From Syntrophales bacterium (GTDB taxonomy: Bacteria; Desulfobacterota; Syntrophia; Syntrophales; UBA6807), in assembly GCA_040767195.1 (NCBI GenBank), contig JAXGPA010000003.1:224001-288000 (forward strand): a stretch of DNA of 64,000 bases, written 5' to 3'. A model generated the notes under the pieces. That model worked only from the letters and a program-made list of their open reading frames with translations, made no database searches and had not been told where the DNA came from. This document shows, piece by piece, positions 1-64,000 of this stretch (positions are counted from its first letter, which is position 1; the number at the start of each line of letters is the position of its first letter). A program made the position numbers and the translations under genes.

Positions 1-387
1 CTTGACTTCCTCTTCCACGAGACCCTCCACGGGAATACGGCTTCTCCAGGCTTCCTCGAGGTGGGCCTTTCCCGCCGCCGTTTTGCCGATCCGGGTGGTA
101 AACTTTTTCTCGTTGTGGGCCGAAGACAGGAAATAGGCCTCGACGGTGTCCCCCTCCCGGATCCCGATGCCACCGTCCTCGCCGACAAATTCCGACCGGT
201 CGATAATGCCTTCCGTTTTTCCTCCGAGATCGACAAAGACCCACTCGGGGCTTATTTTTACGATCCGAACGGCATGCTTCTCGCCGGGCCGGAACCGTCG
301 CTGCCCCTCGGCCAGGCTCTGTTCCAGCAATTCACGAAAATCCGCCTCTTTCCGCTCGCCTTTTTCTGTGTCGTTCATTTCCTTCAT
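1..387 (-). CDS. 30S ribosomal protein S1 / S1 RNA-binding domain protein, N-terminal part (runs off window)
   Basis: Not in ORF track. Manual translation from ATG 387: MKEMNDTEKGERKEADFRELLEQSL...RIVKISPEWVFVDLGGKTEGIIDRSEF...GDTVEAYF...LEEAWRSRIPVEGLV; VFVDLGGKTEG and IPVEG are S1-type motifs; open to the window edge. Confidence 0.85.
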   Translation of the reverse strand, partial: MKEMNDTEKGERKEADFRELLEQSLAEGQRRFRPGEKHAVRIVKISPEWVFVDLGGKTEGIIDRSEFVGEDGGIGIREGDTVEAYFLSSAHNEKKFTTRIGKTAAGKAHLEEAWRSRIPVEGLVEEEVK

Positions 388-421
388 AGGGGACACCCGA
401 AATTAAAAAATTCTCCTTTCC

Positions 422-607
422 TCAATGCCTGAAAAAGAAATCAATAAAGGGATCATCGAATCTTTTTTCCATTTTTCTCACGCGGTAACCGAATGACACG
501 GCGCCGATGCCGATGAAAACCAGGACGGCGGCGACGATGATGGATAGAAGATGGGGAAACAGGGCGATGAGAATCCCCGCCACGATAAAGCCTATGCCGA
601 CGGCCAT
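422..607 (-). CDS. small membrane protein, two TM helices (DUF3096-like), 61 aa
   Basis: C-terminal part of track ORF 422..1051; GGGAGGTG RBS before ATG 607; MAVGIGFIVAGILIALFPHLLSIIVAAVLVFIG. Confidence 0.7.
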   Translation of the reverse strand: MAVGIGFIVAGILIALFPHLLSIIVAAVLVFIGIGAVSFGYRVRKMEKRFDDPFIDFFFRH

Positions 608-669
608 AAGGCACCTCCCGTTTCTTTTCTTTTTTTGCCGGTTACGATACGCTCTTCCCGAAACTTCTT

Positions 670-1473
670 TCAGTGGAACCGCCGATCCATGGCGGCCCCG
701 TATGGCCGCCACTCGTAGCAGGACCGGAGGTCGAGATAGGAAGCCCACAGGTCCACGAGCCGGATGTCTCCTTCGTGGTTGTCTTCCCCGCGATTCTCCA
801 GGGTTATTTTCACGAGCCCCTCCCCCTTTTCCCGGTACAGGGTCCCCGTGTAGGGGTTGACGTAGTTCACGCCGAAAAGGTCCCCCATGAGCCGGAAATA
901 GGCGTAGTTCATGAGATGGGACGCGTCGAATATTTTTTGCGGAGTGACTTTCCGGATCCTGTCGGAGAGAGAGAGGACCGCCGTTTCCCGCTGCTCCAGA
1001 ATGGCCTTCATCTGGACAGGGCGAAATTCCGGGAACCGCTCGTAGAGCCATGACTCCACGGCGATGTCGGTGGGCATGCGGGTCACTTGAAACACGATCC
1101 CGTCATACCAGACGATGATGAGCTGCCTTACCTTCTCGGTCCCGAGGGTCAGAGCGATTTCTTCTATTTCGTTCTTCATCTCCTCGAGAAACTGGATCAT
1201 GGTCTGCTGATTGGCCACGGGAACCCGGCGCGACTCGTCCCGGGCGCAAAGCATCCTGAGCAGATGACCGCACTCGTTGGCGATGATGTGATTGGCCACG
1301 GGACCGGCCCCCCTGCGATAGGAGAGCACATGGGCGGGGCGGCCTTCCGCGGCGACAGCCAGGTTCGCCGCTACGGGAAGGTGTTCGTTTTCCCGGTACT
1401 CTACCGGTTTGCCCGTCAGGGATTCCAGTTCCGCGAGCAAGGATTTCACGGTATCTAAAAGAAGCATCCCCAT
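670..1473 (-). CDS. hypothetical protein with degenerate zincin-like motif (NECGH)
   Basis: 267-aa ORF with protein-like composition, packed between aspC and the next gene. Confidence 0.7.
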   Translation of the reverse strand: MGMLLLDTVKSLLAELESLTGKPVEYRENEHLPVAANLAVAAEGRPAHVLSYRRGAGPVANHIIANECGHLLRMLCARDESRRVPVANQQTMIQFLEEMKNEIEEIALTLGTEKVRQLIIVWYDGIVFQVTRMPTDIAVESWLYERFPEFRPVQMKAILEQRETAVLSLSDRIRKVTPQKIFDASHLMNYAYFRLMGDLFGVNYVNPYTGTLYREKGEGLVKITLENRGEDNHEGDIRLVDLWASYLDLRSCYEWRPYGAAMDRRFH

Positions 1474-1493
1474 GACATGTTTATCTATAATTC

Positions 1494-2687
1494 TTATGCC
1501 AGCCGGGAGACAGCCGACCGGATCCGCTTCGCCCCTTCCTCGATGTTTTTCATCGACGTGGCGTAGGAAAGGCGGATATACCGGTCATCGCCGAAAGCCG
1601 AACCGGGAACGACGGCCACATCGGCCTCGTCGAGAAGAAAAGCGGCGAGGTCGAGAGAATTCCCGATGACCCGCTCTCCCCTTCTTCTACCGTAAAGACT
1701 CGCCACGTTGGGAAAAACATAAAAGGCCCCTTCGGGCTTCCGGCAGACCACACCGGGGATGTCGTTGAGGGCGGAAACGATAAAATCACGGCGCTTCCTG
1801 AATTCAATTACCATCTTCTCTGTGGGTTCCTGGGTCTCCCTGAGGGCCGCCACGGAGGCCTTCTGGGAGATGGACGTGGGGTTCGAGGTGTTCTGGCTCT
1901 GGATGTTCGATACGGCGGTGATGACCTGTTCCGGCCCGGCGGCGTAGCCGATCCGCCACCCTGTCATGGCATAGGCCTTTGAAACGCCGTTTACCACGAT
2001 CGTCCGGGCCTTCATGTCCTCTCCCGTGTTGGCCATGTTGGAAAAAACGAACCCGTCGTAAAGGACTTTTTCATAAATGTCGTCGGAAATGACAAGAATG
2101 TCCGTTTCCCCGAGGATATCCCCCAGGGCTTTCAGTTCTTCCCGGGTGTAGGTCGTCCCCGTGGGGTTGGAGGGGCTGTTCACGATAACCGCTCGCGTGG
2201 ACGGCGTGATGGCCCGTCTCAAGGCTTGCGGCGTCATCTTGAAACCGTCCTCTTCCCGGGTTTGGAGAATGACGGGAACGGCGTCTGCCAGGACGATGAT
2301 GTCGGGGTAGGACACCCAGAAGGGCGCCGGCACGATGACCTCGTCCCCTTCCTCGAAGAGGGCCTGGGCCAGGTTGTAGAGGGTGTGTTTCGCGCCGCAG
2401 GAAACGACGATGTTCGACCGCCCGTAAGTAAGGCCGTTCTCCCTCTCCAGTTTTCCGGCGATGGCGTCTTTCAGCTCGTCGGTCCCCCCGACGGGCGTGT
2501 ACTTGGTGAAGCCCTCCTCAATGGCCCGAATCCCGGCATTCTTGATGTGGTCCGGCGTGTCGAAATCCGGTTCCCCGGCCCCGAAGCCGATGATGTCCCT
2601 TCCCTGGGCCCTCAGGGCGTTGGCTTTCGCCGTGATGGCCAGGGTGGGAGACGGTTTGATGCGATGGACCCGAGTGGCGAGTTTCAT
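1494..2687 (-). CDS. aspC: aspartate aminotransferase (class I/II PLP-dependent)
   Basis: GAGEPDFDTP, NSPSNPTG, SDDIYE and SKAYAMTGWRIGY motifs; start moved to MKLATRV (2687). Confidence 0.92.
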   Translation of the reverse strand: MKLATRVHRIKPSPTLAITAKANALRAQGRDIIGFGAGEPDFDTPDHIKNAGIRAIEEGFTKYTPVGGTDELKDAIAGKLERENGLTYGRSNIVVSCGAKHTLYNLAQALFEEGDEVIVPAPFWVSYPDIIVLADAVPVILQTREEDGFKMTPQALRRAITPSTRAVIVNSPSNPTGTTYTREELKALGDILGETDILVISDDIYEKVLYDGFVFSNMANTGEDMKARTIVVNGVSKAYAMTGWRIGYAAGPEQVITAVSNIQSQNTSNPTSISQKASVAALRETQEPTEKMVIEFRKRRDFIVSALNDIPGVVCRKPEGAFYVFPNVASLYGRRRGERVIGNSLDLAAFLLDEADVAVVPGSAFGDDRYIRLSYATSMKNIEEGAKRIRSAVSRLA

Positions 2688-2716
2688 GGACGCTGTTCCT
2701 TTCTCCAGGCGTTGCC

Positions 2717-3205
2717 TTATTTCATGCCGGGAAGCTTTTCCCGCAATTTCTGAAGAACCGAATCCGGCACCAGCCCGCGGACGGATCCGCCGAAGCCCGC
2801 CGCTTCCTTCACGATGCTCGAATTGCAGTAAAACCACCGGGACCCCGTCATGAGGAAGATGGTCTCGATACCCCGATCGAGGCGCCGGTTCATGAGGGCC
2901 ATCTGGAATTCGTACTCGAAATCGGACATGGCCCGGAGACCCCGAAGAATGGCGCAGGCCCCGGCCTTCCGGACGTATTCCACGATCAGCCCCGAGTCGT
3001 GATCCACAGAAATCCGGTCATTGTCGCCAATGACTTCCCGGATCAGGCTGACCCTCTCTTCGACGGTAAAAAGAGATTTCTTCACGGGATTGTAGGACAC
3101 CAGAATGATGAGTCTGTCGAAGACCCGCAACCCCCGGTTGATGATGTCGATGTGACCGTTGGTAATGGGGTCGAAAGAACCGGGATAGACGGCTGTTTTT
3201 TCCAT
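2717..3205 (-). CDS. coaD: phosphopantetheine adenylyltransferase
   Basis: YPGSFDPITNGHIDII, RGLRAMSDFEYE; GGAGAGG RBS. Confidence 0.97.
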   Translation of the reverse strand: MEKTAVYPGSFDPITNGHIDIINRGLRVFDRLIILVSYNPVKKSLFTVEERVSLIREVIGDNDRISVDHDSGLIVEYVRKAGACAILRGLRAMSDFEYEFQMALMNRRLDRGIETIFLMTGSRWFYCNSSIVKEAAGFGGSVRGLVPDSVLQKLREKLPGMK

Positions 3206-3351
3206 GATCACCTCTCCGATATTTTGTGCTCACTTACGCGGCAAAACATTCCTTCCGTCGGTCCGGCAAAGATCCGGGAGCCTGGAACCTGCACCCGTGT
3301 CCGTGACCTGAAATCAAAGGCATCGCATTCTGCAGGCTCTTGACAAGGCCG

Positions 3352-3906
3352 TCACCCCCTGTCGAGGGCGAAAAAAGAGAGCACCGTGTCCCCGTAGCGG
3401 CGCCTGTCCCGGAGAGCGAGGGATTCGTAGCGCTTTCCTGTTTCTTCCCGGATGGCGTGCTCGACGACGACGAGCCCTGTATCCTTGAGAACCTCCCCCC
3501 CTCCGAGAGCCTCGAGAGTCCCGGCAATGTGTCCTTTCTCATAAGGCGGGTCGGCGAACACGATGTCAAACCGGTCCCCTCTTTCTTGAAGAAACGGAAG
3601 CACCCGTTCAACCGGTCCCGTGATGACCTCGGACCGTTCCCCAAATCCCAGCGCCTCCAGGTTTTTCCCGATAAGGGTGACCCAAGCCGGCTCTTTTTCC
3701 ACGAGAACGGCCCGTTTTGCTCCCCGGCTCAGGGCTTCCAGGGAAACATTTCCCGTTCCGGCGAAAAGTTCAAGGAAAAAAATCCCCTCCATATCGGGAA
3801 GAAGATTGAAGAGGGATTCCTTGACCCGGTCCGAGGTGAGTCTCAGTTTTTTTTCCCGGGGAACCTGGATTTTTCGCCCTTTCGCCTCTCCCCTGATTAT
3901 TCTCAC
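3352..3906 (-). CDS. rsmD: 16S rRNA m2G966 methyltransferase
   Basis: MRIIRGEAKGR, DRVKESLFNLL, LELFAGTG, FADPPY; canonical position next to coaD. Confidence 0.95.
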   Translation of the reverse strand: MRIIRGEAKGRKIQVPREKKLRLTSDRVKESLFNLLPDMEGIFFLELFAGTGNVSLEALSRGAKRAVLVEKEPAWVTLIGKNLEALGFGERSEVITGPVERVLPFLQERGDRFDIVFADPPYEKGHIAGTLEALGGGEVLKDTGLVVVEHAIREETGKRYESLALRDRRRYGDTVLSFFALDRG

Positions 3907-4020
3907 AGTTTTACCATCCTGGAGAAATAGGACAGTCGGAATATTCTGCCTCCCCTCCGGCCCGCCGTAACTATCATGGTGGTTTGCGTTTTTCTTTAGA
4001 GAATTTACGAAGTCGTCGTT

Positions 4021-4803
4021 TTAGTTACTTTTTACGAGTTCGTCAACCTTGCTCAATTCTTTTTTTTTCACCAGTTTTCTGAACAATTTCAGGACCAGCC
4101 ATCCCGGTCCGGAAACGCTGTATGCCACCGCGAGGGCGAAAAGGGTGATTCGCGGCTCGAGAATAATGACGGTGAAGCCGAGGATAATCCCGACAAGCGT
4201 CATGAAGGGCTTCTTCGAGAAGACGTTCAGGTCTTTGAAGCTGTAATACTTGACGTTGCTGACCATGAGCAGGGACAGGATGATCATGACGGGAATGAAT
4301 AAAGCCGAATCGAGCGTCGTCACGCCGATGAAATACCCGTGAAAGAGGACCGATGTGGCGACGACGATGGCGGCGGCGGGGATGGGCAGGCCGTTGAAGA
4401 CGCGGCTTTCGATGATCCCGATCTGAATATTGAACCGGGCCAGCCGAAGGGCCCCGCAGGCCACGAAAAGAAAGGCGGCCATCCAGCCGTAACGGCCGTA
4501 GGGAGACAGGGTCCACAGGTAGGCCAGCATGGCCGGCGCGACGCCGAAGGCGACGAGGTCCACCAGGGAATCGTACTCGCTCCCGAACTTGCTCGTCGTG
4601 TTGGTCATCCGGGCAATCCGCCCGTCGAGGCCGTCGAGGATCCAGGAGATCAGTATGGATACCGCCGCATGGCCGAACGCCCCCCGGGTGGCGGCGATAA
4701 TGGCGTAAAAGCCGCAGAAAAGGCTGGCCGTGGTAAAAAGGTTGGGGAGGATGTAGATCCCCTTTTTCATTCTTTCCCGCCTGAGCCTTTGCTTGTCGTT
4801 CAT
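4021..4803 (-). CDS. pssA: CDP-diacylglycerol--serine O-phosphatidyltransferase
   Basis: LPNLFTT, DGLDGRIAR..G.EYDSL.D CDP-alcohol phosphotransferase motif, LRLARFN. Confidence 0.95.
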   Translation of the reverse strand: MNDKQRLRRERMKKGIYILPNLFTTASLFCGFYAIIAATRGAFGHAAVSILISWILDGLDGRIARMTNTTSKFGSEYDSLVDLVAFGVAPAMLAYLWTLSPYGRYGWMAAFLFVACGALRLARFNIQIGIIESRVFNGLPIPAAAIVVATSVLFHGYFIGVTTLDSALFIPVMIILSLLMVSNVKYYSFKDLNVFSKKPFMTLVGIILGFTVIILEPRITLFALAVAYSVSGPGWLVLKLFRKLVKKKELSKVDELVKSN

Positions 4804-5444
4804 GGCAGATACCCGATCACCGTTTCTCCCGCCCGGACACGGTCGCCTTTGTCGACGGCGACCCGCGTATCGGGCGGCATGAAAACCTCGAGGCGTGAGC
4901 CGAAACGGATGAGGCCGAACCGCTCACCCCTCTCCACGGCCATGCCCTCCTTCACCCAGCAGACGATCCTGCGGGCGATGAGCCCGGCGATCTGGGTGGT
5001 CATGATCTCCGTTCCGTCATGCCCCTCGACGAGAAGGGCGCTTCTCTCGTTGAGACTGGACGCCTTGTCCAGGTTCGCCGAGAGAAATTTCCCCGGGGTG
5101 TACCGTATCTTCCGGACCGTCCCCGACGTGGGGACCCGGTTCACGTGGACGTTGAAAATATTCATGAATATGCTGACTTTTTTGACTTTTCTATGGAGTA
5201 TCTCGTCCTCGACGAGTTCTTCCACTTTCAGCACTTTTCCGTCCGCCGGCGAAAGGATGGACTTTTCATCCCCCGGCGCCGTCCGGTCGGGGTTCCTGAA
5301 AAACCAGACAGTGAAAAGGAAAAGGAGGAAAAAAACCATCGATGTCCGGTAAAAATCGAGGAGAAGAAAAAGAAGAAGCAGGGCCGCCAGGGGGAGGATG
5401 ATAGGAAGCCCCTCAAGGGCGATCGGGCTGTTTTTATGGTTCAC
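4800..5444 (-). CDS. psd: phosphatidylserine decarboxylase proenzyme
   Basis: FFRNPDR, SPADGKV, HVNRVP, IRFGSR self-cleavage motif; GTG start at 5444 chosen. Confidence 0.93.
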   Translation of the reverse strand: MNHKNSPIALEGLPIILPLAALLLLFLLLDFYRTSMVFFLLFLFTVWFFRNPDRTAPGDEKSILSPADGKVLKVEELVEDEILHRKVKKVSIFMNIFNVHVNRVPTSGTVRKIRYTPGKFLSANLDKASSLNERSALLVEGHDGTEIMTTQIAGLIARRIVCWVKEGMAVERGERFGLIRFGSRLEVFMPPDTRVAVDKGDRVRAGETVIGYLP

Positions 5445-6150
5445 GGGAAGCTCCCTCCGCCGACTCCACGGCCTTTCTTTTTTCCGCCTCGGACAGGCGA
5501 AGATAATGAGGCACAAATGTCAGAATATTTAAGATATCATTCCCATGAAATTTTTTCAATCCGAGAAGGCCCACCGACGACGCCCGGACGAGGTGTCCCG
5601 ACGGGGCCGGAAAAACGGCTTTTCCACCCAGGAAGGACCGTATCCGGGATTCATAGCGGACGGCCCCGTCCCCGATGAAAAGGATCTCTCCTTTCAGCTT
5701 CCCGAGAAAAGCCTCCAGGGGCGTGACCCGCCCCGGCTCGATCTCGATAACCTCCCCGCCGTCCTCCAGCCGGAAGAGGGCCGCATAGACCTCCTCTTTC
5801 CGTGCGTCAAGCATGGGACACACGAGCCGCTCCCCGGGCCCGCCGTTCAACGCCAGGGCCTCAAGGGTGGAAACACCCGCCACGGGAACGCCCCAGGCCA
5901 TGGCGAGGCCCTTGACCACGCTGGCTCCTATCCGAAGGCCCGTAAAGGACCCGGGGCCCGTGGTGAGGGCGATGAGGCCCGTTTCAGCGGGTGAACGGCC
6001 CGCTGTCTGATAGAGGGTATCCACGGCGGGCAGAAGGGTTTCCCCGTGATGCCGGTCCAGGTTGATGAGGATTTCGAGGAGGGGAACCCCGCCGTCGAGG
6101 AGGGCCACGGCGGCCGATCTGGTTGCCGAGTCAATCGCTAATGTGATCAT
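5434..6150 (-). CDS. tsaB: tRNA t6A biosynthesis protein TsaB
   Basis: LAIDSAT, GPGSFTGLRIG, DARKEEVY. Confidence 0.95.
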   Translation of the reverse strand: MITLAIDSATRSAAVALLDGGVPLLEILINLDRHHGETLLPAVDTLYQTAGRSPAETGLIALTTGPGSFTGLRIGASVVKGLAMAWGVPVAGVSTLEALALNGGPGERLVCPMLDARKEEVYAALFRLEDGGEVIEIEPGRVTPLEAFLGKLKGEILFIGDGAVRYESRIRSFLGGKAVFPAPSGHLVRASSVGLLGLKKFHGNDILNILTFVPHYLRLSEAEKRKAVESAEGASREP

Positions 6151-7217
6151 TCCGAGGGAGTTATTATCCTTACGATGTCATTGTAAAAGACGAAAATCAT
6201 GAGAAGAATGAGTATGAAGAAACCGATCTGCTGGGCCCGTTCACGCCAGCGGATGTTGACTTCCCTGCCCGTCACCAGTTCGATCCCGTAAAAGAAAAGA
6301 TGACCGCCGTCCAGGACGGGGATGGGCAGAAGATTCAGAACACCCAGGTTGATGCTCAGGATGGCCATGAAAAAGAGAAAAGGGAGAATGCCTTCCCGAA
6401 CCTGGGTCCCCGCCATCTGGGCGATGAGAATGGGCCCCCCGAGCGTCTTCGGCGACAGGACCCCTTCGATCATCTTTACGATGCTCAGCACAGTCAGTTT
6501 CGTCATGTTCCAGGTATAAACCAGGGACGACAGAAAGGCCCGTCCCGGGTTTTCCCGGCGGTCCACCGTTTCGGAGGACGCCATGATCCCGATTTTGTAG
6601 GAATCGATCTCCTCGCCGAAAATGTTCCGGCTTTTCATGATCTCCGGTTGCAGTGTCCACTGAAGGGTTTCACCGTCTCTTTCGATGACGATCTCGATTT
6701 CCTTTCCGCCGCTTCCCTGGACCGACGCGACGATATCGGACCAGAGGGAGACGGGCCGGCCGTTCATGGAAACGATGCGGTCACCTTCACGGATTCCCGC
6801 CTGAAAGGCGGGCGTTCCCTCCGGCACGCCGCCTACCCGGGAGGTTATCTCCGGTACACCGGCCATGAAAATAACGGTCAGAACGAGGATGGCAAAGAGA
6901 AAATTGAACAGGGGCCCGGCGGCGACAATGGCGATCCGTCTTGTCACCGGCTGCTTCTGAAAGGAGCGTTTTTCGTCTTCAGCGGAAATCTCTTCTTCGC
7001 CGGACTCCCCGAAAAGCTTCACGTAGCCGCCCAGGGGAATGGCGGAGACCCGGTATTCGGTCTCGCCGATCTGCCGGCCCACGAGCCGCGGCCCGAAACC
7101 GAGGGAGAACTTGAGGACCCCGACGCCGCACATCTTGGCGGCCAGAAAATGCCCCAGTTCGTGGACAAAAATGAGAATACCCAGCAGAATGATGACGGAA
7201 ATGATGTCGATGCCCAT
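6147..7217 (-). CDS. rseP: RIP metalloprotease RseP
   Basis: HELGH, PDZ domain, NLLPIPVLDGGH. Confidence 0.96.
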   Translation of the reverse strand: MGIDIISVIILLGILIFVHELGHFLAAKMCGVGVLKFSLGFGPRLVGRQIGETEYRVSAIPLGGYVKLFGESGEEEISAEDEKRSFQKQPVTRRIAIVAAGPLFNFLFAILVLTVIFMAGVPEITSRVGGVPEGTPAFQAGIREGDRIVSMNGRPVSLWSDIVASVQGSGGKEIEIVIERDGETLQWTLQPEIMKSRNIFGEEIDSYKIGIMASSETVDRRENPGRAFLSSLVYTWNMTKLTVLSIVKMIEGVLSPKTLGGPILIAQMAGTQVREGILPFLFFMAILSINLGVLNLLPIPVLDGGHLFFYGIELVTGREVNIRWRERAQQIGFFILILLMIFVFYNDIVRIITPSE

Positions 7218-7226
7218 GGGAACCCG

Positions 7227-8390
7227 TTATGTTTCCTTTTCGATGTATTCCAGCGTTTTTTCCCGGCTCCACCGGTCCGCTTCGAGCACGTCCCCGATGC
7301 CGCGGGGCTCGAAGGCGGCATGGCTGTTCATGGTTTTCTCGATGAGCCGGGGAATGTCCGGAAAGGCGATTTTTCCGGAAAGAAACGCCTCCACAGCGAT
7401 TTCGTTCGCCCCGTTCAGAACCGCCGGCATCGTGCCGCCCTCGCTGACGGCCCGGAAGGCCAGCCCCAGGCAGGGGAATTTTTCAAGATCCGGCGGGTAA
7501 AACGCGAGGGGGCCCGTTTTCAGGAAGTCCGGGGCGAACCGTCCATCCTCCAGCCTCTCGGGATATCCCAGGGCGTAGGAAATGGGGACACGCATGTCCG
7601 GCAGTCCCATCTGGGCCAGAACCGAACCGTCCCGGAACTCCACCATGGAATGGATGATGCTCTGGGGATGGACAATCACGTCGATCCGGTCGGCGCCGAT
7701 ATCGAAGAGCCAACGGGCCTCGATGACCTCGAGCCCCTTGTTCATCATGGTGGCCGAGTCGATGGTGATCTTTTTCCCCATGATCCAGTTGGGATGGCGC
7801 AGCGCGTCGGCGGGGGTGATTTTCCCGAAGTCCTCTTTGGGAAAACGGAAAAAGGGTCCCCCCGAAGCGGTGAGAAGAATCCTTTTCAGCCGTTTTTTAT
7901 CCTGCCCTTCCAGGCACTGGAAGATGGCGCTGTGCTCGCTGTCCACGGGTACGAGGCGGACCCCCCGGGACTGGGCCCGGTCCATGACGAGCCGGCCCGC
8001 CGTGACGAGGGTTTCCTTGTTGGCCAGGGCGATGTCCTTTCCCGCCTCGATGGCCGCCATGGTGGGAACGAGGCCGGCGGCGCCCACCATGGCCGAGAGG
8101 ACCATGTCCCCCTCGGACAGGGAGGCCGCTTCGGCATACCCCGGCCCTCCCCACAGGATGGAAATCCCGCGGGCTTGCGCTCCCAGGGATTCTTTCAGTT
8201 TATCGGCATGCTCCTTGTCCATGACCGCCGCCACGGCAGGTCTGAAGGCCAGGATCTGCTCCCTGAGGAGGCCGATGTTCCGTCCCGCCGCGAGGGCGAC
8301 GACCCGGAACCGGTTCCGGTGCCTTTCGATCACGTCGAGGGCGCTCGTTCCAATGGACCCCGTGGACCCCAGTATGACAACGCCCTTCAT
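7227..8390 (-). CDS. dxr: 1-deoxy-D-xylulose 5-phosphate reductoisomerase
   Basis: LGSTGSIG, LANKE, PVDSEHSAIFQC, IDSATMMNKGLE; true start MKGVVILG at 8390 overlaps the cdsA stop. Confidence 0.97.
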   Translation of the reverse strand: MKGVVILGSTGSIGTSALDVIERHRNRFRVVALAAGRNIGLLREQILAFRPAVAAVMDKEHADKLKESLGAQARGISILWGGPGYAEAASLSEGDMVLSAMVGAAGLVPTMAAIEAGKDIALANKETLVTAGRLVMDRAQSRGVRLVPVDSEHSAIFQCLEGQDKKRLKRILLTASGGPFFRFPKEDFGKITPADALRHPNWIMGKKITIDSATMMNKGLEVIEARWLFDIGADRIDVIVHPQSIIHSMVEFRDGSVLAQMGLPDMRVPISYALGYPERLEDGRFAPDFLKTGPLAFYPPDLEKFPCLGLAFRAVSEGGTMPAVLNGANEIAVEAFLSGKIAFPDIPRLIEKTMNSHAAFEPRGIGDVLEADRWSREKTLEYIEKET

Positions 8391-9193
8391 CGAATCACCA
8401 GGATGATGTAGTAATAAACGAAAGGAACCATGAGTATGAGGGAATCCAGCCGGTCCAGGACACCGCCGTGCCCGGGGAAGAAGCCGCCCGAGTCCTTCAT
8501 GTCGGCGCCCCTTTTGATGGCCGACTCGAAAAGATCTCCCAGCTGGCAGAGAATGCTCCCTAAAAAAGCCAGGAGGACCGTGTCCAAGACGGAAACACCG
8601 GGAAGGAAGACGTATCGGAAGACGAGACACCCGAGGATGCTTCCCGCCACGAGCCCCAGGGTTCCCTCCACGGTTTTCCCGCCGCTTACGTTGGGCATGA
8701 GTTTGTGCCTTCCCCAAGTCCGACCCACGTAAAAAGCGGAAATATCGCCCGAAAAGGCGAGAACGACAATGAAGAAGATCCAGGCCGTTCCGCCGTCCAG
8801 GCCCCGTATCAACACGGCGTGGGAAAACAGAAAGGGCAGATAGACGACACCGAAAGTGACTTTCATGAGGTCGGCCATGTCCGGGAGAACGTCGCCGGCC
8901 CGGAAAAGATAGAGCAGGAAGAGAGCCGTGAAGAGGAAGACTGACGATGCCGTGAGGAGGGTCACCCCCCCCAGAAAGGACGACAGGGGCAGAAACAGGG
9001 CGGCCGCCAGGCCCTCCGCCCTTTCGAAATGACGGCCGTCGCCGAAAACCATGCGGTGGTATTCGAGAAAACCGCCGAGGAGCAGAAGGGTGATGAGTCC
9101 TGTGAAGATGAGAACGTTTCCGAAGAAAACGACGGCAAAGACAACGGGAGCGGCAATGATCCCGGTAATCCATCTTTTCGCGTGGGGGTTCAT
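8387..9193 (-). CDS. cdsA: phosphatidate cytidylyltransferase
   Basis: SGGKTVEG, GDLFESAIKR, KDSG..FPGHGGVLDRLDS. Confidence 0.95.
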   Translation of the reverse strand: MNPHAKRWITGIIAAPVVFAVVFFGNVLIFTGLITLLLLGGFLEYHRMVFGDGRHFERAEGLAAALFLPLSSFLGGVTLLTASSVFLFTALFLLYLFRAGDVLPDMADLMKVTFGVVYLPFLFSHAVLIRGLDGGTAWIFFIVVLAFSGDISAFYVGRTWGRHKLMPNVSGGKTVEGTLGLVAGSILGCLVFRYVFLPGVSVLDTVLLAFLGSILCQLGDLFESAIKRGADMKDSGGFFPGHGGVLDRLDSLILMVPFVYYYIILVIR

Positions 9194-9196
9194 AGG

Positions 9197-9934
9197 TTAC
9201 CTTGAAAGCTGGTCGCTTGTCCTCCCGAAACGCCTTTCCCGGTTCTGGTAGTCGGCGATGGCCCGCAGCAGGTGCTCACGGCTGAAATCCGGCCAGAGGA
9301 CGTCGGTAAAGTAAAGCTCCGTGTAGGCCATCTGCCACAGGAGGAAATTGCTGATCCGGTATTCGCCGCTCGTGCGGATCAGGATATCGGGGTCAGGCAT
9401 GGCGGCGGTGAAAAGAAAACGGGAAAAGGTCTCCTTCGTGATCTCCTCTTCCTTCAGCGTCCCGGCCCGGGACCGGCGCGCGATTTCTCTCGCCGCCGTG
9501 ACGATCTCGTCCCTTCCGCCGTAACTCAGGGCGAGGGTCAGTGTCATCCTGTCGTTTCCCTTCGTTTTGTCCTCTATTTCCGCCAGGGTCTCCCGGATGA
9601 GCGGGGGAAGCGCTTCCACGTTCCCGATGCTCCTGAGGGAAATCCCGTTTTCCAGCATCTCTTCCAACTCGGACAGGAGATACTCCCGGAGGAGCACCAT
9701 GAGGGCCGTCACTTCCTCCCGGGGGCGCTGCCAGTTTTCAACGGAAAAGGCGAAGAGCGTCAGGTACCGGACGCCGATCTCCCGGCAGGCACGGACAATT
9801 TCCCGGACCGACTGGGCCCCTTTCCGGTGACCCTCGATTCTCTTAAGCGAGCGCTGCTTCGCCCACCGGCCGTTGCCGTCCATGATAACGGCGATGTGTC
9901 TGGGGATTCTCTTCCCGTCTATCTCCATGGTCAT
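9197..9934 (-). CDS. uppS: undecaprenyl diphosphate synthase
   Basis: HIAVIMDGNGRWA, FSVENWQRP, IRTSGEYRISNFLLWQ. Confidence 0.97.
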   Translation of the reverse strand: MTMEIDGKRIPRHIAVIMDGNGRWAKQRSLKRIEGHRKGAQSVREIVRACREIGVRYLTLFAFSVENWQRPREEVTALMVLLREYLLSELEEMLENGISLRSIGNVEALPPLIRETLAEIEDKTKGNDRMTLTLALSYGGRDEIVTAAREIARRSRAGTLKEEEITKETFSRFLFTAAMPDPDILIRTSGEYRISNFLLWQMAYTELYFTDVLWPDFSREHLLRAIADYQNRERRFGRTSDQLSR

Positions 9935-10175
9935 CGAAAATATCAGCCCCTGTCAGGCCTTGGGATGTACCACAGCCCATGGACATTTTCAAGGCATCTT
10001 TTCCCGGAAAGGGGACCAATCTTTTTGAGAAAATTAACTTTTTTTCGCTAATTCAACGACACCGGTGAAGACGGCCGCCGAACCGGGCACGCCCGGGGAC
10101 CGGCCTCGTTTCACCGACCGGCCCGTGGGGGAATCGAGGATAGAAAGTCGCCTTGAATTGTGCTATGAAGAGACG

Positions 10176-10436
10176 ATGAACAGCGAAAAACCGTCTCCCT
10201 GGCTGTGGTGGGGAACACATCTGGCGATTGCCGCCCTGACCCTTTTCTTTTTCGTCGAGGGCATCTCCATTCTCATCGGCTCCTACGGTTCGGACAACCC
10301 CCTCGTTTTCATCATGCTCTTTTTTTCCTCCAGCCTCATCATCATGATCAGCGCCGTGGGCTTTCTTTATCCCCTCATCCGCATTCTCCGGCGGCTGAGA
10401 GGCGAAAAACCGGGGCAGGGAGAGGGCTTGCCGTGA
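10176..10436 (+). CDS. small membrane protein (2 TM)
   Basis: Hydrophobic helices from MNSEKPSPWLWW onward; directly upstream of the M16 pair. Confidence 0.65.
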   Translation: MNSEKPSPWLWWGTHLAIAALTLFFFVEGISILIGSYGSDNPLVFIMLFFSSSLIIMISAVGFLYPLIRILRRLRGEKPGQGEGLP

Positions 10437-10468
10437 AGACGGGCGGTTCCGCTCCCGAAGGGCATTTC

Positions 10469-11980
10469 ATGAAGAATAAGATACTCCTTCTTTTCGTCCT
10501 TTTTTTCCTCACCGCGACACCGTTCCTGCCGGAGGCCTTCGCCGAAAGCGACACCGTCGACCTGGGAAAAGCCGTCCGGAGGCACACCCTGTCCAACGGC
10601 CTCAGGCTTCTCATCGCCGAAAGACACCTGAGCCCCACCGTGTCCTGCTACATCCGCTACAAGGTGGGTGCCGTGGATGAACGGGGGAAAAGCACCGGGA
10701 CGGCCCACTTCCTGGAGCATCTCCTGTTTAAGGGAACGGAAACGATCGGCACGGTGAACTACGAGCGGGAGAAGCCTCTCCGGGCCCGGATCAGGAACCT
10801 GGTCCGTGAGTTGGACAGGGAAAAGAAAAAGGGTGTCCCGGGAGATGAGAAGAAAATCGAGTCCCTGGCGGCTGAGATCGCCGCCCTGGGGGAAGAGGCC
10901 GCCCGATGGACGAAGCCGAGCGAGATCGATCGTCTTTACACGGAAAGCGGTGCCGTGAACCTGAACGCTTCCACCGGTTACGACCTGACGACCTACCACG
11001 TGAGCCTGCCCGCCAACCGGCTCGAGCTGTGGGCCCGGATCGAGTCGGACCGTATGGCCGACGCCGTTTTCAGGGAATTTGAAAGAGAGAGGATGGTCAT
11101 CGAGGAAGAACGGCGCCAGACCGTCGAATCCGTTCCCAACCGCAGGCTCGTGGAACTCTTTTTAGGAACGGCCTTCATGGTACACCCCTACCGGCGGCCC
11201 ATCATCGGGTGGCCTTCCAGTATCCCTTTTTTGGACATCGACTACGTCGAGAGGTTCTATGAAACATACCACGTCCCCAACAACGCCGTCATCGCCGTCG
11301 TGGGCGCCGTGGACCCCGGACAGGTTCTCGAGATCGTGGAACGGTATTTCGGACGCCTCCCGGCCCGGGAGATCCCTCCCCGCGACATCCCCGGGGAGCC
11401 GATCCAGCGTGGAGAACGACGGGTCGAATACAGGGCGCCGGCGAACCCGAAGATCATTCTCGGATATCACAAGCCCACCCTCCCCTCTCCCGATGACGTC
11501 GCTTTCGACCTCCTCGACATCGTTCTAACGGGTGGAAGAACGGCCCGACTGCATCGCGTTCTTGTCGAGGAGGCCACCGTGGCTTCATCCGTCCAGTCGT
11601 CCAGCGGTTTTCCCGGGGTCCGGTACGACAACCTCTTTACCGTTTTCGCCACCCCCCGATCTCCCCACACCCTCGAGGAGCTTGAAAAAGCGCTCCTGTC
11701 GGAACTGGACCGCCTGAAAGAGGAAGCGGTGCCGGAGCGGGAAATCGAAAAAGCCCGGAACATCTACCGGGCCGGCCTCCTCCGGGAAATGCGCTCCAAT
11801 GCCGGTATGGCGGGGCTTATTTCCTATTTCGAGATTCTCACGGGAGACTTCCGCTTCCTGTCGGAAGCCCTTGAACAGGCAGAAAATGTCACCGCGGAAG
11901 ACCTGAAAAGAATCGCCCGGACCTTCTTCGTCGATGAAAACCGGACCGTGGCCATTCTCGCTGGGACGGGTGAATCATGA
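10469..11980 (+). CDS. M16 (pitrilysin) family zinc peptidase, catalytic subunit, exported
   Basis: Signal peptide MKNKILLLFVLFFL; inverted HxxEH motif (HFLEH); NASTGYDLTTY. Confidence 0.92.
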   Translation: MKNKILLLFVLFFLTATPFLPEAFAESDTVDLGKAVRRHTLSNGLRLLIAERHLSPTVSCYIRYKVGAVDERGKSTGTAHFLEHLLFKGTETIGTVNYEREKPLRARIRNLVRELDREKKKGVPGDEKKIESLAAEIAALGEEAARWTKPSEIDRLYTESGAVNLNASTGYDLTTYHVSLPANRLELWARIESDRMADAVFREFERERMVIEEERRQTVESVPNRRLVELFLGTAFMVHPYRRPIIGWPSSIPFLDIDYVERFYETYHVPNNAVIAVVGAVDPGQVLEIVERYFGRLPAREIPPRDIPGEPIQRGERRVEYRAPANPKIILGYHKPTLPSPDDVAFDLLDIVLTGGRTARLHRVLVEEATVASSVQSSSGFPGVRYDNLFTVFATPRSPHTLEELEKALLSELDRLKEEAVPEREIEKARNIYRAGLLREMRSNAGMAGLISYFEILTGDFRFLSEALEQAENVTAEDLKRIARTFFVDENRTVAILAGTGES

Positions 11981-13380
11981 AAAAGGCGCTTCCGGTTCTT
12001 TTTTTTCTCGCGTTCTTTCTCCTTTCCTGTGGACCGGCGCGGCTCCCCGACCCCGAAAACATTCCCGCCCCCCCTCTCGAAGCCGACATGCCCCCGGTGG
12101 AGAAAATCAGCCTGGCCAACGGGATGACCCTGTATTATCTCGAGGACCGGGAACTTCCCCTGGCTTCCGTGTCCCTTCTCGTCGGCGCGGGCTCCGCCCT
12201 CGATCCCCCGGGAAAGGAAGGACTCGCTGAACTGACGGGCACGCTGCTGCGCACGGGGGGAACGAAGACGACAGGAAGCAGGCGGGTGGACGACGAACTC
12301 GATTTCATGGCCGCCGAAGTCACGGTGAGCGTGGAAAAGGAGATGACCTGGATCGACGCCTCTTTCCTCAGGGAAGACCTGGATCGAGGTGTCGATCTTC
12401 TCTCACGGATGCTTGTCGAGCCGGCCTTCGAGAAGGACAGGGTCCAACTGGCCAGAAATCTCAAGATCGAGGCCCTCAGGCGTATTCCGGACAACCCCTC
12501 GGGCATGGCCTTTCGTGAATTTTTCAGTGTTCTTTACGGCAGCGACCCCAGGGGGCGGCTGGAAACGAGGCAGACCGTCGAACACCTCGACCGGCCCGAC
12601 GTCCTTCGATTTTACGAGTCCCACTATTTCCCGGGGAACGTCCGGGTGGCCGTGACGGGAGACGTGACCCGGCGGGAAGCGGTTGAACTGGTTGAAAAAC
12701 ATTTCCGGCGCTGGAACCGTGCTGGCACCCGTTCCTCCCTCCCCGATCCCGCCCGTCACACGGGCGGAGGGGTCTATCTCCTCGAAAAAGACCTTCCCCA
12801 GTCGGTGATCGTCACCGGCCAGATCGTAGCGGGGAAAAGGGAGGACGACTACTACGCCTTCGAGGTTCTTGATTTCATTCTCGGAAGCGGGGGATTTCGC
12901 TCCCGGATCTTCAGCCGCGTCCGAAACACGCTGGGTCTCGCCTACAGCGCGGGAAGCTTTTACGTCCCCCGGGGAGGATATGGAATCTTCGCCGCCTATG
13001 CCATGACGAACGGCGGCGCCACCGCCCGGGTGACCGACGAAATCACCGGGATTCTCGAGTCCCCGGGCTTCCGATCCCTGAGCGGGGAGGAGATCGCCTG
13101 GGCCAAAAACGCCCTGGTCAACCAGTTCGTATTTTCCATGGCCTCCGCAGCGGGGATCGCCAGGCAATGGATGATCAATGATTTCAACGATCTTCCGGAA
13201 GATTTTCTGTCACGCTACGGGGAGCGGATCGGCCGGGTCACGCCGGAGGACCTGGAACAAGTATCCCGGAAATACCTCGGGGAAATAAAAAGGCCCATCC
13301 TGGTCTTAGGGAAAAGAGAAACCTTTGACAGGCCCCTTGACGCCTTCGGCACCGTCCATGAAATACCCGCTACCTACTGA
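11977..13380 (+). CDS. M16 family non-catalytic partner subunit, lipoprotein
   Basis: Lipobox LLSC; no HxxEH; SRIFSRVRNTLGLAYS; ATGA overlap with the upstream gene. Confidence 0.9.
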   Translation: MKKALPVLFFLAFFLLSCGPARLPDPENIPAPPLEADMPPVEKISLANGMTLYYLEDRELPLASVSLLVGAGSALDPPGKEGLAELTGTLLRTGGTKTTGSRRVDDELDFMAAEVTVSVEKEMTWIDASFLREDLDRGVDLLSRMLVEPAFEKDRVQLARNLKIEALRRIPDNPSGMAFREFFSVLYGSDPRGRLETRQTVEHLDRPDVLRFYESHYFPGNVRVAVTGDVTRREAVELVEKHFRRWNRAGTRSSLPDPARHTGGGVYLLEKDLPQSVIVTGQIVAGKREDDYYAFEVLDFILGSGGFRSRIFSRVRNTLGLAYSAGSFYVPRGGYGIFAAYAMTNGGATARVTDEITGILESPGFRSLSGEEIAWAKNALVNQFVFSMASAAGIARQWMINDFNDLPEDFLSRYGERIGRVTPEDLEQVSRKYLGEIKRPILVLGKRETFDRPLDAFGTVHEIPATY

Positions 13381-13405
13381 CGGCGGAAAACAGGAAGGAA
13401 ATCAC

Positions 13406-14650
13406 ATGATCGACGACGCCCTATTCGACAGGGTCTCCCGGCGGATCGACGCTTACCGGGAGGATATGATCGAACTCCAGAAGGCCCTGACGGCCATCCC
13501 GGCCCTGGGACCGGAAAACGGCGGGGACGGGGAATTCGAAAAGGCGAGATTCCTTGAATCCTACCTCCGGAGCGCCGGCTTCCGTGAGGTCCTTCACTGC
13601 GATGCTCCCGACCCCAGGGTCTCGTCGGGCCTGCGCCCGAACCTGGTGGTGCGGGTTCCCGGTAAAAGGGGAAAAAAGACCGTTTGGGTTCTGACCCACA
13701 TGGACATCGTACCGCCGGGGGAACGAAGCCTCTGGGAAGGCGACCCCTACGAGGCCGTCGTGAAAGACGGTAAAATCCGCGGGCGGGGAACGGAAGACAA
13801 CCAGCAGGATCTTGTCGCCTCCCTTTTCGCCGCCCGGGCCGTCATGGACGAGGGAATCGAACCGGATGCTTCCATGGGCCTCGCCTTCGTGTCCGATGAA
13901 GAGACGGCCAGTTCCTACGGGCTTCCTTATCTTCTCGAGACCATGGGGACGCTCTTCGGGAAAACGGACTGGATCGTTGTCCCCGATTTCGGCAACCGGG
14001 AGGGAACCCTCATCGAGGTCGCCGAGAAAAGCCTTCTATGGCTCAGGATCAGGACCGTGGGCCGCCAGTGCCACGCCAGCACGCCTGCCGAGGGCGTCAA
14101 CGCGTTCACTGCCGCGTCCCACCTGGTCGTAAAACTACGGGAGCTCTACCGCGTCTACGGCCATTCCAATCCTGTTTTCCTGCCTCCCGTGAGCACCTTC
14201 GAGGCCACGCGAAAAGAGGAGAACATTCCCAACATCAACACGGTTCCCGGCGACGACGTCTTTTATCTTGACTGCCGCATCCTTCCGGACTACACCGTGG
14301 AAGAGATCAAAAAGACGATCCGCGCCATGGCCGACGAGATCGAGCACGACTTCGGGGTCACCGTGGAACTCTCCCCCGTCCAGGAGCACCAGGCCCCTGA
14401 GCCGACAGCCCCCGACGCCCCCGTGGTTGTGGCCCTCCAACGGGCCTTGAAGAAGGTTTACGGTGTTGACGGCGTCCCCACGGGCATCGGGGGGGGAACC
14501 GTGGCGGCCTTTTTCAGGAGGGCGGGGTTCCCGGCGGTGGTCTGGTCGAAAACCAACCAGACCTTTCACCAGGCCAACGAGAGCTGCATCATCGACAACA
14601 TGTTGGGAAACGCTAAAATCTACGGGCACCTTTTTCTGCAGAAAGACTGA
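13406..14650 (+). CDS. M20 family metallohydrolase (DapE/ArgE-like)
   Basis: THMDIVP, GRGTEDN, SDEE, CHASTP, HQANE; start moved to MIDDALF. Confidence 0.88.
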   Translation: MIDDALFDRVSRRIDAYREDMIELQKALTAIPALGPENGGDGEFEKARFLESYLRSAGFREVLHCDAPDPRVSSGLRPNLVVRVPGKRGKKTVWVLTHMDIVPPGERSLWEGDPYEAVVKDGKIRGRGTEDNQQDLVASLFAARAVMDEGIEPDASMGLAFVSDEETASSYGLPYLLETMGTLFGKTDWIVVPDFGNREGTLIEVAEKSLLWLRIRTVGRQCHASTPAEGVNAFTAASHLVVKLRELYRVYGHSNPVFLPPVSTFEATRKEENIPNINTVPGDDVFYLDCRILPDYTVEEIKKTIRAMADEIEHDFGVTVELSPVQEHQAPEPTAPDAPVVVALQRALKKVYGVDGVPTGIGGGTVAAFFRRAGFPAVVWSKTNQTFHQANESCIIDNMLGNAKIYGHLFLQKD

Positions 14651-14697
14651 GGGAAAGGAAACGAAAGGGATTGCGCCCTCCCGATGATGATGGTATC

Positions 14698-15736
<1,039 letters not shown>

Positions 15737-15750
<14 letters not shown>

Positions 15751-18112
15751 GAAGACGCCGAAAGGCAATAAAAAACGAAACAGGGCCCGCCCTTTTCCCG
15801 GATCCCGGTTTCTCACGTCCGCCGGGTTCAGGGTGTTCATTCTCTTTTCTCTCAGCATAGCCCTGGCTTACATACTCAACCCCTTCCTCCCCGGGGCCTT
15901 TCCCCTTTTAAAATCCGGAACCATAGCCCCGAAGGACGTCAAGGCGGACAGGGATTTCCTCATGGAGGACCGGGCCTCCACGGAACAAAGACGTCTCGAG
16001 GCCGTCGAAACGGTCCCGCCGGTGTACGATTATGATCGGCAGGTTCCCACCGTGATCGGAATGGCCGTCGCCGGCGCATTTCTTGAAATGTCACGGCATC
16101 CCGCGGAAGGACCTGGGGAGAAAGGAACCCCGTCCGTCGAGGAAAAAAGAGAGCCGGCGGAGATGAAACAGGCCTTTGAGGCGCTTTCAGGCGTCACCCT
16201 CGGGGACAACGAGTTCCAGGCTCTCCATCGTTACGGCTTTTCCATAGACAGGCTGAACGATTTTGTACGCGTCATTCACGCTCCCTACCGAATGGGGCCG
16301 ATCAGCCCGGAGAGCCTGCCGACGGGCCGGAGCATTCTCGTTCGGGACATCAAGACGGAAAAGGAGGAATCCTGGGAAAACCTGAAAAACGTCCTCACTC
16401 TCGAAGCCGCAAGAAAACATCTTAGAGAATACGTGGAGCAGTACAGGGGACTGCCCGAGGATCTCCGGGAGGTTTACATCTCCATAGGAGGGAAGCTTCT
16501 CAGGCCGAGCCTGACTTTCGCCCGAAACGCCACGGAAAAACGGAAACAGCTGGCGGCGGAGTCGGTGAAGCCCGTTTTTTTCAAGGTCCAGGCGGGAGAA
16601 ATGATCGTTCGGGAGGGAGAGAAGGTCACCGCCGGTCACCTGGAAAAGCTGCGGGCCCTCGGCAGTGCTGAGAGGGACAATCTTGTTTCCCATGTTTTCA
16701 AGTCCGCCGGGACTTTTTTCATGATTCTTCTTTTTACCTTCCTTCTCTACCTCCTTTTGAGAACCGATCGGCTGTCCTCGGCCAAGAACAACCTGGACCT
16801 CCTTTTCCTGGCCGTTCTCTCCATTCTCATGGTTTTTCTCGTCGAAGGCGGCCAGTTTGTGGCGCGGTCCCTTACCGCCGCTTTTCCCAAGGTACCGCTG
16901 GAGGCCGCCTTCTTCGCCATTCCGTTCACCACGGGAACCATGATCGTGGTCATTCTTCTCAGGAAAAACGCCGGGCTCCTCTTCACGCTTTTCTTCGCCT
17001 TCCTGACGACTTTTCTCTTCGAGTCACCCTTTCGAATGTTCTTTTACGTCGTTACGGCGGGAATCGTCGCCGCCTTCCGGATGGCGGAATGCCATGAAAG
17101 ATCAGTCTTTTACCGCGCCGGAGCGGTGGTCGGCCTGGTCAACATGGCGGTGATCCTCTGTTTTTCCCTTTACGGCAACACGCTTTTGACCGTGGTGACG
17201 GTACCGGCACTGGCCGGTGGGTTTCTGTCCGGGATTCTTTCAGGAATCTTTGCCGGAAGCCTCGTTCCCCTTTTCGAATTCATTTTCCGCTACACCACGG
17301 ACATCAAGCTCCTCGAACTGGGCAACCTGAATCGACCCATATTCCAGCGGATGATTTTTCTCACGCCGGGCACCTATCACCACAGCATCATCGTGGGGTC
17401 CATGGCGGAAGCGGCGGCCGAGGCCATCGGCGCCAACGCGCTCCTGGCCAAGGTCAGTGCCTACTACCATGACATCGGCAAAATGAAAAAACCGCTCTAT
17501 TTCGTGGAAAACCAGAGGAAGTGGGAAGACCGCCACCAGAAACTGTCCCCCAAGATGAGCAGCCTCGTCATCATATCCCACGTGAAGGAAGGGTGCGAAA
17601 TGGCGCGGGATCTCCGTCTCGGCCGTCCCATCACCGACATCATCCGGCAGCATCACGGAACCCGTCTCGTCACCTACTTTTACGACAAGGCGCAAAAGGA
17701 TCGAGACCCATCCATCCGCTCCATTCCAGAAAGCGACTTTCGCTATCCCGGACCGAAACCCCAGACGAAGGAGGCGGCCCTTGTCCTCCTCGGGGACATC
17801 ATCGAGGCGTCTTCCCGGGCGCTCATCAACCCCACGTCATCGAGAATCCGGAACCTGGTGGAGAACAGAATCCAGGAAATCCTCAACGAGGGTCAGCTGG
17901 ACGACTCCAACCTGACATTCCGGGAACTGCGCATCATCGAGGACAGCTTCACCAGGATTCTCCTCGGCATCTTTCATCACCGGATCGATTACCCGGCGAC
18001 ACCGCCGTCGAAAACACCAAACGGGAAAAAGGAAAGGAATGGCCATCCATATCGACAACCGCTGGGGAAAAGCGCCGGTTTCTTTAGCGGCACTCCGTCG
18101 GGACCTCACTGA
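15737..18112 (+). CDS. 7TM HDIG-domain membrane phosphohydrolase (PgpH-like)
   Basis: Extracellular domain plus TM bundle, PGTYHHS, YYHDIGK, FRYPGPKPQ; phoH-HD-ybeY synteny. Confidence 0.92.
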
Positions 18113-18488
18113 CGTTCTTCACACCCTGGCCCTGGAAAAGCGGGAACTCTCTCTCGTCCTCGTGGGTGACGAGGAGATTCGAACCCTCAATCGCCTGTAT
18201 CTCGAGCGGGACCGACCGACCAACGTCCTTTCCTTTCCTGCAGGAGAAGACAGGGGCGACCCCGGTCACCCTCTTCCCCTTGGGGATATTGTCATTTCCG
18301 TCGACACGGCGGCCCGGGACGCCGGTGAAACGGGAATCCCCCTTGAAGACGCCCTTCTTTTTCTCGTGATACATGGTCTTCTTCACCTGGCGGGATACGA
18401 TCATGAACGTCCGGGAAGCGACGAAGAGGCGATGAGAAAAAAAGAAAATGAACTCTTCAGGCGTTTGAGGGGCTATGAAATGGAATGA
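18039..18488 (+). CDS. ybeY: endoribonuclease YbeY
   Basis: PTNVLSF, LGDIVIS, HGLLHLAGYDHE. Confidence 0.95.
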   Translation: MAIHIDNRWGKAPVSLAALRRDLTDVLHTLALEKRELSLVLVGDEEIRTLNRLYLERDRPTNVLSFPAGEDRGDPGHPLPLGDIVISVDTAARDAGETGIPLEDALLFLVIHGLLHLAGYDHERPGSDEEAMRKKENELFRRLRGYEME

Positions 18489-18511
18489 GAGCGACCTCCC
18501 GGGTCGCCCAT

Positions 18512-20416
18512 TCAGCGGCAGATCCTGATTTCCTGGCCCGGGTAAATCCGGCCGTCGGGGCTGAGCCCGTTCATCTCGAGAAGATCATCCACGGTGATTC
18601 GATAGGTCCGGGCGATCTGAAAAAGACTGTCACCGGGTTTCACCGTGTAAACCGTCCCGCTTTCGCCGCCGGCACCCGCGACACCCCTTCCCCCGTCCAG
18701 ACGAAGCACCTGGCCGATCTGGAGTCCATCACCGGAAAGTCCGTTCAGGCGCTTGATTTGCGAGACTGTAACACCGTGTCTTCGAGCGATGTTCCACAGG
18801 GAATCGCCCTTTTTCACCCTGTAATAAGCAGGTTTGACGGAAGCGAATCTCACCTTCCCATCGCCGGCAGGTCCTTCATCTCCTGAAAAATCGGCCCGGG
18901 TGGGAACTTTCAGAATCTTACCCTCACGGATCATGTGCTGGCTCGAAAGATGGTTCATCTTGACGATGGATGCCACGGAAGCGCCGTATTTTCTGGCAAT
19001 TCCCGAAAGGTATTCGCCCCGTTTCACCCGGTGAAGCACCAGGGCCGTCGCCTGGGGTTTTTTCGCGGCGGGAATGCCATCGAGAACAGCCAGGATCCTT
19101 TCCGTCGATCCCGACGGAATCTTCAGATCGTATTCCCGGTCCGGCGTCACCCCGTATCTCAACTGGGGGTTCAAAAGGCGGAGATCCTCCTCGCGAAGCC
19201 CCCCGGCGCTGGCGATGTCCTTCAACCTGAGAGATCGCTGGACGGTAACGGATTCAAAATCAATGCCTGTTTTCGGATTTGGAAGCGCCATTCCGTATCT
19301 GTCCGGAGCCTCGATGATTTGGAGGGCGGCGAGAAACCGCGGGACATACCGGGCCGTCTCGAAGGGAAGCTGGTGATAAAGATCCCAGAAATTGTCGAGG
19401 TAATTGGTGTGTTGCCGCGATATCACCCGAAGGACCCTGCCCTCTCCACAGTTGTAGGCGGCGAGGACGGTCAGCCAGTCCCCGAAAATACCGTGGAGTT
19501 CCTTGAGATAGGCAATGGCGGCATCAGTGGACTTCTCCACGTCCATTCTTTCGTCGATCCAATAGTCCCGCTTTAGTCCGAACTTGTAGCCCGTGGAGGG
19601 GATAATCTGCCACAGGCCCAGGGCCCGGGCCGATGAAAGGGCCTGCACCATGAACCCGCTTTCCACGAGGGGAAGCCAGGAAAGCTCTTTCGGCAGGCCC
19701 GCCTTTTTCAGTTTTTCAAGAATCATAGGCCGGTAGAGGCCAGAACGCTCATAGGCCCGCTGAAATGTCCCCCGCTCGGATTTCTGGAACCTTTTGATTT
19801 CCTTTTCCACATCGGCATTCACCACATGGGGGATCTCGCTTTGATATCCCGTGGTCACGACATTGCGGGACGCGTAGATTTCTAGAATCCGCTTCGAAAT
19901 CATGTAACGCAGGTCGTCTTTCTGCCAGGCCATGTCGGGGTTTCCATCCACATTCAGAATGGAGGCATACGCCTGGTCTAGAAGGGCCACGGCGTTTTCC
20001 AGTTCGCCCTTCTCCCAAGCCTCCTGGGACCGGTTGATAAGTTCCAGTGCCGCATCGATCGCTTCCTGCTCCTCCAGCTTCTCGCCCTCTCCGGGCCCAC
20101 CGCCGAGGGGTTCATCGAGGGCCGTGGCGGCCAGTTCCTTGTCTGAAAGGATTTCCCCGGCTTTTCCAAAGTCCGACCCGCTGTCCGGGCACCTCTCCGC
20201 GGAAGAGGCGCCCTTTTCTTCCACCGATCCGCTTTCCGGTCCGCCGTTGGCCGGCACCGTTAAGGCCGTATCCGTTGAAAGGCGGGCCCCGTCGTGGAAA
20301 GAACTGCAGGAGATGAGAAAAAAGGACAGGAAAAGAAACAAAGCGAATAAAAACATTCTATTAGGATTTTCTCTGTCCGTCACCGTTCTCCCCCCCCGCC
20401 TTTTTAAGCTTTTCAT
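18512..20416 (-). CDS. mltD: membrane-bound lytic murein transglycosylase D-like (SLT plus 3 LysM), lipoprotein
   Basis: VESGF, GLWQII, AAYNCGE, ETARYVP; three LysM repeats; lipobox LISC; start may be the GTG near 20383. Confidence 0.9.
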   Translation of the reverse strand: MKSLKRRGGRTVTDRENPNRMFLFALFLFLSFFLISCSSFHDGARLSTDTALTVPANGGPESGSVEEKGASSAERCPDSGSDFGKAGEILSDKELAATALDEPLGGGPGEGEKLEEQEAIDAALELINRSQEAWEKGELENAVALLDQAYASILNVDGNPDMAWQKDDLRYMISKRILEIYASRNVVTTGYQSEIPHVVNADVEKEIKRFQKSERGTFQRAYERSGLYRPMILEKLKKAGLPKELSWLPLVESGFMVQALSSARALGLWQIIPSTGYKFGLKRDYWIDERMDVEKSTDAAIAYLKELHGIFGDWLTVLAAYNCGEGRVLRVISRQHTNYLDNFWDLYHQLPFETARYVPRFLAALQIIEAPDRYGMALPNPKTGIDFESVTVQRSLRLKDIASAGGLREEDLRLLNPQLRYGVTPDREYDLKIPSGSTERILAVLDGIPAAKKPQATALVLHRVKRGEYLSGIARKYGASVASIVKMNHLSSQHMIREGKILKVPTRADFSGDEGPAGDGKVRFASVKPAYYRVKKGDSLWNIARRHGVTVSQIKRLNGLSGDGLQIGQVLRLDGGRGVAGAGGESGTVYTVKPGDSLFQIARTYRITVDDLLEMNGLSPDGRIYPGQEIRICR

Positions 20417-20480
20417 GATTTATACGGGACCGCGTTGTTTTCCCCTGGAAAACGCAACTCTCCAACAGAGCCATTACGCT

Positions 20481-21576
20481 TCAGCTCTGTTGCAGAAGAT
20501 ACCCCTCGATGAGGTCGTCGATGTCCCCGTCCAGGACCCGGGTGACGTTTCCTATTTCCATGTTCGTCCTGTGATCCTTCACCAGCCTGTAGGGATGAAG
20601 GACGTAAGACCGGATCTGGCTCCCGAAAGCGATGGCCTGTTTCGTCTTGTTCAGCTCCGTCATCTTTTCGTTCTGCTCGTCGACCTTCAGCTCGTAAAGG
20701 CGGGATCGAAGCACTTTCATGGCCACGGCCCGGTTCTTGTGCTGGGAGCGCTCGTTCTGGCACTGGACGACGATGCCCGTGGGAAGATGGGTGATCCTCA
20801 CGGCCGAGTCGGTCTTGTTCACGTGCTGACCACCCGCCCCGGTGGAGCGGTAGGTGTCTATCCGTAGATCCTTATCGTTGATCTCCACGGTTATCTCGTC
20901 GGTGATCTCCGGATAGACGAAAACGGAGGCGAAGGACGTGTGCCGCCTCGCCCCGGCATCGAAGGGGGAGATCCGGACAAGCCGGTGAATCCCCACTTCC
21001 GCCTTGATGTAACCGAAGGCATAGTCCCCCTCCATGGTCACCGTGGCGCTCTTGATTCCCGCCTCCTCGCCGGGCTGCAGGTCGATGAGGTTCGCGGTAA
21101 AGCCCTTCCTCTCGGCCCAACGGAGATACATGCGGAGGATCATGTCCGCCCAGTCCTGGGCCTCTGTCCCACCCGCCCCGGCGTGGATCATGAGAATGGC
21201 GTTTTTCTGGTCGTCGGCGCCCCCGAGCATGCTTTTGAGCTCTTCGCCCCGGACGGCCCGCTTCAGGTTCTCGAATTCCCTTTCAGCTTCCTCCAGGGTT
21301 TCCTCGTCGGCCTCCTCGCAGGCGAGTTCATGAAGGACCTTCAAGTCCTCCAGGCGTCTGTCCGTGCTTTTCCAGCTCTCGACAACCTGTTCGAAATCCC
21401 TTTTTTCCTTGAGAACGGTCTTTGCCGTCTCCTGGTCGTTCCAGAAATCTTCCCGTGAAATCCTGGCATCGAGCTCCCGAAGGGCTTTTTCCTTGCCGTC
21501 GATGTCAAAGAAAACCTCTGAGGTGGTGAATCCGTTCCTGGAGTTCCTGGATACCCTCGGCAAAGTTTTCAATCAT
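20481..21576 (-). CDS. prfB: peptide chain release factor 2 (programmed +1 frameshift)
   Basis: GGQ and SPF motifs; true start ATG 21576 (MIENFAEGIQELQERIHHLRGFL), then CTT TGA C slip site into DIDGKEK. Confidence 0.97.
21504..21520 (-). promoter_or_regulatory. prfB programmed frameshift cassette (internal SD plus CTTTGAC)
   Basis: Minus strand reads C-AGAGGT-TTT-CTT-TGA-C, matching the canonical AGGGGG-TAT-CTT-TGA-C. Confidence 0.95.
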
Positions 21577-23101
21577 CTAAAAGCTTCCTCCTCAGTGAAT
21601 AAATAAATATAATACCAGAAAAAAGAAAACAGAAATAGACAAAAATGTCCCCGTAACGGGAATAGGGGCTCCCCATGTCGACAAACCGGACGTCTCCCCG
21701 CAGGCCCGTCCGCTCGAAAAGACCCGTTTTCGCGACAACCTCTCCCGTTGGGGAAATGATGGCGCTGATCCCCGTGTTGGCCGCCCGGACAAGGAAAACC
21801 CGGTTTTCCACGGCCCGGAAAAGGGCCGAGGCCAGGTGCTGATAGGGTGCGGAAGACGTTCCGTACCACCCGTCGTTGGTGATGTTGACGAGGAGGCGCG
21901 CTCCCGCCGTACTGTAGGCCCGGCTGATCCCGGGGAATATCCCCTCGTAGCAGATGAGGACGCCGAGCGGTTTCCCGCTCGCCTCGACGGGAACCCAACC
22001 CTCACCGGGAACGAAATCGCCCACGCCGGCGACGAGTTTCTCCATGAATGAAAAAAGGCCCTTGAGAGGAACATATTCGCCGAAGGGCACGAGGTGGACC
22101 TTGTCGTACTTTCCCGTAATGTCACCTTCCGATGAGACGAGAAAGGCGCTGTTCCCGTATCGGACCCCCTCTTCTTTCTCCTGGTAACTCGGGCTTCCCA
22201 AAAGGATATCCGCTCCCGTCTTCCGGGCGAGGCGCAGGATCCTTGTCAGCTTCTCACCGCCATCCTGAAGAAAAAACGGCATGGCCGTTTCGGGCCAGAC
22301 CACCAGTTCCGTTTCCGGCCCGGTCCATGATTTGGTGAGATTCTCGTAAATGTCCAGGGTTCGAAGCTGGTAGTCCCGGTTCCACTTGACGGCCTGCTCG
22401 ATGTTTCCCTGGATGACCGACACGGCGGCGGTTTGAGCCTCCGACGTTTTTTCACGGACTTCCTCGATGCGGTAAAAACCGTAAAAAACGATGACGAACA
22501 CGGCAAGAGAGCAGAGGACCATCTCTCCTGCTATTCGGCGCCTGTTTTTCCGGCTGACCCGAAGGATGCCGTACAGGACGGTGCTGACGAAAACAATGAC
22601 GAAGGAAAGACCGTACACGCCCGCCAGGTCGGCGATCTGGATGACGACGAGATGTTCGTGGAGAGCCGTTCCCAGGTTGCCCCAGGGGAACCCGGTGAGA
22701 AGGTGCGATTTTCCGTATTCCAGAATCGTCCAGAGGAAGGGCGCGGTGACAATCTCCGGGAAGCCTCTCCCCGTGAAATGGCAGAGGGCGGCGGAAAAAA
22801 CGGCCACGTAAAGACTCATGTAGATGACGAGAAGGAGAAGAACGGACCAGCCCGCCGCCAGGGACAGGTTCCCATAGCGTATGACGGCCTCGGCCACCCA
22901 GTAGAGAAGTCCGAGGTTCCATGCGACGCCGGCGACGCCCCCGAGAAGGAAACCTTCCCGCACCGATTTTTTCCTGAGGGCGAAAAAAAGAGGGATGAGG
23001 GCGAACCAGACGAGCCAGCCGAAGCCGAACTTGGGAAAGGAAAAGAAAAGCAGCGTTCCGGAAAAAAGAGACAGGCCGAGGTCTTTTCGGTCCATGGTCA
23101 C
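21569..23101 (-). CDS. lnt: apolipoprotein N-acyltransferase
   Basis: GFPW, QGNI, WPETA, KVHLVPFGEY, ICYEG, TNDGW, RAANTGIS. Confidence 0.96.
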   Translation of the reverse strand: MTMDRKDLGLSLFSGTLLFFSFPKFGFGWLVWFALIPLFFALRKKSVREGFLLGGVAGVAWNLGLLYWVAEAVIRYGNLSLAAGWSVLLLLVIYMSLYVAVFSAALCHFTGRGFPEIVTAPFLWTILEYGKSHLLTGFPWGNLGTALHEHLVVIQIADLAGVYGLSFVIVFVSTVLYGILRVSRKNRRRIAGEMVLCSLAVFVIVFYGFYRIEEVREKTSEAQTAAVSVIQGNIEQAVKWNRDYQLRTLDIYENLTKSWTGPETELVVWPETAMPFFLQDGGEKLTRILRLARKTGADILLGSPSYQEKEEGVRYGNSAFLVSSEGDITGKYDKVHLVPFGEYVPLKGLFSFMEKLVAGVGDFVPGEGWVPVEASGKPLGVLICYEGIFPGISRAYSTAGARLLVNITNDGWYGTSSAPYQHLASALFRAVENRVFLVRAANTGISAIISPTGEVVAKTGLFERTGLRGDVRFVDMGSPYSRYGDIFVYFCFLFSGIIFIYSLRRKLLDD

Positions 23102-23117
23102 CCCGCTTCGAGCCTGC

Positions 23118-23984
23118 TCAGGCCTGTTCTTTCCAGTTCAGATCGCCGGCACCGGTGGACCCTTCGACCCGCCGAACCCGAACTTTCTGGATGCTTCTCT
23201 CGTTGGCTGACTCGATGACCATTTCCAGGGTTCCGAAAGGGACGACCTCACCGGGCACGGGAATTTTCTTCGTGATGTGAAGAATCATCCCCCCCAGCGT
23301 TTCGAACTTCCCCTCCGGGGACGTGACATGGAAATATTCTTCGAAGTCCTCGATGTCCACCCGGCTGTCCACGAGGACATCGCCGTCGGGCAGGACGGTG
23401 AAGGGATCCTCCTCCTCATCGTGCTCGTCATGGATCTCACCGACGATTTCCTCGATCAGGTCTTCCAGCGTGACGATGCCCGATGTCCCCCCGTACTCGT
23501 CGATAACGACGGCCATGTGGCTTTTCTTTTCCTTGAGCTCGTGCAGGAGCTGGTGAACGTTTTTCGTTTCCGGGATGTAGTAGGCCTCCCGCATGATGGT
23601 CGTGACGTCCCAGGTTTCGGGCTTTACGGGCCAGAGGCCGAAGAGGTCCTTCACGTTCAGAATGCCTATGATGTTGTCGACGCTTCCCTCGTACACGGGC
23701 ATCCGGCTGTTGCCGTGTTTCATGACGGCGGCAACCACGTCCTCGATGGAGGCCTCGGTGCTCACGGCGATCACTTCCGTCCTGGGCACCATGACTTCCC
23801 GGGCCACGGTGTCCCGCAGATCGAGGATGTTGACGATCATCTCCGCCGACTTCCCGTCGATGACGCCCTTTTCACGCCCTCTTTCGACGGCCGCCAGGAT
23901 CTTCCGGCCGGACCCCTCGGGGTCTTCCGGGTCCTCCCCTTCCGACTCGAGCCAGTGCTTCCAGAATGAACGGATCTTTTTCAG
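23118..23984 (-). CDS. corC: CBS-domain HlyC/CorC family protein, probable CTG start
   Basis: [36 protein letters not shown], CorC_HlyC tail; frame is open 48 codons upstream of ATG 23840 to a CTG preceded by GAGGAGG. Confidence 0.85.
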
Positions 23985-23997
23985 TTTTTCCGCCTCC

Positions 23998-24870
23998 TCA
24001 AAGAGCCCGGAGAAATTCCGGCCTCAACACGCTCTGATTCCTCTCTTCCACGACCCGGCGGATCAGGCGGACCGCCTCCTCTTTCTGTTCCGGAAGCCTG
24101 ACGCGGAGGGGAAGATAATTGGAAGCGTGGTTTGCGGTGAAATAGCACCGGGTGAAATGGGACTGGCCGATCATGGCGCCGAGTTCCCGGAGGAACCCGA
24201 AGGTGTCCGGCAGCTGAAAACGTCCCTTCCGATACAGGTCGTGGAGCGGCGTCCCGGGAACGACCATGACGGTGAGGGCACCGACGTAATGGGGGTCCAT
24301 CTCGGAGAGGACTTTCGCCGTGTCCGACCCGTGGACGTCGCTTTTTTCCCTCCCCCCGATGCCCAGAAGAACGGTGACGGAAAGATCCATGCCCGCTTCC
24401 CGGACACGCCGGGCCGCCTCGATCATATCGGCGGGCCCCACGCCCTTGTTCATCCACCTGAGAAGCTCTTCATTTCCCGACTCCAGGCCGAGATAAACCA
24501 GCGAAAGCCCCAGGGCCCTCAACTCCCGAAGCTCCTCCGGCGTCTTGCGAAGGACACTCTTGGCGTTGCCGTACGTGGCGATCCGCTTCACGCCGCGGAT
24601 GTTCCCGGCGATGGACTCGAGAACGGGCACCAGTTTGCGCTGGGGGACGATGAGGGCGTCCCCGTCGCAGAGAAAGACCCTCTCGATGACCCCGTACCGC
24701 GAGGCCTCGAGAATGTCCTCCTCGATTTCCGGGTATTCCTTGATGCGGAAGCGCTTGTCCTTGAAGCTGGGGCAGAAGATGCAGCGGTTGTGTGAACAGC
24801 CCACCGTCACCTGGAGAAGGAGGCTGTGTGCCTCGCTCGGGGGCCGGATGATCATGCCCTCGTATTTCAT
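23998..24870 (-). CDS. radical SAM protein of unknown function
   Basis: RPPSEA, GCSHNRCIFC (Cx4Cx2C variant), FLCDGDAL, GLESG, NHASNY. Confidence 0.85.
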   Translation of the reverse strand: MKYEGMIIRPPSEAHSLLLQVTVGCSHNRCIFCPSFKDKRFRIKEYPEIEEDILEASRYGVIERVFLCDGDALIVPQRKLVPVLESIAGNIRGVKRIATYGNAKSVLRKTPEELRELRALGLSLVYLGLESGNEELLRWMNKGVGPADMIEAARRVREAGMDLSVTVLLGIGGREKSDVHGSDTAKVLSEMDPHYVGALTVMVVPGTPLHDLYRKGRFQLPDTFGFLRELGAMIGQSHFTRCYFTANHASNYLPLRVRLPEQKEEAVRLIRRVVEERNQSVLRPEFLRAL

Positions 24871-24880
24871 GATGATCGCC

Positions 24881-25090
24881 TTAAGGCCTTTTCCCCCCGT
24901 AAATATTCACGTTAATGTCATCATAGCAGACATGGCAGTAGGCTTTGCCGTCCACGTGGCCGCACCCGTACCCCCAGAGTTCGAATTTCCGGCACCTGTC
25001 GCAAAGGGGAATCTCGCATCCGTCGCACAGAACCACGGATACCCTCTTGCCGCAAACCCTGCACACTTCCTTGCCGTCGGACAATACCAT
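24881..25090 (-). CDS. small Cys-rich zinc-finger-like protein, 69 aa
   Basis: Four CxxC pairs (CRVC, CDGC, CDRC, CHVC) plus GCGH; AGGAGG RBS; 10 nt upstream of the radical SAM gene. Confidence 0.8.
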   Translation of the reverse strand: MVLSDGKEVCRVCGKRVSVVLCDGCEIPLCDRCRKFELWGYGCGHVDGKAYCHVCYDDINVNIYGGKRP

Positions 25091-25388
25091 GGGAAACAGA
25101 CCTCCTTCCCGTGTTCACCAGATAAACAGGCGTAAATTCCTATCACAAAGTCCATTGTATTGCAAAATCTCTTTACCCTGCCCCCTGAAAACCCTTTCGT
25201 CTCCGAGAAACGGTTCCGCCCCACTGAAGGATTCCGCCGCGAAATCACCGGTTAAGAATACGCCTTTCAGGCGGCGACCTCAAGCAGCTTGCAGCATGGA
25301 TTTTCAAAAAGGAAAATCCGTTCGAATTTATCGAGAAGAGTTGATCAGACTTAACTCCGGCGGCGGGTATTCCTGAGGAATATTCAGC

Positions 25389-26525
25389 TTACTGCCAGGG
25401 GTTTGTTTTCAGATAGGTGCTGAACTCCCGAAAGGCCAGGCCCAGGGGAATGGCAAACCCCATTCCCTCGAATTTCTGGGTGATCAGTTTCAGGGTGTTG
25501 ATCCCGATGACTTTTCCATCGGTGGTAATGAGCGGACCCCCGCTGTTTCCAAGGTATATCTTGGCGTCCGTCCGGATGTAGGCATCGTCGTAGCCGGATA
25601 CGATGCCCGAAGAGACGGAATCACTCACGCCCAGGGGGCTCCCGATGGCAAAAACCCGCATCCCCTGGATGATCCCGCCCGGTTCGCCCGGCTGAATGTA
25701 AGGTGTCCTGCAGCCGTCTGTCTTGAGAAGCGCCAGGTCGTGATCTTCGCTGACGGCGACCAGGCTCGCCTCGATCTCCGTTTTGTCTTTCAGCACGACC
25801 GTAAACCGTTCCTCGAACTCGGCCATCCTGGCTTTCCTGCTAAAGTCACCCTTCTCGCGCCGGTATTCCGATTTTTTCTCTTCGAATTCCCGCTTTCGCT
25901 TTCTGAACTGCTCGTCGTAGTAATTGTATTCGGCGGCCTGGCTTTTGTACTTTTCCATGGCCTCCGCGCGGGCGCGCGGGTTTTTGATGCCGTCGATGTA
26001 GGCCCTGTAATCGTCCAGGTCGCTTTTCATCCGCTTCAACTGATTTTCCGCGTTGGCCATGGCCGCTTCGTCTTCCTCTATCCTGTCGTCCACCCGGGCG
26101 ATAAATTCTTCCGTTTTCCTGATCTGGCTTTCGTCCCCCCTCAACACGTGCCTGTTCGTCAGAATATAGCCGTCCTCGCTGACAAAAAACCCCGATCCCA
26201 GCCCCAGAATCGTCCGGATGGTCACGGTGGCGAGCGAAGCCGCCTCCACCGCGCTCCTCGGCGGGAATTTTTCCGTCAGTTCCTTTGCTACGTCCCGGAA
26301 GACGGGCGACCGTGAAGATCGTCCGTCCCTGATGACCTCGACCTCCCCGACACCGGCCGGGGGAACGTCCGTGAAGACCCAGTGGCCGTCCTTGTCCCTG
26401 TACTGATAGATATCGGCGCCCGCCTCACCGGCGCCGAGCGCCAGGACCAAAGACAGGGCCAGCAACGGGCACACGGCCGAAAGAAATGTCTTTAAAATGG
26501 GCCGTTGAGAGGATCTTTCGTTCAT
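25389..26525 (-). CDS. exported trypsin-like (S1C) serine protease with DUF4124-like N-terminus and internal coiled coil
   Basis: Signal peptide, IYQYRDKDGHWVFTDVPP, GSGF..TNRH, HDLALLK, GNSGGPL; no PDZ domain. Confidence 0.88.
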   Translation of the reverse strand: MNERSSQRPILKTFLSAVCPLLALSLVLALGAGEAGADIYQYRDKDGHWVFTDVPPAGVGEVEVIRDGRSSRSPVFRDVAKELTEKFPPRSAVEAASLATVTIRTILGLGSGFFVSEDGYILTNRHVLRGDESQIRKTEEFIARVDDRIEEDEAAMANAENQLKRMKSDLDDYRAYIDGIKNPRARAEAMEKYKSQAAEYNYYDEQFRKRKREFEEKKSEYRREKGDFSRKARMAEFEERFTVVLKDKTEIEASLVAVSEDHDLALLKTDGCRTPYIQPGEPGGIIQGMRVFAIGSPLGVSDSVSSGIVSGYDDAYIRTDAKIYLGNSGGPLITTDGKVIGINTLKLITQKFEGMGFAIPLGLAFREFSTYLKTNPWQ

Positions 26526-26652
26526 GCCTCACGCTCCCCTTCCAGGGCGAACCAACCCCTCCGGAAGGTTTATTTCAACTTTCCCACAAGGATCGGACTG
26601 GGCGTCAAAAAAAATACAAATACGTGATTTACCCGTAATATTAATATGTTAA

Positions 26653-26922
26653 ATGCAACTTGGAGACAGTATTAATGATGCCGTCAAAAAAGTCAACGCA
26701 AAAATCGTGGATACACCAAGATCTGCCGGCATGTCGGAACCCTACAATTTCAAAACGATCTTCCCAATCGTCACGATAAAAACAGTCGGCGACCATGAGT
26801 TCTGGGCGACGCTTTACCGGAACGGAAAGGCCCACTGGGGTGCGACACGGCCGCATCAAGACCGGGACGCCGCCGCTGAACGCGAGAGGGAATGCTCCCG
26901 TGACTCGGACAGGATAAAATAA
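26653..26922 (+). CDS. hypothetical protein
   Basis: 89-aa ORF filling an AT-richer gap; no clear RBS or motif. Confidence 0.3.
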   Translation: MQLGDSINDAVKKVNAKIVDTPRSAGMSEPYNFKTIFPIVTIKTVGDHEFWATLYRNGKAHWGATRPHQDRDAAAERERECSRDSDRIK

Positions 26923-26947
26923 GGCCCTTGATAAATGTATTCAGGAG

Positions 26948-27832
26948 ATGATATTTTTCCAACTCATGACTGACCGGCTGCCGGATATCTTGACTATGGG
27001 GAAAAAGCCTGAAGACAGGTTCATCGGCACCAACAACCCGCGGCTTCATTATCTGGACTGGGGAAGCGACAAGGCCCGTACCATGGTTCTCCTTCACGGT
27101 ATCGGGGACACGGCTCATGTCTGGGATTTCTTCTCGCGGGAGGCGTCGGATCGCCTGAGAATTATCGCCCTGGACCAGAGAGGCCACGGTTTGAGCGATG
27201 GGGTCGTGCCGCCGGCGTACCGCTGCGATGATTATGTCGCCGACCTGGACAGGCTCGTCGAAAGCCTCCGGTTGACCGGGGTCATTCTCATGGGACACTC
27301 CATGGGGGCCCTGCACGCCACACGCTACGCCTCCCTGCGACCCGACAGGGTGTCCGGCCTTATTCACTGCGACATCGAGCCCCGCCCGCCCGAGTGGAAC
27401 AGGAAGTATCTCCTCAATCTCTATGAAAAACTGCCGGCCCATTACGAATCGATCGATGAATATGTCAGCGAAGCCCGTCAGAACAGCCCGTACGCAAACG
27501 AACACACGCTCTACCGGATCGCCTCCTCTTCCCTGACACTGGGGAACGACGGCAGGTACCGTATTCAGTTCGACCGGGAAGTCCTCCCCCACTTCGATAC
27601 CTATGATTTGCGGCCCTGCCTCGGTAACATCCGGTGTCCTTCCCTTGTCATCCGGGGTGAAAAGAGCCGGGTCATGGACAAAAAGGCCGCCGTGGAAATG
27701 AGCACCGCCATCCCCCAGGGCCGGTTCAGAGAAATACCGGAGGCCGCCCATCCGGTTCACACCGATAACCCCGTTGAATTTAACCGGGCGGTGTTCGAGT
27801 TCCTGGACGAATTTCCCGTAAGTGTCAAATAA
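26948..27832 (+). CDS. alpha/beta fold hydrolase
   Basis: LLHG, DQRGHG, GHSMG nucleophile elbow, C-terminal His (AAHPVH); start uncertain. Confidence 0.9.
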   Translation: MIFFQLMTDRLPDILTMGKKPEDRFIGTNNPRLHYLDWGSDKARTMVLLHGIGDTAHVWDFFSREASDRLRIIALDQRGHGLSDGVVPPAYRCDDYVADLDRLVESLRLTGVILMGHSMGALHATRYASLRPDRVSGLIHCDIEPRPPEWNRKYLLNLYEKLPAHYESIDEYVSEARQNSPYANEHTLYRIASSSLTLGNDGRYRIQFDREVLPHFDTYDLRPCLGNIRCPSLVIRGEKSRVMDKKAAVEMSTAIPQGRFREIPEAAHPVHTDNPVEFNRAVFEFLDEFPVSVK

Positions 27833-27998
27833 AGCAATCCCTTGGGCCGTTTCCGGAAGCACGCTCACCGGCCCTGGCATGGCTCGGCGGCGACCACGGG
27901 AATGGCATATCCCCCCGCCGCTGACTCTCTCCCGGGGCTTGCCTTTCGAACCACGTCGGTATATTCTCGACACCGCGTAAAACCAGGCAGGCCAGACC

Positions 27999-28580
27999 AT
28001 GAAGACTATCGTTGACCTTATTCACCGGATTGTAACAGGGAAACAGCATGCCCGGATGTTTTTTACGCCGGTCTTCGCCGCGTTTTTTCTCGTCCTTGTC
28101 GCACTTCCGGTATGGCTTGCCCTCAAAGTCGACGCGTATTTCGGTCTTTTCCTCCCCCTTCACCATCCCTGGGATTACGTCGTTTCCCTGCCCCTGCTCG
28201 GGGGTGGCTCCCTTCTCTGGCTGTGGTCGGTGCTCCATTTCGCGAAAGCGAAAGGAACCCCCGTCCCGGTCAGCCCCCCGCCGGGACTCGTCGACACGGG
28301 CCCTTACCGGTACGCCAGAAACCCGATGCTGTCGGGGGTGTTTCTCATCCTATTCGGGATCGCTTTTCTCACAGGGTCTCCGTCCCTTCTGTTTGTTTTC
28401 ACGCCGGCGTTTATGGGCTGCAGCATCCTGGAATTCAAGCTCATCGAGGAACCGGAACTGGAGAAGCGTCTCGGTGAAACGTACCTGGATTACAAGAAAA
28501 GAACGCCCCTTCTCATTCCGAAATTCTTCCGTCGACTGACAAACCGCGCCTTGAAGACGAAAAAATCCGGTGGTGATTGA
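27999..28580 (+). CDS. isoprenylcysteine carboxylmethyltransferase (ICMT/PEMT) family membrane protein
   Basis: GTPVP, LVDTGPYRYARNPM, EEPELEKRLGETYLDYKKRTP. Confidence 0.88.
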   Translation: MKTIVDLIHRIVTGKQHARMFFTPVFAAFFLVLVALPVWLALKVDAYFGLFLPLHHPWDYVVSLPLLGGGSLLWLWSVLHFAKAKGTPVPVSPPPGLVDTGPYRYARNPMLSGVFLILFGIAFLTGSPSLLFVFTPAFMGCSILEFKLIEEPELEKRLGETYLDYKKRTPLLIPKFFRRLTNRALKTKKSGGD

Positions 28581-28699
28581 GAAGAAAAACAGGATCGCGA
28601 AAGTAGAATCAGGACGAGATTCCGGGCTGAAAGAGACTCTCCGGGTGATAGGGGTATCCGTCTTTGAGTAAAACCGGCCTGCTTCCGGTCTGCACCCCT

Positions 28700-29710
28700 T
28701 CATTTCAGGGCCGCCTCGACCTTTCCGGCGACATCCGCGGGTACCCACCCGGTCCAGAGTTCTTTTTTATTTTTCAGGAACCACAGGGCGCCGTCTTCAG
28801 GCATGCCCCTGGTATCCTGCATGTAGGCGAGAATCTCGTTGTTCAGGTCCGTCGTGGTTTCGTATTTCTTCAAGAATTCGATCACCTCGGGCGCTTTCCC
28901 GGGGAGTTTCGCGTTCACGAAAATATGCACCTGGACGGGCTGAAAGGCACAGGCCTTCGTCGTGTTCCAGATCTCTTTGTCGAAGGGGGGTTCCTCGAGG
29001 GCCGTCATGTCGAGCTTTCCCAGAATCCATGAAGGCGCCCAGTAGTAACCGACCCAGGGCTTTCCCCGCTTGACGGCTGCCGTCATCGAACCGGCAAGGG
29101 CGGCGTCCGATCCCGGGATAAAATCCGTGAAATATTTATCCAGGCCGTAGGCCTTAAGCTTCTGGGAATTGATTGCGGTAACACCCCAGCCCGGGATGGA
29201 GTTGTAGAAGCGGCCCTTCGCCGGTTCTTCCGGATCCTTGAAGACTTCCCAGTATTTCGGAAGGTCGTAAACCGACTTGAGACCGGGTGCCATGGGCTTG
29301 ATGCCCCGTTTTTTGTCACCCTTGATGACAAACGTAGGCACCAGCCAGCCCTGCCAGTTGTCCCGGTAGTTGGGACCCAGGTCGATGATGGTGCCTTCCT
29401 TGAGCCCCTTGTCAAAGAGTTCCTGGGTGTTCTCCGTCCAGGACTCCATCTCCACGTCCGTGTCACCCCGCTGAAGCGCCGTGAGGAGCGAGACGGTCTC
29501 CCCGGGAACATGCTCCACACCATAACCGTAGCCGTGTTCGATGATGAAGCCGGCAATCCGGTTGTGCACCTGGATGCTGTCCCAGCTTCGGTCATTGAAC
29601 TTGATCGTTGTTTTCGCCGCCGCCGACTGAATTGCCAGGGTTCCTGAAACAAGCAAAACCGCCGCGAACATGATGACAAACCTGAATGATCGAAGTTCAG
29701 ATCCTTTCAT
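28700..29710 (-). CDS. glycine betaine/proline ABC transporter substrate-binding protein (ProX/OpuAC-like)
   Basis: Signal peptide, WDSIQVHN, DVEMESW, FKDPEEPAKGRF, GYYWAPSW; GGAGG RBS. Confidence 0.88.
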   Translation of the reverse strand: MKGSELRSFRFVIMFAAVLLVSGTLAIQSAAAKTTIKFNDRSWDSIQVHNRIAGFIIEHGYGYGVEHVPGETVSLLTALQRGDTDVEMESWTENTQELFDKGLKEGTIIDLGPNYRDNWQGWLVPTFVIKGDKKRGIKPMAPGLKSVYDLPKYWEVFKDPEEPAKGRFYNSIPGWGVTAINSQKLKAYGLDKYFTDFIPGSDAALAGSMTAAVKRGKPWVGYYWAPSWILGKLDMTALEEPPFDKEIWNTTKACAFQPVQVHIFVNAKLPGKAPEVIEFLKKYETTTDLNNEILAYMQDTRGMPEDGALWFLKNKKELWTGWVPADVAGKVEAALK

Positions 29711-30096
29711 GACAACCTCCTTTTTGACTGGAATGAGAATGCCGTGGTTTTCAGCGTGATAAATTGAAACGCCGCTGTCTGAAAAATCTTTCTGTACCGG
29801 TGAGCAGGGAAAAAGCGGTCGCTTTGGAAAAACGGAAAGCCAAGCCGATATTTACCTTTTAGTTAACAGCATTCGGAACCAATTTCTACTTTTTTTTAGC
29901 CGGCTCACGTCGACGAAAAGAGCGGGATGAAGAAGCAGCCATGAAATAGAAGAGGCAAAGCATTCGAAACCTCGGCGCGGTCATTCTTTCCGCCCGATGG
30001 GTGGGAGCATACCCTCAAAAGAATCACCGGAGGCCTGATCAGTGCCTTCGGAGCCGGTATTTCTGCTTCACCGACACCATAACATTTTGATATTTC

Positions 30097-30125
30097 TTGA
30101 CAGGCTGGAAATTTTTTCTTAAAAT
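30097..30125 (+). promoter_or_regulatory. sigma70-type promoter of the two-peptide operon
   Basis: TTGACA (30097-30102), 17-nt spacer, TAAAAT (30120-30125). Confidence 0.8.
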
Positions 30126-30161
30126 TTTCCCCACATTCATTTTTACCGTGTAGGAGGGGCC

Positions 30162-30275
30162 ATGAAGAAAGAGGAACGGAAAGAAAAAAAAGAGGAGAAA
30201 AAAACCTACGAGAAGCCCGCGCTGACGGGCCATCAAAAGCTGACAAGTGTCATAGGTAAATTCTCACCGTCATAA
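30162..30275 (+). CDS. small peptide 1 (37 aa), RiPP-precursor-like with YxxPxL leader motif
   Basis: AGGAGG RBS at 30152-30157; MKKEERKEKKEEKKTYEKPALTGHQKLTSVIGKFSPS; paralogous to the next ORF. Confidence 0.8.
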   Translation: MKKEERKEKKEEKKTYEKPALTGHQKLTSVIGKFSPS

Positions 30276-30312
30276 CCGGAACAGGAAACGTCCTTTACCA
30301 GGGAGGGGGAAA

Positions 30313-30441
30313 ATGAAAAAAGAGACGAAGAAAGGTAACAAAATAAAAAAAGATTACGAGAAGCCCGAACTCACGCGGCACGGGAAGCTGACGGACGTGG
30401 GGTCGTTCATTTCTCCACCGGAGGTTAATCATTTGGAATGA
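30313..30441 (+). CDS. small peptide 2 (42 aa), RiPP-precursor-like with YxxPxLxxxG leader motif
   Basis: GGGAGGGGG RBS at 30301-30309; MKKETKKGNKIKKDYEKPELTRHGKLTDVGSFISPPEVNHLE. Confidence 0.82.
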   Translation: MKKETKKGNKIKKDYEKPELTRHGKLTDVGSFISPPEVNHLE

Positions 30442-30493
30442 TGATCATGATTTGAACAGATTTTCCAGGTGAAATTTCAGTGGAATAGACAGT

Positions 30494-30517
30494 GCCGTCC
30501 TTCGGGGCGGCCTTTTT
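30494..30517 (+). terminator. intrinsic terminator of the peptide operon
   Basis: GCCGTCC-TTCG-GGGCGGC hairpin (UUCG tetraloop) followed by CTTTTT. Confidence 0.85.
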
Positions 30518-30564
30518 ATTTGTCCGGGGGTTGAAAATGGCATTGGAATTTAAAAATGGCAAAG

Positions 30565-30596
30565 AAAAAGGGGTCAGCTTTCTGTCGCTGACCCCC
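30565..30596 (-). terminator. intrinsic terminator after tRNA-Val/tRNA-Asp
   Basis: GGGGTCAGC...GCTGACCCC stem; A-run on + strand gives a U-tail on the minus strand. Confidence 0.8.
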
Positions 30597-30605
30597 TGTA
30601 TTTAC

Positions 30606-30682
<77 letters not shown>

Positions 30683-30727
30683 AAATCTTTTCTATCCATT
30701 CAAGGAATCGAGGGATTCCTTTTTCCC

Positions 30728-30803
30728 TGGTAGGCGGAACAGGACTTGAACCTGTGACATCCACGGTGTAAACGTGGCGCTCTCCCAACTGAGCTATCCG
30801 CCC
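30728..30803 (-). tRNA. tRNA-Val (TAC)
   Basis: Reverse complement GGGCGGATAGCTCAGTTGGGAGAGCG-CCACG-TTTACAC-CGTGG...GGTTCAAGTCC...CCTACCA; 76 nt. Confidence 0.97.
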
Positions 30804-30831
30804 GTCAATTATCCCAGCGGAACGTGCCGGG

Positions 30832-30860
30832 TTTGTATACGGAACCCATTCCGTTGTCAA
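30832..30860 (-). promoter_or_regulatory. sigma70 promoter for tRNA-Val/Asp
   Basis: Minus strand TTGACA-N17-TACAAA. Confidence 0.6.
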
Positions 30861-30868
30861 GAACAATT

Positions 30869-33307
30869 TCAGTTCATGGGGGCCCCGGCATGCCGCCCCG
30901 ACTCCCTGACCTGGCAGCCCGTGATGGGGGTGTCCCCGATCTGGGGGATGTCCTCCCCTTCCCTCAGGGCCACCTTGAGGACTTCGTCCATGTTCTCCAC
31001 GCAGATCACTTCGAGATCCTTGAGGACGTTCTTGGGAACGTCCGCCAGGTCCTTCCGGTTCTCACGGGGAATGATGACCGTGTGTATGAGTCCCCGGTGG
31101 GCCGCCAGCAGTTTTTCCTTCAGGCCGCCGATGGGGAGGACCCGGCCCCTCAAAGTGATCTCCCCGGTCATGGCCACATCGCTCCGGATCATCCGCTTCG
31201 TCAGGGCCGACGTGATGGCCGTGGCCATGGCGATGCCCGCCGAGGGTCCGTCCTTGGGGATGGCCCCTTCGGGAACGTGGACGTGGATATCCGTTTCCTT
31301 GTGAAAGTTCGGGGACAGGCCGAGGGCGTCCGCCCTGGAACGGACATAGGTGAAGGCCGCCTGGGCCGACTCCTGCATGACGTCTCCGAGTTTACCCGTC
31401 AAGGTGATTTTTCCCGAACCGGGGATGACGGACACCTCCACGGCGAGGAGCTCCCCGCCCACTTCCGTCCAGGCGAGCCCGTTGGTCAGGCCGATCCGGT
31501 CCTTCTCTTCCTTTTCCCCGTAGCGGAACTTGGGAACCCCGAGATACGTCTCCACCGACCGGGAGGAGACGCGGATCCGCTTCTTGTAACCGCTGGTCAC
31601 GATTTTCCGGGCCACCTTGCGGCAGATGGAGGCGATCTCCCTCTCCAGGTTCCGGACACCCGCTTCCCGGGTGTACTCCCGGATGATCCTCAAGATCGCC
31701 GAATCGGCGAAATCGATCTGCTCCGCCTTCAGCCCGTTTGCCTCCAGTTCCTTCGGAACGAGATATTTCCTGGCGATATTCAGCTTTTCCGGCTCCGTGT
31801 ACCCGGCGATGCGGATGACTTCCATCCGGTCCTGCAGGGGCGCGGGGATCGTCTGGAGAATGTTCGCCGTGGTGATGAACATGATGTCGGAAAGATCGTA
31901 ATCCACCTCCAGGTAATTGTCGTTGAAGGCCTTGTTCTGCTCCGGGTCGAGGACCTCGAGAAGGGCCGCCGCCGGGTCTCCCCGGAAGTCGGAGCTGACC
32001 TTGTCGATCTCGTCGAGGCAGAACACCGGGTTGTTCGAGCCCGCCTTTTTAAGAAGCTGGACGATCTTGCCGGGTAGAGCGCCGATGTAAGTCCGCCGGT
32101 GACCCCGGATTTCCGCCTCGTCCCGCAGGCCGCCCAGGGAGAGGCGGACGAACTTGCGGTTCGTCGCCCGGGCGATGGACTTGGCCACGGAGGTTTTTCC
32201 CACCCCCGGGGGTCCCACCAGGCAGAGTATGGACCCCTTGTTTTTCTGCAGCAGGCTCTGCACCGCCAGGTATTCCAGGATTCTCTCCTTCACCTGCTTC
32301 AAACCGTAGTGGTCTTCTTCCAGGATCCGTTCCGAGTCCTTGAGGCTGTTCGCGTTTTCCGTCCTTTCGAACCAGGGCAGGTCGAGGATCCAGTCGACGT
32401 AGTTTCTCACCACCGTGGCCTCGGCGGACATGGGAGCCATCATTTTCAGTTTTTTGATCTCGTTCTTGACCTTTTTGTGGGCTTCCTCGGTCAGTTTCTT
32501 TTCTTTAAGGCGCTTTTCCAGTTCCTTGATTTCCGTCTTGAAACTGTCCTCCTCGCCCATTTCCTTCTGGATGGCCCGCATCTGCTCGTTCAGGTAGTAG
32601 TCCTTCTGGGTCTTCTCCATCTGTTTCTTGACCCGGCGCTTGATCCGCTCCTCCACCTCGAGGATTTCCACCTCTGAAACGAGAAGGCCGTATATCTTTT
32701 CGAGCCGCTCGCCCACCCGGACGGTCTGCAGAATGCTCTGCTTGTCCTCCAGCTTGACATTGAGGTGTGAGGCCGCCACATCGGCCAGCCGCGACGGGTC
32801 CTCGATGGCGGTCAGCGTCGCGATGACCTCGTTGGGAATCTTCTTGCCCAGCTTGGCATACTGCTCGAAGGCGTCCAGGATATTCCGCATGAGGGCCTTG
32901 GCGCTCACCATTTCCTTTTCGTCGAGGACATCCTGCAGTTCCTCCACGTGGACCAGGAAAAAATCGGGATGGGAAACGTATTCCCGGATCTCTCCCCGGC
33001 TCTTTCCCTCCACGAGAACCTTAACGGTCCCGTCGGGAAGGCGCAGAAGCTGGATGATCTGGCCGATGGTGCCGCTTGGATAGATATCTCCTTCCGCCGG
33101 ATCGTCTTTCTGGGCCTCTCTCTGGGTCGCCAGAAAAATTCCCTTGTCGTCTTTCATGGCCGATTCCAGGGCGCGGATCGACTTTTCGCGGCCGACGAAA
33201 AGAGGGGCGATCATATGGGGAAACACGACCACGTCCCTCAAGGGCAGAAGAGGCATGGTCAACTCGTTCTGTGGGTTCTTTTCCTTGTTTTTACTGAAAC
33301 TGAACAT
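30869..33307 (-). CDS. lon: ATP-dependent protease La
   Basis: [33 protein letters not shown]. Confidence 0.98.
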
Positions 33308-33313
33308 AATCCT

Positions 33314-34618
33314 CTATCGACTTTTTATCTTTTTTCTCCAGTTTTCCTTCGCCGGTTCCGGCTGGGCCTGGCTTTCAAAAAGGAGAATGGGTTTCTCTCT
33401 CTTTTTCACGACGTCCTCGCTGATGAGGCATTCCCGGACGTCGTTCCGCGATGGAATGTCGTACATGATATCCAGCATGGTCTCTTCCAGGATGGCCTGA
33501 AGGCCCCGGGCGCCGGATTTCCGCTCGATGGCCAGCTCCGCGATAGCCCGAAGGGCCCCCTCGGAAAAGCTGAGCTTCACGTTTTCCATCTCCATGAGCT
33601 TGACATACTGCTTGGTGTTCGAGTTCCGGGGCTCCACGAGAATCCTGATGAGATCGTCTTCCGTCAGGTCGTTGAGCGTGGCGATGACGGGGATGCGGCC
33701 GATGAATTCCGGGATGAGGCCGTACTTGAGCAGGTCCTCGGGCCGGACCTCGGCGAGTATTTCACCGATGTTCTTTTCTTTCCTGCTTCGGATCTCGGCC
33801 CCGAAACCCAGGGAACTCACGCCGATCCGCTTCTGGATGATGTCGTCCAGGGTGTTGAAGGCCCCTCCGCAGATGAAAAGGATGTTCGTCGTGTCGACCT
33901 GGATGAACTCCTGCTGGGGATGCTTTCTGCCTCCCTTGGGGGGGACATTGGCCCGGGTTCCCTCGATGATTTTCAGGAGGGCCTGCTGAACCCCTTCACC
34001 GGAAACATCCCGAGTGATGGAGGGACTTCCCGATTTTTTAGAGATCTTGTCGATCTCGTCGATGTAGACGATCCCCCGTTCCGCTTTCTTGACATCGTAG
34101 TCGGCGTTCTGAAGAAGGCTCAGGATGATGTTCTCCACGTCCTCGCCCACGTAGCCCGCCTCGGTGAGGGAGGTGGCGTCGGCGATGGTGAAGGGAACGT
34201 TGAGGATCTTGGCCAGGGTCCTCGCCAGGAGGGTTTTTCCGGAACCGGTCGGCCCGATGAGAAGGATGTTGCTTTTCTGAAGCTCCACGTCATCGCTGCC
34301 CTGGTTCTTCGAATAAAGCCTCTTGTAGTGGTTGTATACGGCGACGGAAAGAATCTTCTTCGATCTCTCCTGGCCGATCACGTACTGGTCGAGAAAGCTC
34401 TTGATCTCCTTCGGTTCGGGAACGGTGTGGTCGCCGTCCTCGAAAAGCCGGATTCCCGCGTCCTCCTCGACGATGTTACGGCAGAGGTCGATACATTCGT
34501 CACAGATGAAAGCCGCCGGTCCCGCCACAAGCTTCTTGACCTCATACTGGGCTTTTCCGCAAAAAGAACAGTACCTCATAAGCTCGTTCCCGTCGTAATC
34601 CCGTTTTTTTCGTGTCAT
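33314..34618 (-). CDS. clpX: Clp protease ATP-binding subunit ClpX
   Basis: CSFCGK..CDEC zinc-binding domain, [11 protein letters not shown] loop. Confidence 0.98.
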
Positions 34619-35226
34619 GAACTGACTCCTTCTCGGGCCTCCGTCTTCCGCTTCTCGATCACTTCGTCGATGATACCGTAAGACCTGGCCTCCTCGCTAC
34701 TCATATAATAATCACGATCGGTATCTTTTTCAATCTTCTCCATGGGCTGATCGGTCATTTCGGAAAGAATCCTGTTCAGTTCCTCCTTCAGCCGAAGGAT
34801 TTCCCGCGCCTGGATGCCGATGTCCGTGGCCTGCCCCTGGAACCCGCCGAGGGGCTGGTGAATGAGAATCCGGGCATGGGGCAGGGCGAAACGCCTGCCC
34901 TTCTCACCGGCGGAGAGAAGAATGGCCGCCATGCTCGCCGCCTGTCCCATGCAGACCGTCGAAACGGGGGGTTTGATGTACCGCATGGTATCATAAATGG
35001 CGAGACCGGCGCTGACGAGACCGCCCGGCGAATTCAAATAGAAGAAGATCTCCTTGTCCGGGTCTTCCGATTCCAGATACAGCATCTGGGCGATGATCAG
35101 GTTGGCGATTTCGTCGTTGATGGTCGTTCCGAGGAAAACGATCCGGTCTTTCAGGAGCCTGGAATAAATGTCGAAAGCCCGCTCGCCCCTTCCGTCCTGT
35201 TCGATCACCATGGGGATCAGGGTCAC
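34615..35226 (-). CDS. clpP: Clp protease proteolytic subunit
   Basis: [23 protein letters not shown]. Confidence 0.98.
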
Positions 35227-35228
35227 CG

Positions 35229-36554
35229 TTATTCCTCCTCCTTGCTTTCTTCCTTTTTCACGAGCCGTATGTTTGCCTTTTCCTCGATGTAATCGATGGT
35301 TTTCTGCTCGAACAGCTCGTCTTTCAGCCGGGCCAGGAGATTTTCGTTCTTTTCAAAGGACTCCCTTACCGTGTCGTAGTCCCGGCCGTATCGCCCGGCC
35401 AGGTCGCGAAGCCGTGACTCCACGTCCGGAGCGGTGACCTGGATACCCTCCTTTTCACCGATTTTACGGATAATGAGAGATGACTTGACCATCCGGACGG
35501 CCTGTTTTTCATACTCCTCATGCAAATTCGATACGATCTGGATCGCCTGTTCCCGGGGGGCGCCGCTTCCCACCATCTTATCGACGGCGTCGGCCATGAT
35601 GAAACGCTTTTCCCGCTCCACGTAGCTCGCGGGCACGGGAACATCGTTCTTCTCGATGAGCCGGTTCACGATCTCCCGCCTCATGTCCTCCCGGACCCTG
35701 TCCTGGTTCCGTTCGACGATCGTTTTCCTGACGTCTTCCCTGAGTTCGTCAAGGGATTCGTATTTTTCAAAATTCTTAACGAAAGACCCGTCGAGCTCGG
35801 GGAGCTTCCGCTCCCGGATGTCCTTCAGTTCCACGTCGAAAACCGCCGGCTTCCCGGCCAGGTCCGCCTTTCCGTAATCTTCGGGGAAGGTGACCTGGAT
35901 CTGCCGGGATTCGCCTTTCTTCATCCCCAGGAGCTGGTCCTCGAAACCGGGGATCAGGGACCCCGAGCCGACCTCGACCATGTGATGGTCCGCCGTCATG
36001 TCCTTCCTGGTTTCGCCGTCCACTTTTCCCTCGAAACGGAGAATGGCATAGTCGTTTTTTTCGACGCCCCTGTCCCCGGTAATGCTCTCCAGGGTGCTGT
36101 GCATGAATTGAAGCTGTTTCATGCCCTTTTCGAGCTCTTCATCGGTGAGTTCCCAGTCTTCCTTTTCCACGTCGATCCCCTCGTAATCTTTCGGTTCCAG
36201 GGGCGCTTCCACCTCGACGGTGGCCGTAAACACGAAACTGCTTTCGGGGACGATCCCTTTCTGGTCGATGGACGGCTCGTTGACGGGCTCGATGTCTTTC
36301 TCCCGCAGGGCGTCGAAGAAAAACCGGTTCATGAGGCCGATGGCGGTTTCCTTTTCCGACTCTTCCCTGTAATACCTTTCAAGGACGGGCCTGGGAACCT
36401 TCCCTGCCCGGAAACCCTTCACCTTCGCCTCCCGGCCGATCTTCCGATAGACCCGGTCCATTTCTTTCTTCACTTCCGGCCAGGGAATTTCAAAGGACAG
36501 CTTCTTCTCCACCGGGCTCACATCTTCAATTTTCAGGACACTGTCAATCTCCAC
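35229..36554 (-). CDS. tig: trigger factor
   Basis: GFRAGKVP ribosome-binding motif, [12 protein letters not shown] domain; tig-clpP-clpX-lon synteny. Confidence 0.96.
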
Positions 36555-36766
36555 AAACCTCTCTCCTTAACCAGTATTCGATGATCGGGGAGTTCCAACG
36601 ATTCCCCGTCAGTTTCCGTCGAATTTGTCAAGAATGCTTTCCTGTGTACAGGGAAAATTCCGGGGCCCCGTTCCGGGATTCGATCACCGGTTGAAACCGG
36701 AATGAAACGACAAACGATGGGGAAGCCTCCCTGTGCGAGAGCCATGATCTCCCGGGGCATCCGATA

Positions 36767-36852
36767 TGGTGCGAGAGAGGGGAGTCGAACCCCTATCCGC
36801 GAAGCGGGCTGGATCCTAAGTCCAGTGCGTCTTCCAGTTCCGCCACTCTCGC
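36767..36852 (-). tRNA. tRNA-Leu (TAG)
   Basis: Reverse complement GCGAGAGTGGCGGAACTGGAAGACGCA-CTGGA-CTTAGGA-TCCAG, long variable arm, GGTTCGACTCCC...GCACCA; 86 nt. Confidence 0.96.
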
Positions 36853-36864
36853 CTTTCAACGGTT

Positions 36865-36893
36865 ATGATAGTAACTCCCCATATCATTGTCAA
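36865..36893 (-). promoter_or_regulatory. sigma70 promoter for tRNA-Leu (possibly reading on into tig)
   Basis: Minus strand TTGACA-N17-TATCAT ending 12 nt before the tRNA. Confidence 0.75.
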
Positions 36894-37034
36894 CACGTAA
36901 AGTCAAAACGGAACGGGCCTCGAGACCCCGTCGGCGAGGGGAAAGAAAGGTCACTCGTGGGAGGGGTCCGACGATGCGATTTGACAGAAACAAGATAAAA
37001 AGATATTTTTAAAAATTCAGGAAATCATGGGACG

Positions 37035-38129
37035 ATGAACGGAAGCGGAAACATGGACGGAAAAAAGGGCGACGGCGTACTCGTGGGTCTCAGCGGCGGC
37101 GTGGACAGCGCCGTGGCGGCGTGGATCCTGAAGGAACGGGGATACCCCGTGGAGGGGCTTTATCTCCACAACGGGTTTCCCCCCCGTTCCGAGTCGAACG
37201 TTGTGAAGGTGGCAGCCAAGCTGGCTATCCCCCTTCACCGACGGGACGTGTCCGGCCCCTTCGACAAGGAGATCGTCCGCTACTTCGCGGAAGAGTACCG
37301 TGCCGGCCGGACCCCCAACCCCTGCATCCGCTGCAACCGGGACATCAAGATTCCCGCCCTCCGCAACGAAGCCGACCGGATGGGCGTCCCCTGGATCGCC
37401 ACGGGCCATTACGCCCGGACGGAGCGCACGGAAGCGGGGGACACCGCCCTGCTCAAGGGTAAAGACGAAAAAAAAGATCAGTCTTACTTTCTCTTCCAAG
37501 TGGCCGACGATGATCTTTCCCGCCTCCTTTTCCCCCTGGGCGGCCTGACGAAGGAAGAGGTCCGGGAAATGGCCCGGCGGCTCGATCTCCCTGTTTCGGA
37601 AAAAGAAAGCCAGGAAATCTGTTTCGTCCCCGATGACGATTACGTTTCCTTTCTGAACGCCTTTTTCGCCGGCGACCCTTTTCTCCCCGGGGCCATCCGC
37701 GATCGCCGGGGCCGCGTCCTGGGCCGTCACCGGGGCATACACACGGTCACGGTGGGCCAGCGCCGCGGGCTCGGGATCGCCTCGGAAAAGCCCTATTACG
37801 TGCTGGCCATCGACCCGGAAGCCCGGGATGTCATCGTGGGCCGGGAGGAGGAGCTTTTTTCCCGGGGACTCGTCGCCCGGGCCGTGACTTTCCGTGAAAT
37901 CAGCGGAAAGGGAGGACAGGTTTTCGAGGGAACCGTGAAAATCCGATACCGCCATCCCGGTGTTTCCGCCACGTTCCAGCTCGTGAACGACGGCGAGTCG
38001 CCGCCGGCGTTCCGTGTCCTTTTTCGGACGCCCCAGAAAGCCGTCGCCCCCGGTCAGGCCGCCGTCTTTTATGACGGGAACCGTGTCGTGGGAGGCGGAT
38101 GGATCGAAGAGGGGTTCGGCGAGTCATGA
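37035..38129 (+). CDS. mnmA: tRNA-specific 2-thiouridylase
   Basis: SGGVDS, TPNPCIRCN, ATGHYA, KDQSYFL, ESQEICF, PGQAAVFY; start could be 37053. Confidence 0.96.
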   Translation: MNGSGNMDGKKGDGVLVGLSGGVDSAVAAWILKERGYPVEGLYLHNGFPPRSESNVVKVAAKLAIPLHRRDVSGPFDKEIVRYFAEEYRAGRTPNPCIRCNRDIKIPALRNEADRMGVPWIATGHYARTERTEAGDTALLKGKDEKKDQSYFLFQVADDDLSRLLFPLGGLTKEEVREMARRLDLPVSEKESQEICFVPDDDYVSFLNAFFAGDPFLPGAIRDRRGRVLGRHRGIHTVTVGQRRGLGIASEKPYYVLAIDPEARDVIVGREEELFSRGLVARAVTFREISGKGGQVFEGTVKIRYRHPGVSATFQLVNDGESPPAFRVLFRTPQKAVAPGQAAVFYDGNRVVGGGWIEEGFGES

Positions 38130-39439
38130 GAATTTCCCTGGCGACCCTGGGATGCAAGGTGAACCAGTACGACACGGCGGCCCTGGCGGAAATCCTCCGG
38201 CAGGACGGCCACACCGTCGTTTCCTACCCTTCCCCGGCGGAGGCTTACATCGTCAACACCTGCACCGTCACCGGAAAGACGGACGACCAGTCCCGCCAGC
38301 TCATCCGCCGGATACACCGAAGCGATCCCCGCGCCCCCATCGTCGTGACGGGATGTTACGCCCAGATGAACCCGGGGGATCTCGAAGCCCTGGAAGGGGT
38401 CTCCCTGGTCCTGGGAAACGGCGAGAAGCCCCGGATCGGGCGCTGGATTCGTGGACTCACGGAAAAGGCGGGCACCGTTCACGTGGAGGATGCGGAAAAG
38501 GAAAAGACCTGCTTCGCCCCGGCCGTTCCGGGCCTGCCCGGGAGAACCAGGGCTTTCCTGAAAATTCAGGACGGCTGCAACGCCTTCTGCCGGTACTGCA
38601 TCGTGCCCCTGGCCCGGGGACGGTCCCGGAGCCTCCCTCCCGCGGAGGTCCTGGACCGGCTGGCCCTTTTCTCCCGGAACGACTGCCACGAAGTGGTGCT
38701 GACAGGTATCCATCTGGGCACTTACGGCGAGGACCGCACCCCCGGGACGACCCTCCTCGACCTTCTCCGGCTCATCGAGGATAAAGGATCCGTGAAACGT
38801 CTTCGCCTGAGTTCCATCGAGCCGATGGAGGTCACCGGGGAATTCATCGAGTTCTGGAAAAAATCGGCTGTCCTCTGCCGCCACGCCCACATCCCCCTGC
38901 AGAGCGGCAGCGACGCCGTTCTTCGAAAGATGGGCCGACCTTATGACAGGGCTTTTTTCCGCTCCCTCGTGCTGTCTCTCGTGGAAGCCATGCCCGACAT
39001 GGCCGTGGGAACGGACGTCATGGTGGGGTTTCCCGGCGAGGAAGAAGCGGATTTCCAGGCCACCCTGTCGCTTCTGCAGGACCTTCCCCTGGCCTATCTT
39101 CACGTGTTTCCCTACTCGAAAAGGCCCGGTACGGCAGCCTTTCCCATGGACGGCCACCTTCCCGGCCAGGTGAAAAAAAAGAGGGTCGCCGCTCTCAGGG
39201 AGCAGTCCGCCGAAATGCGGGCCGCCTTTGGAAGAAAATTCATTGGGAAAACCCTCTCCGTCCTGGTAGAAGGAAAGAAGGACCGCCGGACGGGCTGGGT
39301 GAGGGGTTTTTCCGAAAATTACATTCCCTGCCTGATCCCTGAGGGGGGACAGGCCCTGGCGAACCGCATCGTACCGATGGTTCCCCGGGAAGAGAATGGA
39401 GGTGTTCTCATTGGAAACATCGCCCCCGCTGTCGAGTGA
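38126..39439 (+). CDS. mtaB: tRNA t6A37 methylthiotransferase
   Basis: TLGCKVNQYD, NTCTVT, VTGCYAQ, QDGCNAFCRYC. Confidence 0.95.
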   Translation: MRISLATLGCKVNQYDTAALAEILRQDGHTVVSYPSPAEAYIVNTCTVTGKTDDQSRQLIRRIHRSDPRAPIVVTGCYAQMNPGDLEALEGVSLVLGNGEKPRIGRWIRGLTEKAGTVHVEDAEKEKTCFAPAVPGLPGRTRAFLKIQDGCNAFCRYCIVPLARGRSRSLPPAEVLDRLALFSRNDCHEVVLTGIHLGTYGEDRTPGTTLLDLLRLIEDKGSVKRLRLSSIEPMEVTGEFIEFWKKSAVLCRHAHIPLQSGSDAVLRKMGRPYDRAFFRSLVLSLVEAMPDMAVGTDVMVGFPGEEEADFQATLSLLQDLPLAYLHVFPYSKRPGTAAFPMDGHLPGQVKKKRVAALREQSAEMRAAFGRKFIGKTLSVLVEGKKDRRTGWVRGFSENYIPCLIPEGGQALANRIVPMVPREENGGVLIGNIAPAVE

Positions 39440-40148
39440 GCGCCGGGAGAAACTCCGTCAACTGGAGGCGGACCTCGGTGTGTCCTTCGAAGACATGAGC
39501 CTTCTCAACACGGCCCTGACCCACCGGTCTTACGTCAACGAAAACCAGGCGATGGCCGGCGGGGACAATGAACGCCTCGAATTCCTCGGGGATGCCGTCC
39601 TCGAGCTTTGCATCAGCGACCTTCTTCTTCAGATCCATCCCGATCACACCGAGGGAGGGCTTTCCAAGCTTCGAGCCTCCATGGTGAACGAACAGCCCCT
39701 CGCCCTCCTGGCGGACACCTTCCGCCTCGGTGAATACATCCTTCTCGGAAAGGGCGAGGAGATATCGGGAGGCCGGACCAAGCCTTCCATCCTGGCGGAT
39801 GCTTTCGAGGCCATCCTCGCGGCCCTTTACCTGGACAGGGGGTTCGAAACGGTCCACCGGTTTGTCGAGCGGATTTTTGTTCCTCTCATCGGGACGGACT
39901 CGGAAGACCCCTTTTACCGCGACTACAAGACAGCCCTCCAGGAGATCTGCCAGAGCCGCTTCAAGACCATTCCCCGGTACACCCTTCTTCACGAGTACGG
40001 TCCGGATCATGAAAAAATTTTTCACGTGCGGCTGACGGCGGCCGCGTTCATCGCCGCTACCGGCACGGGCAGAAACAAGAAGGAAGCGGAGCAGGCGGCG
40101 GCCCGGAAGGCCTTGGAACAGATCGAAAGCATGGACGACGAGCCGTGA
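39411..40148 (+). CDS. rnc: ribonuclease III
   Basis: ALTHRS, NERLEFLGDAVL, dsRBD DYKTALQE...KKEAEQAAA; TTG start after GGAGGTG. Confidence 0.96.
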   Translation: METSPPLSSERREKLRQLEADLGVSFEDMSLLNTALTHRSYVNENQAMAGGDNERLEFLGDAVLELCISDLLLQIHPDHTEGGLSKLRASMVNEQPLALLADTFRLGEYILLGKGEEISGGRTKPSILADAFEAILAALYLDRGFETVHRFVERIFVPLIGTDSEDPFYRDYKTALQEICQSRFKTIPRYTLLHEYGPDHEKIFHVRLTAAAFIAATGTGRNKKEAEQAAARKALEQIESMDDEP

Positions 40149-41179
40149 TCATCCCTTTCTTTCTGCGAAACCGGGGATGCCCCCACCGGTGCGTTTTCTG
40201 CAGCGAAACGGTCACCGGCGGTGACGGCGCCGACGTTTTTCCGGAAGCCGTCTTCCGGGAAAACGTGGAGAAGCATCTTCGCTCCCGCGGCAAAAAAGGC
40301 CCTGTGGAAATAGCCTTTTACGGGGGCAACTTCCTCGAAATGGATGAAACGGTCCAGGAACGCCTGTTGCGCACGGCCTGCTTCTGGATCGAGAAAAAGG
40401 CGGTGGACTCTCTTCGCCTTTCCACGAGACCGGATTCGATCACGGAAAAACGGCTCGCCTTCCTTAGGAAACACCACGTGGGCACCCTGGAGATCGGGGT
40501 CCAGTCCCTGGCGGACGGGGTTCTGGAAAAGGCCCGGCGGGGGCACACCGCCGACGACGCCCGGCGGGCTGTCCGGATGTCCCTCGACGGGGGGTTCCGC
40601 ACGGCCGTTCACCTCATGACGGGGCTTCCCGGGGAGAAAGCGTCCGATTTTATGGAAACGGTCCTGGAAACGGCGGCCCTTGGCCCCCACATGGTCCGGA
40701 TCCACCCCACCCTGGTCTTCCGGAACACGGGGCTCGAGGCGGCATGGAAGACCGGGGCGTACACGCCCCTGTCCCTGGAAGAAGCGGTGAACCGGTGCCG
40801 GGCGGCCCTCGAAATATTTGAAAAAGCCGGGGTCTCCGTGATAAGGGTGGGCCTCCAGCAGACGGAAGCCCTGATCGGGGAACTGGTGGCCGGCCCGTAT
40901 CACCCCGCCCTTCGGGACCTCGTCGCGTCATCGTCCTTCCTGGAGAGGGCGAAGACGCTCCTGGAAACCCTCCCCCCGGAAAGGGAAAAGAGAAGGGTTG
41001 TATTCAGGGTGTCCCCCCGGGACGGGTCGTCCTTCCGGGGGCACAGGGGTGAAAACGTGAGAAAGCTCCAAAACCTCTATCCCCGGACGGACATTGAAGT
41101 CAGGGAAGACGGTGACGCCCGGCGGGGAAGCCTTTCCCTGGCGCCGGCGGACGGGAAAGGACAGGCAGCCCCGGCATGA
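40145..41179 (+). CDS. Elp3/HemN-like radical SAM protein
   Basis: GCPHRCVFC, AFYGGNF, LSTRPD, EIGVQS, AGPYHPA. Confidence 0.88.
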   Translation: MIIPFFLRNRGCPHRCVFCSETVTGGDGADVFPEAVFRENVEKHLRSRGKKGPVEIAFYGGNFLEMDETVQERLLRTACFWIEKKAVDSLRLSTRPDSITEKRLAFLRKHHVGTLEIGVQSLADGVLEKARRGHTADDARRAVRMSLDGGFRTAVHLMTGLPGEKASDFMETVLETAALGPHMVRIHPTLVFRNTGLEAAWKTGAYTPLSLEEAVNRCRAALEIFEKAGVSVIRVGLQQTEALIGELVAGPYHPALRDLVASSSFLERAKTLLETLPPEREKRRVVFRVSPRDGSSFRGHRGENVRKLQNLYPRTDIEVREDGDARRGSLSLAPADGKGQAAPA

Positions 41180-42090
41180 CGGAAAATACCGAAAACGCCC
41201 ACCGATCCGGTTTTGTCGCCATCATCGGGAAGCCCAACGTGGGAAAATCGACCCTCCTGAACCAGGTCGTCGGGGAAAAGATCGCCATCACGACCCGAAA
41301 GCCCCAGACAACCCGGGACAGGATCCTGGGTATCCGGACCGTCGACGGGACCCAGTTCATCTTCATCGACACGCCGGGGATCCACCAGGCCCGGTCCACC
41401 CTGAACCGGTACATGGTAAAGGCCGCCGTCCGAACCCTCGACGAAGGGGATGTGGTCCTGTTCCTCGTCGAAGCCCCGGGGGGCATCGATGAAGACGACC
41501 GGACCATCCTGGGCCTGCTGAAGAACATCACGACACCCGTTTTTCTCGTCATCAACAAGATCGACCTGGCGCCCAGGGAGACGCTCCTGCCCCTCATCGA
41601 CGGCATGAAAGACCTTTACCCCTTCAGGGAAATCTTCCCGGTGAGCGCCAAAACGGGTTTCAACACGGACAGGCTCCTGGACGTCCTCCGCCGTTATCTT
41701 CCCGAGGGCCCGCCCCTTTACCCCGAAGACATGATCACCGACCGGACGGAACGGTTCATCGCCGCGGAAATCGTCCGTGAAAAGATCACGCTCCTCCTCC
41801 GGCAGGAAATTCCCTACCAGGTTGCCGTTGCCATCGACGGGTTCCGGGAAGACCCGAAAAAGGATCTCATCGTCATTCAGGCGACTATCCACACGGCCCG
41901 GGATTCCCAGAAAGGGATCCTGATCGGCCGCGGGGGGCGGATGCTGAAGGAGATCGGAAAACAGGCCCGCCTGGAAATGGAAGATTTCTTCGGAAAGCGG
42001 GTGTTCCTGGAACTCTTTGTCCGGGTGACCCGGGACTGGCCCGAAGATGAACGGATGCTTCGCGAGCTGGGCTACGGGGAAACGACATAG
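41176..42090 (+). CDS. era: GTPase Era
   Basis: GKPNVGKSTL, PQTTR, DTPG, NKID, KH domain QKGILIG. Confidence 0.97.
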   Translation: MTENTENAHRSGFVAIIGKPNVGKSTLLNQVVGEKIAITTRKPQTTRDRILGIRTVDGTQFIFIDTPGIHQARSTLNRYMVKAAVRTLDEGDVVLFLVEAPGGIDEDDRTILGLLKNITTPVFLVINKIDLAPRETLLPLIDGMKDLYPFREIFPVSAKTGFNTDRLLDVLRRYLPEGPPLYPEDMITDRTERFIAAEIVREKITLLLRQEIPYQVAVAIDGFREDPKKDLIVIQATIHTARDSQKGILIGRGGRMLKEIGKQARLEMEDFFGKRVFLELFVRVTRDWPEDERMLRELGYGETT

Positions 42091-42099
42091 GAGAGGCCC

Positions 42100-43455
42100 T
42101 TGACCGACATGTCCGCGAAACCCGTCGTTGCCATCCTGGGAAGACCCAACGTGGGGAAATCGACCCTCTTCAACCGCCTGGCGACGCGGAAAAAAGCCAT
42201 CGTCCTCGACGAGCCGGGGGTGACCCGGGACCGGAATTACGCCGACTGCCGGTGGAAGAACCGGGAATTCGTCGTCATCGACACGGGGGGGTTCGAACCT
42301 GTCTCCCGGGACGCCCTCCTCGTCCAGATGCGGGAGCAGGCGGCCCTGGCCATGGAGGAAGCGGACGTTATCATCTTCCTCATGGACGGCCGGGAGGGGC
42401 TCACGCCCTCGGACATGGAGATCGCCGGTCTCCTCCGCAAGGTTGAAAAGCCCGTCTTTTTCGCCGTCAACAAGATGGACACGGGAAAGCAGGACCCGCT
42501 CCTCTACGATTTCTACCGCCTCGGGGAGGACCGCTTTTACCCTCTCTCGGCGGAACACGGCCTGGGAATCGCCGCCCTTATGGACGACGTCACGGCGGCC
42601 CTCGCCGCCGCCGACGAAGGAGCTGAGGAAAGGTTGGAAGACCGGGAAGACCGGGTCCGGATCGCCGTCATCGGCAAGCCCAACGTGGGAAAATCCTCCC
42701 TGGTGAACAAGATCCTCGGCTTCGAAAGAACCATCGTGAGCGACGCCCCGGGGACGACCCGTGACGCCATCGACACCCCTTTCGAGATTTCCGGGAAGAA
42801 ATATCTTCTCATCGACACGGCGGGAATCCGCAGAAAAAGCCGGATCAGCCGGAAGCTGGAAAAATACACCGTCATGGAGGCGATCCGCACCCTCGACCGG
42901 TGCGACATCGCCCTGCTCCTCATCGACGCCGCGGAAGGGATCACCGAGCAGGACGCCAAGATCGCCGGCCTCGCCTTCGAGCGGGGCGTCGCCACGATCA
43001 TCGTCCTCAACAAATGGGACCTCGTCGCAAAAGACGACCGGACCCTCGGTCAGTACGCCTTGAAGGTCAAAGACACCCTGAAGTTCATGGACTATGCCCC
43101 CATCCTGTCCGTTTCCGCCGTCACGGGACAGCGGGTCCTCCGGGTCTTCGAGGCCATCGACGCCGTCTACGGCCAGTACACGACCCGGATTTCGACAGGC
43201 GAGCTGAACCGGAAGATGGAGGAGATCACCGCCGCCCTCCCGCCGCCTCTTCTCCGGGGAAAGCGAAACCCCCTGTATTTCGGGACCCAGTTCGCCGTCA
43301 AGCCGCCCTCCTTCGTTTTCTTTGTCCGGGAGCCGTCGGCCATCCATTTTTCCTACCAGAGGTACCTCATGAACCGGATCCGCGAGGCCTTCCACCTCGA
43401 CAAGGTGCCCCTGCGCCTCGTATTTCGAAAAAAAGGAAAGGATAACAAAAAGTAG
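42100..43455 (+). CDS. der: ribosome biogenesis GTPase Der (EngA)
   Basis: Two GTPase domains (GRPNVGKS, GKPNVGKS), PGVTRD and PGTTRD; start 42100 or 42109. Confidence 0.97.
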   Translation: MTDMSAKPVVAILGRPNVGKSTLFNRLATRKKAIVLDEPGVTRDRNYADCRWKNREFVVIDTGGFEPVSRDALLVQMREQAALAMEEADVIIFLMDGREGLTPSDMEIAGLLRKVEKPVFFAVNKMDTGKQDPLLYDFYRLGEDRFYPLSAEHGLGIAALMDDVTAALAAADEGAEERLEDREDRVRIAVIGKPNVGKSSLVNKILGFERTIVSDAPGTTRDAIDTPFEISGKKYLLIDTAGIRRKSRISRKLEKYTVMEAIRTLDRCDIALLLIDAAEGITEQDAKIAGLAFERGVATIIVLNKWDLVAKDDRTLGQYALKVKDTLKFMDYAPILSVSAVTGQRVLRVFEAIDAVYGQYTTRISTGELNRKMEEITAALPPPLLRGKRNPLYFGTQFAVKPPSFVFFVREPSAIHFSYQRYLMNRIREAFHLDKVPLRLVFRKKGKDNKK

Positions 43456-43556
43456 CATACGGAATAATTCGTTGACATGCCCCCGTCCCTGTGATAAAAA
43501 TCCCGATTATTTCGGGGTCTTAAAGGTCAAAGAAAAGGGGAAAAGAAGGAGGAATT

Positions 43557-44690
43557 ATGAAAAGATTCATCGTCGTGCTCATGGCCCTGTCCCTCGTTTT
43601 CGCCGTCTTTGGAACCGCCGTGGCGGCGGATAAGAAGGCGGAACCCGTCCGGATCGGCATTTATCTTCCCATGACGGGCGCCGTCGCTGCTTACGGGCAG
43701 ATGGAATACGCCGGCGTCCAGGTGGCGAACAAGATGAAACCCACCGTCCTGGGAAGGCCCGTCGAGCTCTTCCTCGTGGACACGAAAAGCGACAAGATCG
43801 AGGCCGCCAACGCCGTCGACCGCCTGATCAAGAAGGAAAAAGTCCATGCCATCATCGGCGAGGCCATCAGCGGCAACACCATGGCGGGCGGTCCCATCGC
43901 CGACAAGTCCAAGGTTCCCATGGTGTCCCCGACGGCCACGAACCCGCTGGTGACCCAGAACCGGGAATACGTCTTCCGGGTATGCTTCATCGACCCCTTC
44001 CAGGGGGAGATGGCGGCGAAGTACGCCTTTGAAGTCCTGGGGGCGCGGAAGGCCGCCATGATGATCGACATCGCCCAGGACTACTGCGTCGGCCTGGGGA
44101 ACTTCTTCGCCAAGAGCTTCATCAAGCAGGGGGGGAAGATCGTCGCCATGACCTACTTGCAGACGGGAGACCAGGACTTCACCGCCCAGCTGTCCACCAT
44201 CATGGCCGCCAAGCCCGATGTTCTGTACCTGCCCAACTACTACGCGGAAGTCGCCCTGACCTGCAAACAGGCGGCGGAACTGGGCCTCAAGGTCCCGGTC
44301 TTCACCGCTGACGGCGCCCAGGCGCCCGAGCTCATCAGCATCGGGGGCAAAGACGTGGAAGGGGTCATCCTGACCGCCCATTTCGCCAAGGAAGCGGCGG
44401 CGACGGACCTTGCCAGAAATTACATTGAGAACTACACGAAGGAAACGAAGAAAGAGGCCAGCGGGTTCGACGCCCTGGGCGCCGACGCCTATTTCGTCAT
44501 CCTCGACGCCATGACCCGGGCCAAATCGACGGACGGACCCAAGATCCGGGAAGCCCTGGCGAGCACGAAGAACTTCAACGGCGTGTCCGGTGTCATCAAC
44601 ATCGGCCCCGACGGGAACGCCGTCAAGAGCCTCGTCCTTCTCCACGTGAAGGACGGCGATTTCAGGTACCTGGCCACGGTCAACCCGTAG
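43557..44690 (+). CDS. branched-chain amino acid ABC transporter substrate-binding protein (LivJ/K-like)
   Basis: Signal peptide, PMTGAVAAYG, SPTATNP, FRVCFIDPFQG; AGGAGG RBS; upstream TTGACA at 43472. Confidence 0.93.
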   Translation: MKRFIVVLMALSLVFAVFGTAVAADKKAEPVRIGIYLPMTGAVAAYGQMEYAGVQVANKMKPTVLGRPVELFLVDTKSDKIEAANAVDRLIKKEKVHAIIGEAISGNTMAGGPIADKSKVPMVSPTATNPLVTQNREYVFRVCFIDPFQGEMAAKYAFEVLGARKAAMMIDIAQDYCVGLGNFFAKSFIKQGGKIVAMTYLQTGDQDFTAQLSTIMAAKPDVLYLPNYYAEVALTCKQAAELGLKVPVFTADGAQAPELISIGGKDVEGVILTAHFAKEAAATDLARNYIENYTKETKKEASGFDALGADAYFVILDAMTRAKSTDGPKIREALASTKNFNGVSGVINIGPDGNAVKSLVLLHVKDGDFRYLATVNP

Positions 44691-44719
44691 CGCCAGGCGG
44701 AATTTAAAAGCGATACGAG

Positions 44720-44743
44720 CAGGGGGGAGGCCGCTCCCCCCTG
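44720..44743 (+). terminator. intercistronic hairpin after the SBP gene (mRNA stabiliser or partial terminator)
   Basis: CAGGGGGGAG-GCCG-CTCCCCCCTG perfect 10-bp stem followed by a short T run. Confidence 0.65.
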
Positions 44744-44767
44744 TTTCCGTATGGAGAACACACACCC

Positions 44768-45655
44768 GTGGAATTCAGCCTGTTCGCCCAGCAGCTCATC
44801 AACGGCCTGTCCCTGGGAAGCCTTTACGGCCTCATCGCCATCGGGTACACCATGGTTTACGGGATCCTCCGGCTCATCAACTTCGCCCACGGCGACGTGA
44901 TGATGATGGGGTGCTTTTTCGCTTTTTACGGCATCATGATTTTTTCCCTGCCCTGGTGGGCGTCCTTTCCCATCGCCATCGTCCTGACGGCCCTCCTGGG
45001 CATTCTTATCGACCGGGGGGCCTACAGGCCCGTCCGGAACGCCCCGCGGATCTCCGCCCTCATCACCGCCATCGGCGTGTCCTTTTTTCTTGAGAACCTG
45101 GGGCTCGTCATTTTCGGCGGCCGCCCCAAGGGATTCCCCCGGCCGGACATCTTCGCCGGAATTTACACCATTGGGGACGTCCGCTTCCTGGGCCTTTCCG
45201 TCTGGGTTCCCCTCATCACCCTGGCCCTGCTCCTTTTCATCCTCTTTCTCGTTTACCGGACCCGTGCGGGCCGGGCCATGCGCTGCATTTCCTACGACAT
45301 GGAAACCACGCGGCTCATGGGGGTGGACGTGAACCGCATCGTGGCCATCACCTTTGCCGTCGGGTCCGCCGCCGCCGCCGCCGGCGGGATCATGTGGGCC
45401 ATGAAATACCCCCAGATCAATCCCCTCATGGGCGTCATTCCAGGCCTCAAGGCCTTCGTCGCCGCCGTTCTCGGGGGCATCGGGAACGTCGTCGGCGCCA
45501 TGCTGGGGGGGCTGATCCTGGGGCTGGCGGAGATCCTCCTCGTGGCCATCCGGCCCGATCTTTCGGGATACCGGGACGCCATCGCTTTCGGCATCCTCAT
45601 CCTCATTCTCCTTTTCAGGCCCACGGGCCTCCTGGGAGAGAAACTGCCCGAGTAA
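44768..45655 (+). CDS. livH: branched-chain amino acid ABC transporter permease
   Basis: QQLINGLSLGS, INFAHG, KAFVAAVLGGIG. Confidence 0.93.
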   Translation: MEFSLFAQQLINGLSLGSLYGLIAIGYTMVYGILRLINFAHGDVMMMGCFFAFYGIMIFSLPWWASFPIAIVLTALLGILIDRGAYRPVRNAPRISALITAIGVSFFLENLGLVIFGGRPKGFPRPDIFAGIYTIGDVRFLGLSVWVPLITLALLLFILFLVYRTRAGRAMRCISYDMETTRLMGVDVNRIVAITFAVGSAAAAAGGIMWAMKYPQINPLMGVIPGLKAFVAAVLGGIGNVVGAMLGGLILGLAEILLVAIRPDLSGYRDAIAFGILILILLFRPTGLLGEKLPE

Positions 45656-45661
45656 GAGATC

Positions 45662-46729
45662 ATGGCCCTGGACGAAAACCGCCGCAGAAACCAGATTTTC
45701 TCCATCGTCGCCGTCGCCTGCCTTTTTCTGTTTCTGTGGTCCATGCACCTCTTCGCCGACGATTACCAGATCCGGATCCTCAACAACATCGGCCTTTTCG
45801 TCATTCTCGCCGTCAGCTACAACCTCATCAACGGCGTCACGGGACAGTTCTCCCTGGAGCCGAACGCTTTCATCGCCATCGGGGCCTACACCTCCGCCCT
45901 TCTCACCCTCACCCCGGCGGAAAAAGAAATGGCCTTCATCATCGAGCCCATCATCTGGCCGCTGAGCGTGATTTCCGTTCCCTTTGTCGTTTCCCTGGTC
46001 GCCGCGGGGATCGTCACGGCCTTTTTCGGGTTCCTCATGGGGTTTCCCGTCTTCCGTGTCCGGGGGGACTACCTGGCCATCGTCACCCTGGGGTTCGGCG
46101 AGGTCGTCCGGGTCATCGCCAACAACACCCAGACCATCACAAACGGTCCCCTGGGCCTGAAGGGGCTCGCCAGCCACACCAACATCTGGTGGACCTGGGG
46201 ACTGGCCGTCTTCACTGTTTTTTTCATTGCCCGCCTTGTCCGGAGCAGTTTCGGAATGGCCATGAAAGCGGTGAAATACGATGAAGCGGCGGCCGAAGCG
46301 GTGGGCATCAACGCCTTCCGCCACAAGATGCTCGCCTTCACCACCAGTGCCTTCTTCGAAGGCATCGGGGGCGGCCTCCTGGCCCATCTCATCACGACCA
46401 TTTCCCCCACCCTCTTCACCTTCTTTCTGACCTTCAACCTCCTCATCATGATCGTCGCCGGGGGGCTGGGAAGCATCACCGGGTCGGTCATCGCCGCCGT
46501 GATCATCACCTGGGGCGGGGAAGCCCTCCGAATCGTCGAGGAACCCATGGACCTCGGGTTCGTCGAGATCCCCGGCATACCGGGGATGCGGATGGTTCTG
46601 TTCTCCTTCATTCTCATCCTCGTCATGATCTTCGCCCGCCAGGGCCTCATGGGCACCCGGGAATTCTCCTGGAACGGCCTCCAGAACAGGCTCCTGGCCT
46701 GGAAGGGCCGGTACCTCAAGGCAGGCTGA
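45662..46729 (+). CDS. livM: branched-chain amino acid ABC transporter permease
   Basis: GVTGQFSL, RGDYLAIVTLGFGE, GGLGSITG. Confidence 0.92.
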   Translation: MALDENRRRNQIFSIVAVACLFLFLWSMHLFADDYQIRILNNIGLFVILAVSYNLINGVTGQFSLEPNAFIAIGAYTSALLTLTPAEKEMAFIIEPIIWPLSVISVPFVVSLVAAGIVTAFFGFLMGFPVFRVRGDYLAIVTLGFGEVVRVIANNTQTITNGPLGLKGLASHTNIWWTWGLAVFTVFFIARLVRSSFGMAMKAVKYDEAAAEAVGINAFRHKMLAFTTSAFFEGIGGGLLAHLITTISPTLFTFFLTFNLLIMIVAGGLGSITGSVIAAVIITWGGEALRIVEEPMDLGFVEIPGIPGMRMVLFSFILILVMIFARQGLMGTREFSWNGLQNRLLAWKGRYLKAG

Positions 46730-47490
46730 TGGACTTCTTCACGGTAAGAAACCTGACCATGCGATTCGGCGGCCTCGTGGCGGTGAACGACTTCGACATC
46801 ACTTTGAAACCGGGGGAAATCGTCGGCCTCATCGGGCCCAACGGCGCCGGGAAAACGACGGTCTTCAACATGATCGCCGGGTACTACGTCCCCACGGCGG
46901 GAACGATCCACTTCCGGGGGAAACAGCTGAACGGACGAAAGGCCAACGAGATCACCAAGTCAGGAATCGCCCGAACCTTTCAGAACATCCGTCTTTTCAC
47001 GGAACTCACGGTGGCGGAAAACGTCATGATCGCCTACCACTGCCGGATCCGGTCGTCCTTTTTCGGGGCGGCCTTCCGCCTGCCCCTCTACCGGCGGGAG
47101 GAAAAGGCCATGTACGAGGGGTCCTTGGGCTTTCTCGAGGAAGTGGGCCTTCAGGACCTGGCCCGGGAACAGGCGGGGTCCCTGCCCTACGGGAAACAGA
47201 GGCGGCTCGAAATCGCCCGGGCCCTGGCCACGGGTCCGGAGCTCCTCCTCCTGGACGAACCGGCGGCGGGGATGAACCCCAACGAAACCCAGGACCTCCT
47301 GAAACTCATCCTCGCGCTCCGGGAGAAATATAAGCTCACCGTTTTCCTCATCGAACACGACATGAAATTCGTCATGCAGCTTTGCGAGCGGATCAAGGTC
47401 CTGGACTACGGAACGACCATCGCCGAGGGCACCCCCGAGGAAATTCAGCAGAACGAGCGGGTCATTGAGGCCTACCTGGGGGAGGGATAA
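46729..47490 (+). CDS. livG: branched-chain amino acid ABC transporter ATP-binding protein
   Basis: FGGLVAV, GPNGAGKTT, LPYGKQRRLEIARA, DEPAAG. Confidence 0.95.
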   Translation: MDFFTVRNLTMRFGGLVAVNDFDITLKPGEIVGLIGPNGAGKTTVFNMIAGYYVPTAGTIHFRGKQLNGRKANEITKSGIARTFQNIRLFTELTVAENVMIAYHCRIRSSFFGAAFRLPLYRREEKAMYEGSLGFLEEVGLQDLAREQAGSLPYGKQRRLEIARALATGPELLLLDEPAAGMNPNETQDLLKLILALREKYKLTVFLIEHDMKFVMQLCERIKVLDYGTTIAEGTPEEIQQNERVIEAYLGEG

Positions 47491-47491
47491 C

Positions 47492-48202
47492 GTGCTGGCC
47501 ATCGAAGATTTGAACGTTTACTACGGCGGGATCCACGCCCTCAAGGGAATCACCGTGGACGTCCCGGAAAACCGGATCGTGACCCTCGTCGGGGCCAACG
47601 GGGCGGGAAAAAGCTCCCTTCTTCGGGCCATCAGCGGCCTCGTTCCGGCCAACTCCGGGTCCATCCGCTTCCTCGGAAAGGAACTGACGGGAAGGCCGCC
47701 TTATGAAATCGTGAGAAGCGGCATCGCCATCGCCCCCGAAGGAAGAAAGGTCTTCATCAACCTGAGCGTCCACGAAAACCTTCTCATGGGGGGTTACAAC
47801 CGGACGGACAAGGAAGAAATGGAGAAAGACCTGGAACATGTCTTCGGAATCTTTCCCCGGCTCAGGGAGCGGATCGGCCAGAAAGCGGCCACTCTCTCCG
47901 GCGGCGAACAACAGATGCTAGCCGTCGGGCGGGCCCTCATGTCCCGGCCGAAACTCCTCATGCTCGACGAGCCCTCCCTCGGCCTGGCCCCCCTTCTCAT
48001 CCGGGCGGTCTTTCGGGTCATCGAGCAGATTCACGGCGAGGGGACAACGATTCTCCTCATCGAGCAGAACGCCCGGGCGGCCCTCCAGATCGCCGACTAC
48101 GGGTACGTCATCGAGACGGGTTCCATCGTTCTCGAGGGCACCGGCCAGGACCTCCTGGACGACGAGCGGGTCAAAAAAGCCTATTTAGGGGAATCGATTT
48201 AG
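47492..48202 (+). CDS. livF: branched-chain amino acid ABC transporter ATP-binding protein
   Basis: GANGAGKS, LSGGEQQMLA, DEPSLGLAP; GTG start. Confidence 0.95.
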   Translation: MLAIEDLNVYYGGIHALKGITVDVPENRIVTLVGANGAGKSSLLRAISGLVPANSGSIRFLGKELTGRPPYEIVRSGIAIAPEGRKVFINLSVHENLLMGGYNRTDKEEMEKDLEHVFGIFPRLRERIGQKAATLSGGEQQMLAVGRALMSRPKLLMLDEPSLGLAPLLIRAVFRVIEQIHGEGTTILLIEQNARAALQIADYGYVIETGSIVLEGTGQDLLDDERVKKAYLGESI

Positions 48203-48308
48203 ACGGATCGGCCCCGAGAAGTGCGCCTGCGTAGTCGCAAAACGGGCCTCACTCATATCCCGTGCCATCGGACATAACAGCAGGAAAGCCAACTTCCCGG
48301 AAGCAGGT

Positions 48309-49166
48309 CTAACGGTCTTCAAAAACTCCCTGGTCCTTTATGGCCGTGTCGATCGCCAGGACCCGGTAGATGCAGACCGGTTCAGGGAATTCGAGACTCC
48401 CGCCGCCGGTCAGGTATCCCTCCAGGCCGATGCCCCAGGCGAGATCGACAAAAGCGTAGCCCCGGGCGGGAAACCGGATGATCCCGTGGGTCGTCTCGTA
48501 TCGAGCCGACGGCCGGCCCGCCTTTTCGTGCCGCTTCCGAAGATCCTTGAGCCTGGTCTCGTATTTCCCCGGGTCGAGGAGCTTTTCCATCTCGAGTCCC
48601 ATTTCATCGAGCTCCTTCGATTCGGGGTTGGCGGTGTAGGGAACGACGGAAAGAAGGGACAGGGCATTCTTCAAGGATTCGGACGTCCGCCGGGTTCCTT
48701 CGAATTTCCTGTACTCGCAAAGCTCCCGGCCGCCTCCGGAAGCGATGTTCTGAAGGGTCCAGGAAGCCCGCCGGTCCGTTTTCTGGATGGTCCGCTCCTT
48801 CAGGACCCAGATCTTCCCGCCGGATTCCGTTTTTTCCCATTCTTTTCCCTTGAACTGGTTGCACACAATCCTGTTTTCCGGGACGTACCGGTCCATCCGG
48901 AAGGACGGGGGGGACTTGCGGTACCAGATGTCGCAGATTTCGCCGTCGACCCGGCCGTCCCGGAGGTTCTCCACGCTTTCCAGGGCTTCCCGGTCGGCGG
49001 TCCAGTATCGGAGATGGACCTCACCAATGTCTTTGTAGCCGCCGTAAATCCAGGGGAAAGGACCATCGTCGGCCAAGGCTGGGCCGCCGTTTCCGGTTAC
49101 CATAAGAACAATAACCGCAAAGACGATCCAAAAGCCAGGGGCCAGGAGCCTTGAAGTGTCTTTCAT
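48309..49166 (-). CDS. exported hypothetical protein
   Basis: GAGGAG RBS; MKDTSRLLAPGFWIVFAVIVLMV...ALA signal or anchor; no recognised domain. Confidence 0.7.
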   Translation of the reverse strand: MKDTSRLLAPGFWIVFAVIVLMVTGNGGPALADDGPFPWIYGGYKDIGEVHLRYWTADREALESVENLRDGRVDGEICDIWYRKSPPSFRMDRYVPENRIVCNQFKGKEWEKTESGGKIWVLKERTIQKTDRRASWTLQNIASGGGRELCEYRKFEGTRRTSESLKNALSLLSVVPYTANPESKELDEMGLEMEKLLDPGKYETRLKDLRKRHEKAGRPSARYETTHGIIRFPARGYAFVDLAWGIGLEGYLTGGGSLEFPEPVCIYRVLAIDTAIKDQGVFEDR

Positions 49167-49207
49167 GGCATGTTTCTCCTCAATCATCGGGAAAATGAAC
49201 GCCGGTA

Positions 49208-51019
49208 TCAATCGTCGGCAGGCCATTCCAAACAGTAAAATTCATTTCTTAAGTTGACCTTGAACCAATATCTCAGGACCGTGTCTCCAAAGGCCACCGT
49301 TCCCACCTCCCCCGGACCGGAATCGGCAAGATCGATCAGAGGAATTTCCACTTTTAATTTATCCTGCATGATGCCCCATTCATTCACACCATACATATTC
49401 GGCCAGGGAATAGTCTGTTCCCAGTTTTCATCGCTGCTCTTGCAGAAAATATCGAACGTGATGGTCAGGGGCTCAACAGGATGGATGTTGAGGGTGAGAA
49501 TGTTTCCGTTCAGGCGGCCGGAAGCGGTCACCTTGAAGAGGCCTTGGTAAGGGCCGAGGTCGATGTTGCGAATGCTGCACTCGCTTCTTGTGGCCTCGAT
49601 GACAGGTGCCGGTCCCTCATCCCACCATCCTACACCTGTAAAACAATGGTCCCCAAGACTGCAATCAGGATTACTCTGGACAACGCCTTCTTCATCAATT
49701 GTAAACGGTACGTCCATGTACAGGCAGTCCTTGTAGTGAAACATAAAATATTCATTTCCCGTTAATGCCCCGATCTCTTCAAACTCAATGTAGACGCCGG
49801 CAACCCACGCGTTTTGGGTCACCACGATCTTCGTCTGACCCTTGCTGTCGATGACGGTGGGATCCCCCGGGCAGCCGCATGTCGAGACGGTGGCGGTCAC
49901 CGTGGCGGTTCCTGGATTTTTGGGGTGAAAGTAAACGAATGCTTTGCCCGAGTCATCGGTGGGGCAGGTTTCGGGAAACAGCTCTCCCGTGTTGCTGTTC
50001 TGGAGGGTGAAGGTCACGAGGAAACCGGCATAGGTCAGCGTGCCCCCATCTTTTTTCACAAATTCCACCGTCGCCTCGACCTTCGCTTTCGGGGCGCGGT
50101 CCGGCCCCTCCGGAGGGATTTCGATGGTGTCCGGGGTCGCCGTCACGGTGACCCGGGCCAGAAGCCGCATCCAGCAGATCTCCACGGTGAAGAAATACTG
50201 GTAGGACCCGTCGGGCGGGCCGTACTTGTATTTGAGGGTTTCCCAGGCATGACAGCCGTCCGTCTTCCCCTTCGTCCGGTCGCTGCCGTAATGGAATTTT
50301 CCCTGCTCATAGTCCATGCGGTACTTCAGCCCCTGGATCTCCATGACGCAGTCGTTCTTCCGCTTCACTTCGCCAAGGCTGTGGACCTTCGATTCGAATT
50401 CGTCGATCCACTCGGTGAACCGGCCTTCAAGGGCCGCTCTTGCCTCATCGGGGTCAATGGAGTCGGGATCGTCGAGGTTTCCCAGCCCCGGCGAGGGGAA
50501 GTTCCCCCAACCGCCGGTGGAAAAGGTGGTGAAGTGGGTCACCTCGGCGCTCCAGGAAAGCCCGTCGGGGTTCACCCGGGCGGTGAATTCCGTCTGCTCC
50601 CAGGCTCCCTCCGGGTCGTTCCACTGAAAGAGGGGCATCTCATCCCCCGGGGTGAGGGAGACGGTCGACGGGACGGTGATGGTCACCGGGAGGGCGAAGG
50701 TGAGACCGTCGGGGAGGAATTCCGCCGCCCCGTTTTCCCCGAATAGGGTAGACCACATCTCGTCCGGCAAGGCGGTGCCGTCCCGGTAGGTAATGACGGT
50801 GATTTCCGTTTCTTTCGATAAAGCGCCCGGCGGGATGACGACGGAAGACCCGCCTTCGTCGGTTACGGTTCCCCCCTTTGACCCGATCTTTGAAGTCGTT
50901 TCCGGGACCGGGGTTTCACTGTCGGAGGAGGATCCCCCGTTACACCCCGTAAAGTAAAAGATTGCGGAAAGGATCAAACAGGACCACAGGAAAGCAGACG
51001 TTTTTCCGGACCGTTTCAT
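49208..51019 (-). CDS. surface lipoprotein with ZU5-like and Ig-like (Big-1) domains
   Basis: Lipobox FTGC; IGSKGGTV..VVIPPGAL..PDGLTFALPVTIT (ZU5-like); TDDSGKAFV..PGTATVTATV (Big-1-like). Confidence 0.75.
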   Translation of the reverse strand: MKRSGKTSAFLWSCLILSAIFYFTGCNGGSSSDSETPVPETTSKIGSKGGTVTDEGGSSVVIPPGALSKETEITVITYRDGTALPDEMWSTLFGENGAAEFLPDGLTFALPVTITVPSTVSLTPGDEMPLFQWNDPEGAWEQTEFTARVNPDGLSWSAEVTHFTTFSTGGWGNFPSPGLGNLDDPDSIDPDEARAALEGRFTEWIDEFESKVHSLGEVKRKNDCVMEIQGLKYRMDYEQGKFHYGSDRTKGKTDGCHAWETLKYKYGPPDGSYQYFFTVEICWMRLLARVTVTATPDTIEIPPEGPDRAPKAKVEATVEFVKKDGGTLTYAGFLVTFTLQNSNTGELFPETCPTDDSGKAFVYFHPKNPGTATVTATVSTCGCPGDPTVIDSKGQTKIVVTQNAWVAGVYIEFEEIGALTGNEYFMFHYKDCLYMDVPFTIDEEGVVQSNPDCSLGDHCFTGVGWWDEGPAPVIEATRSECSIRNIDLGPYQGLFKVTASGRLNGNILTLNIHPVEPLTITFDIFCKSSDENWEQTIPWPNMYGVNEWGIMQDKLKVEIPLIDLADSGPGEVGTVAFGDTVLRYWFKVNLRNEFYCLEWPADD

Positions 51020-51438
51020 GGCATCCCCCTTCTTCTTCCCCAAAAAAAGATTGAAACCCTGAAAAAAGACCTGTTTTGTATTCTGCTTTATCCGTGAAGA
51101 GGAACCCTTCTCTGCTCGCGTCGGCCCAGGGGTCCCGGAAATGGAAAGGATGCGTGAAGATGGCGCCTGAAGATGAAAAGTTAACCCAGAAAAGCGTTCC
51201 CCAGAAAATAATATGCCGTGGGTTGCCGATATTGGCAAGTAAAATTATGGGGATAATTTCATAAAATAATTAAGAGGTTGTTTTGCAGCGCGCCTAAAAT
51301 CAGCGCTTACCGAGGGGGCTGATCACGAAAAGAACGAGAAAACGGGATGGTTGCTCAAGCTTTCCTTTAACCTTTGCAATATCTCTTGTCCGCAATGATC
51401 TTATTACAGTCTGCCGTGTTCCAGATTAATAATTCCCA

Positions 51439-52227
51439 TTAAGAGATGGTTTTTCCTCCGATCTTATGAGTTGAGTGATGTGGTGTCAATGTATCAGTAA
51501 TTCCTTTCTCTCTATGACTCCGCGGCGCAAAGACTAGAAGATATGATACTACGAATACGGCATAACTGAGTTCCCGGATTTCCTGTATCACATGACGCTG
51601 TGAATCGGGCTCATTAATTTCGCTAATACCCGAAAAGATAATAACAGCCCATAGGATTATGAGAAAGAATAAGGAGGGACTCTCATATTTTATCCGGGAT
51701 GTCATTTTCTGGATGGAGGAATGCATGTTGAGCAAGGGAAGAAGGAAAAAGAAAAAGAAAAATCCCATACGAAAGATGTTTTGAGCATCAAAGATTTGAT
51801 AAAAACTGAATTCCCCGGTTTGCAAGAAATGAGTCCACGCACTTCCGCCAGAAAGAGCTTTTAGGTTATGAAAGTTAAATTCGTTCTGAAGGTTAATACG
51901 GGAACACCATGATGGGGTATCGAATCCAATAAGTCTCTGACCCCAGCTGATTTCCTCGCCAAATGACAGCAGGCAGACAAAAAAGAAAATTATTATTATA
52001 ATTCTTGAATTATTTTTGGGCTTAACCGTTTTGAAAATGCAGATCACACAGCCAATCAACCAAAGGAAGGCGCTAAGATACTCGATTAAACCATCTTCGT
52101 TCGTTAAAAATGACAGGTCGTAACTTTTTGCGAGAAAAATCAACGCAACAAGAAGGAGTCCAATCATTGAAACAGTTATGTTTACAGCTCTTGCCCTAAT
52201 GTCATGCATTTTTAAAAAAGACCTCAT
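51439..52227 (-). CDS. low-GC multi-pass membrane hypothetical protein
   Basis: About 5 TM segments; EDGLIE, GEEISWGQR and NLQNEFNFHN motifs; visibly AT-rich DNA. Confidence 0.75.
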   Translation of the reverse strand: MRSFLKMHDIRARAVNITVSMIGLLLVALIFLAKSYDLSFLTNEDGLIEYLSAFLWLIGCVICIFKTVKPKNNSRIIIIIFFFVCLLSFGEEISWGQRLIGFDTPSWCSRINLQNEFNFHNLKALSGGSAWTHFLQTGEFSFYQIFDAQNIFRMGFFFFFFLLPLLNMHSSIQKMTSRIKYESPSLFFLIILWAVIIFSGISEINEPDSQRHVIQEIRELSYAVFVVSYLLVFAPRSHREKGITDTLTPHHSTHKIGGKTIS

Positions 52228-52328
52228 TCCGATTACTTGTAAATAATTTGACTGTTAAACGTCTGTCTTCGGTTCCGGATCATGGCTTGAATGAGCGTGA
52301 TGCCGGTTTACCCGATTCAAGCGGTCCC

Positions 52329-53435
52329 TTACGTCAGAATCGACCGCTTCCCGTTGTACCGGTTCCCGTCGTAGTCTCTTTCGAGATCCACCAGCTTCAG
52401 CTTTCCGATCACCTCCTTCAGGGGGACGCTGGTGATCCGTCCCTGGTTCAGGCTCACCATCCGGCCGAAATCCTCGTTGACGATCATGTCCACGGCGGCG
52501 ATGCCGAACCAGCGGCCCATGAGACGGTCATAAGCAGAAGGGTTCCCGCCCCTCTGCAGGTGGCTCAGGATGACATACCGGGATTCAATGCCCGTGGCCT
52601 CCTCGATGCAGTGGGCGACGTAACGGGCGATGCCGCCCAGGGTCTTGTGGCCGAACTCGTCCACCTTGTCGTCCTTGCAGACCTCCTCCATGCCCTGGAT
52701 CCGGGCGCCCTCGGAAACGACGATGATGCTGTAACGGATTTCCCTGCCTCGTCTTTCCCGGAGAAGCTCCAGGACCCTCTCCATCTCGAAGGGGTGTTCC
52801 GGGATCAGGATGATGTAGGCGCCGCTGCACTCTCCGCCCCGAAGGGCCAGCCACCCGGCGTGCCTTCCCATGGTTTCGACGACGAAAATCCGGCTGTGGG
52901 AACCTGCCGTGGTCCGGAGCCTGTCGATCTCCTCCATGATCACGTTCACCGCCGAGTCGTACCCCAGGGAATAGGCCGTTCCCGCCAGGTCGTTGTCGAT
53001 GGTCTTGGGAATCCCGATGGTCCTGACGCCCAGGTGATGAAGGCGGTAGGCGACGCCCAGGGTATCCTCGCCCCCGATGGCCACGACCACGTCGATTCCC
53101 AGGTCGCGGATGTTCCGGAGAAGTGTCTCCGACCGATCGTGCCGGGTGCTGAAGGGATTCGTCCGGGACGTTCCCAGGTTCGTCCCGCCGTACCGGTCCC
53201 AGGTCCGGACGATTTCCTCGTTCAGGAACTTAAGATGCATCCGCCGGCTTTCCCGGTTCGCGGGGTCCACGTCCAGAAGCCCCTTCCAGCCGTCCATGAC
53301 ACCCAGGACCTCGAAGGTCGTATCCCGCTTTTCCGCCAGTTTCGGGTCCAGGGCCGTCTTGGTTACCCACTTGACGGCGCTGTTCAGCCCGGGACAGTCT
53401 CCCCCGCCGGTGAGAACGGCGATTCTCAGCGTCAT
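52329..53435 (-). CDS. pfkA: phosphofructokinase (group III; PPi-type signature)
   Basis: TGGGDCPGLN, GGTNLGTSR, GGEDT, PKTIDND, ETMGRHAGW. Confidence 0.93.
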   Translation of the reverse strand: MTLRIAVLTGGGDCPGLNSAVKWVTKTALDPKLAEKRDTTFEVLGVMDGWKGLLDVDPANRESRRMHLKFLNEEIVRTWDRYGGTNLGTSRTNPFSTRHDRSETLLRNIRDLGIDVVVAIGGEDTLGVAYRLHHLGVRTIGIPKTIDNDLAGTAYSLGYDSAVNVIMEEIDRLRTTAGSHSRIFVVETMGRHAGWLALRGGECSGAYIILIPEHPFEMERVLELLRERRGREIRYSIIVVSEGARIQGMEEVCKDDKVDEFGHKTLGGIARYVAHCIEEATGIESRYVILSHLQRGGNPSAYDRLMGRWFGIAAVDMIVNEDFGRMVSLNQGRITSVPLKEVIGKLKLVDLERDYDGNRYNGKRSILT

Positions 53436-53445
53436 GGCTGCCTCC

Positions 53446-55119
53446 CTACTCGAGATATCTCAGGTTTTCCCTCTTCATGAAGGAGAAATCGATCTGGTCG
53501 GGCCGGTACGGCAGGGATTCCCGGATGGCATCGGGAATTCTTCCCCACCGGGCCTCGAACTGTTCCAGGTACTCCTGCCGTCCCTTGAGAAAGTTGGCCA
53601 CCTGTTGCTTCAGCCTGTCCTTGTTCTCGAACATGGGATAGGCGTTCATGAAATCCATGTTGGCCCGATCCGTCTTGATGGGAAAATGGTATCCCAGGTG
53701 ATCCGGTTCCGAACCGAACCGGAGCTGAACCCGAAGGAGGTCGTTGTAGGCCGCCAGGGACTGGCGGAGGGAGACCTTCATCTCCTTCTCCCCCATGTGC
53801 CCCGTGTTGGCCTGGTAACACTTGATCCGGTTCTTGCGGATGATCTCGTAGAAGATCATGGCGTGCTCCAGGCGGTCCCCGGCCAGGAACGGGTCGAGGA
53901 AGAAAACCCGTTTGAACTTACCCGCCTGTTCGGGGTCCCCGCCGGTGCTCTCGATGGACTCCCCGTAAATGAACTGCATGGTCGCCTGCTCCGGGGTCAG
54001 CTTGGAGATGACATTGATGAGCGGGTTGCGGGTGAGGATGACGATGTAGTCCACCTGGTCCGCCCGGAGCCCTTTGCTCGCCAGGCCCAGGTTGTCCCGC
54101 CGGACGACGGCCCTGCCGTTTCCCGTTTTGGCCGTGTTCTTGAAGTCGGGCATGTAGGGATACCGGGTGATGGCCACGTTTTCCAGGAAGGCGTCGGAAG
54201 ACAGCGCCGCCCGGAGGATTTCCGGCTGGCTTTCATCGAGACCTTCCGTTTTGATGTAGATGCCTCCCTGCTCGAAGGCGTTGTAACTCCCGTCGTGGCC
54301 CAGGATCCCGCCGTCGTCGCCGATCATCTCGGAGCTCTCCCGGGGCAGCTTGGCCAGTTTCCGGCAGAGCGTCGTCGTTTTCCCCGTGGCTGTCAGACCC
54401 GAAACGCCGGTCACCCGCTCCAGGAGTTCCGGCCGTTCCGACTCGAGATCGTAGATCCACAGGTAATCCCGACGGGCACCGCAGTGAAGGAAGATTCCCT
54501 GCCCGTCGATGGCCTTGGCCCGCCAGTTTTCGAACTGGAAGATGCCCTTCTTGGCTTCCCCGAGATAAATGGTGTTCCGGCATATTTTCACCTGCTCCCC
54601 CCGGCGGTCCCCCATCCACAGGCGGACGGTGATGTCCTTGTCCGCAAGCTTCTTGAACTTGTTCGACTCGTAGGCCTCGTCGGTGAAGTACAGAATCGTG
54701 TAGGTCGGCTGTTCCACCACCCGGGGGGCGGGGTTGTCCTCGAAGAGAAGCTTGAGACCGTAGGCCACCTGGGCGTAATGCGCGGGCATGAGGAAACGGG
54801 CGGTGATCCCGTCCCGGCCGTCACCGATAATGGTGTCCAGGGACACCACCTTTTCCCGCCGGAGGTATTCCACGGCTTTCGCCGCCAGGGCTTCCTCCTC
54901 TTCCCCGAAAGGGTGGTCGACACTGTTTCTCGTGTGGGGCGCGGAACGGGACATGGGTTCCGAGTCCGCCGCCACGGAACCCAGGTTCGTCTGGATGACC
55001 CCCTCGTGGCGAAGAGCGATTTCCTTCAGCTCGTCCAGGGACTTCCCCTCGATGAGCCGGCCCTCCCGCTTGGCGTCGTGGTGGATTTTTTCAACCGCTT
55101 TCTTGAAGTAGTTCGTCAT
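53446..55119 (-). CDS. pckA: phosphoenolpyruvate carboxykinase (ATP-type family, divergent)
   Basis: YLGEAKKG, LHCG, GLTATGKTT, IGDD, EQGGIYIKT, NGRAVV. Confidence 0.82.
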   Translation of the reverse strand: MTNYFKKAVEKIHHDAKREGRLIEGKSLDELKEIALRHEGVIQTNLGSVAADSEPMSRSAPHTRNSVDHPFGEEEEALAAKAVEYLRREKVVSLDTIIGDGRDGITARFLMPAHYAQVAYGLKLLFEDNPAPRVVEQPTYTILYFTDEAYESNKFKKLADKDITVRLWMGDRRGEQVKICRNTIYLGEAKKGIFQFENWRAKAIDGQGIFLHCGARRDYLWIYDLESERPELLERVTGVSGLTATGKTTTLCRKLAKLPRESSEMIGDDGGILGHDGSYNAFEQGGIYIKTEGLDESQPEILRAALSSDAFLENVAITRYPYMPDFKNTAKTGNGRAVVRRDNLGLASKGLRADQVDYIVILTRNPLINVISKLTPEQATMQFIYGESIESTGGDPEQAGKFKRVFFLDPFLAGDRLEHAMIFYEIIRKNRIKCYQANTGHMGEKEMKVSLRQSLAAYNDLLRVQLRFGSEPDHLGYHFPIKTDRANMDFMNAYPMFENKDRLKQQVANFLKGRQEYLEQFEARWGRIPDAIRESLPYRPDQIDFSFMKRENLRYLE

Positions 55120-55205
55120 GAAACAGACACTCCTTTCAGAGATCGTGTAAAAAGGCCGTGGCGGTCCAAAGTGCCCGTGAGGGCTGGCCGTCGATTCCCC
55201 GAGGG

Positions 55206-56072
55206 TCAGTTCGCCCGTTTCGATTCCACGAGGGCTTCGAGTCTTTTTCTGTCTGAAACCCGCCGGTAAAGAGGCAGGTCGCTTTTCCCATAGGGGGGCA
55301 GTCCCTCCTCGAAGGTGGGAACCCCCTCCCGGACGTAGAAAATCCCCAGGGGATAGGGGTCTTTTTCAATGGCCCGGCGGAACGCCTCGACACGGTTTCC
55401 CCGGTCGTGCCCCTCCTCCAGGGGGTAGGTGTTCTTTTTGAACCACTGGAAGGTGTTCAGCCGGTTGAAGGAGACGCAGGGCTGGAAGATGTCCACCAGG
55501 GCGTATCCCCGGTGGCTTATGGCGGCCTTGAGGATCTCCTTCATCTGGTCCCGGTGACCCGTGAAGGCCCGTGCGACAAAGGTGGCGTTCTGGGCGATAG
55601 CCGTCGCCAAGGGGTTGAAAGGCTCGCCGGTGACGCCGTCCACCTGGACGGGCGTGGTGAACCCCGGGCGGCTCGTCGGCGAGGCCTGCCCCTTGGTCAG
55701 GCCGTAGACCATGTTGTTGTGGACGATATTCGTGATGTCGGGGTTGCGCCGTATGGCGTGAAGAAAATGATTTCCCCCCTCGCCGTACATGTCCCCGTCC
55801 CCGCTTTCGGCGATGACCACGAGTCCCGGGCTGGCTGCCTTGATGGCCGTGGCCGGGGGAAGGGCCCGGCCGTGGAGACCGTTGAAGACGTTCGCCCGGA
55901 CGTAGTGGGGCATCTTGGCCGCCTGCCCGATGCCGGAAACGAGAACGAGCTTTTCCGGCGCGATCCCCAGTTCGCTCAGCGTCTCCTTGAGGGTTTCCCA
56001 GATGGCGAAGTTGCCGCAACCGGGGCACCAGGCCACATCGATTTCGCCCATGTCGAAACGGTTGTCGTCCAT
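55206..56072 (-). CDS. 2-oxoacid:ferredoxin oxidoreductase beta subunit
   Basis: WCPGCG, SGIGQ, LHGRA, GDGD TPP motif, [18 protein letters not shown]. Confidence 0.95.
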
Positions 56073-56074
56073 CT

Positions 56075-57790
56075 TTATCCCTCCCCTTTGAAAATCTTCC
56101 CGATCCGCTCCACCAGTTCCTCCACGGTAAAGGGCAGGCCGTCATATCTCAAGATTTTCCCCGTCACGGGGATTCCCGTCTCCTTCTCCGCCAGGGCGGC
56201 AAACTGGCCGGTGGCGTTACCCTCTATGGAAATGACCGTTTTGGCCTTTTTCAGATACACGGCGGCGTCCGGCGAAAGCGGGTAGACCTGTGGAAAATGA
56301 AGATACGAGAGTTTTTGTCTTCCGATCAATTCCAACGCTTCCTGGATTATTTTGTCGGTGGACCCCCAGCCGATGAGCAGGGTTTCACAGGATTCGTCGC
56401 CGTGGAGCACGGGGGGAAGGGCTTCCTCCCTCAAGCGCTTTTCCTTTGAAAGCCGTTTGTCCACCATGCGGGCCCGTAGCCCGAGGTTCTCGGTGATGTG
56501 CCCTTCCTCGTCGTGCTCGTCGCTTCCCGCCACGACAAGCCCCCGTCCGAAGCCTGGGATGCCCCGGGGAGAAACGCCGTCCTCCATAAAAGCGTACCGG
56601 CGGTAGGACGGTTCCGTTTCCACGACGGACCGGACCGCCTCCAGGCCGTCCAGGGGCAGTTCGGCCGTGTTGTAGTAAGAATCCATGAAATACTGGTCCG
56701 TGAGAACGAACACCGGTACCTGGTGCCGGTCCGCCGTGTTGAAGGCGCGGGCGGTGAGAGAGACGGCCTCCTCGAGGCTCCCGGGGGCGTAGACGCAGCG
56801 GGGGAACTCACCGTGCCCGGCATAGAGGACCAGGTTCAGGTCCTCCTGCCCCGTCCGCGTGGGCAGTCCCGTCGCAGGCCCGGGGCGCTGGGCCAGGTGT
56901 ACCACCAGGGGGGATTCGAGCATTCCCGCGAGGCTCAGCCCCTCCTCCATGAGGGCAAAACCACCCCCGGAGGTGGAAACGAGGGCCCGGGCGCCGGCAT
57001 ACCAGGCGCCCAGTGCCATGTTGATGGCCGCGATTTCGTCTTCCGCCTGCTCCACGACGATCCCGAACTCGCGGGCGTGCTGGGCCAGGAAAACCATGAC
57101 CGCCGTGGACGGTGACATGGGATAGGCGGACAGGAAATCGCACCCCCCCGCCAAGGCGCCGATGCCCACGGCATCCGCCCCGTTCAGGAGAATGTCGCCT
57201 GCCGCCCGTCGATCCTTTTTCACGGGGACGGTAACCTTCCCCGACCGGGCCAGTTCCTTTCCGGCGTCAAAACCCTTTTCGGCGGCCACGCGGTTGTTCT
57301 CGATGACCGGTCCGCTCATGCCCCCGAAAAATTCGCCGATAAAGGCGTCCAGTTCCTCTCTCGTAATGTCGAACAACCCCGCCACCACGCCCGCGGCGGT
57401 GGTGTTCCCGTAAAGGGCGCCCCCCGCCGCCTCGGCCATGGCCACGAGTGGCACGGGATGAAATACGCCCTTACCGGCTCGCGGTTTTATGACGTCCGGG
57501 TCCCCGATGACCATCGTCCCGGCGGAAATTCTTCCATCCAGGTGGGACAGGGCCTTGTCATCGAGGGGCAGGAGAAGGTCGATCCGATCCACTGGAGCGG
57601 CCACCGGCGCGGAGGAGACCCGGATCAGGGTGGAGTTGGTGCCGCCCCGGACCCGGGACATGTATTCCTTGGTTCCGAAGATGTGGTAACCCGATTTCTT
57701 GAGAATCCGGGTCAGGATCTGCTCCACCGTCTGGATCCCCTGCCCCGCCTCGCCGCAAAGGACAATGGAAAAATCTTTCTTTTCTGTCAC
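56075..57790 (-). CDS. 2-oxoacid:ferredoxin oxidoreductase alpha (gamma-alpha fusion) subunit
   Basis: [41 protein letters not shown] start 57790 chosen. Confidence 0.95.
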
Positions 57791-58350
57791 GTCACGGGCT
57801 CCTTCCTTCGCGCCATCCTTGAGGAAATCCACCTGCCGGCGGCCTCTTTTTTCTTAAAGTAATCCTTCAGGGAATCACCGGTGCTGGTGAACGCGAGGGT
57901 GTCCCAGGGTATCTCGTCGGGGCGGAAGAGGCGAGCCTCCAGGGTTTCGTCGGCTGCCGTCAGGGCGCCCCCCGTGGCCTTGCCCTCGTAGACGACGATG
58001 ACAACGGAAACGCCGGGGTAGGAGTACACGCCCACGAGATCCCCGATTGCCACTTCCAGCCCCGCCTCCTCCCGGGCCTCCCGGCGGGCCGCCCCGGCAA
58101 CGGTCTCGCCGGCGTCGACAAACCCCCCGGGCAGGACCCACATCCCGAAGGACGGGGAAATCCCCCGGCGCAGGAGCACAACCCGGCCGTCCATGTCGAC
58201 GATGACCGAGGCGGCCAGCTTGGGGTCGATGTAAAAAACGAACCGGCACCCGGGACAGACCAGCCTCTCCGGCTCCCCCGGCTTCAACCTCTTCACGGCG
58301 AGCTTCGCCCCGCAGCGGGGACAGAACCGGTAGTCGTCATTTCCATGCAT
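57787..58350 (-). CDS. NUDIX hydrolase with N-terminal zinc ribbon
   Basis: FCPRCG...CPGC; Nudix box GGFVDAGETVAGAARREAREEAG. Confidence 0.92.
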   Translation of the reverse strand: MHGNDDYRFCPRCGAKLAVKRLKPGEPERLVCPGCRFVFYIDPKLAASVIVDMDGRVVLLRRGISPSFGMWVLPGGFVDAGETVAGAARREAREEAGLEVAIGDLVGVYSYPGVSVVIVVYEGKATGGALTAADETLEARLFRPDEIPWDTLAFTSTGDSLKDYFKKKEAAGRWISSRMARRKEPVT

Positions 58351-58891
58351 GGGAAAGGTGCTCCATGAAATAACGGTAAAAAGCCGCGATAACGAGGGAA
58401 TGGGTGATCTTTCCCTCCCCGATGAGGCGGGGGACCATGTCGACGGGAACGAGGGTCACCACGATGTCTTCACTGGCGTCCAGTTTTTGATTTCCCGCCG
58501 GGTAAGCCCCCTCGGCCAGGTACGTGAAACAGCGGTTGTTCTGGATGGCCGGGTTGGGGTGAACGTAACCGAGAGAGCGCCAGTTTCGGGCGGCGTATCC
58601 CGTTTCCTCCAGCAGTTCCCGGCAGCCGGCCTCTCCCGGCCGGTCTCCCGCCTCGACAAGGCCGCCCGGAATTTCCAGCGTCACGTCCCGGAGGCCGTGA
58701 CGGTACTGGCGGATCATGACGACCTCGCCTTCCGCCGTCACCGGTATGACGTTCACCCAGTCCGCCGATTCGAGAACGAAGAAATTGTGGGCCTCCCCCG
58801 TTCTCGGGGAAACGGCCCGGTCGGTTCGCAGGTGAAAGACACGGTAAGACGTGTCGTAGCGTGTGGAGAGAATTTTCCAGGCTTTCGGCAC
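58337..58891 (-). CDS. NUDIX hydrolase, ADP-ribose pyrophosphatase-like
   Basis: RQYRHG, LEIPGGLVEAGD...RELLEETGY, HPNPA. Confidence 0.92.
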   Translation of the reverse strand: MPKAWKILSTRYDTSYRVFHLRTDRAVSPRTGEAHNFFVLESADWVNVIPVTAEGEVVMIRQYRHGLRDVTLEIPGGLVEAGDRPGEAGCRELLEETGYAARNWRSLGYVHPNPAIQNNRCFTYLAEGAYPAGNQKLDASEDIVVTLVPVDMVPRLIGEGKITHSLVIAAFYRYFMEHLSHAWK

Positions 58892-59148
58892 GAGATGCTT
58901 CCTTTCGCTTTAAAAAAGCGGCCTCCCGGGGGCCGTTCCGACATGCCGGCTGCGGCGTTTTCTTTTTTCAGGGCCGGGACTTCGGCCCCGGGAACAACAC
59001 TTTGGCTAATTATAGTGATTCCGTCGGGGAGGATCAAGAGAAATAGGGGAACTTTCAGCGGGATATCTCTTGAAGAGGGCGAAACGCCTGTGATATAGCG
59101 AAAAAAGCGACCGGCCCGGGAAGGCCTTGGAAGGAGGGAAAACGTCAC

Positions 59149-60474
59149 ATGGAGCGCGTCGACACGGTCCTTTTGGGGGAATGGCTTCTCACCATGGACG
59201 GCCGGGACACCCGTTTCAAAAACGGCGGCATCGCCGTCCGGGGAGACCGGATCGTCGCCGTGGGACCGCGGGAGGTCATCGCCGAACGCTACGAGGGAAG
59301 GGAAACGGTGGACATGCCCCGGGGCCTCATCATGCCAGGCCTCGTCAACAGCCACACCCACGCCGCCATGACCTGCTTCCGGGGAATCGCCGACGACCTG
59401 CCCCTCATGGAATGGCTGAACGACTACATCTTCCCGGCGGAAGCGAAAAATGTGAACCCCGAGCTCGCCTACTGGGGAAGCCTCCTCGCCTGCGCCGAGA
59501 TGATCCTGTCGGGAACGACCACCTTCTGCGACATGTATATCTTCGAGGCGGAAACGGCCCGGGCCGCCCGGGAAGCGGGGGCGCGGTGCCTCCTCGGCGA
59601 GGTTCTCTTCGATTTCCCGTCCCCTTCCGTGAAAACACCGAAAGAAGGCCTGGAATACACGGAACGGATGATCCGGGACTGGGCCGGGGACTCCCTGGTG
59701 AACATCGTCGTCGAACCCCACGCCCTGTACACGTGCTCTCCCGACCTTCTCCGCGAAGCGGGAAAGCTGGCGGAAAAACACCAGGTGCCCATCGCCACGC
59801 ACTTCTTGGAAACAGCGGGGGAAAAGGCGATGCTCGAGGAAAAGCTCGGCCGCAAGCCCGTTCACTACCTCCAGGAACTCGGTTACCTTCACGGCCGTTT
59901 TTTCGCGTTTCATGCCGTGGCCATGGACGAGGAGGACATCAACCTTTTCGCCCGTCACGGCTGCGGGGTGGTCCACAACCCGGAAAGCAACATGAAGCTC
60001 GCTTCCGGCGTGGCTCCCGTGTCGGCCATGCTCCGGGAAGGGGTCACCGTGGGCCTCGGCACCGACGGGTGCGCCAGCAACAACAACCTGGACATGCTCC
60101 AGGAGATGGACACGGCGGCCAAGCTGGAAAAGTGCGCCCGTCTCGACCCCACCATCCAGTCCGCCGAGACGGTGCTCCGGATGGCCACCATCGAGGGGGC
60201 GAAAGTTCTCGGTCTCGACGGCCTGACGGGTTCCCTCGAGGCAGGCAAGAAGGCCGACATCGTGGTCCTCGACATGGGCAAGCCCCACCTCACCCCCCTG
60301 TACAATCCCGTTTCCCACCTGGTCTACGCCGCTTCCGGCGCCGACGTCGATTCCGTCTGGATCGACGGCCGAAGGGTCCTTAAAGAGAGAAAGCTCCTGA
60401 CTGTGGATGTCGAAGCCGTCATGGACCGGGTCCGGCACATTTCGGAACGGATCGCCGGGAGCCTCGCCCCATGA
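59149..60474 (+). CDS. mtaD: 5'-methylthioadenosine/S-adenosylhomocysteine deaminase-like amidohydrolase, copy 1
   Basis: PGLVNSHTH, RGIADDLPLMEWL, HNPESNMKLASG, GTDGCASNNNLD. Confidence 0.88.
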   Translation: MERVDTVLLGEWLLTMDGRDTRFKNGGIAVRGDRIVAVGPREVIAERYEGRETVDMPRGLIMPGLVNSHTHAAMTCFRGIADDLPLMEWLNDYIFPAEAKNVNPELAYWGSLLACAEMILSGTTTFCDMYIFEAETARAAREAGARCLLGEVLFDFPSPSVKTPKEGLEYTERMIRDWAGDSLVNIVVEPHALYTCSPDLLREAGKLAEKHQVPIATHFLETAGEKAMLEEKLGRKPVHYLQELGYLHGRFFAFHAVAMDEEDINLFARHGCGVVHNPESNMKLASGVAPVSAMLREGVTVGLGTDGCASNNNLDMLQEMDTAAKLEKCARLDPTIQSAETVLRMATIEGAKVLGLDGLTGSLEAGKKADIVVLDMGKPHLTPLYNPVSHLVYAASGADVDSVWIDGRRVLKERKLLTVDVEAVMDRVRHISERIAGSLAP

Positions 60475-61817
60475 AAGCGACCCCCTCCGCAGACAGGCTG
60501 GACCTGCTGATCCGGGGCGGGCTGTGCCTGACCCTGAACGCCCGGGGAGACCTGATCGAGAACGGTGAAATCGGCGTTTCCGGCGGGGAGATCCGTTTCG
60601 TCCGCCCGGCGGAGACCGGCGAAGGAACGGCGGCGGAAGAGGTTCTCTCGGCGGCGGGGTGCCTCGTCATGCCCGGTCTCGTCAACACCCACACCCACCT
60701 GCCCATGGTCTTCTTCCGGGGGCTTGCCGACGATCTCCCGCTCATGGACTGGCTCCGCAATTACATCTTCCCCGCCGAAAACCGCCATGTGACCCGGGAA
60801 CTGGTCCGAACCGGTTCGCTCCTGGCCATGGCGGAAATGATTCTCTCGGGAACGACCACCTTCTGCGACGGCTACTTCTACGAGAGCACCATCGCCGAGG
60901 CGGCCCTGGAAACGGGGATGCGAGGCATCCCCTGCCAGGGGTTCATCGACTTCCCCACCATGGACAACCCCGACCCGACCAGAAACGTCATGATCGCCGA
61001 AAACTACGTCAAGAAGTGGCTGGGCCGGTCGCCCCTCGTCACGCCGGCCCTGTTCTGCCACGCCCCTTACACCTGCAGCCCGGAAACCCTCCGGAGCATC
61101 AAGGCGGTGGCCCGGGAGGCGGGCCTTCTCTTCCTGACCCACCTGTCGGAAACCCGGGAAGAAGTCGAAACCATCCAAAGGCAGTTCGGCCGGACCCCGG
61201 GCCGTCACCTGGAGGACCTGGAGGTCCTGGACGAAAAAACCCTGGCCGTCCACTGCAACTGGCTGGACGACGAGGAAATCCGGATTTTCGCGGACCGGGG
61301 GACGAAGGTCTCCCACAACCCGGAAAGTTCCCTCAAGCTGGCCGCCGGCATCGCCCCCGTCCCGAAGATGCTTCGGGAAGGGATCACCGTCGGGTTGGGA
61401 ACGGACGGGTCGGCAAGCAACAACGATCTCGATCTTTTCGGGGAAATGGACACGGCGGCCAAGATCCACAAGGGCGTCTCACTGGACCCGACGGTCATGG
61501 ACGCCGAGACGGTTTTGCGGATGGCCACCATCGAGGGGGCGAAAGCCCTCGGTCTCGACGGCCTCGTCGGCTCTCTCGAAACCGGGAAAAGGGCGGATCT
61601 TATCGTCATCGACCTTAACCGCCCCCACCACGTTCCCTGCTACAATCCTTATTCCCAGGTGGTCTACGCCGCCCGGGGCGCCGATGTCCGGGACGCCGTC
61701 ATCGACGGGAAGATCGTCATGAGAGACCGCCTTCTCCGGACCATCGACCTGCCGCGCCTCCTCGAGGAAGCCGCGAAAACGGCCTCTTCCATCTCACCCC
61801 GGAAGGACTCCCGGTAA
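60471..61817 (+). CDS. mtaD: MTA/SAH deaminase-like amidohydrolase, copy 2
   Basis: PGLVNTHTH, RGLADDLPLMDWL, HLSET, HNPESSLKLAAG, GTDGSASNNDLD; ATGA overlap. Confidence 0.86.
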   Translation: MKATPSADRLDLLIRGGLCLTLNARGDLIENGEIGVSGGEIRFVRPAETGEGTAAEEVLSAAGCLVMPGLVNTHTHLPMVFFRGLADDLPLMDWLRNYIFPAENRHVTRELVRTGSLLAMAEMILSGTTTFCDGYFYESTIAEAALETGMRGIPCQGFIDFPTMDNPDPTRNVMIAENYVKKWLGRSPLVTPALFCHAPYTCSPETLRSIKAVAREAGLLFLTHLSETREEVETIQRQFGRTPGRHLEDLEVLDEKTLAVHCNWLDDEEIRIFADRGTKVSHNPESSLKLAAGIAPVPKMLREGITVGLGTDGSASNNDLDLFGEMDTAAKIHKGVSLDPTVMDAETVLRMATIEGAKALGLDGLVGSLETGKRADLIVIDLNRPHHVPCYNPYSQVVYAARGADVRDAVIDGKIVMRDRLLRTIDLPRLLEEAAKTASSISPRKDSR

Positions 61818-61913
61818 TCGCGCCGGGGCAGGACCCGGGCCTCCCTTGCGTTCGCCGGCAGCACGGGCATGGCCCGCCGCTTCAGGCGCCGTCCGCCATC
61901 TTCGAAGCCCGGT

Positions 61914-63539
61914 TCACGAGCCGGGAACCCGGATGCTCCGTATGCCGCCGGGGGCGACGGGGGCGAATTCGGGGACATTGGCGGCGTATCCCTCCTCGTT
62001 GAAGCGGGTCAGGACAACGGGGGGCGTGTCGTTTCCCTCTTCGTCCACGTGGGTGAGGAAGATTTCCGTGTAGGGCCCGTTCGCCTTGGAGCTGAACAAA
62101 AGCCACCGCCCGTTGGACGACCAGCTGTGCCACGAGTTGAAGTCCCCCCGGTTGCAGGTCATCCGCCGGGCCTCGCCTCCCGCCGCCGGGATGATCCACA
62201 GCGCGCTGTCGGGCTGGAGCATGATCCCCGTGGGGCTTTTTGTGAAGACGATCCACTTCCCGTCCGGGGAATACCGGGCGAAGTAATTGCTCATGCCGTT
62301 TTCCGACGCCCCTTCCAGGGGTTCGGCGACCCCGCCCTCACCGCCGTTGAAAGGAACCCGGTAAAGATCGAACCGCATGGGGTAAAGGGCGTTCAATTCG
62401 TGAATCGACCGCTTTTCCATCACCGTGGTCACATTCCGTAAATCCTGATGCACCTCGTTTCTCGTTTTCGCCCGGCAGAAGACGACATGCCGTTCGTCGG
62501 GGCTCCACGCGGGATTGGCCTGGACGAGGCCGTAATCGCTCGCCCCGGGGAGAAGGCGGATCGTTCGGAGCTCCCTGTCGTAAACGGCGATGACGCCATA
62601 GGTAGGAAAGAAGAGCTGGCAGTAGTCGAGATCGTCCATGACCGTGGCGAAGGAGATCTCGTTCACCGAGGCGGCGGCGTACCGGCCTGACGGGGACATG
62701 CGCCCGAAAAGCCCCCGGGTCGGGGGAAGAAGGCCTCCCCGGGGATAATCGCTCCAGGAAAAGAAATCCTCTTTCCCGAGGACCATGTCGGGGCGGATTT
62801 CGGCGATGAACTGGGCGCCGTTGTCACCGCCCAGGTTGTATTCCATGCTCATCCACCGCCCGTCGGCGGAAAAGGCGTGGCAGCTGGCGCAGACCCGCTG
62901 GCCCGTCATGACCGTTGCCGGCTTTTCGTAGGAGGCGATGTCGCCCAGGCGCCACCGGGTCTTTTCGAAGCTCCGGCTCGCCGCGGAAAAAGGAAGAGGG
63001 ATCTGGCGGAAAAAAACGGTGTCTCCCACGGGGTCGACGGAGGTGCCGAAAGTGACGCCGCAGGCGGCGATGACGGTTCCCGGGTCCCCGTTCGAGAGGG
63101 CGCAAACGGTAAGCCATGCCGGGGCGTCCTTCGAATGGGCCTTGATATTTTCCCAGGTCTTCCGGTCCGGCGTCCAGGACATGACATCCGTGAAAACATA
63201 GAGGGGCTTCCTTCCACCTCCGAATTGCACGGAAAGAAGCCAGCAGGAAGACCGCCCGTCGCCGTCCCGCCAGGTCACCGTCGGGGAGGCCATCTCGGCG
63301 GGGAAAAGGGACCCGTCGAAGGGATACGTCACCGAAAGAAGCCCCGACAGGGGCGTTCCTTCCTTCATGGCCGCCGTCACCCGGCACACGAGGGGTTCCA
63401 GCGCCCCGCCGCCCCGGCCCGGCCGGTCCGCCCCGCTGTCCCAGCAGGTCACGCCGGACAGGGAGCACTGGCACAGGACGAGCAGCGGGAAAAGGGCCAG
63501 GAAAGGAAAAAACCTGAAACGCGAATGCCTGTTCTTCAT
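61914..63539 (-). CDS. exported TolB/PD40 beta-propeller protein with a CxxCH motif
   Basis: Signal MKNRHSRFRFFPFLALFPLLVLC; CASCH; NPAWSPD, YSPDGKW and WHSWSSNGRW repeats. Confidence 0.8.
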   Translation of the reverse strand: MKNRHSRFRFFPFLALFPLLVLCQCSLSGVTCWDSGADRPGRGGGALEPLVCRVTAAMKEGTPLSGLLSVTYPFDGSLFPAEMASPTVTWRDGDGRSSCWLLSVQFGGGRKPLYVFTDVMSWTPDRKTWENIKAHSKDAPAWLTVCALSNGDPGTVIAACGVTFGTSVDPVGDTVFFRQIPLPFSAASRSFEKTRWRLGDIASYEKPATVMTGQRVCASCHAFSADGRWMSMEYNLGGDNGAQFIAEIRPDMVLGKEDFFSWSDYPRGGLLPPTRGLFGRMSPSGRYAAASVNEISFATVMDDLDYCQLFFPTYGVIAVYDRELRTIRLLPGASDYGLVQANPAWSPDERHVVFCRAKTRNEVHQDLRNVTTVMEKRSIHELNALYPMRFDLYRVPFNGGEGGVAEPLEGASENGMSNYFARYSPDGKWIVFTKSPTGIMLQPDSALWIIPAAGGEARRMTCNRGDFNSWHSWSSNGRWLLFSSKANGPYTEIFLTHVDEEGNDTPPVVLTRFNEEGYAANVPEFAPVAPGGIRSIRVPGS

Positions 63540-63606
63540 GGACGCTCTCCTGTCTTTTCTTTTACTTCCCGTCATCTTCGCCGCCGCCCCGCCGCTTCCC
63601 CCGGCT

Positions 63607-64000
63607 TCACCGGAAAGACACCGTGGCGGTTGAATCAAGCGGGCCGCCGAGGCGGAGAACGCAGTCGATGGAACGGGGAATCTCATCCTCGAAGTGGGTC
63701 ACGTAAAGGAGCGTGGTCTCCCCCCGCCTTCCCGTTTCGTCGATCAGGTCGAGGAGCGCCCGCCGATTGGGCCCGTCCAGGCCCTGGCAGGGCTCGTCCA
63801 GGATGAGGAGCTCCGGCGGCTTGACGAGGGCCCGCGCCAGGAGGACCATCCGCCTTTCGCCGTAAGAAAGGTGAGCGAAAGGCCTGCCGGCGATATCCCC
63901 GATGCGGAAACGGTAAATCTGATCACGGACCTTTTTCTTCTCTTCCGGCGACAGGTTGCGGTACAAGCCGATGGAATCGAAGAGGCCCGACGCGACGACA
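63607..64000 (-). CDS. ABC ATP-binding protein, ModF-like, C-terminal part (partial)
   Basis: LSYGERRMVLLARALVKPPELLILDEPCQGLD, LYVTH; open at the window edge. Confidence 0.85.
   Translation of the reverse strand, partial: VVASGLFDSIGLYRNLSPEEKKKVRDQIYRFRIGDIAGRPFAHLSYGERRMVLLARALVKPPELLILDEPCQGLDGPNRRALLDLIDETGRRGETTLLYVTHFEDEIPRSIDCVLRLGGPLDSTATVSFR

Follow-up and report, generated by a model that had tools for sequence, protein, structure and literature searches.

The two short open reading frames ORF1 and ORF2 probably encode two of ten precursors of a lasso-derived RiPP pathway that has no cyclase and would make linear phosphopeptides, with its enzymes supplied in trans from contig C8. 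Both lie in the window, the 64,000-nucleotide stretch of DNA analysed here, to which all coordinates without a contig or locus name refer. An earlier note on this DNA had claimed a complete expression unit at this place, and each of its elements was indeed found:

30097..30125, forward strand: sigma70-type promoter-like TTGACA-N17-TAAAAT, 11/12 consensus matches
30152..30157, forward strand: Shine-Dalgarno sequence AGGAGG for ORF1, read from the sequence
30162..30275, forward strand: ORF1, precursor 1, 37 aa, with a Lys/Glu-rich N-terminus
forward strand, ORF1 leader: Y(-17)EKPALTGHQKLTSVI(-2)G, in the putative register of the lasso and Bsf systems
30258-30272, forward strand: ORF1 predicted core KFSPS, with Ser3
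30301..30306, forward strand: Shine-Dalgarno sequence GGGAGG for ORF2, read from the sequence
30313..30441, forward strand: ORF2, precursor 2, 42 aa
forward strand, ORF2 leader: Y(-17)EKPELTRHGKLTDVG(-2)S, in the same putative register
30406-30438, forward strand: ORF2 predicted core FISPPEVNHLE, with Ser3
30494..30519, forward strand: intrinsic terminator, with a TTCG loop on a stem of 7 pairs (30494-30511) and a T tail
30606..30803, reverse strand: tRNA-Asp and tRNA-Val, convergent; context outside the unit

The promoter by itself is weak evidence, since shuffled sequences yielded 0.9 ± 0.8 promoter-like sites per 1.7 kb versus two in the actual sequence. The unit stood alone in the window, as had been claimed: upstream of it is an OpuAC substrate-binding gene, and tRNA-Asp, tRNA-Val and lon follow downstream. 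Between the two-peptide unit and the convergent tRNA operon, at 30568-30597, there is another strong hairpin, which resembles a terminator on either strand. The ungapped alignment of the two peptides over YEKPxLTxHxKLTxV and their synonymous codon differences (ctg/ctc, cat/cac, aca/acg) were confirmed, and the selection at protein level that had been read from them extended to the whole family: its leaders are under purifying selection (pS 0.72 and pN 0.28 over 95 distinct leader DNAs). A Pfam search of ORF1 and ORF2 gave nothing above cut-off. The lasso-leader model NF033521 of NCBIfam (lasso_leader_L3), a check proposed earlier, recognised ORF2 narrowly (19.5 bits, cut-off 19) and failed for ORF1, which scored below.

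A six-frame profile search of the genome (2.39 Mb, 98.8% complete) gave ten paralogues at three loci, the tenth at E 1e-11 and the next match at E 1.3. Two were in the window, one on C9 and seven on C10, in six units altogether. Their leaders had a mean identity of 61% over 17 residues, and the residues beyond one of 10%. The resemblance exceeds chance: the genome contained ten occurrences of a family motif, and five block-shuffled versions contained 0, 0, 1, 0 and 0. A TTGACA or TTGACT promoter-like site preceded all six precursor units and a TTCG-loop hairpin like that of the window unit terminated four of the six; no regulator site conserved beyond the promoter emerged upstream of them. The seven C10 precursors (C10:104195-109524, L012) were arranged in four small promoter-RBS-terminator units. 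Three of these units stood in tandem directly before the 3' end of a tRNA-Pro, and the window unit stands likewise before tRNA-Asp. A protein search for the family gave 114 matches among 8000 candidates scored, and a metagenome pattern scan gave 55 loci; an earlier contig scan with peptide alignment had confirmed none of 64 candidate stretches. A subgroup of more remotely related precursors, P0095-P0114, has a leader that reads MKKEEKKEYQKPELxEHENLxEVTK; it too obeyed the hydroxyl rule described below.

The genome contained exactly one PqqD/RRE match (1/12 candidates scored), one Transglut_core3 protein (the B2 protease) and one NTP_transf_5 protein, the genes for all three lying together in a single cluster on C8:

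C8 228645-232688, reverse strand: enzyme cluster
C8 232410-232688, reverse strand: RRE, PqqD/RRE match
C8 231962-232417, reverse strand: B2 protease, Transglut_core3
C8 230785-231798, reverse strand: radical SAM-SPASM protein
C8 229727-230788, reverse strand: HprK-like kinase
C8 228645-229730, reverse strand: NTP_transf_5 nucleotidyltransferase

The scan of the whole genome that had been recommended for RRE/PqqD, B2, radical SAM-SPASM, HprK-like kinase and nucleotidyltransferase genes found all of them here. The cluster itself held no precursor and no lasso cyclase; it faced two further genes, one for a DUF362 protein and one for a radical SAM protein that binds B12. Maturation in trans, as the earlier note had proposed, is supported by this arrangement, in which the single RRE, B2 and NTP_transf_5 genes lie together without a precursor of their own.

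The active sites of these enzymes were intact. The B2 triad Cys86-His120-Asp135 was invariant in 5/5 aligned sequences. The kinase retained His170, Lys191, Asp207 and Asp208, and His-Lys-Asp-Asp is the motif of lasso kinases (PMC9266682). Asp128 and Asp130 of the nucleotidyltransferase were invariant in 33 sequences. Among solved structures the C8 RRE came closest to TbiB1, which binds lasso leaders (E 1e-7), followed by 9x90 and 9x8z, the PbaB1 and LppB complexes (PMC13381572). For the nucleotidyltransferase the PDB held no sequence relative; its model (pLDDT 86) gave weak fold matches to MenT1 (E 3e-4), LnuA and ANT(2''), and an ANT(2'')-like fold was likewise reported for PsmN (PMC6993621). 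Against the NCBIfam models HPr-rel-A (TIGR04352) and SynChlorMet (TIGR04248-04251) the kinase scored 80.6 (cut-off 200), the RRE 35.9 (cut-off 100) and the radical SAM protein 103 (cut-off 400), all of them below cut-off.

Peptides and enzymes were linked in relatives. Among the 13 clusters examined, in which loci with identical genes counted once and the L108, L109, G009 and G054 cassettes were left out, ten had RRE, B2, kinase and nucleotidyltransferase, the other three being interrupted by contig ends. Nine of the 13 contained precursors, one to eight each, so that the proposed search for homologues found peptides conserving the leader inside the equivalent cluster. In 301 genomes of the order the peptide occurred in ten, the kinase in ten and both in nine; these are not nine independent events, since the genomes are related and seven of the ten come from one family. 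The same-genus genome G001 had a syntenic cluster with a precursor in place of the DUF362 and B12 enzymes, G173 had the layout of the window's genome with three precursors mid-cluster, and G611 shared its SPASM enzyme (62%) and had eight precursors. Precursors and kinase were on different contigs in G613, G616, G581 and G667 too. The cluster also occurred in records named Syntrophaceae, Smithella and Deltaproteobacteria, and a phylum sample of 401 genomes gave three strong and three weak single peptide matches (weak: G315, G397, G408). Inspection of G591 showed no leader motif; G649 had the kinase and one precursor, which the profile had not detected. In a kinase tree the Smithella-type clade was strongly supported; the rows of the type of G000, the window's genome, which have long branches, were not separated, and the tree is not read as showing ancestry. 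It is very improbable that ORF1 and ORF2 are ordinary small basic proteins with no relation to the C8 cluster. Their low-complexity Lys/Glu-rich N-terminus and the score of ORF1 below the leader HMM cut-off would suit such proteins, but the linkage in 9/13 clusters and the co-occurrence in 9/10 genomes speak against them.

The residues behind the leader provided the second line of evidence. Core boundaries were set by the register of lasso peptides and Bsf, with Tyr(-17) and Thr/Ile(-2) (PMC10368454); the leaders were chosen by motif and the cores were unconstrained. Core length ranged from 3 to 32 aa, with a median of 10. None of the 191 distinct cores lacked Ser, Thr and Tyr, where about 27 such cores were expected from a shuffle of residues among 190 cores with the shared LGC tail removed (mean 27, minimum 14 in 1000 shuffles). 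A shift of the boundary by one residue still gave no hydroxyl-free core, a shift by two gave six versus 37, and removal of near-duplicates left 0/58 versus 7.5 expected. The control classes G, P, D/E, K/R, N/Q and aliphatic were at chance after redundancy reduction. The first hydroxyl fell at positions 1-7 in all of 175 cores, and in 144/191 Ser, Thr or Tyr occupied position 3 or 4. The rule also held for the cores of loci that were added afterwards (22/22, eight of them from G611 and mostly already in L089). Selection acts on one core hydroxyl as well as on the leaders. Both window cores have Ser3, the position phosphorylated by BsfK and LppK.

Some of these data count against a phosphopeptide. 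Tyr was the sole hydroxyl in 8/171 cores, including GPVYNGFEELE of the window's genome, although BsfK and LppK reject Tyr, and the hydroxyl position varied from 1 to 7, whereas BsfK is strict for position 3. Since the characterised kinases do not accept Tyr, the eight Tyr-only cores would be easier to understand if the nucleotidyltransferase acted on the hydroxyl itself and so O-nucleotidylated Ser, Thr or Tyr, with the kinase acting second or on another substrate; the fold of the nucleotidyltransferase, nearest to enzymes that place NMP on a hydroxyl (ANT(2''), LnuA), points the same way. We nevertheless regard this as unlikely. For pseudomycoidin, PsmN-dependent hexoses were reported on the phosphorylated form only (PMC6993621), the kinase was present in 13/13 clusters, though it was the query for most of them, and in G611 no nucleotidyltransferase followed the kinase on the contig examined, whose upstream part is missing.

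Lasso peptides were considered and rejected as the product, because the macrolactam cyclase is missing and the cores are too short or lack a ring acceptor. The [Y/W]xxPxL leader of lasso precursors was present, as were, in trans on C8, an RRE (B1) and a B2 protease with its catalytic triad. Thr(-2), typical of lasso leaders, was replaced by Ile in ORF1 and by Gly in ORF2; Ile or Val at this position is a known exception (PMC10368454). Over the family residue -2 was Thr in 68/175 and Val in 62, and the Gly of ORF2 means that B2 may cleave this peptide poorly or elsewhere. No cyclase resembling asparagine synthetase was found in any fetched cluster. Precursors of lasso peptides cyclised in trans, by one of the two asparagine-synthetase-like proteins of the genome, would agree with the lasso-type leader, RRE and B2, and the protein on C6 does match the cyclase model NF033535 with 186 bits. 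We consider this hardly credible, however. With 186 and 115 bits the two proteins fell short of the cut-off, which is 525, and they scored higher as asparagine synthases; one of their genes sits in a glycosyltransferase cluster, the other in a methyltransferase cluster. None of the 11 cluster-bearing genomes passed the NF033535 cut-off, which no control genome passed either, and in five of the 11 (one 100% and one 98% complete) a cyclase match at E 1e-10 was missing. The 100% complete cyclase-free genome holds six precursors. The ORF1 core has five residues, the ORF2 core has Val-Asn-His at positions 7-9 and no Asp/Glu there, and lasso-competent cores (Asp/Glu at 7-9 and a tail) made up 13/191. 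Three of the 114 protein matches (P0066, P0084, P0085) carry the NCBI name 'lasso RiPP family leader peptide-containing protein'; our data suggest that calling these peptides 'lasso' misleads and that a 'lasso leader' annotation in such anaerobes is a misnomer.

The C6 locus (C6:240295-257068) is rich in glycosyltransferases and also contains two radical SAM-SPASM genes. Its asparagine-synthetase-like protein is without the usual N-terminal Cys expected of asparagine synthetases. The locus probably serves surface glycan synthesis.

Two known systems came closest. The LPPs of Bacillota are made by an RRE, a kinase resembling HprK, an NTP transferase, an exporter resembling MsbA, and a signal peptidase (Popov et al. 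2026, PMC13381572). LppK polyphosphorylates core Ser3 and leaves S3T and S3Y unmodified; LppN had no activity in a heterologous host, and the final product and function of LPPs are described as unknown (PMC13381572). As in our case, LPP clusters have no macrolactam cyclase and have a discrete RRE, HprK-like kinase and NTP transferase, and the leader is of the YxxP type with a variable C-terminus behind it; core position 3, the phosphoacceptor of LPPs, is Ser in both window cores by the B2 register. The differences were also clear. LPPs are cut after Thr(-1) by an archaeal-type signal peptidase, whereas a transglutaminase-like B2 is present here, and a tblastn search of the cluster loci with an S24/S26-type query found nothing. 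In contrast to the MsbA-like exporter of LPPs, no exporter was recognised in the cluster ORF lists (by reading; 3/13 clusters end at a contig edge). The LPP leader YxxPxVLxHQxIxFETxxS with its invariant Ser differs from YxKPxLxxxx[KND]LxD[VI]xx, and LPP clusters of Bacillota have one to three precursors, compared with up to ten, often distant from the enzymes, in Syntrophales-type anaerobes. Cores of 3-32 aa with Ser, Thr or Tyr at positions 1-7 and optional radical SAM enzymes, formyltransferase and glutaminyl cyclase further set our system apart from LPPs. The strings 'Desulf', 'Syntroph', 'radical' and 'transglutaminase' do not occur in the main text of PMC13381572.

The other system is Bsf of Bradymonas sediminis, with bsfA, K, B1, B2, N, C and D (Duan et al. 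2023, PMC10368454). BsfK phosphorylates Ser3 or Thr3, not Tyr3, of the precursor with the help of the RRE and is strict for position 3, and the leader has Tyr(-17) and Ile(-2) (PMC10368454). The B1 RRE, B2, kinase, nucleotidyltransferase, Tyr(-17), Ile/Val(-2) and Ser3 are all shared; ORF1 fits fully, and ORF2 deviates by its Gly(-2). Bsf, however, has the cyclase C, the exporter D and a lasso-competent core, and neither C nor D was found here. With PadeK/PsmK and PsmN, which tailor the lasso peptides paeninodin and pseudomycoidin, our enzymes share the His-Lys-Asp-Asp kinase and the nucleotidyltransferase with a DxD pair and ANT(2'')-like fold; in pseudomycoidin, PsmN-dependent hexoses on phospho-Ser required the DxD pair (Zyubko et al. 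2019, PMC6993621). Those enzymes modify the C-terminal Ser of a lasso, whereas only 14/171 cores end in Ser here and there is no ring. NF033521 names some family members, and the kinase, RRE and radical SAM protein weakly resemble the HPr-rel-A/SynChlorMet models, but lie far below all of their cut-offs. The pathway works like that of LPPs and like Bsf without ring closure, and belongs to neither. Among the literature matches listed, which covered few subscription papers, there was no B2-type cyclase-less system and there were no peptides of these organisms. Of the earlier proposal that ORF1 and ORF2 are RRE-dependent RiPP precursors of an undescribed type, the first part is supported, and the second holds in part: the type is not wholly undescribed, because a 2026 paper reported linear phosphorylated RiPPs whose synthesis involves an RRE, a kinase resembling HprK and a nucleotidyltransferase (PMC13381572).

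For the linear phosphopeptide pathway that we favor, the following order of events may be proposed. The stand-alone RRE would bind the YEKPxL leader, as its family and its likeness to TbiB1 suggest, and present the peptide to the HprK-like kinase, which would (poly)phosphorylate a hydroxyl early in the core; in the window peptides this would be Ser3. This phosphorylation is proposed on the basis of the hydroxyl rule and the precedent of BsfK and LppK. The PsmN-like NTP_transf_5 protein might then cap the phosphate with a nucleotide or lead to a sugar, a weaker proposal, against which the inactivity of LppN in its heterologous host counts (PMC13381572). B2 would cut 17 residues after Tyr to give linear KF(pS)PS and FI(pS)PPEVNHLE. 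Subsets of the products may optionally be decorated by the B12 radical SAM and DUF362 enzymes, the radical SAM-SPASM enzyme or a formyltransferase, in relatives also by glutaminyl cyclase or a GNAT enzyme.

Several of these additional enzymes bear on the N-terminus of the core. Glutaminyl cyclase genes were present in three clusters, two of which have a Gln-first core (L048 QQPSKIMG, L113 QLSKGSG), and formyltransferases in four, lying among the precursors in L048, L050 and L113. In the window's genome a formyltransferase-domain gene (C9:65874-66971, L013:7875-8972) follows directly 3' of the lone C9 precursor. Both the glutaminyl cyclases with Gln-first cores and the placement of the formyltransferases suit a free core N-terminus. 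Counted against the phosphopeptide pathway as proposed was a Gln-first core in the window's genome, where glutaminyl cyclase had no match. The C9 formyltransferase gene is followed by two genes that were labelled, by reading, as sulfatase-like and as a radical SAM gene resembling anaerobic sulfatase maturases. A 515-aa radical SAM protein is encoded among precursors at L050:11401-12948, and genes for a GNAT acetyltransferase and for a protein with a C39 peptidase domain lie in or beside the cluster at L114:3375-5959.

The radical SAM-SPASM enzyme was rejected as class-defining, because it occurred in 2/11 cluster-bearing genomes and the syntenic position in the nearest relative lacks it. The SPASM query gave positives in one search and none in a companion search, and the other nine SPASM genes of the genome were in unrelated contexts, as judged from the ORFs. 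The two SPASM-bearing genomes were the only ones with seen precursors ending in LGCTR[F/L]. The enzyme probably acts on cores ending in LGCTRF and not on the two of the window, which with n=2 is a lead only. The LGCTRF tail showed synonymous variation in 20 DNA copies, and its DNA persisted in frame behind a premature stop at three loci. Such persistence was noted in several first-of-pair genes (L012:2196-2350; L066, L073, L082), where the stop codon of this tail abuts the RBS of the next gene.

The window locus itself was variable in relatives. The two-gene unit was kept in five related loci (L051, L061, L063, L064, L071). The core alleles seen at this locus, those of the window included, were KFSPS, KFS and EFSAS at the ORF1 position and FISPP..., SSISTE, SFSPR... 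and SYATG... at the ORF2 position; every allele has Ser or Thr in positions 1-4. L051 was identical to the window in all 100-base bins of 29500-30399 and differed at 46 positions in 30400-30599, beginning at the end of the ORF2 leader, where its core is SSISTE; L061 and L063 had further cores at the same locus. The core at ORF2 appears to have been replaced by recombination, a proposal that concerns one pair and makes no claim of targeting. L051 is part of a population mosaic, since it differs from the window by 2-11 per 100 bases at 28600-29499. It is quite unlikely that the window copies, within a real RiPP family, are degenerate spare or decoy leaders which the RRE binds and which are not matured. 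The core of ORF1 is merely five residues long, ORF2 has Gly(-2) and a core that, compared with the L051 allele, resembles a one-base frameshift, and the unit adjoins tRNA 3' ends like three C10 units, all of which a decoy would explain. A decoy would not be expected to keep Ser or Thr in core positions 1-4 in all alleles at the locus, an intact promoter, RBS and terminator, and the two-gene unit in five related loci.

RNA-library contigs without mismatch lay over the unit in 4/4 anaerobic-digester metatranscriptome runs of one study, spanning 30212-30420, 30211-30397, 30164-30402 and 30207-30397 (unstranded, with no level or start). They are consistent with transcription of the unit, DNA carry-over being possible. 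The regions 29670-30043 and 27800-28360 were uncovered in all four runs; as these are contigs, such gaps carry no weight. None of the findings that the earlier note had named as fatal to its proposal was made.

As to the purpose of the products, fast-diversifying, strain-specific signal or conflict molecules, with a constant tag and the peptide as variable label, are a possibility to which we give slightly less than even weight, and which is weakened by the fact that no exporter was seen in the cluster ORF lists. A wider version, which we regard as rather doubtful, is a combinatorial RiPP 'barcode' of syntrophic anaerobes, in which one RRE-kinase-nucleotidyltransferase-B2 machine of relaxed regiospecificity tags a genome-wide library of short peptides with strain-swapped cores, with plug-in enzymes added. 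If it were true, Ser, Thr and Tyr would all carry a phosphate-nucleotide or phosphate-sugar tag, strains would exchange cores by recombination at the leader-core junction, plug-ins (B12 radical SAM/DUF362, SPASM for LGCTRF tails, formyltransferase, glutaminyl cyclase) would multiply the products, and each strain would have its own signals or weapons within dense communities of methanogenic habitats.

Two unannotated micro-ORFs have led here to a pathway that can be tested and for which a modification site is predicted. The findings suggest that, outside Bacillota, a linear phosphopeptide pathway is run by RRE and B2 machinery of the lasso type. The about 190 natural cores amount to a substrate rule, one Ser, Thr or Tyr in positions 1-7 in nearly any context, and offer a substrate panel for the unsolved PsmN/BsfN/LppN reaction; the kinase is a candidate leader-guided tool for peptide engineering. 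Acceptance of Tyr, if true, would be a novelty compared with BsfK and LppK. Mining based on clusters misses such systems, because all ten precursors and the enzymes are on separate contigs here.

Other cassettes with related enzymes were also observed. L108 and L109, more distant kinase loci, contain RRE, kinase and nucleotidyltransferase genes with glycosyltransferases, and together with L111 and L112 they represent a second kind of cassette: an RRE, a kinase or kinase-GT2 fusion, NTP_transf_5 and glycosyltransferases, with neither B2 nor precursor seen in the four loci. L040 (G054:C170) and L045 (G009:C11) are cassettes of RRE, radical SAM-SPASM and kinase-like genes with another leader type; L040 encodes a precursor of 59 aa that contains Cys and whose YEKP leader is of a different type, and L045 has an S24/S26 peptidase. 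The second-type cassettes occur in cluster-bearing genomes, and those of L111 and L112 lie within a few kb of a B2-type cluster.
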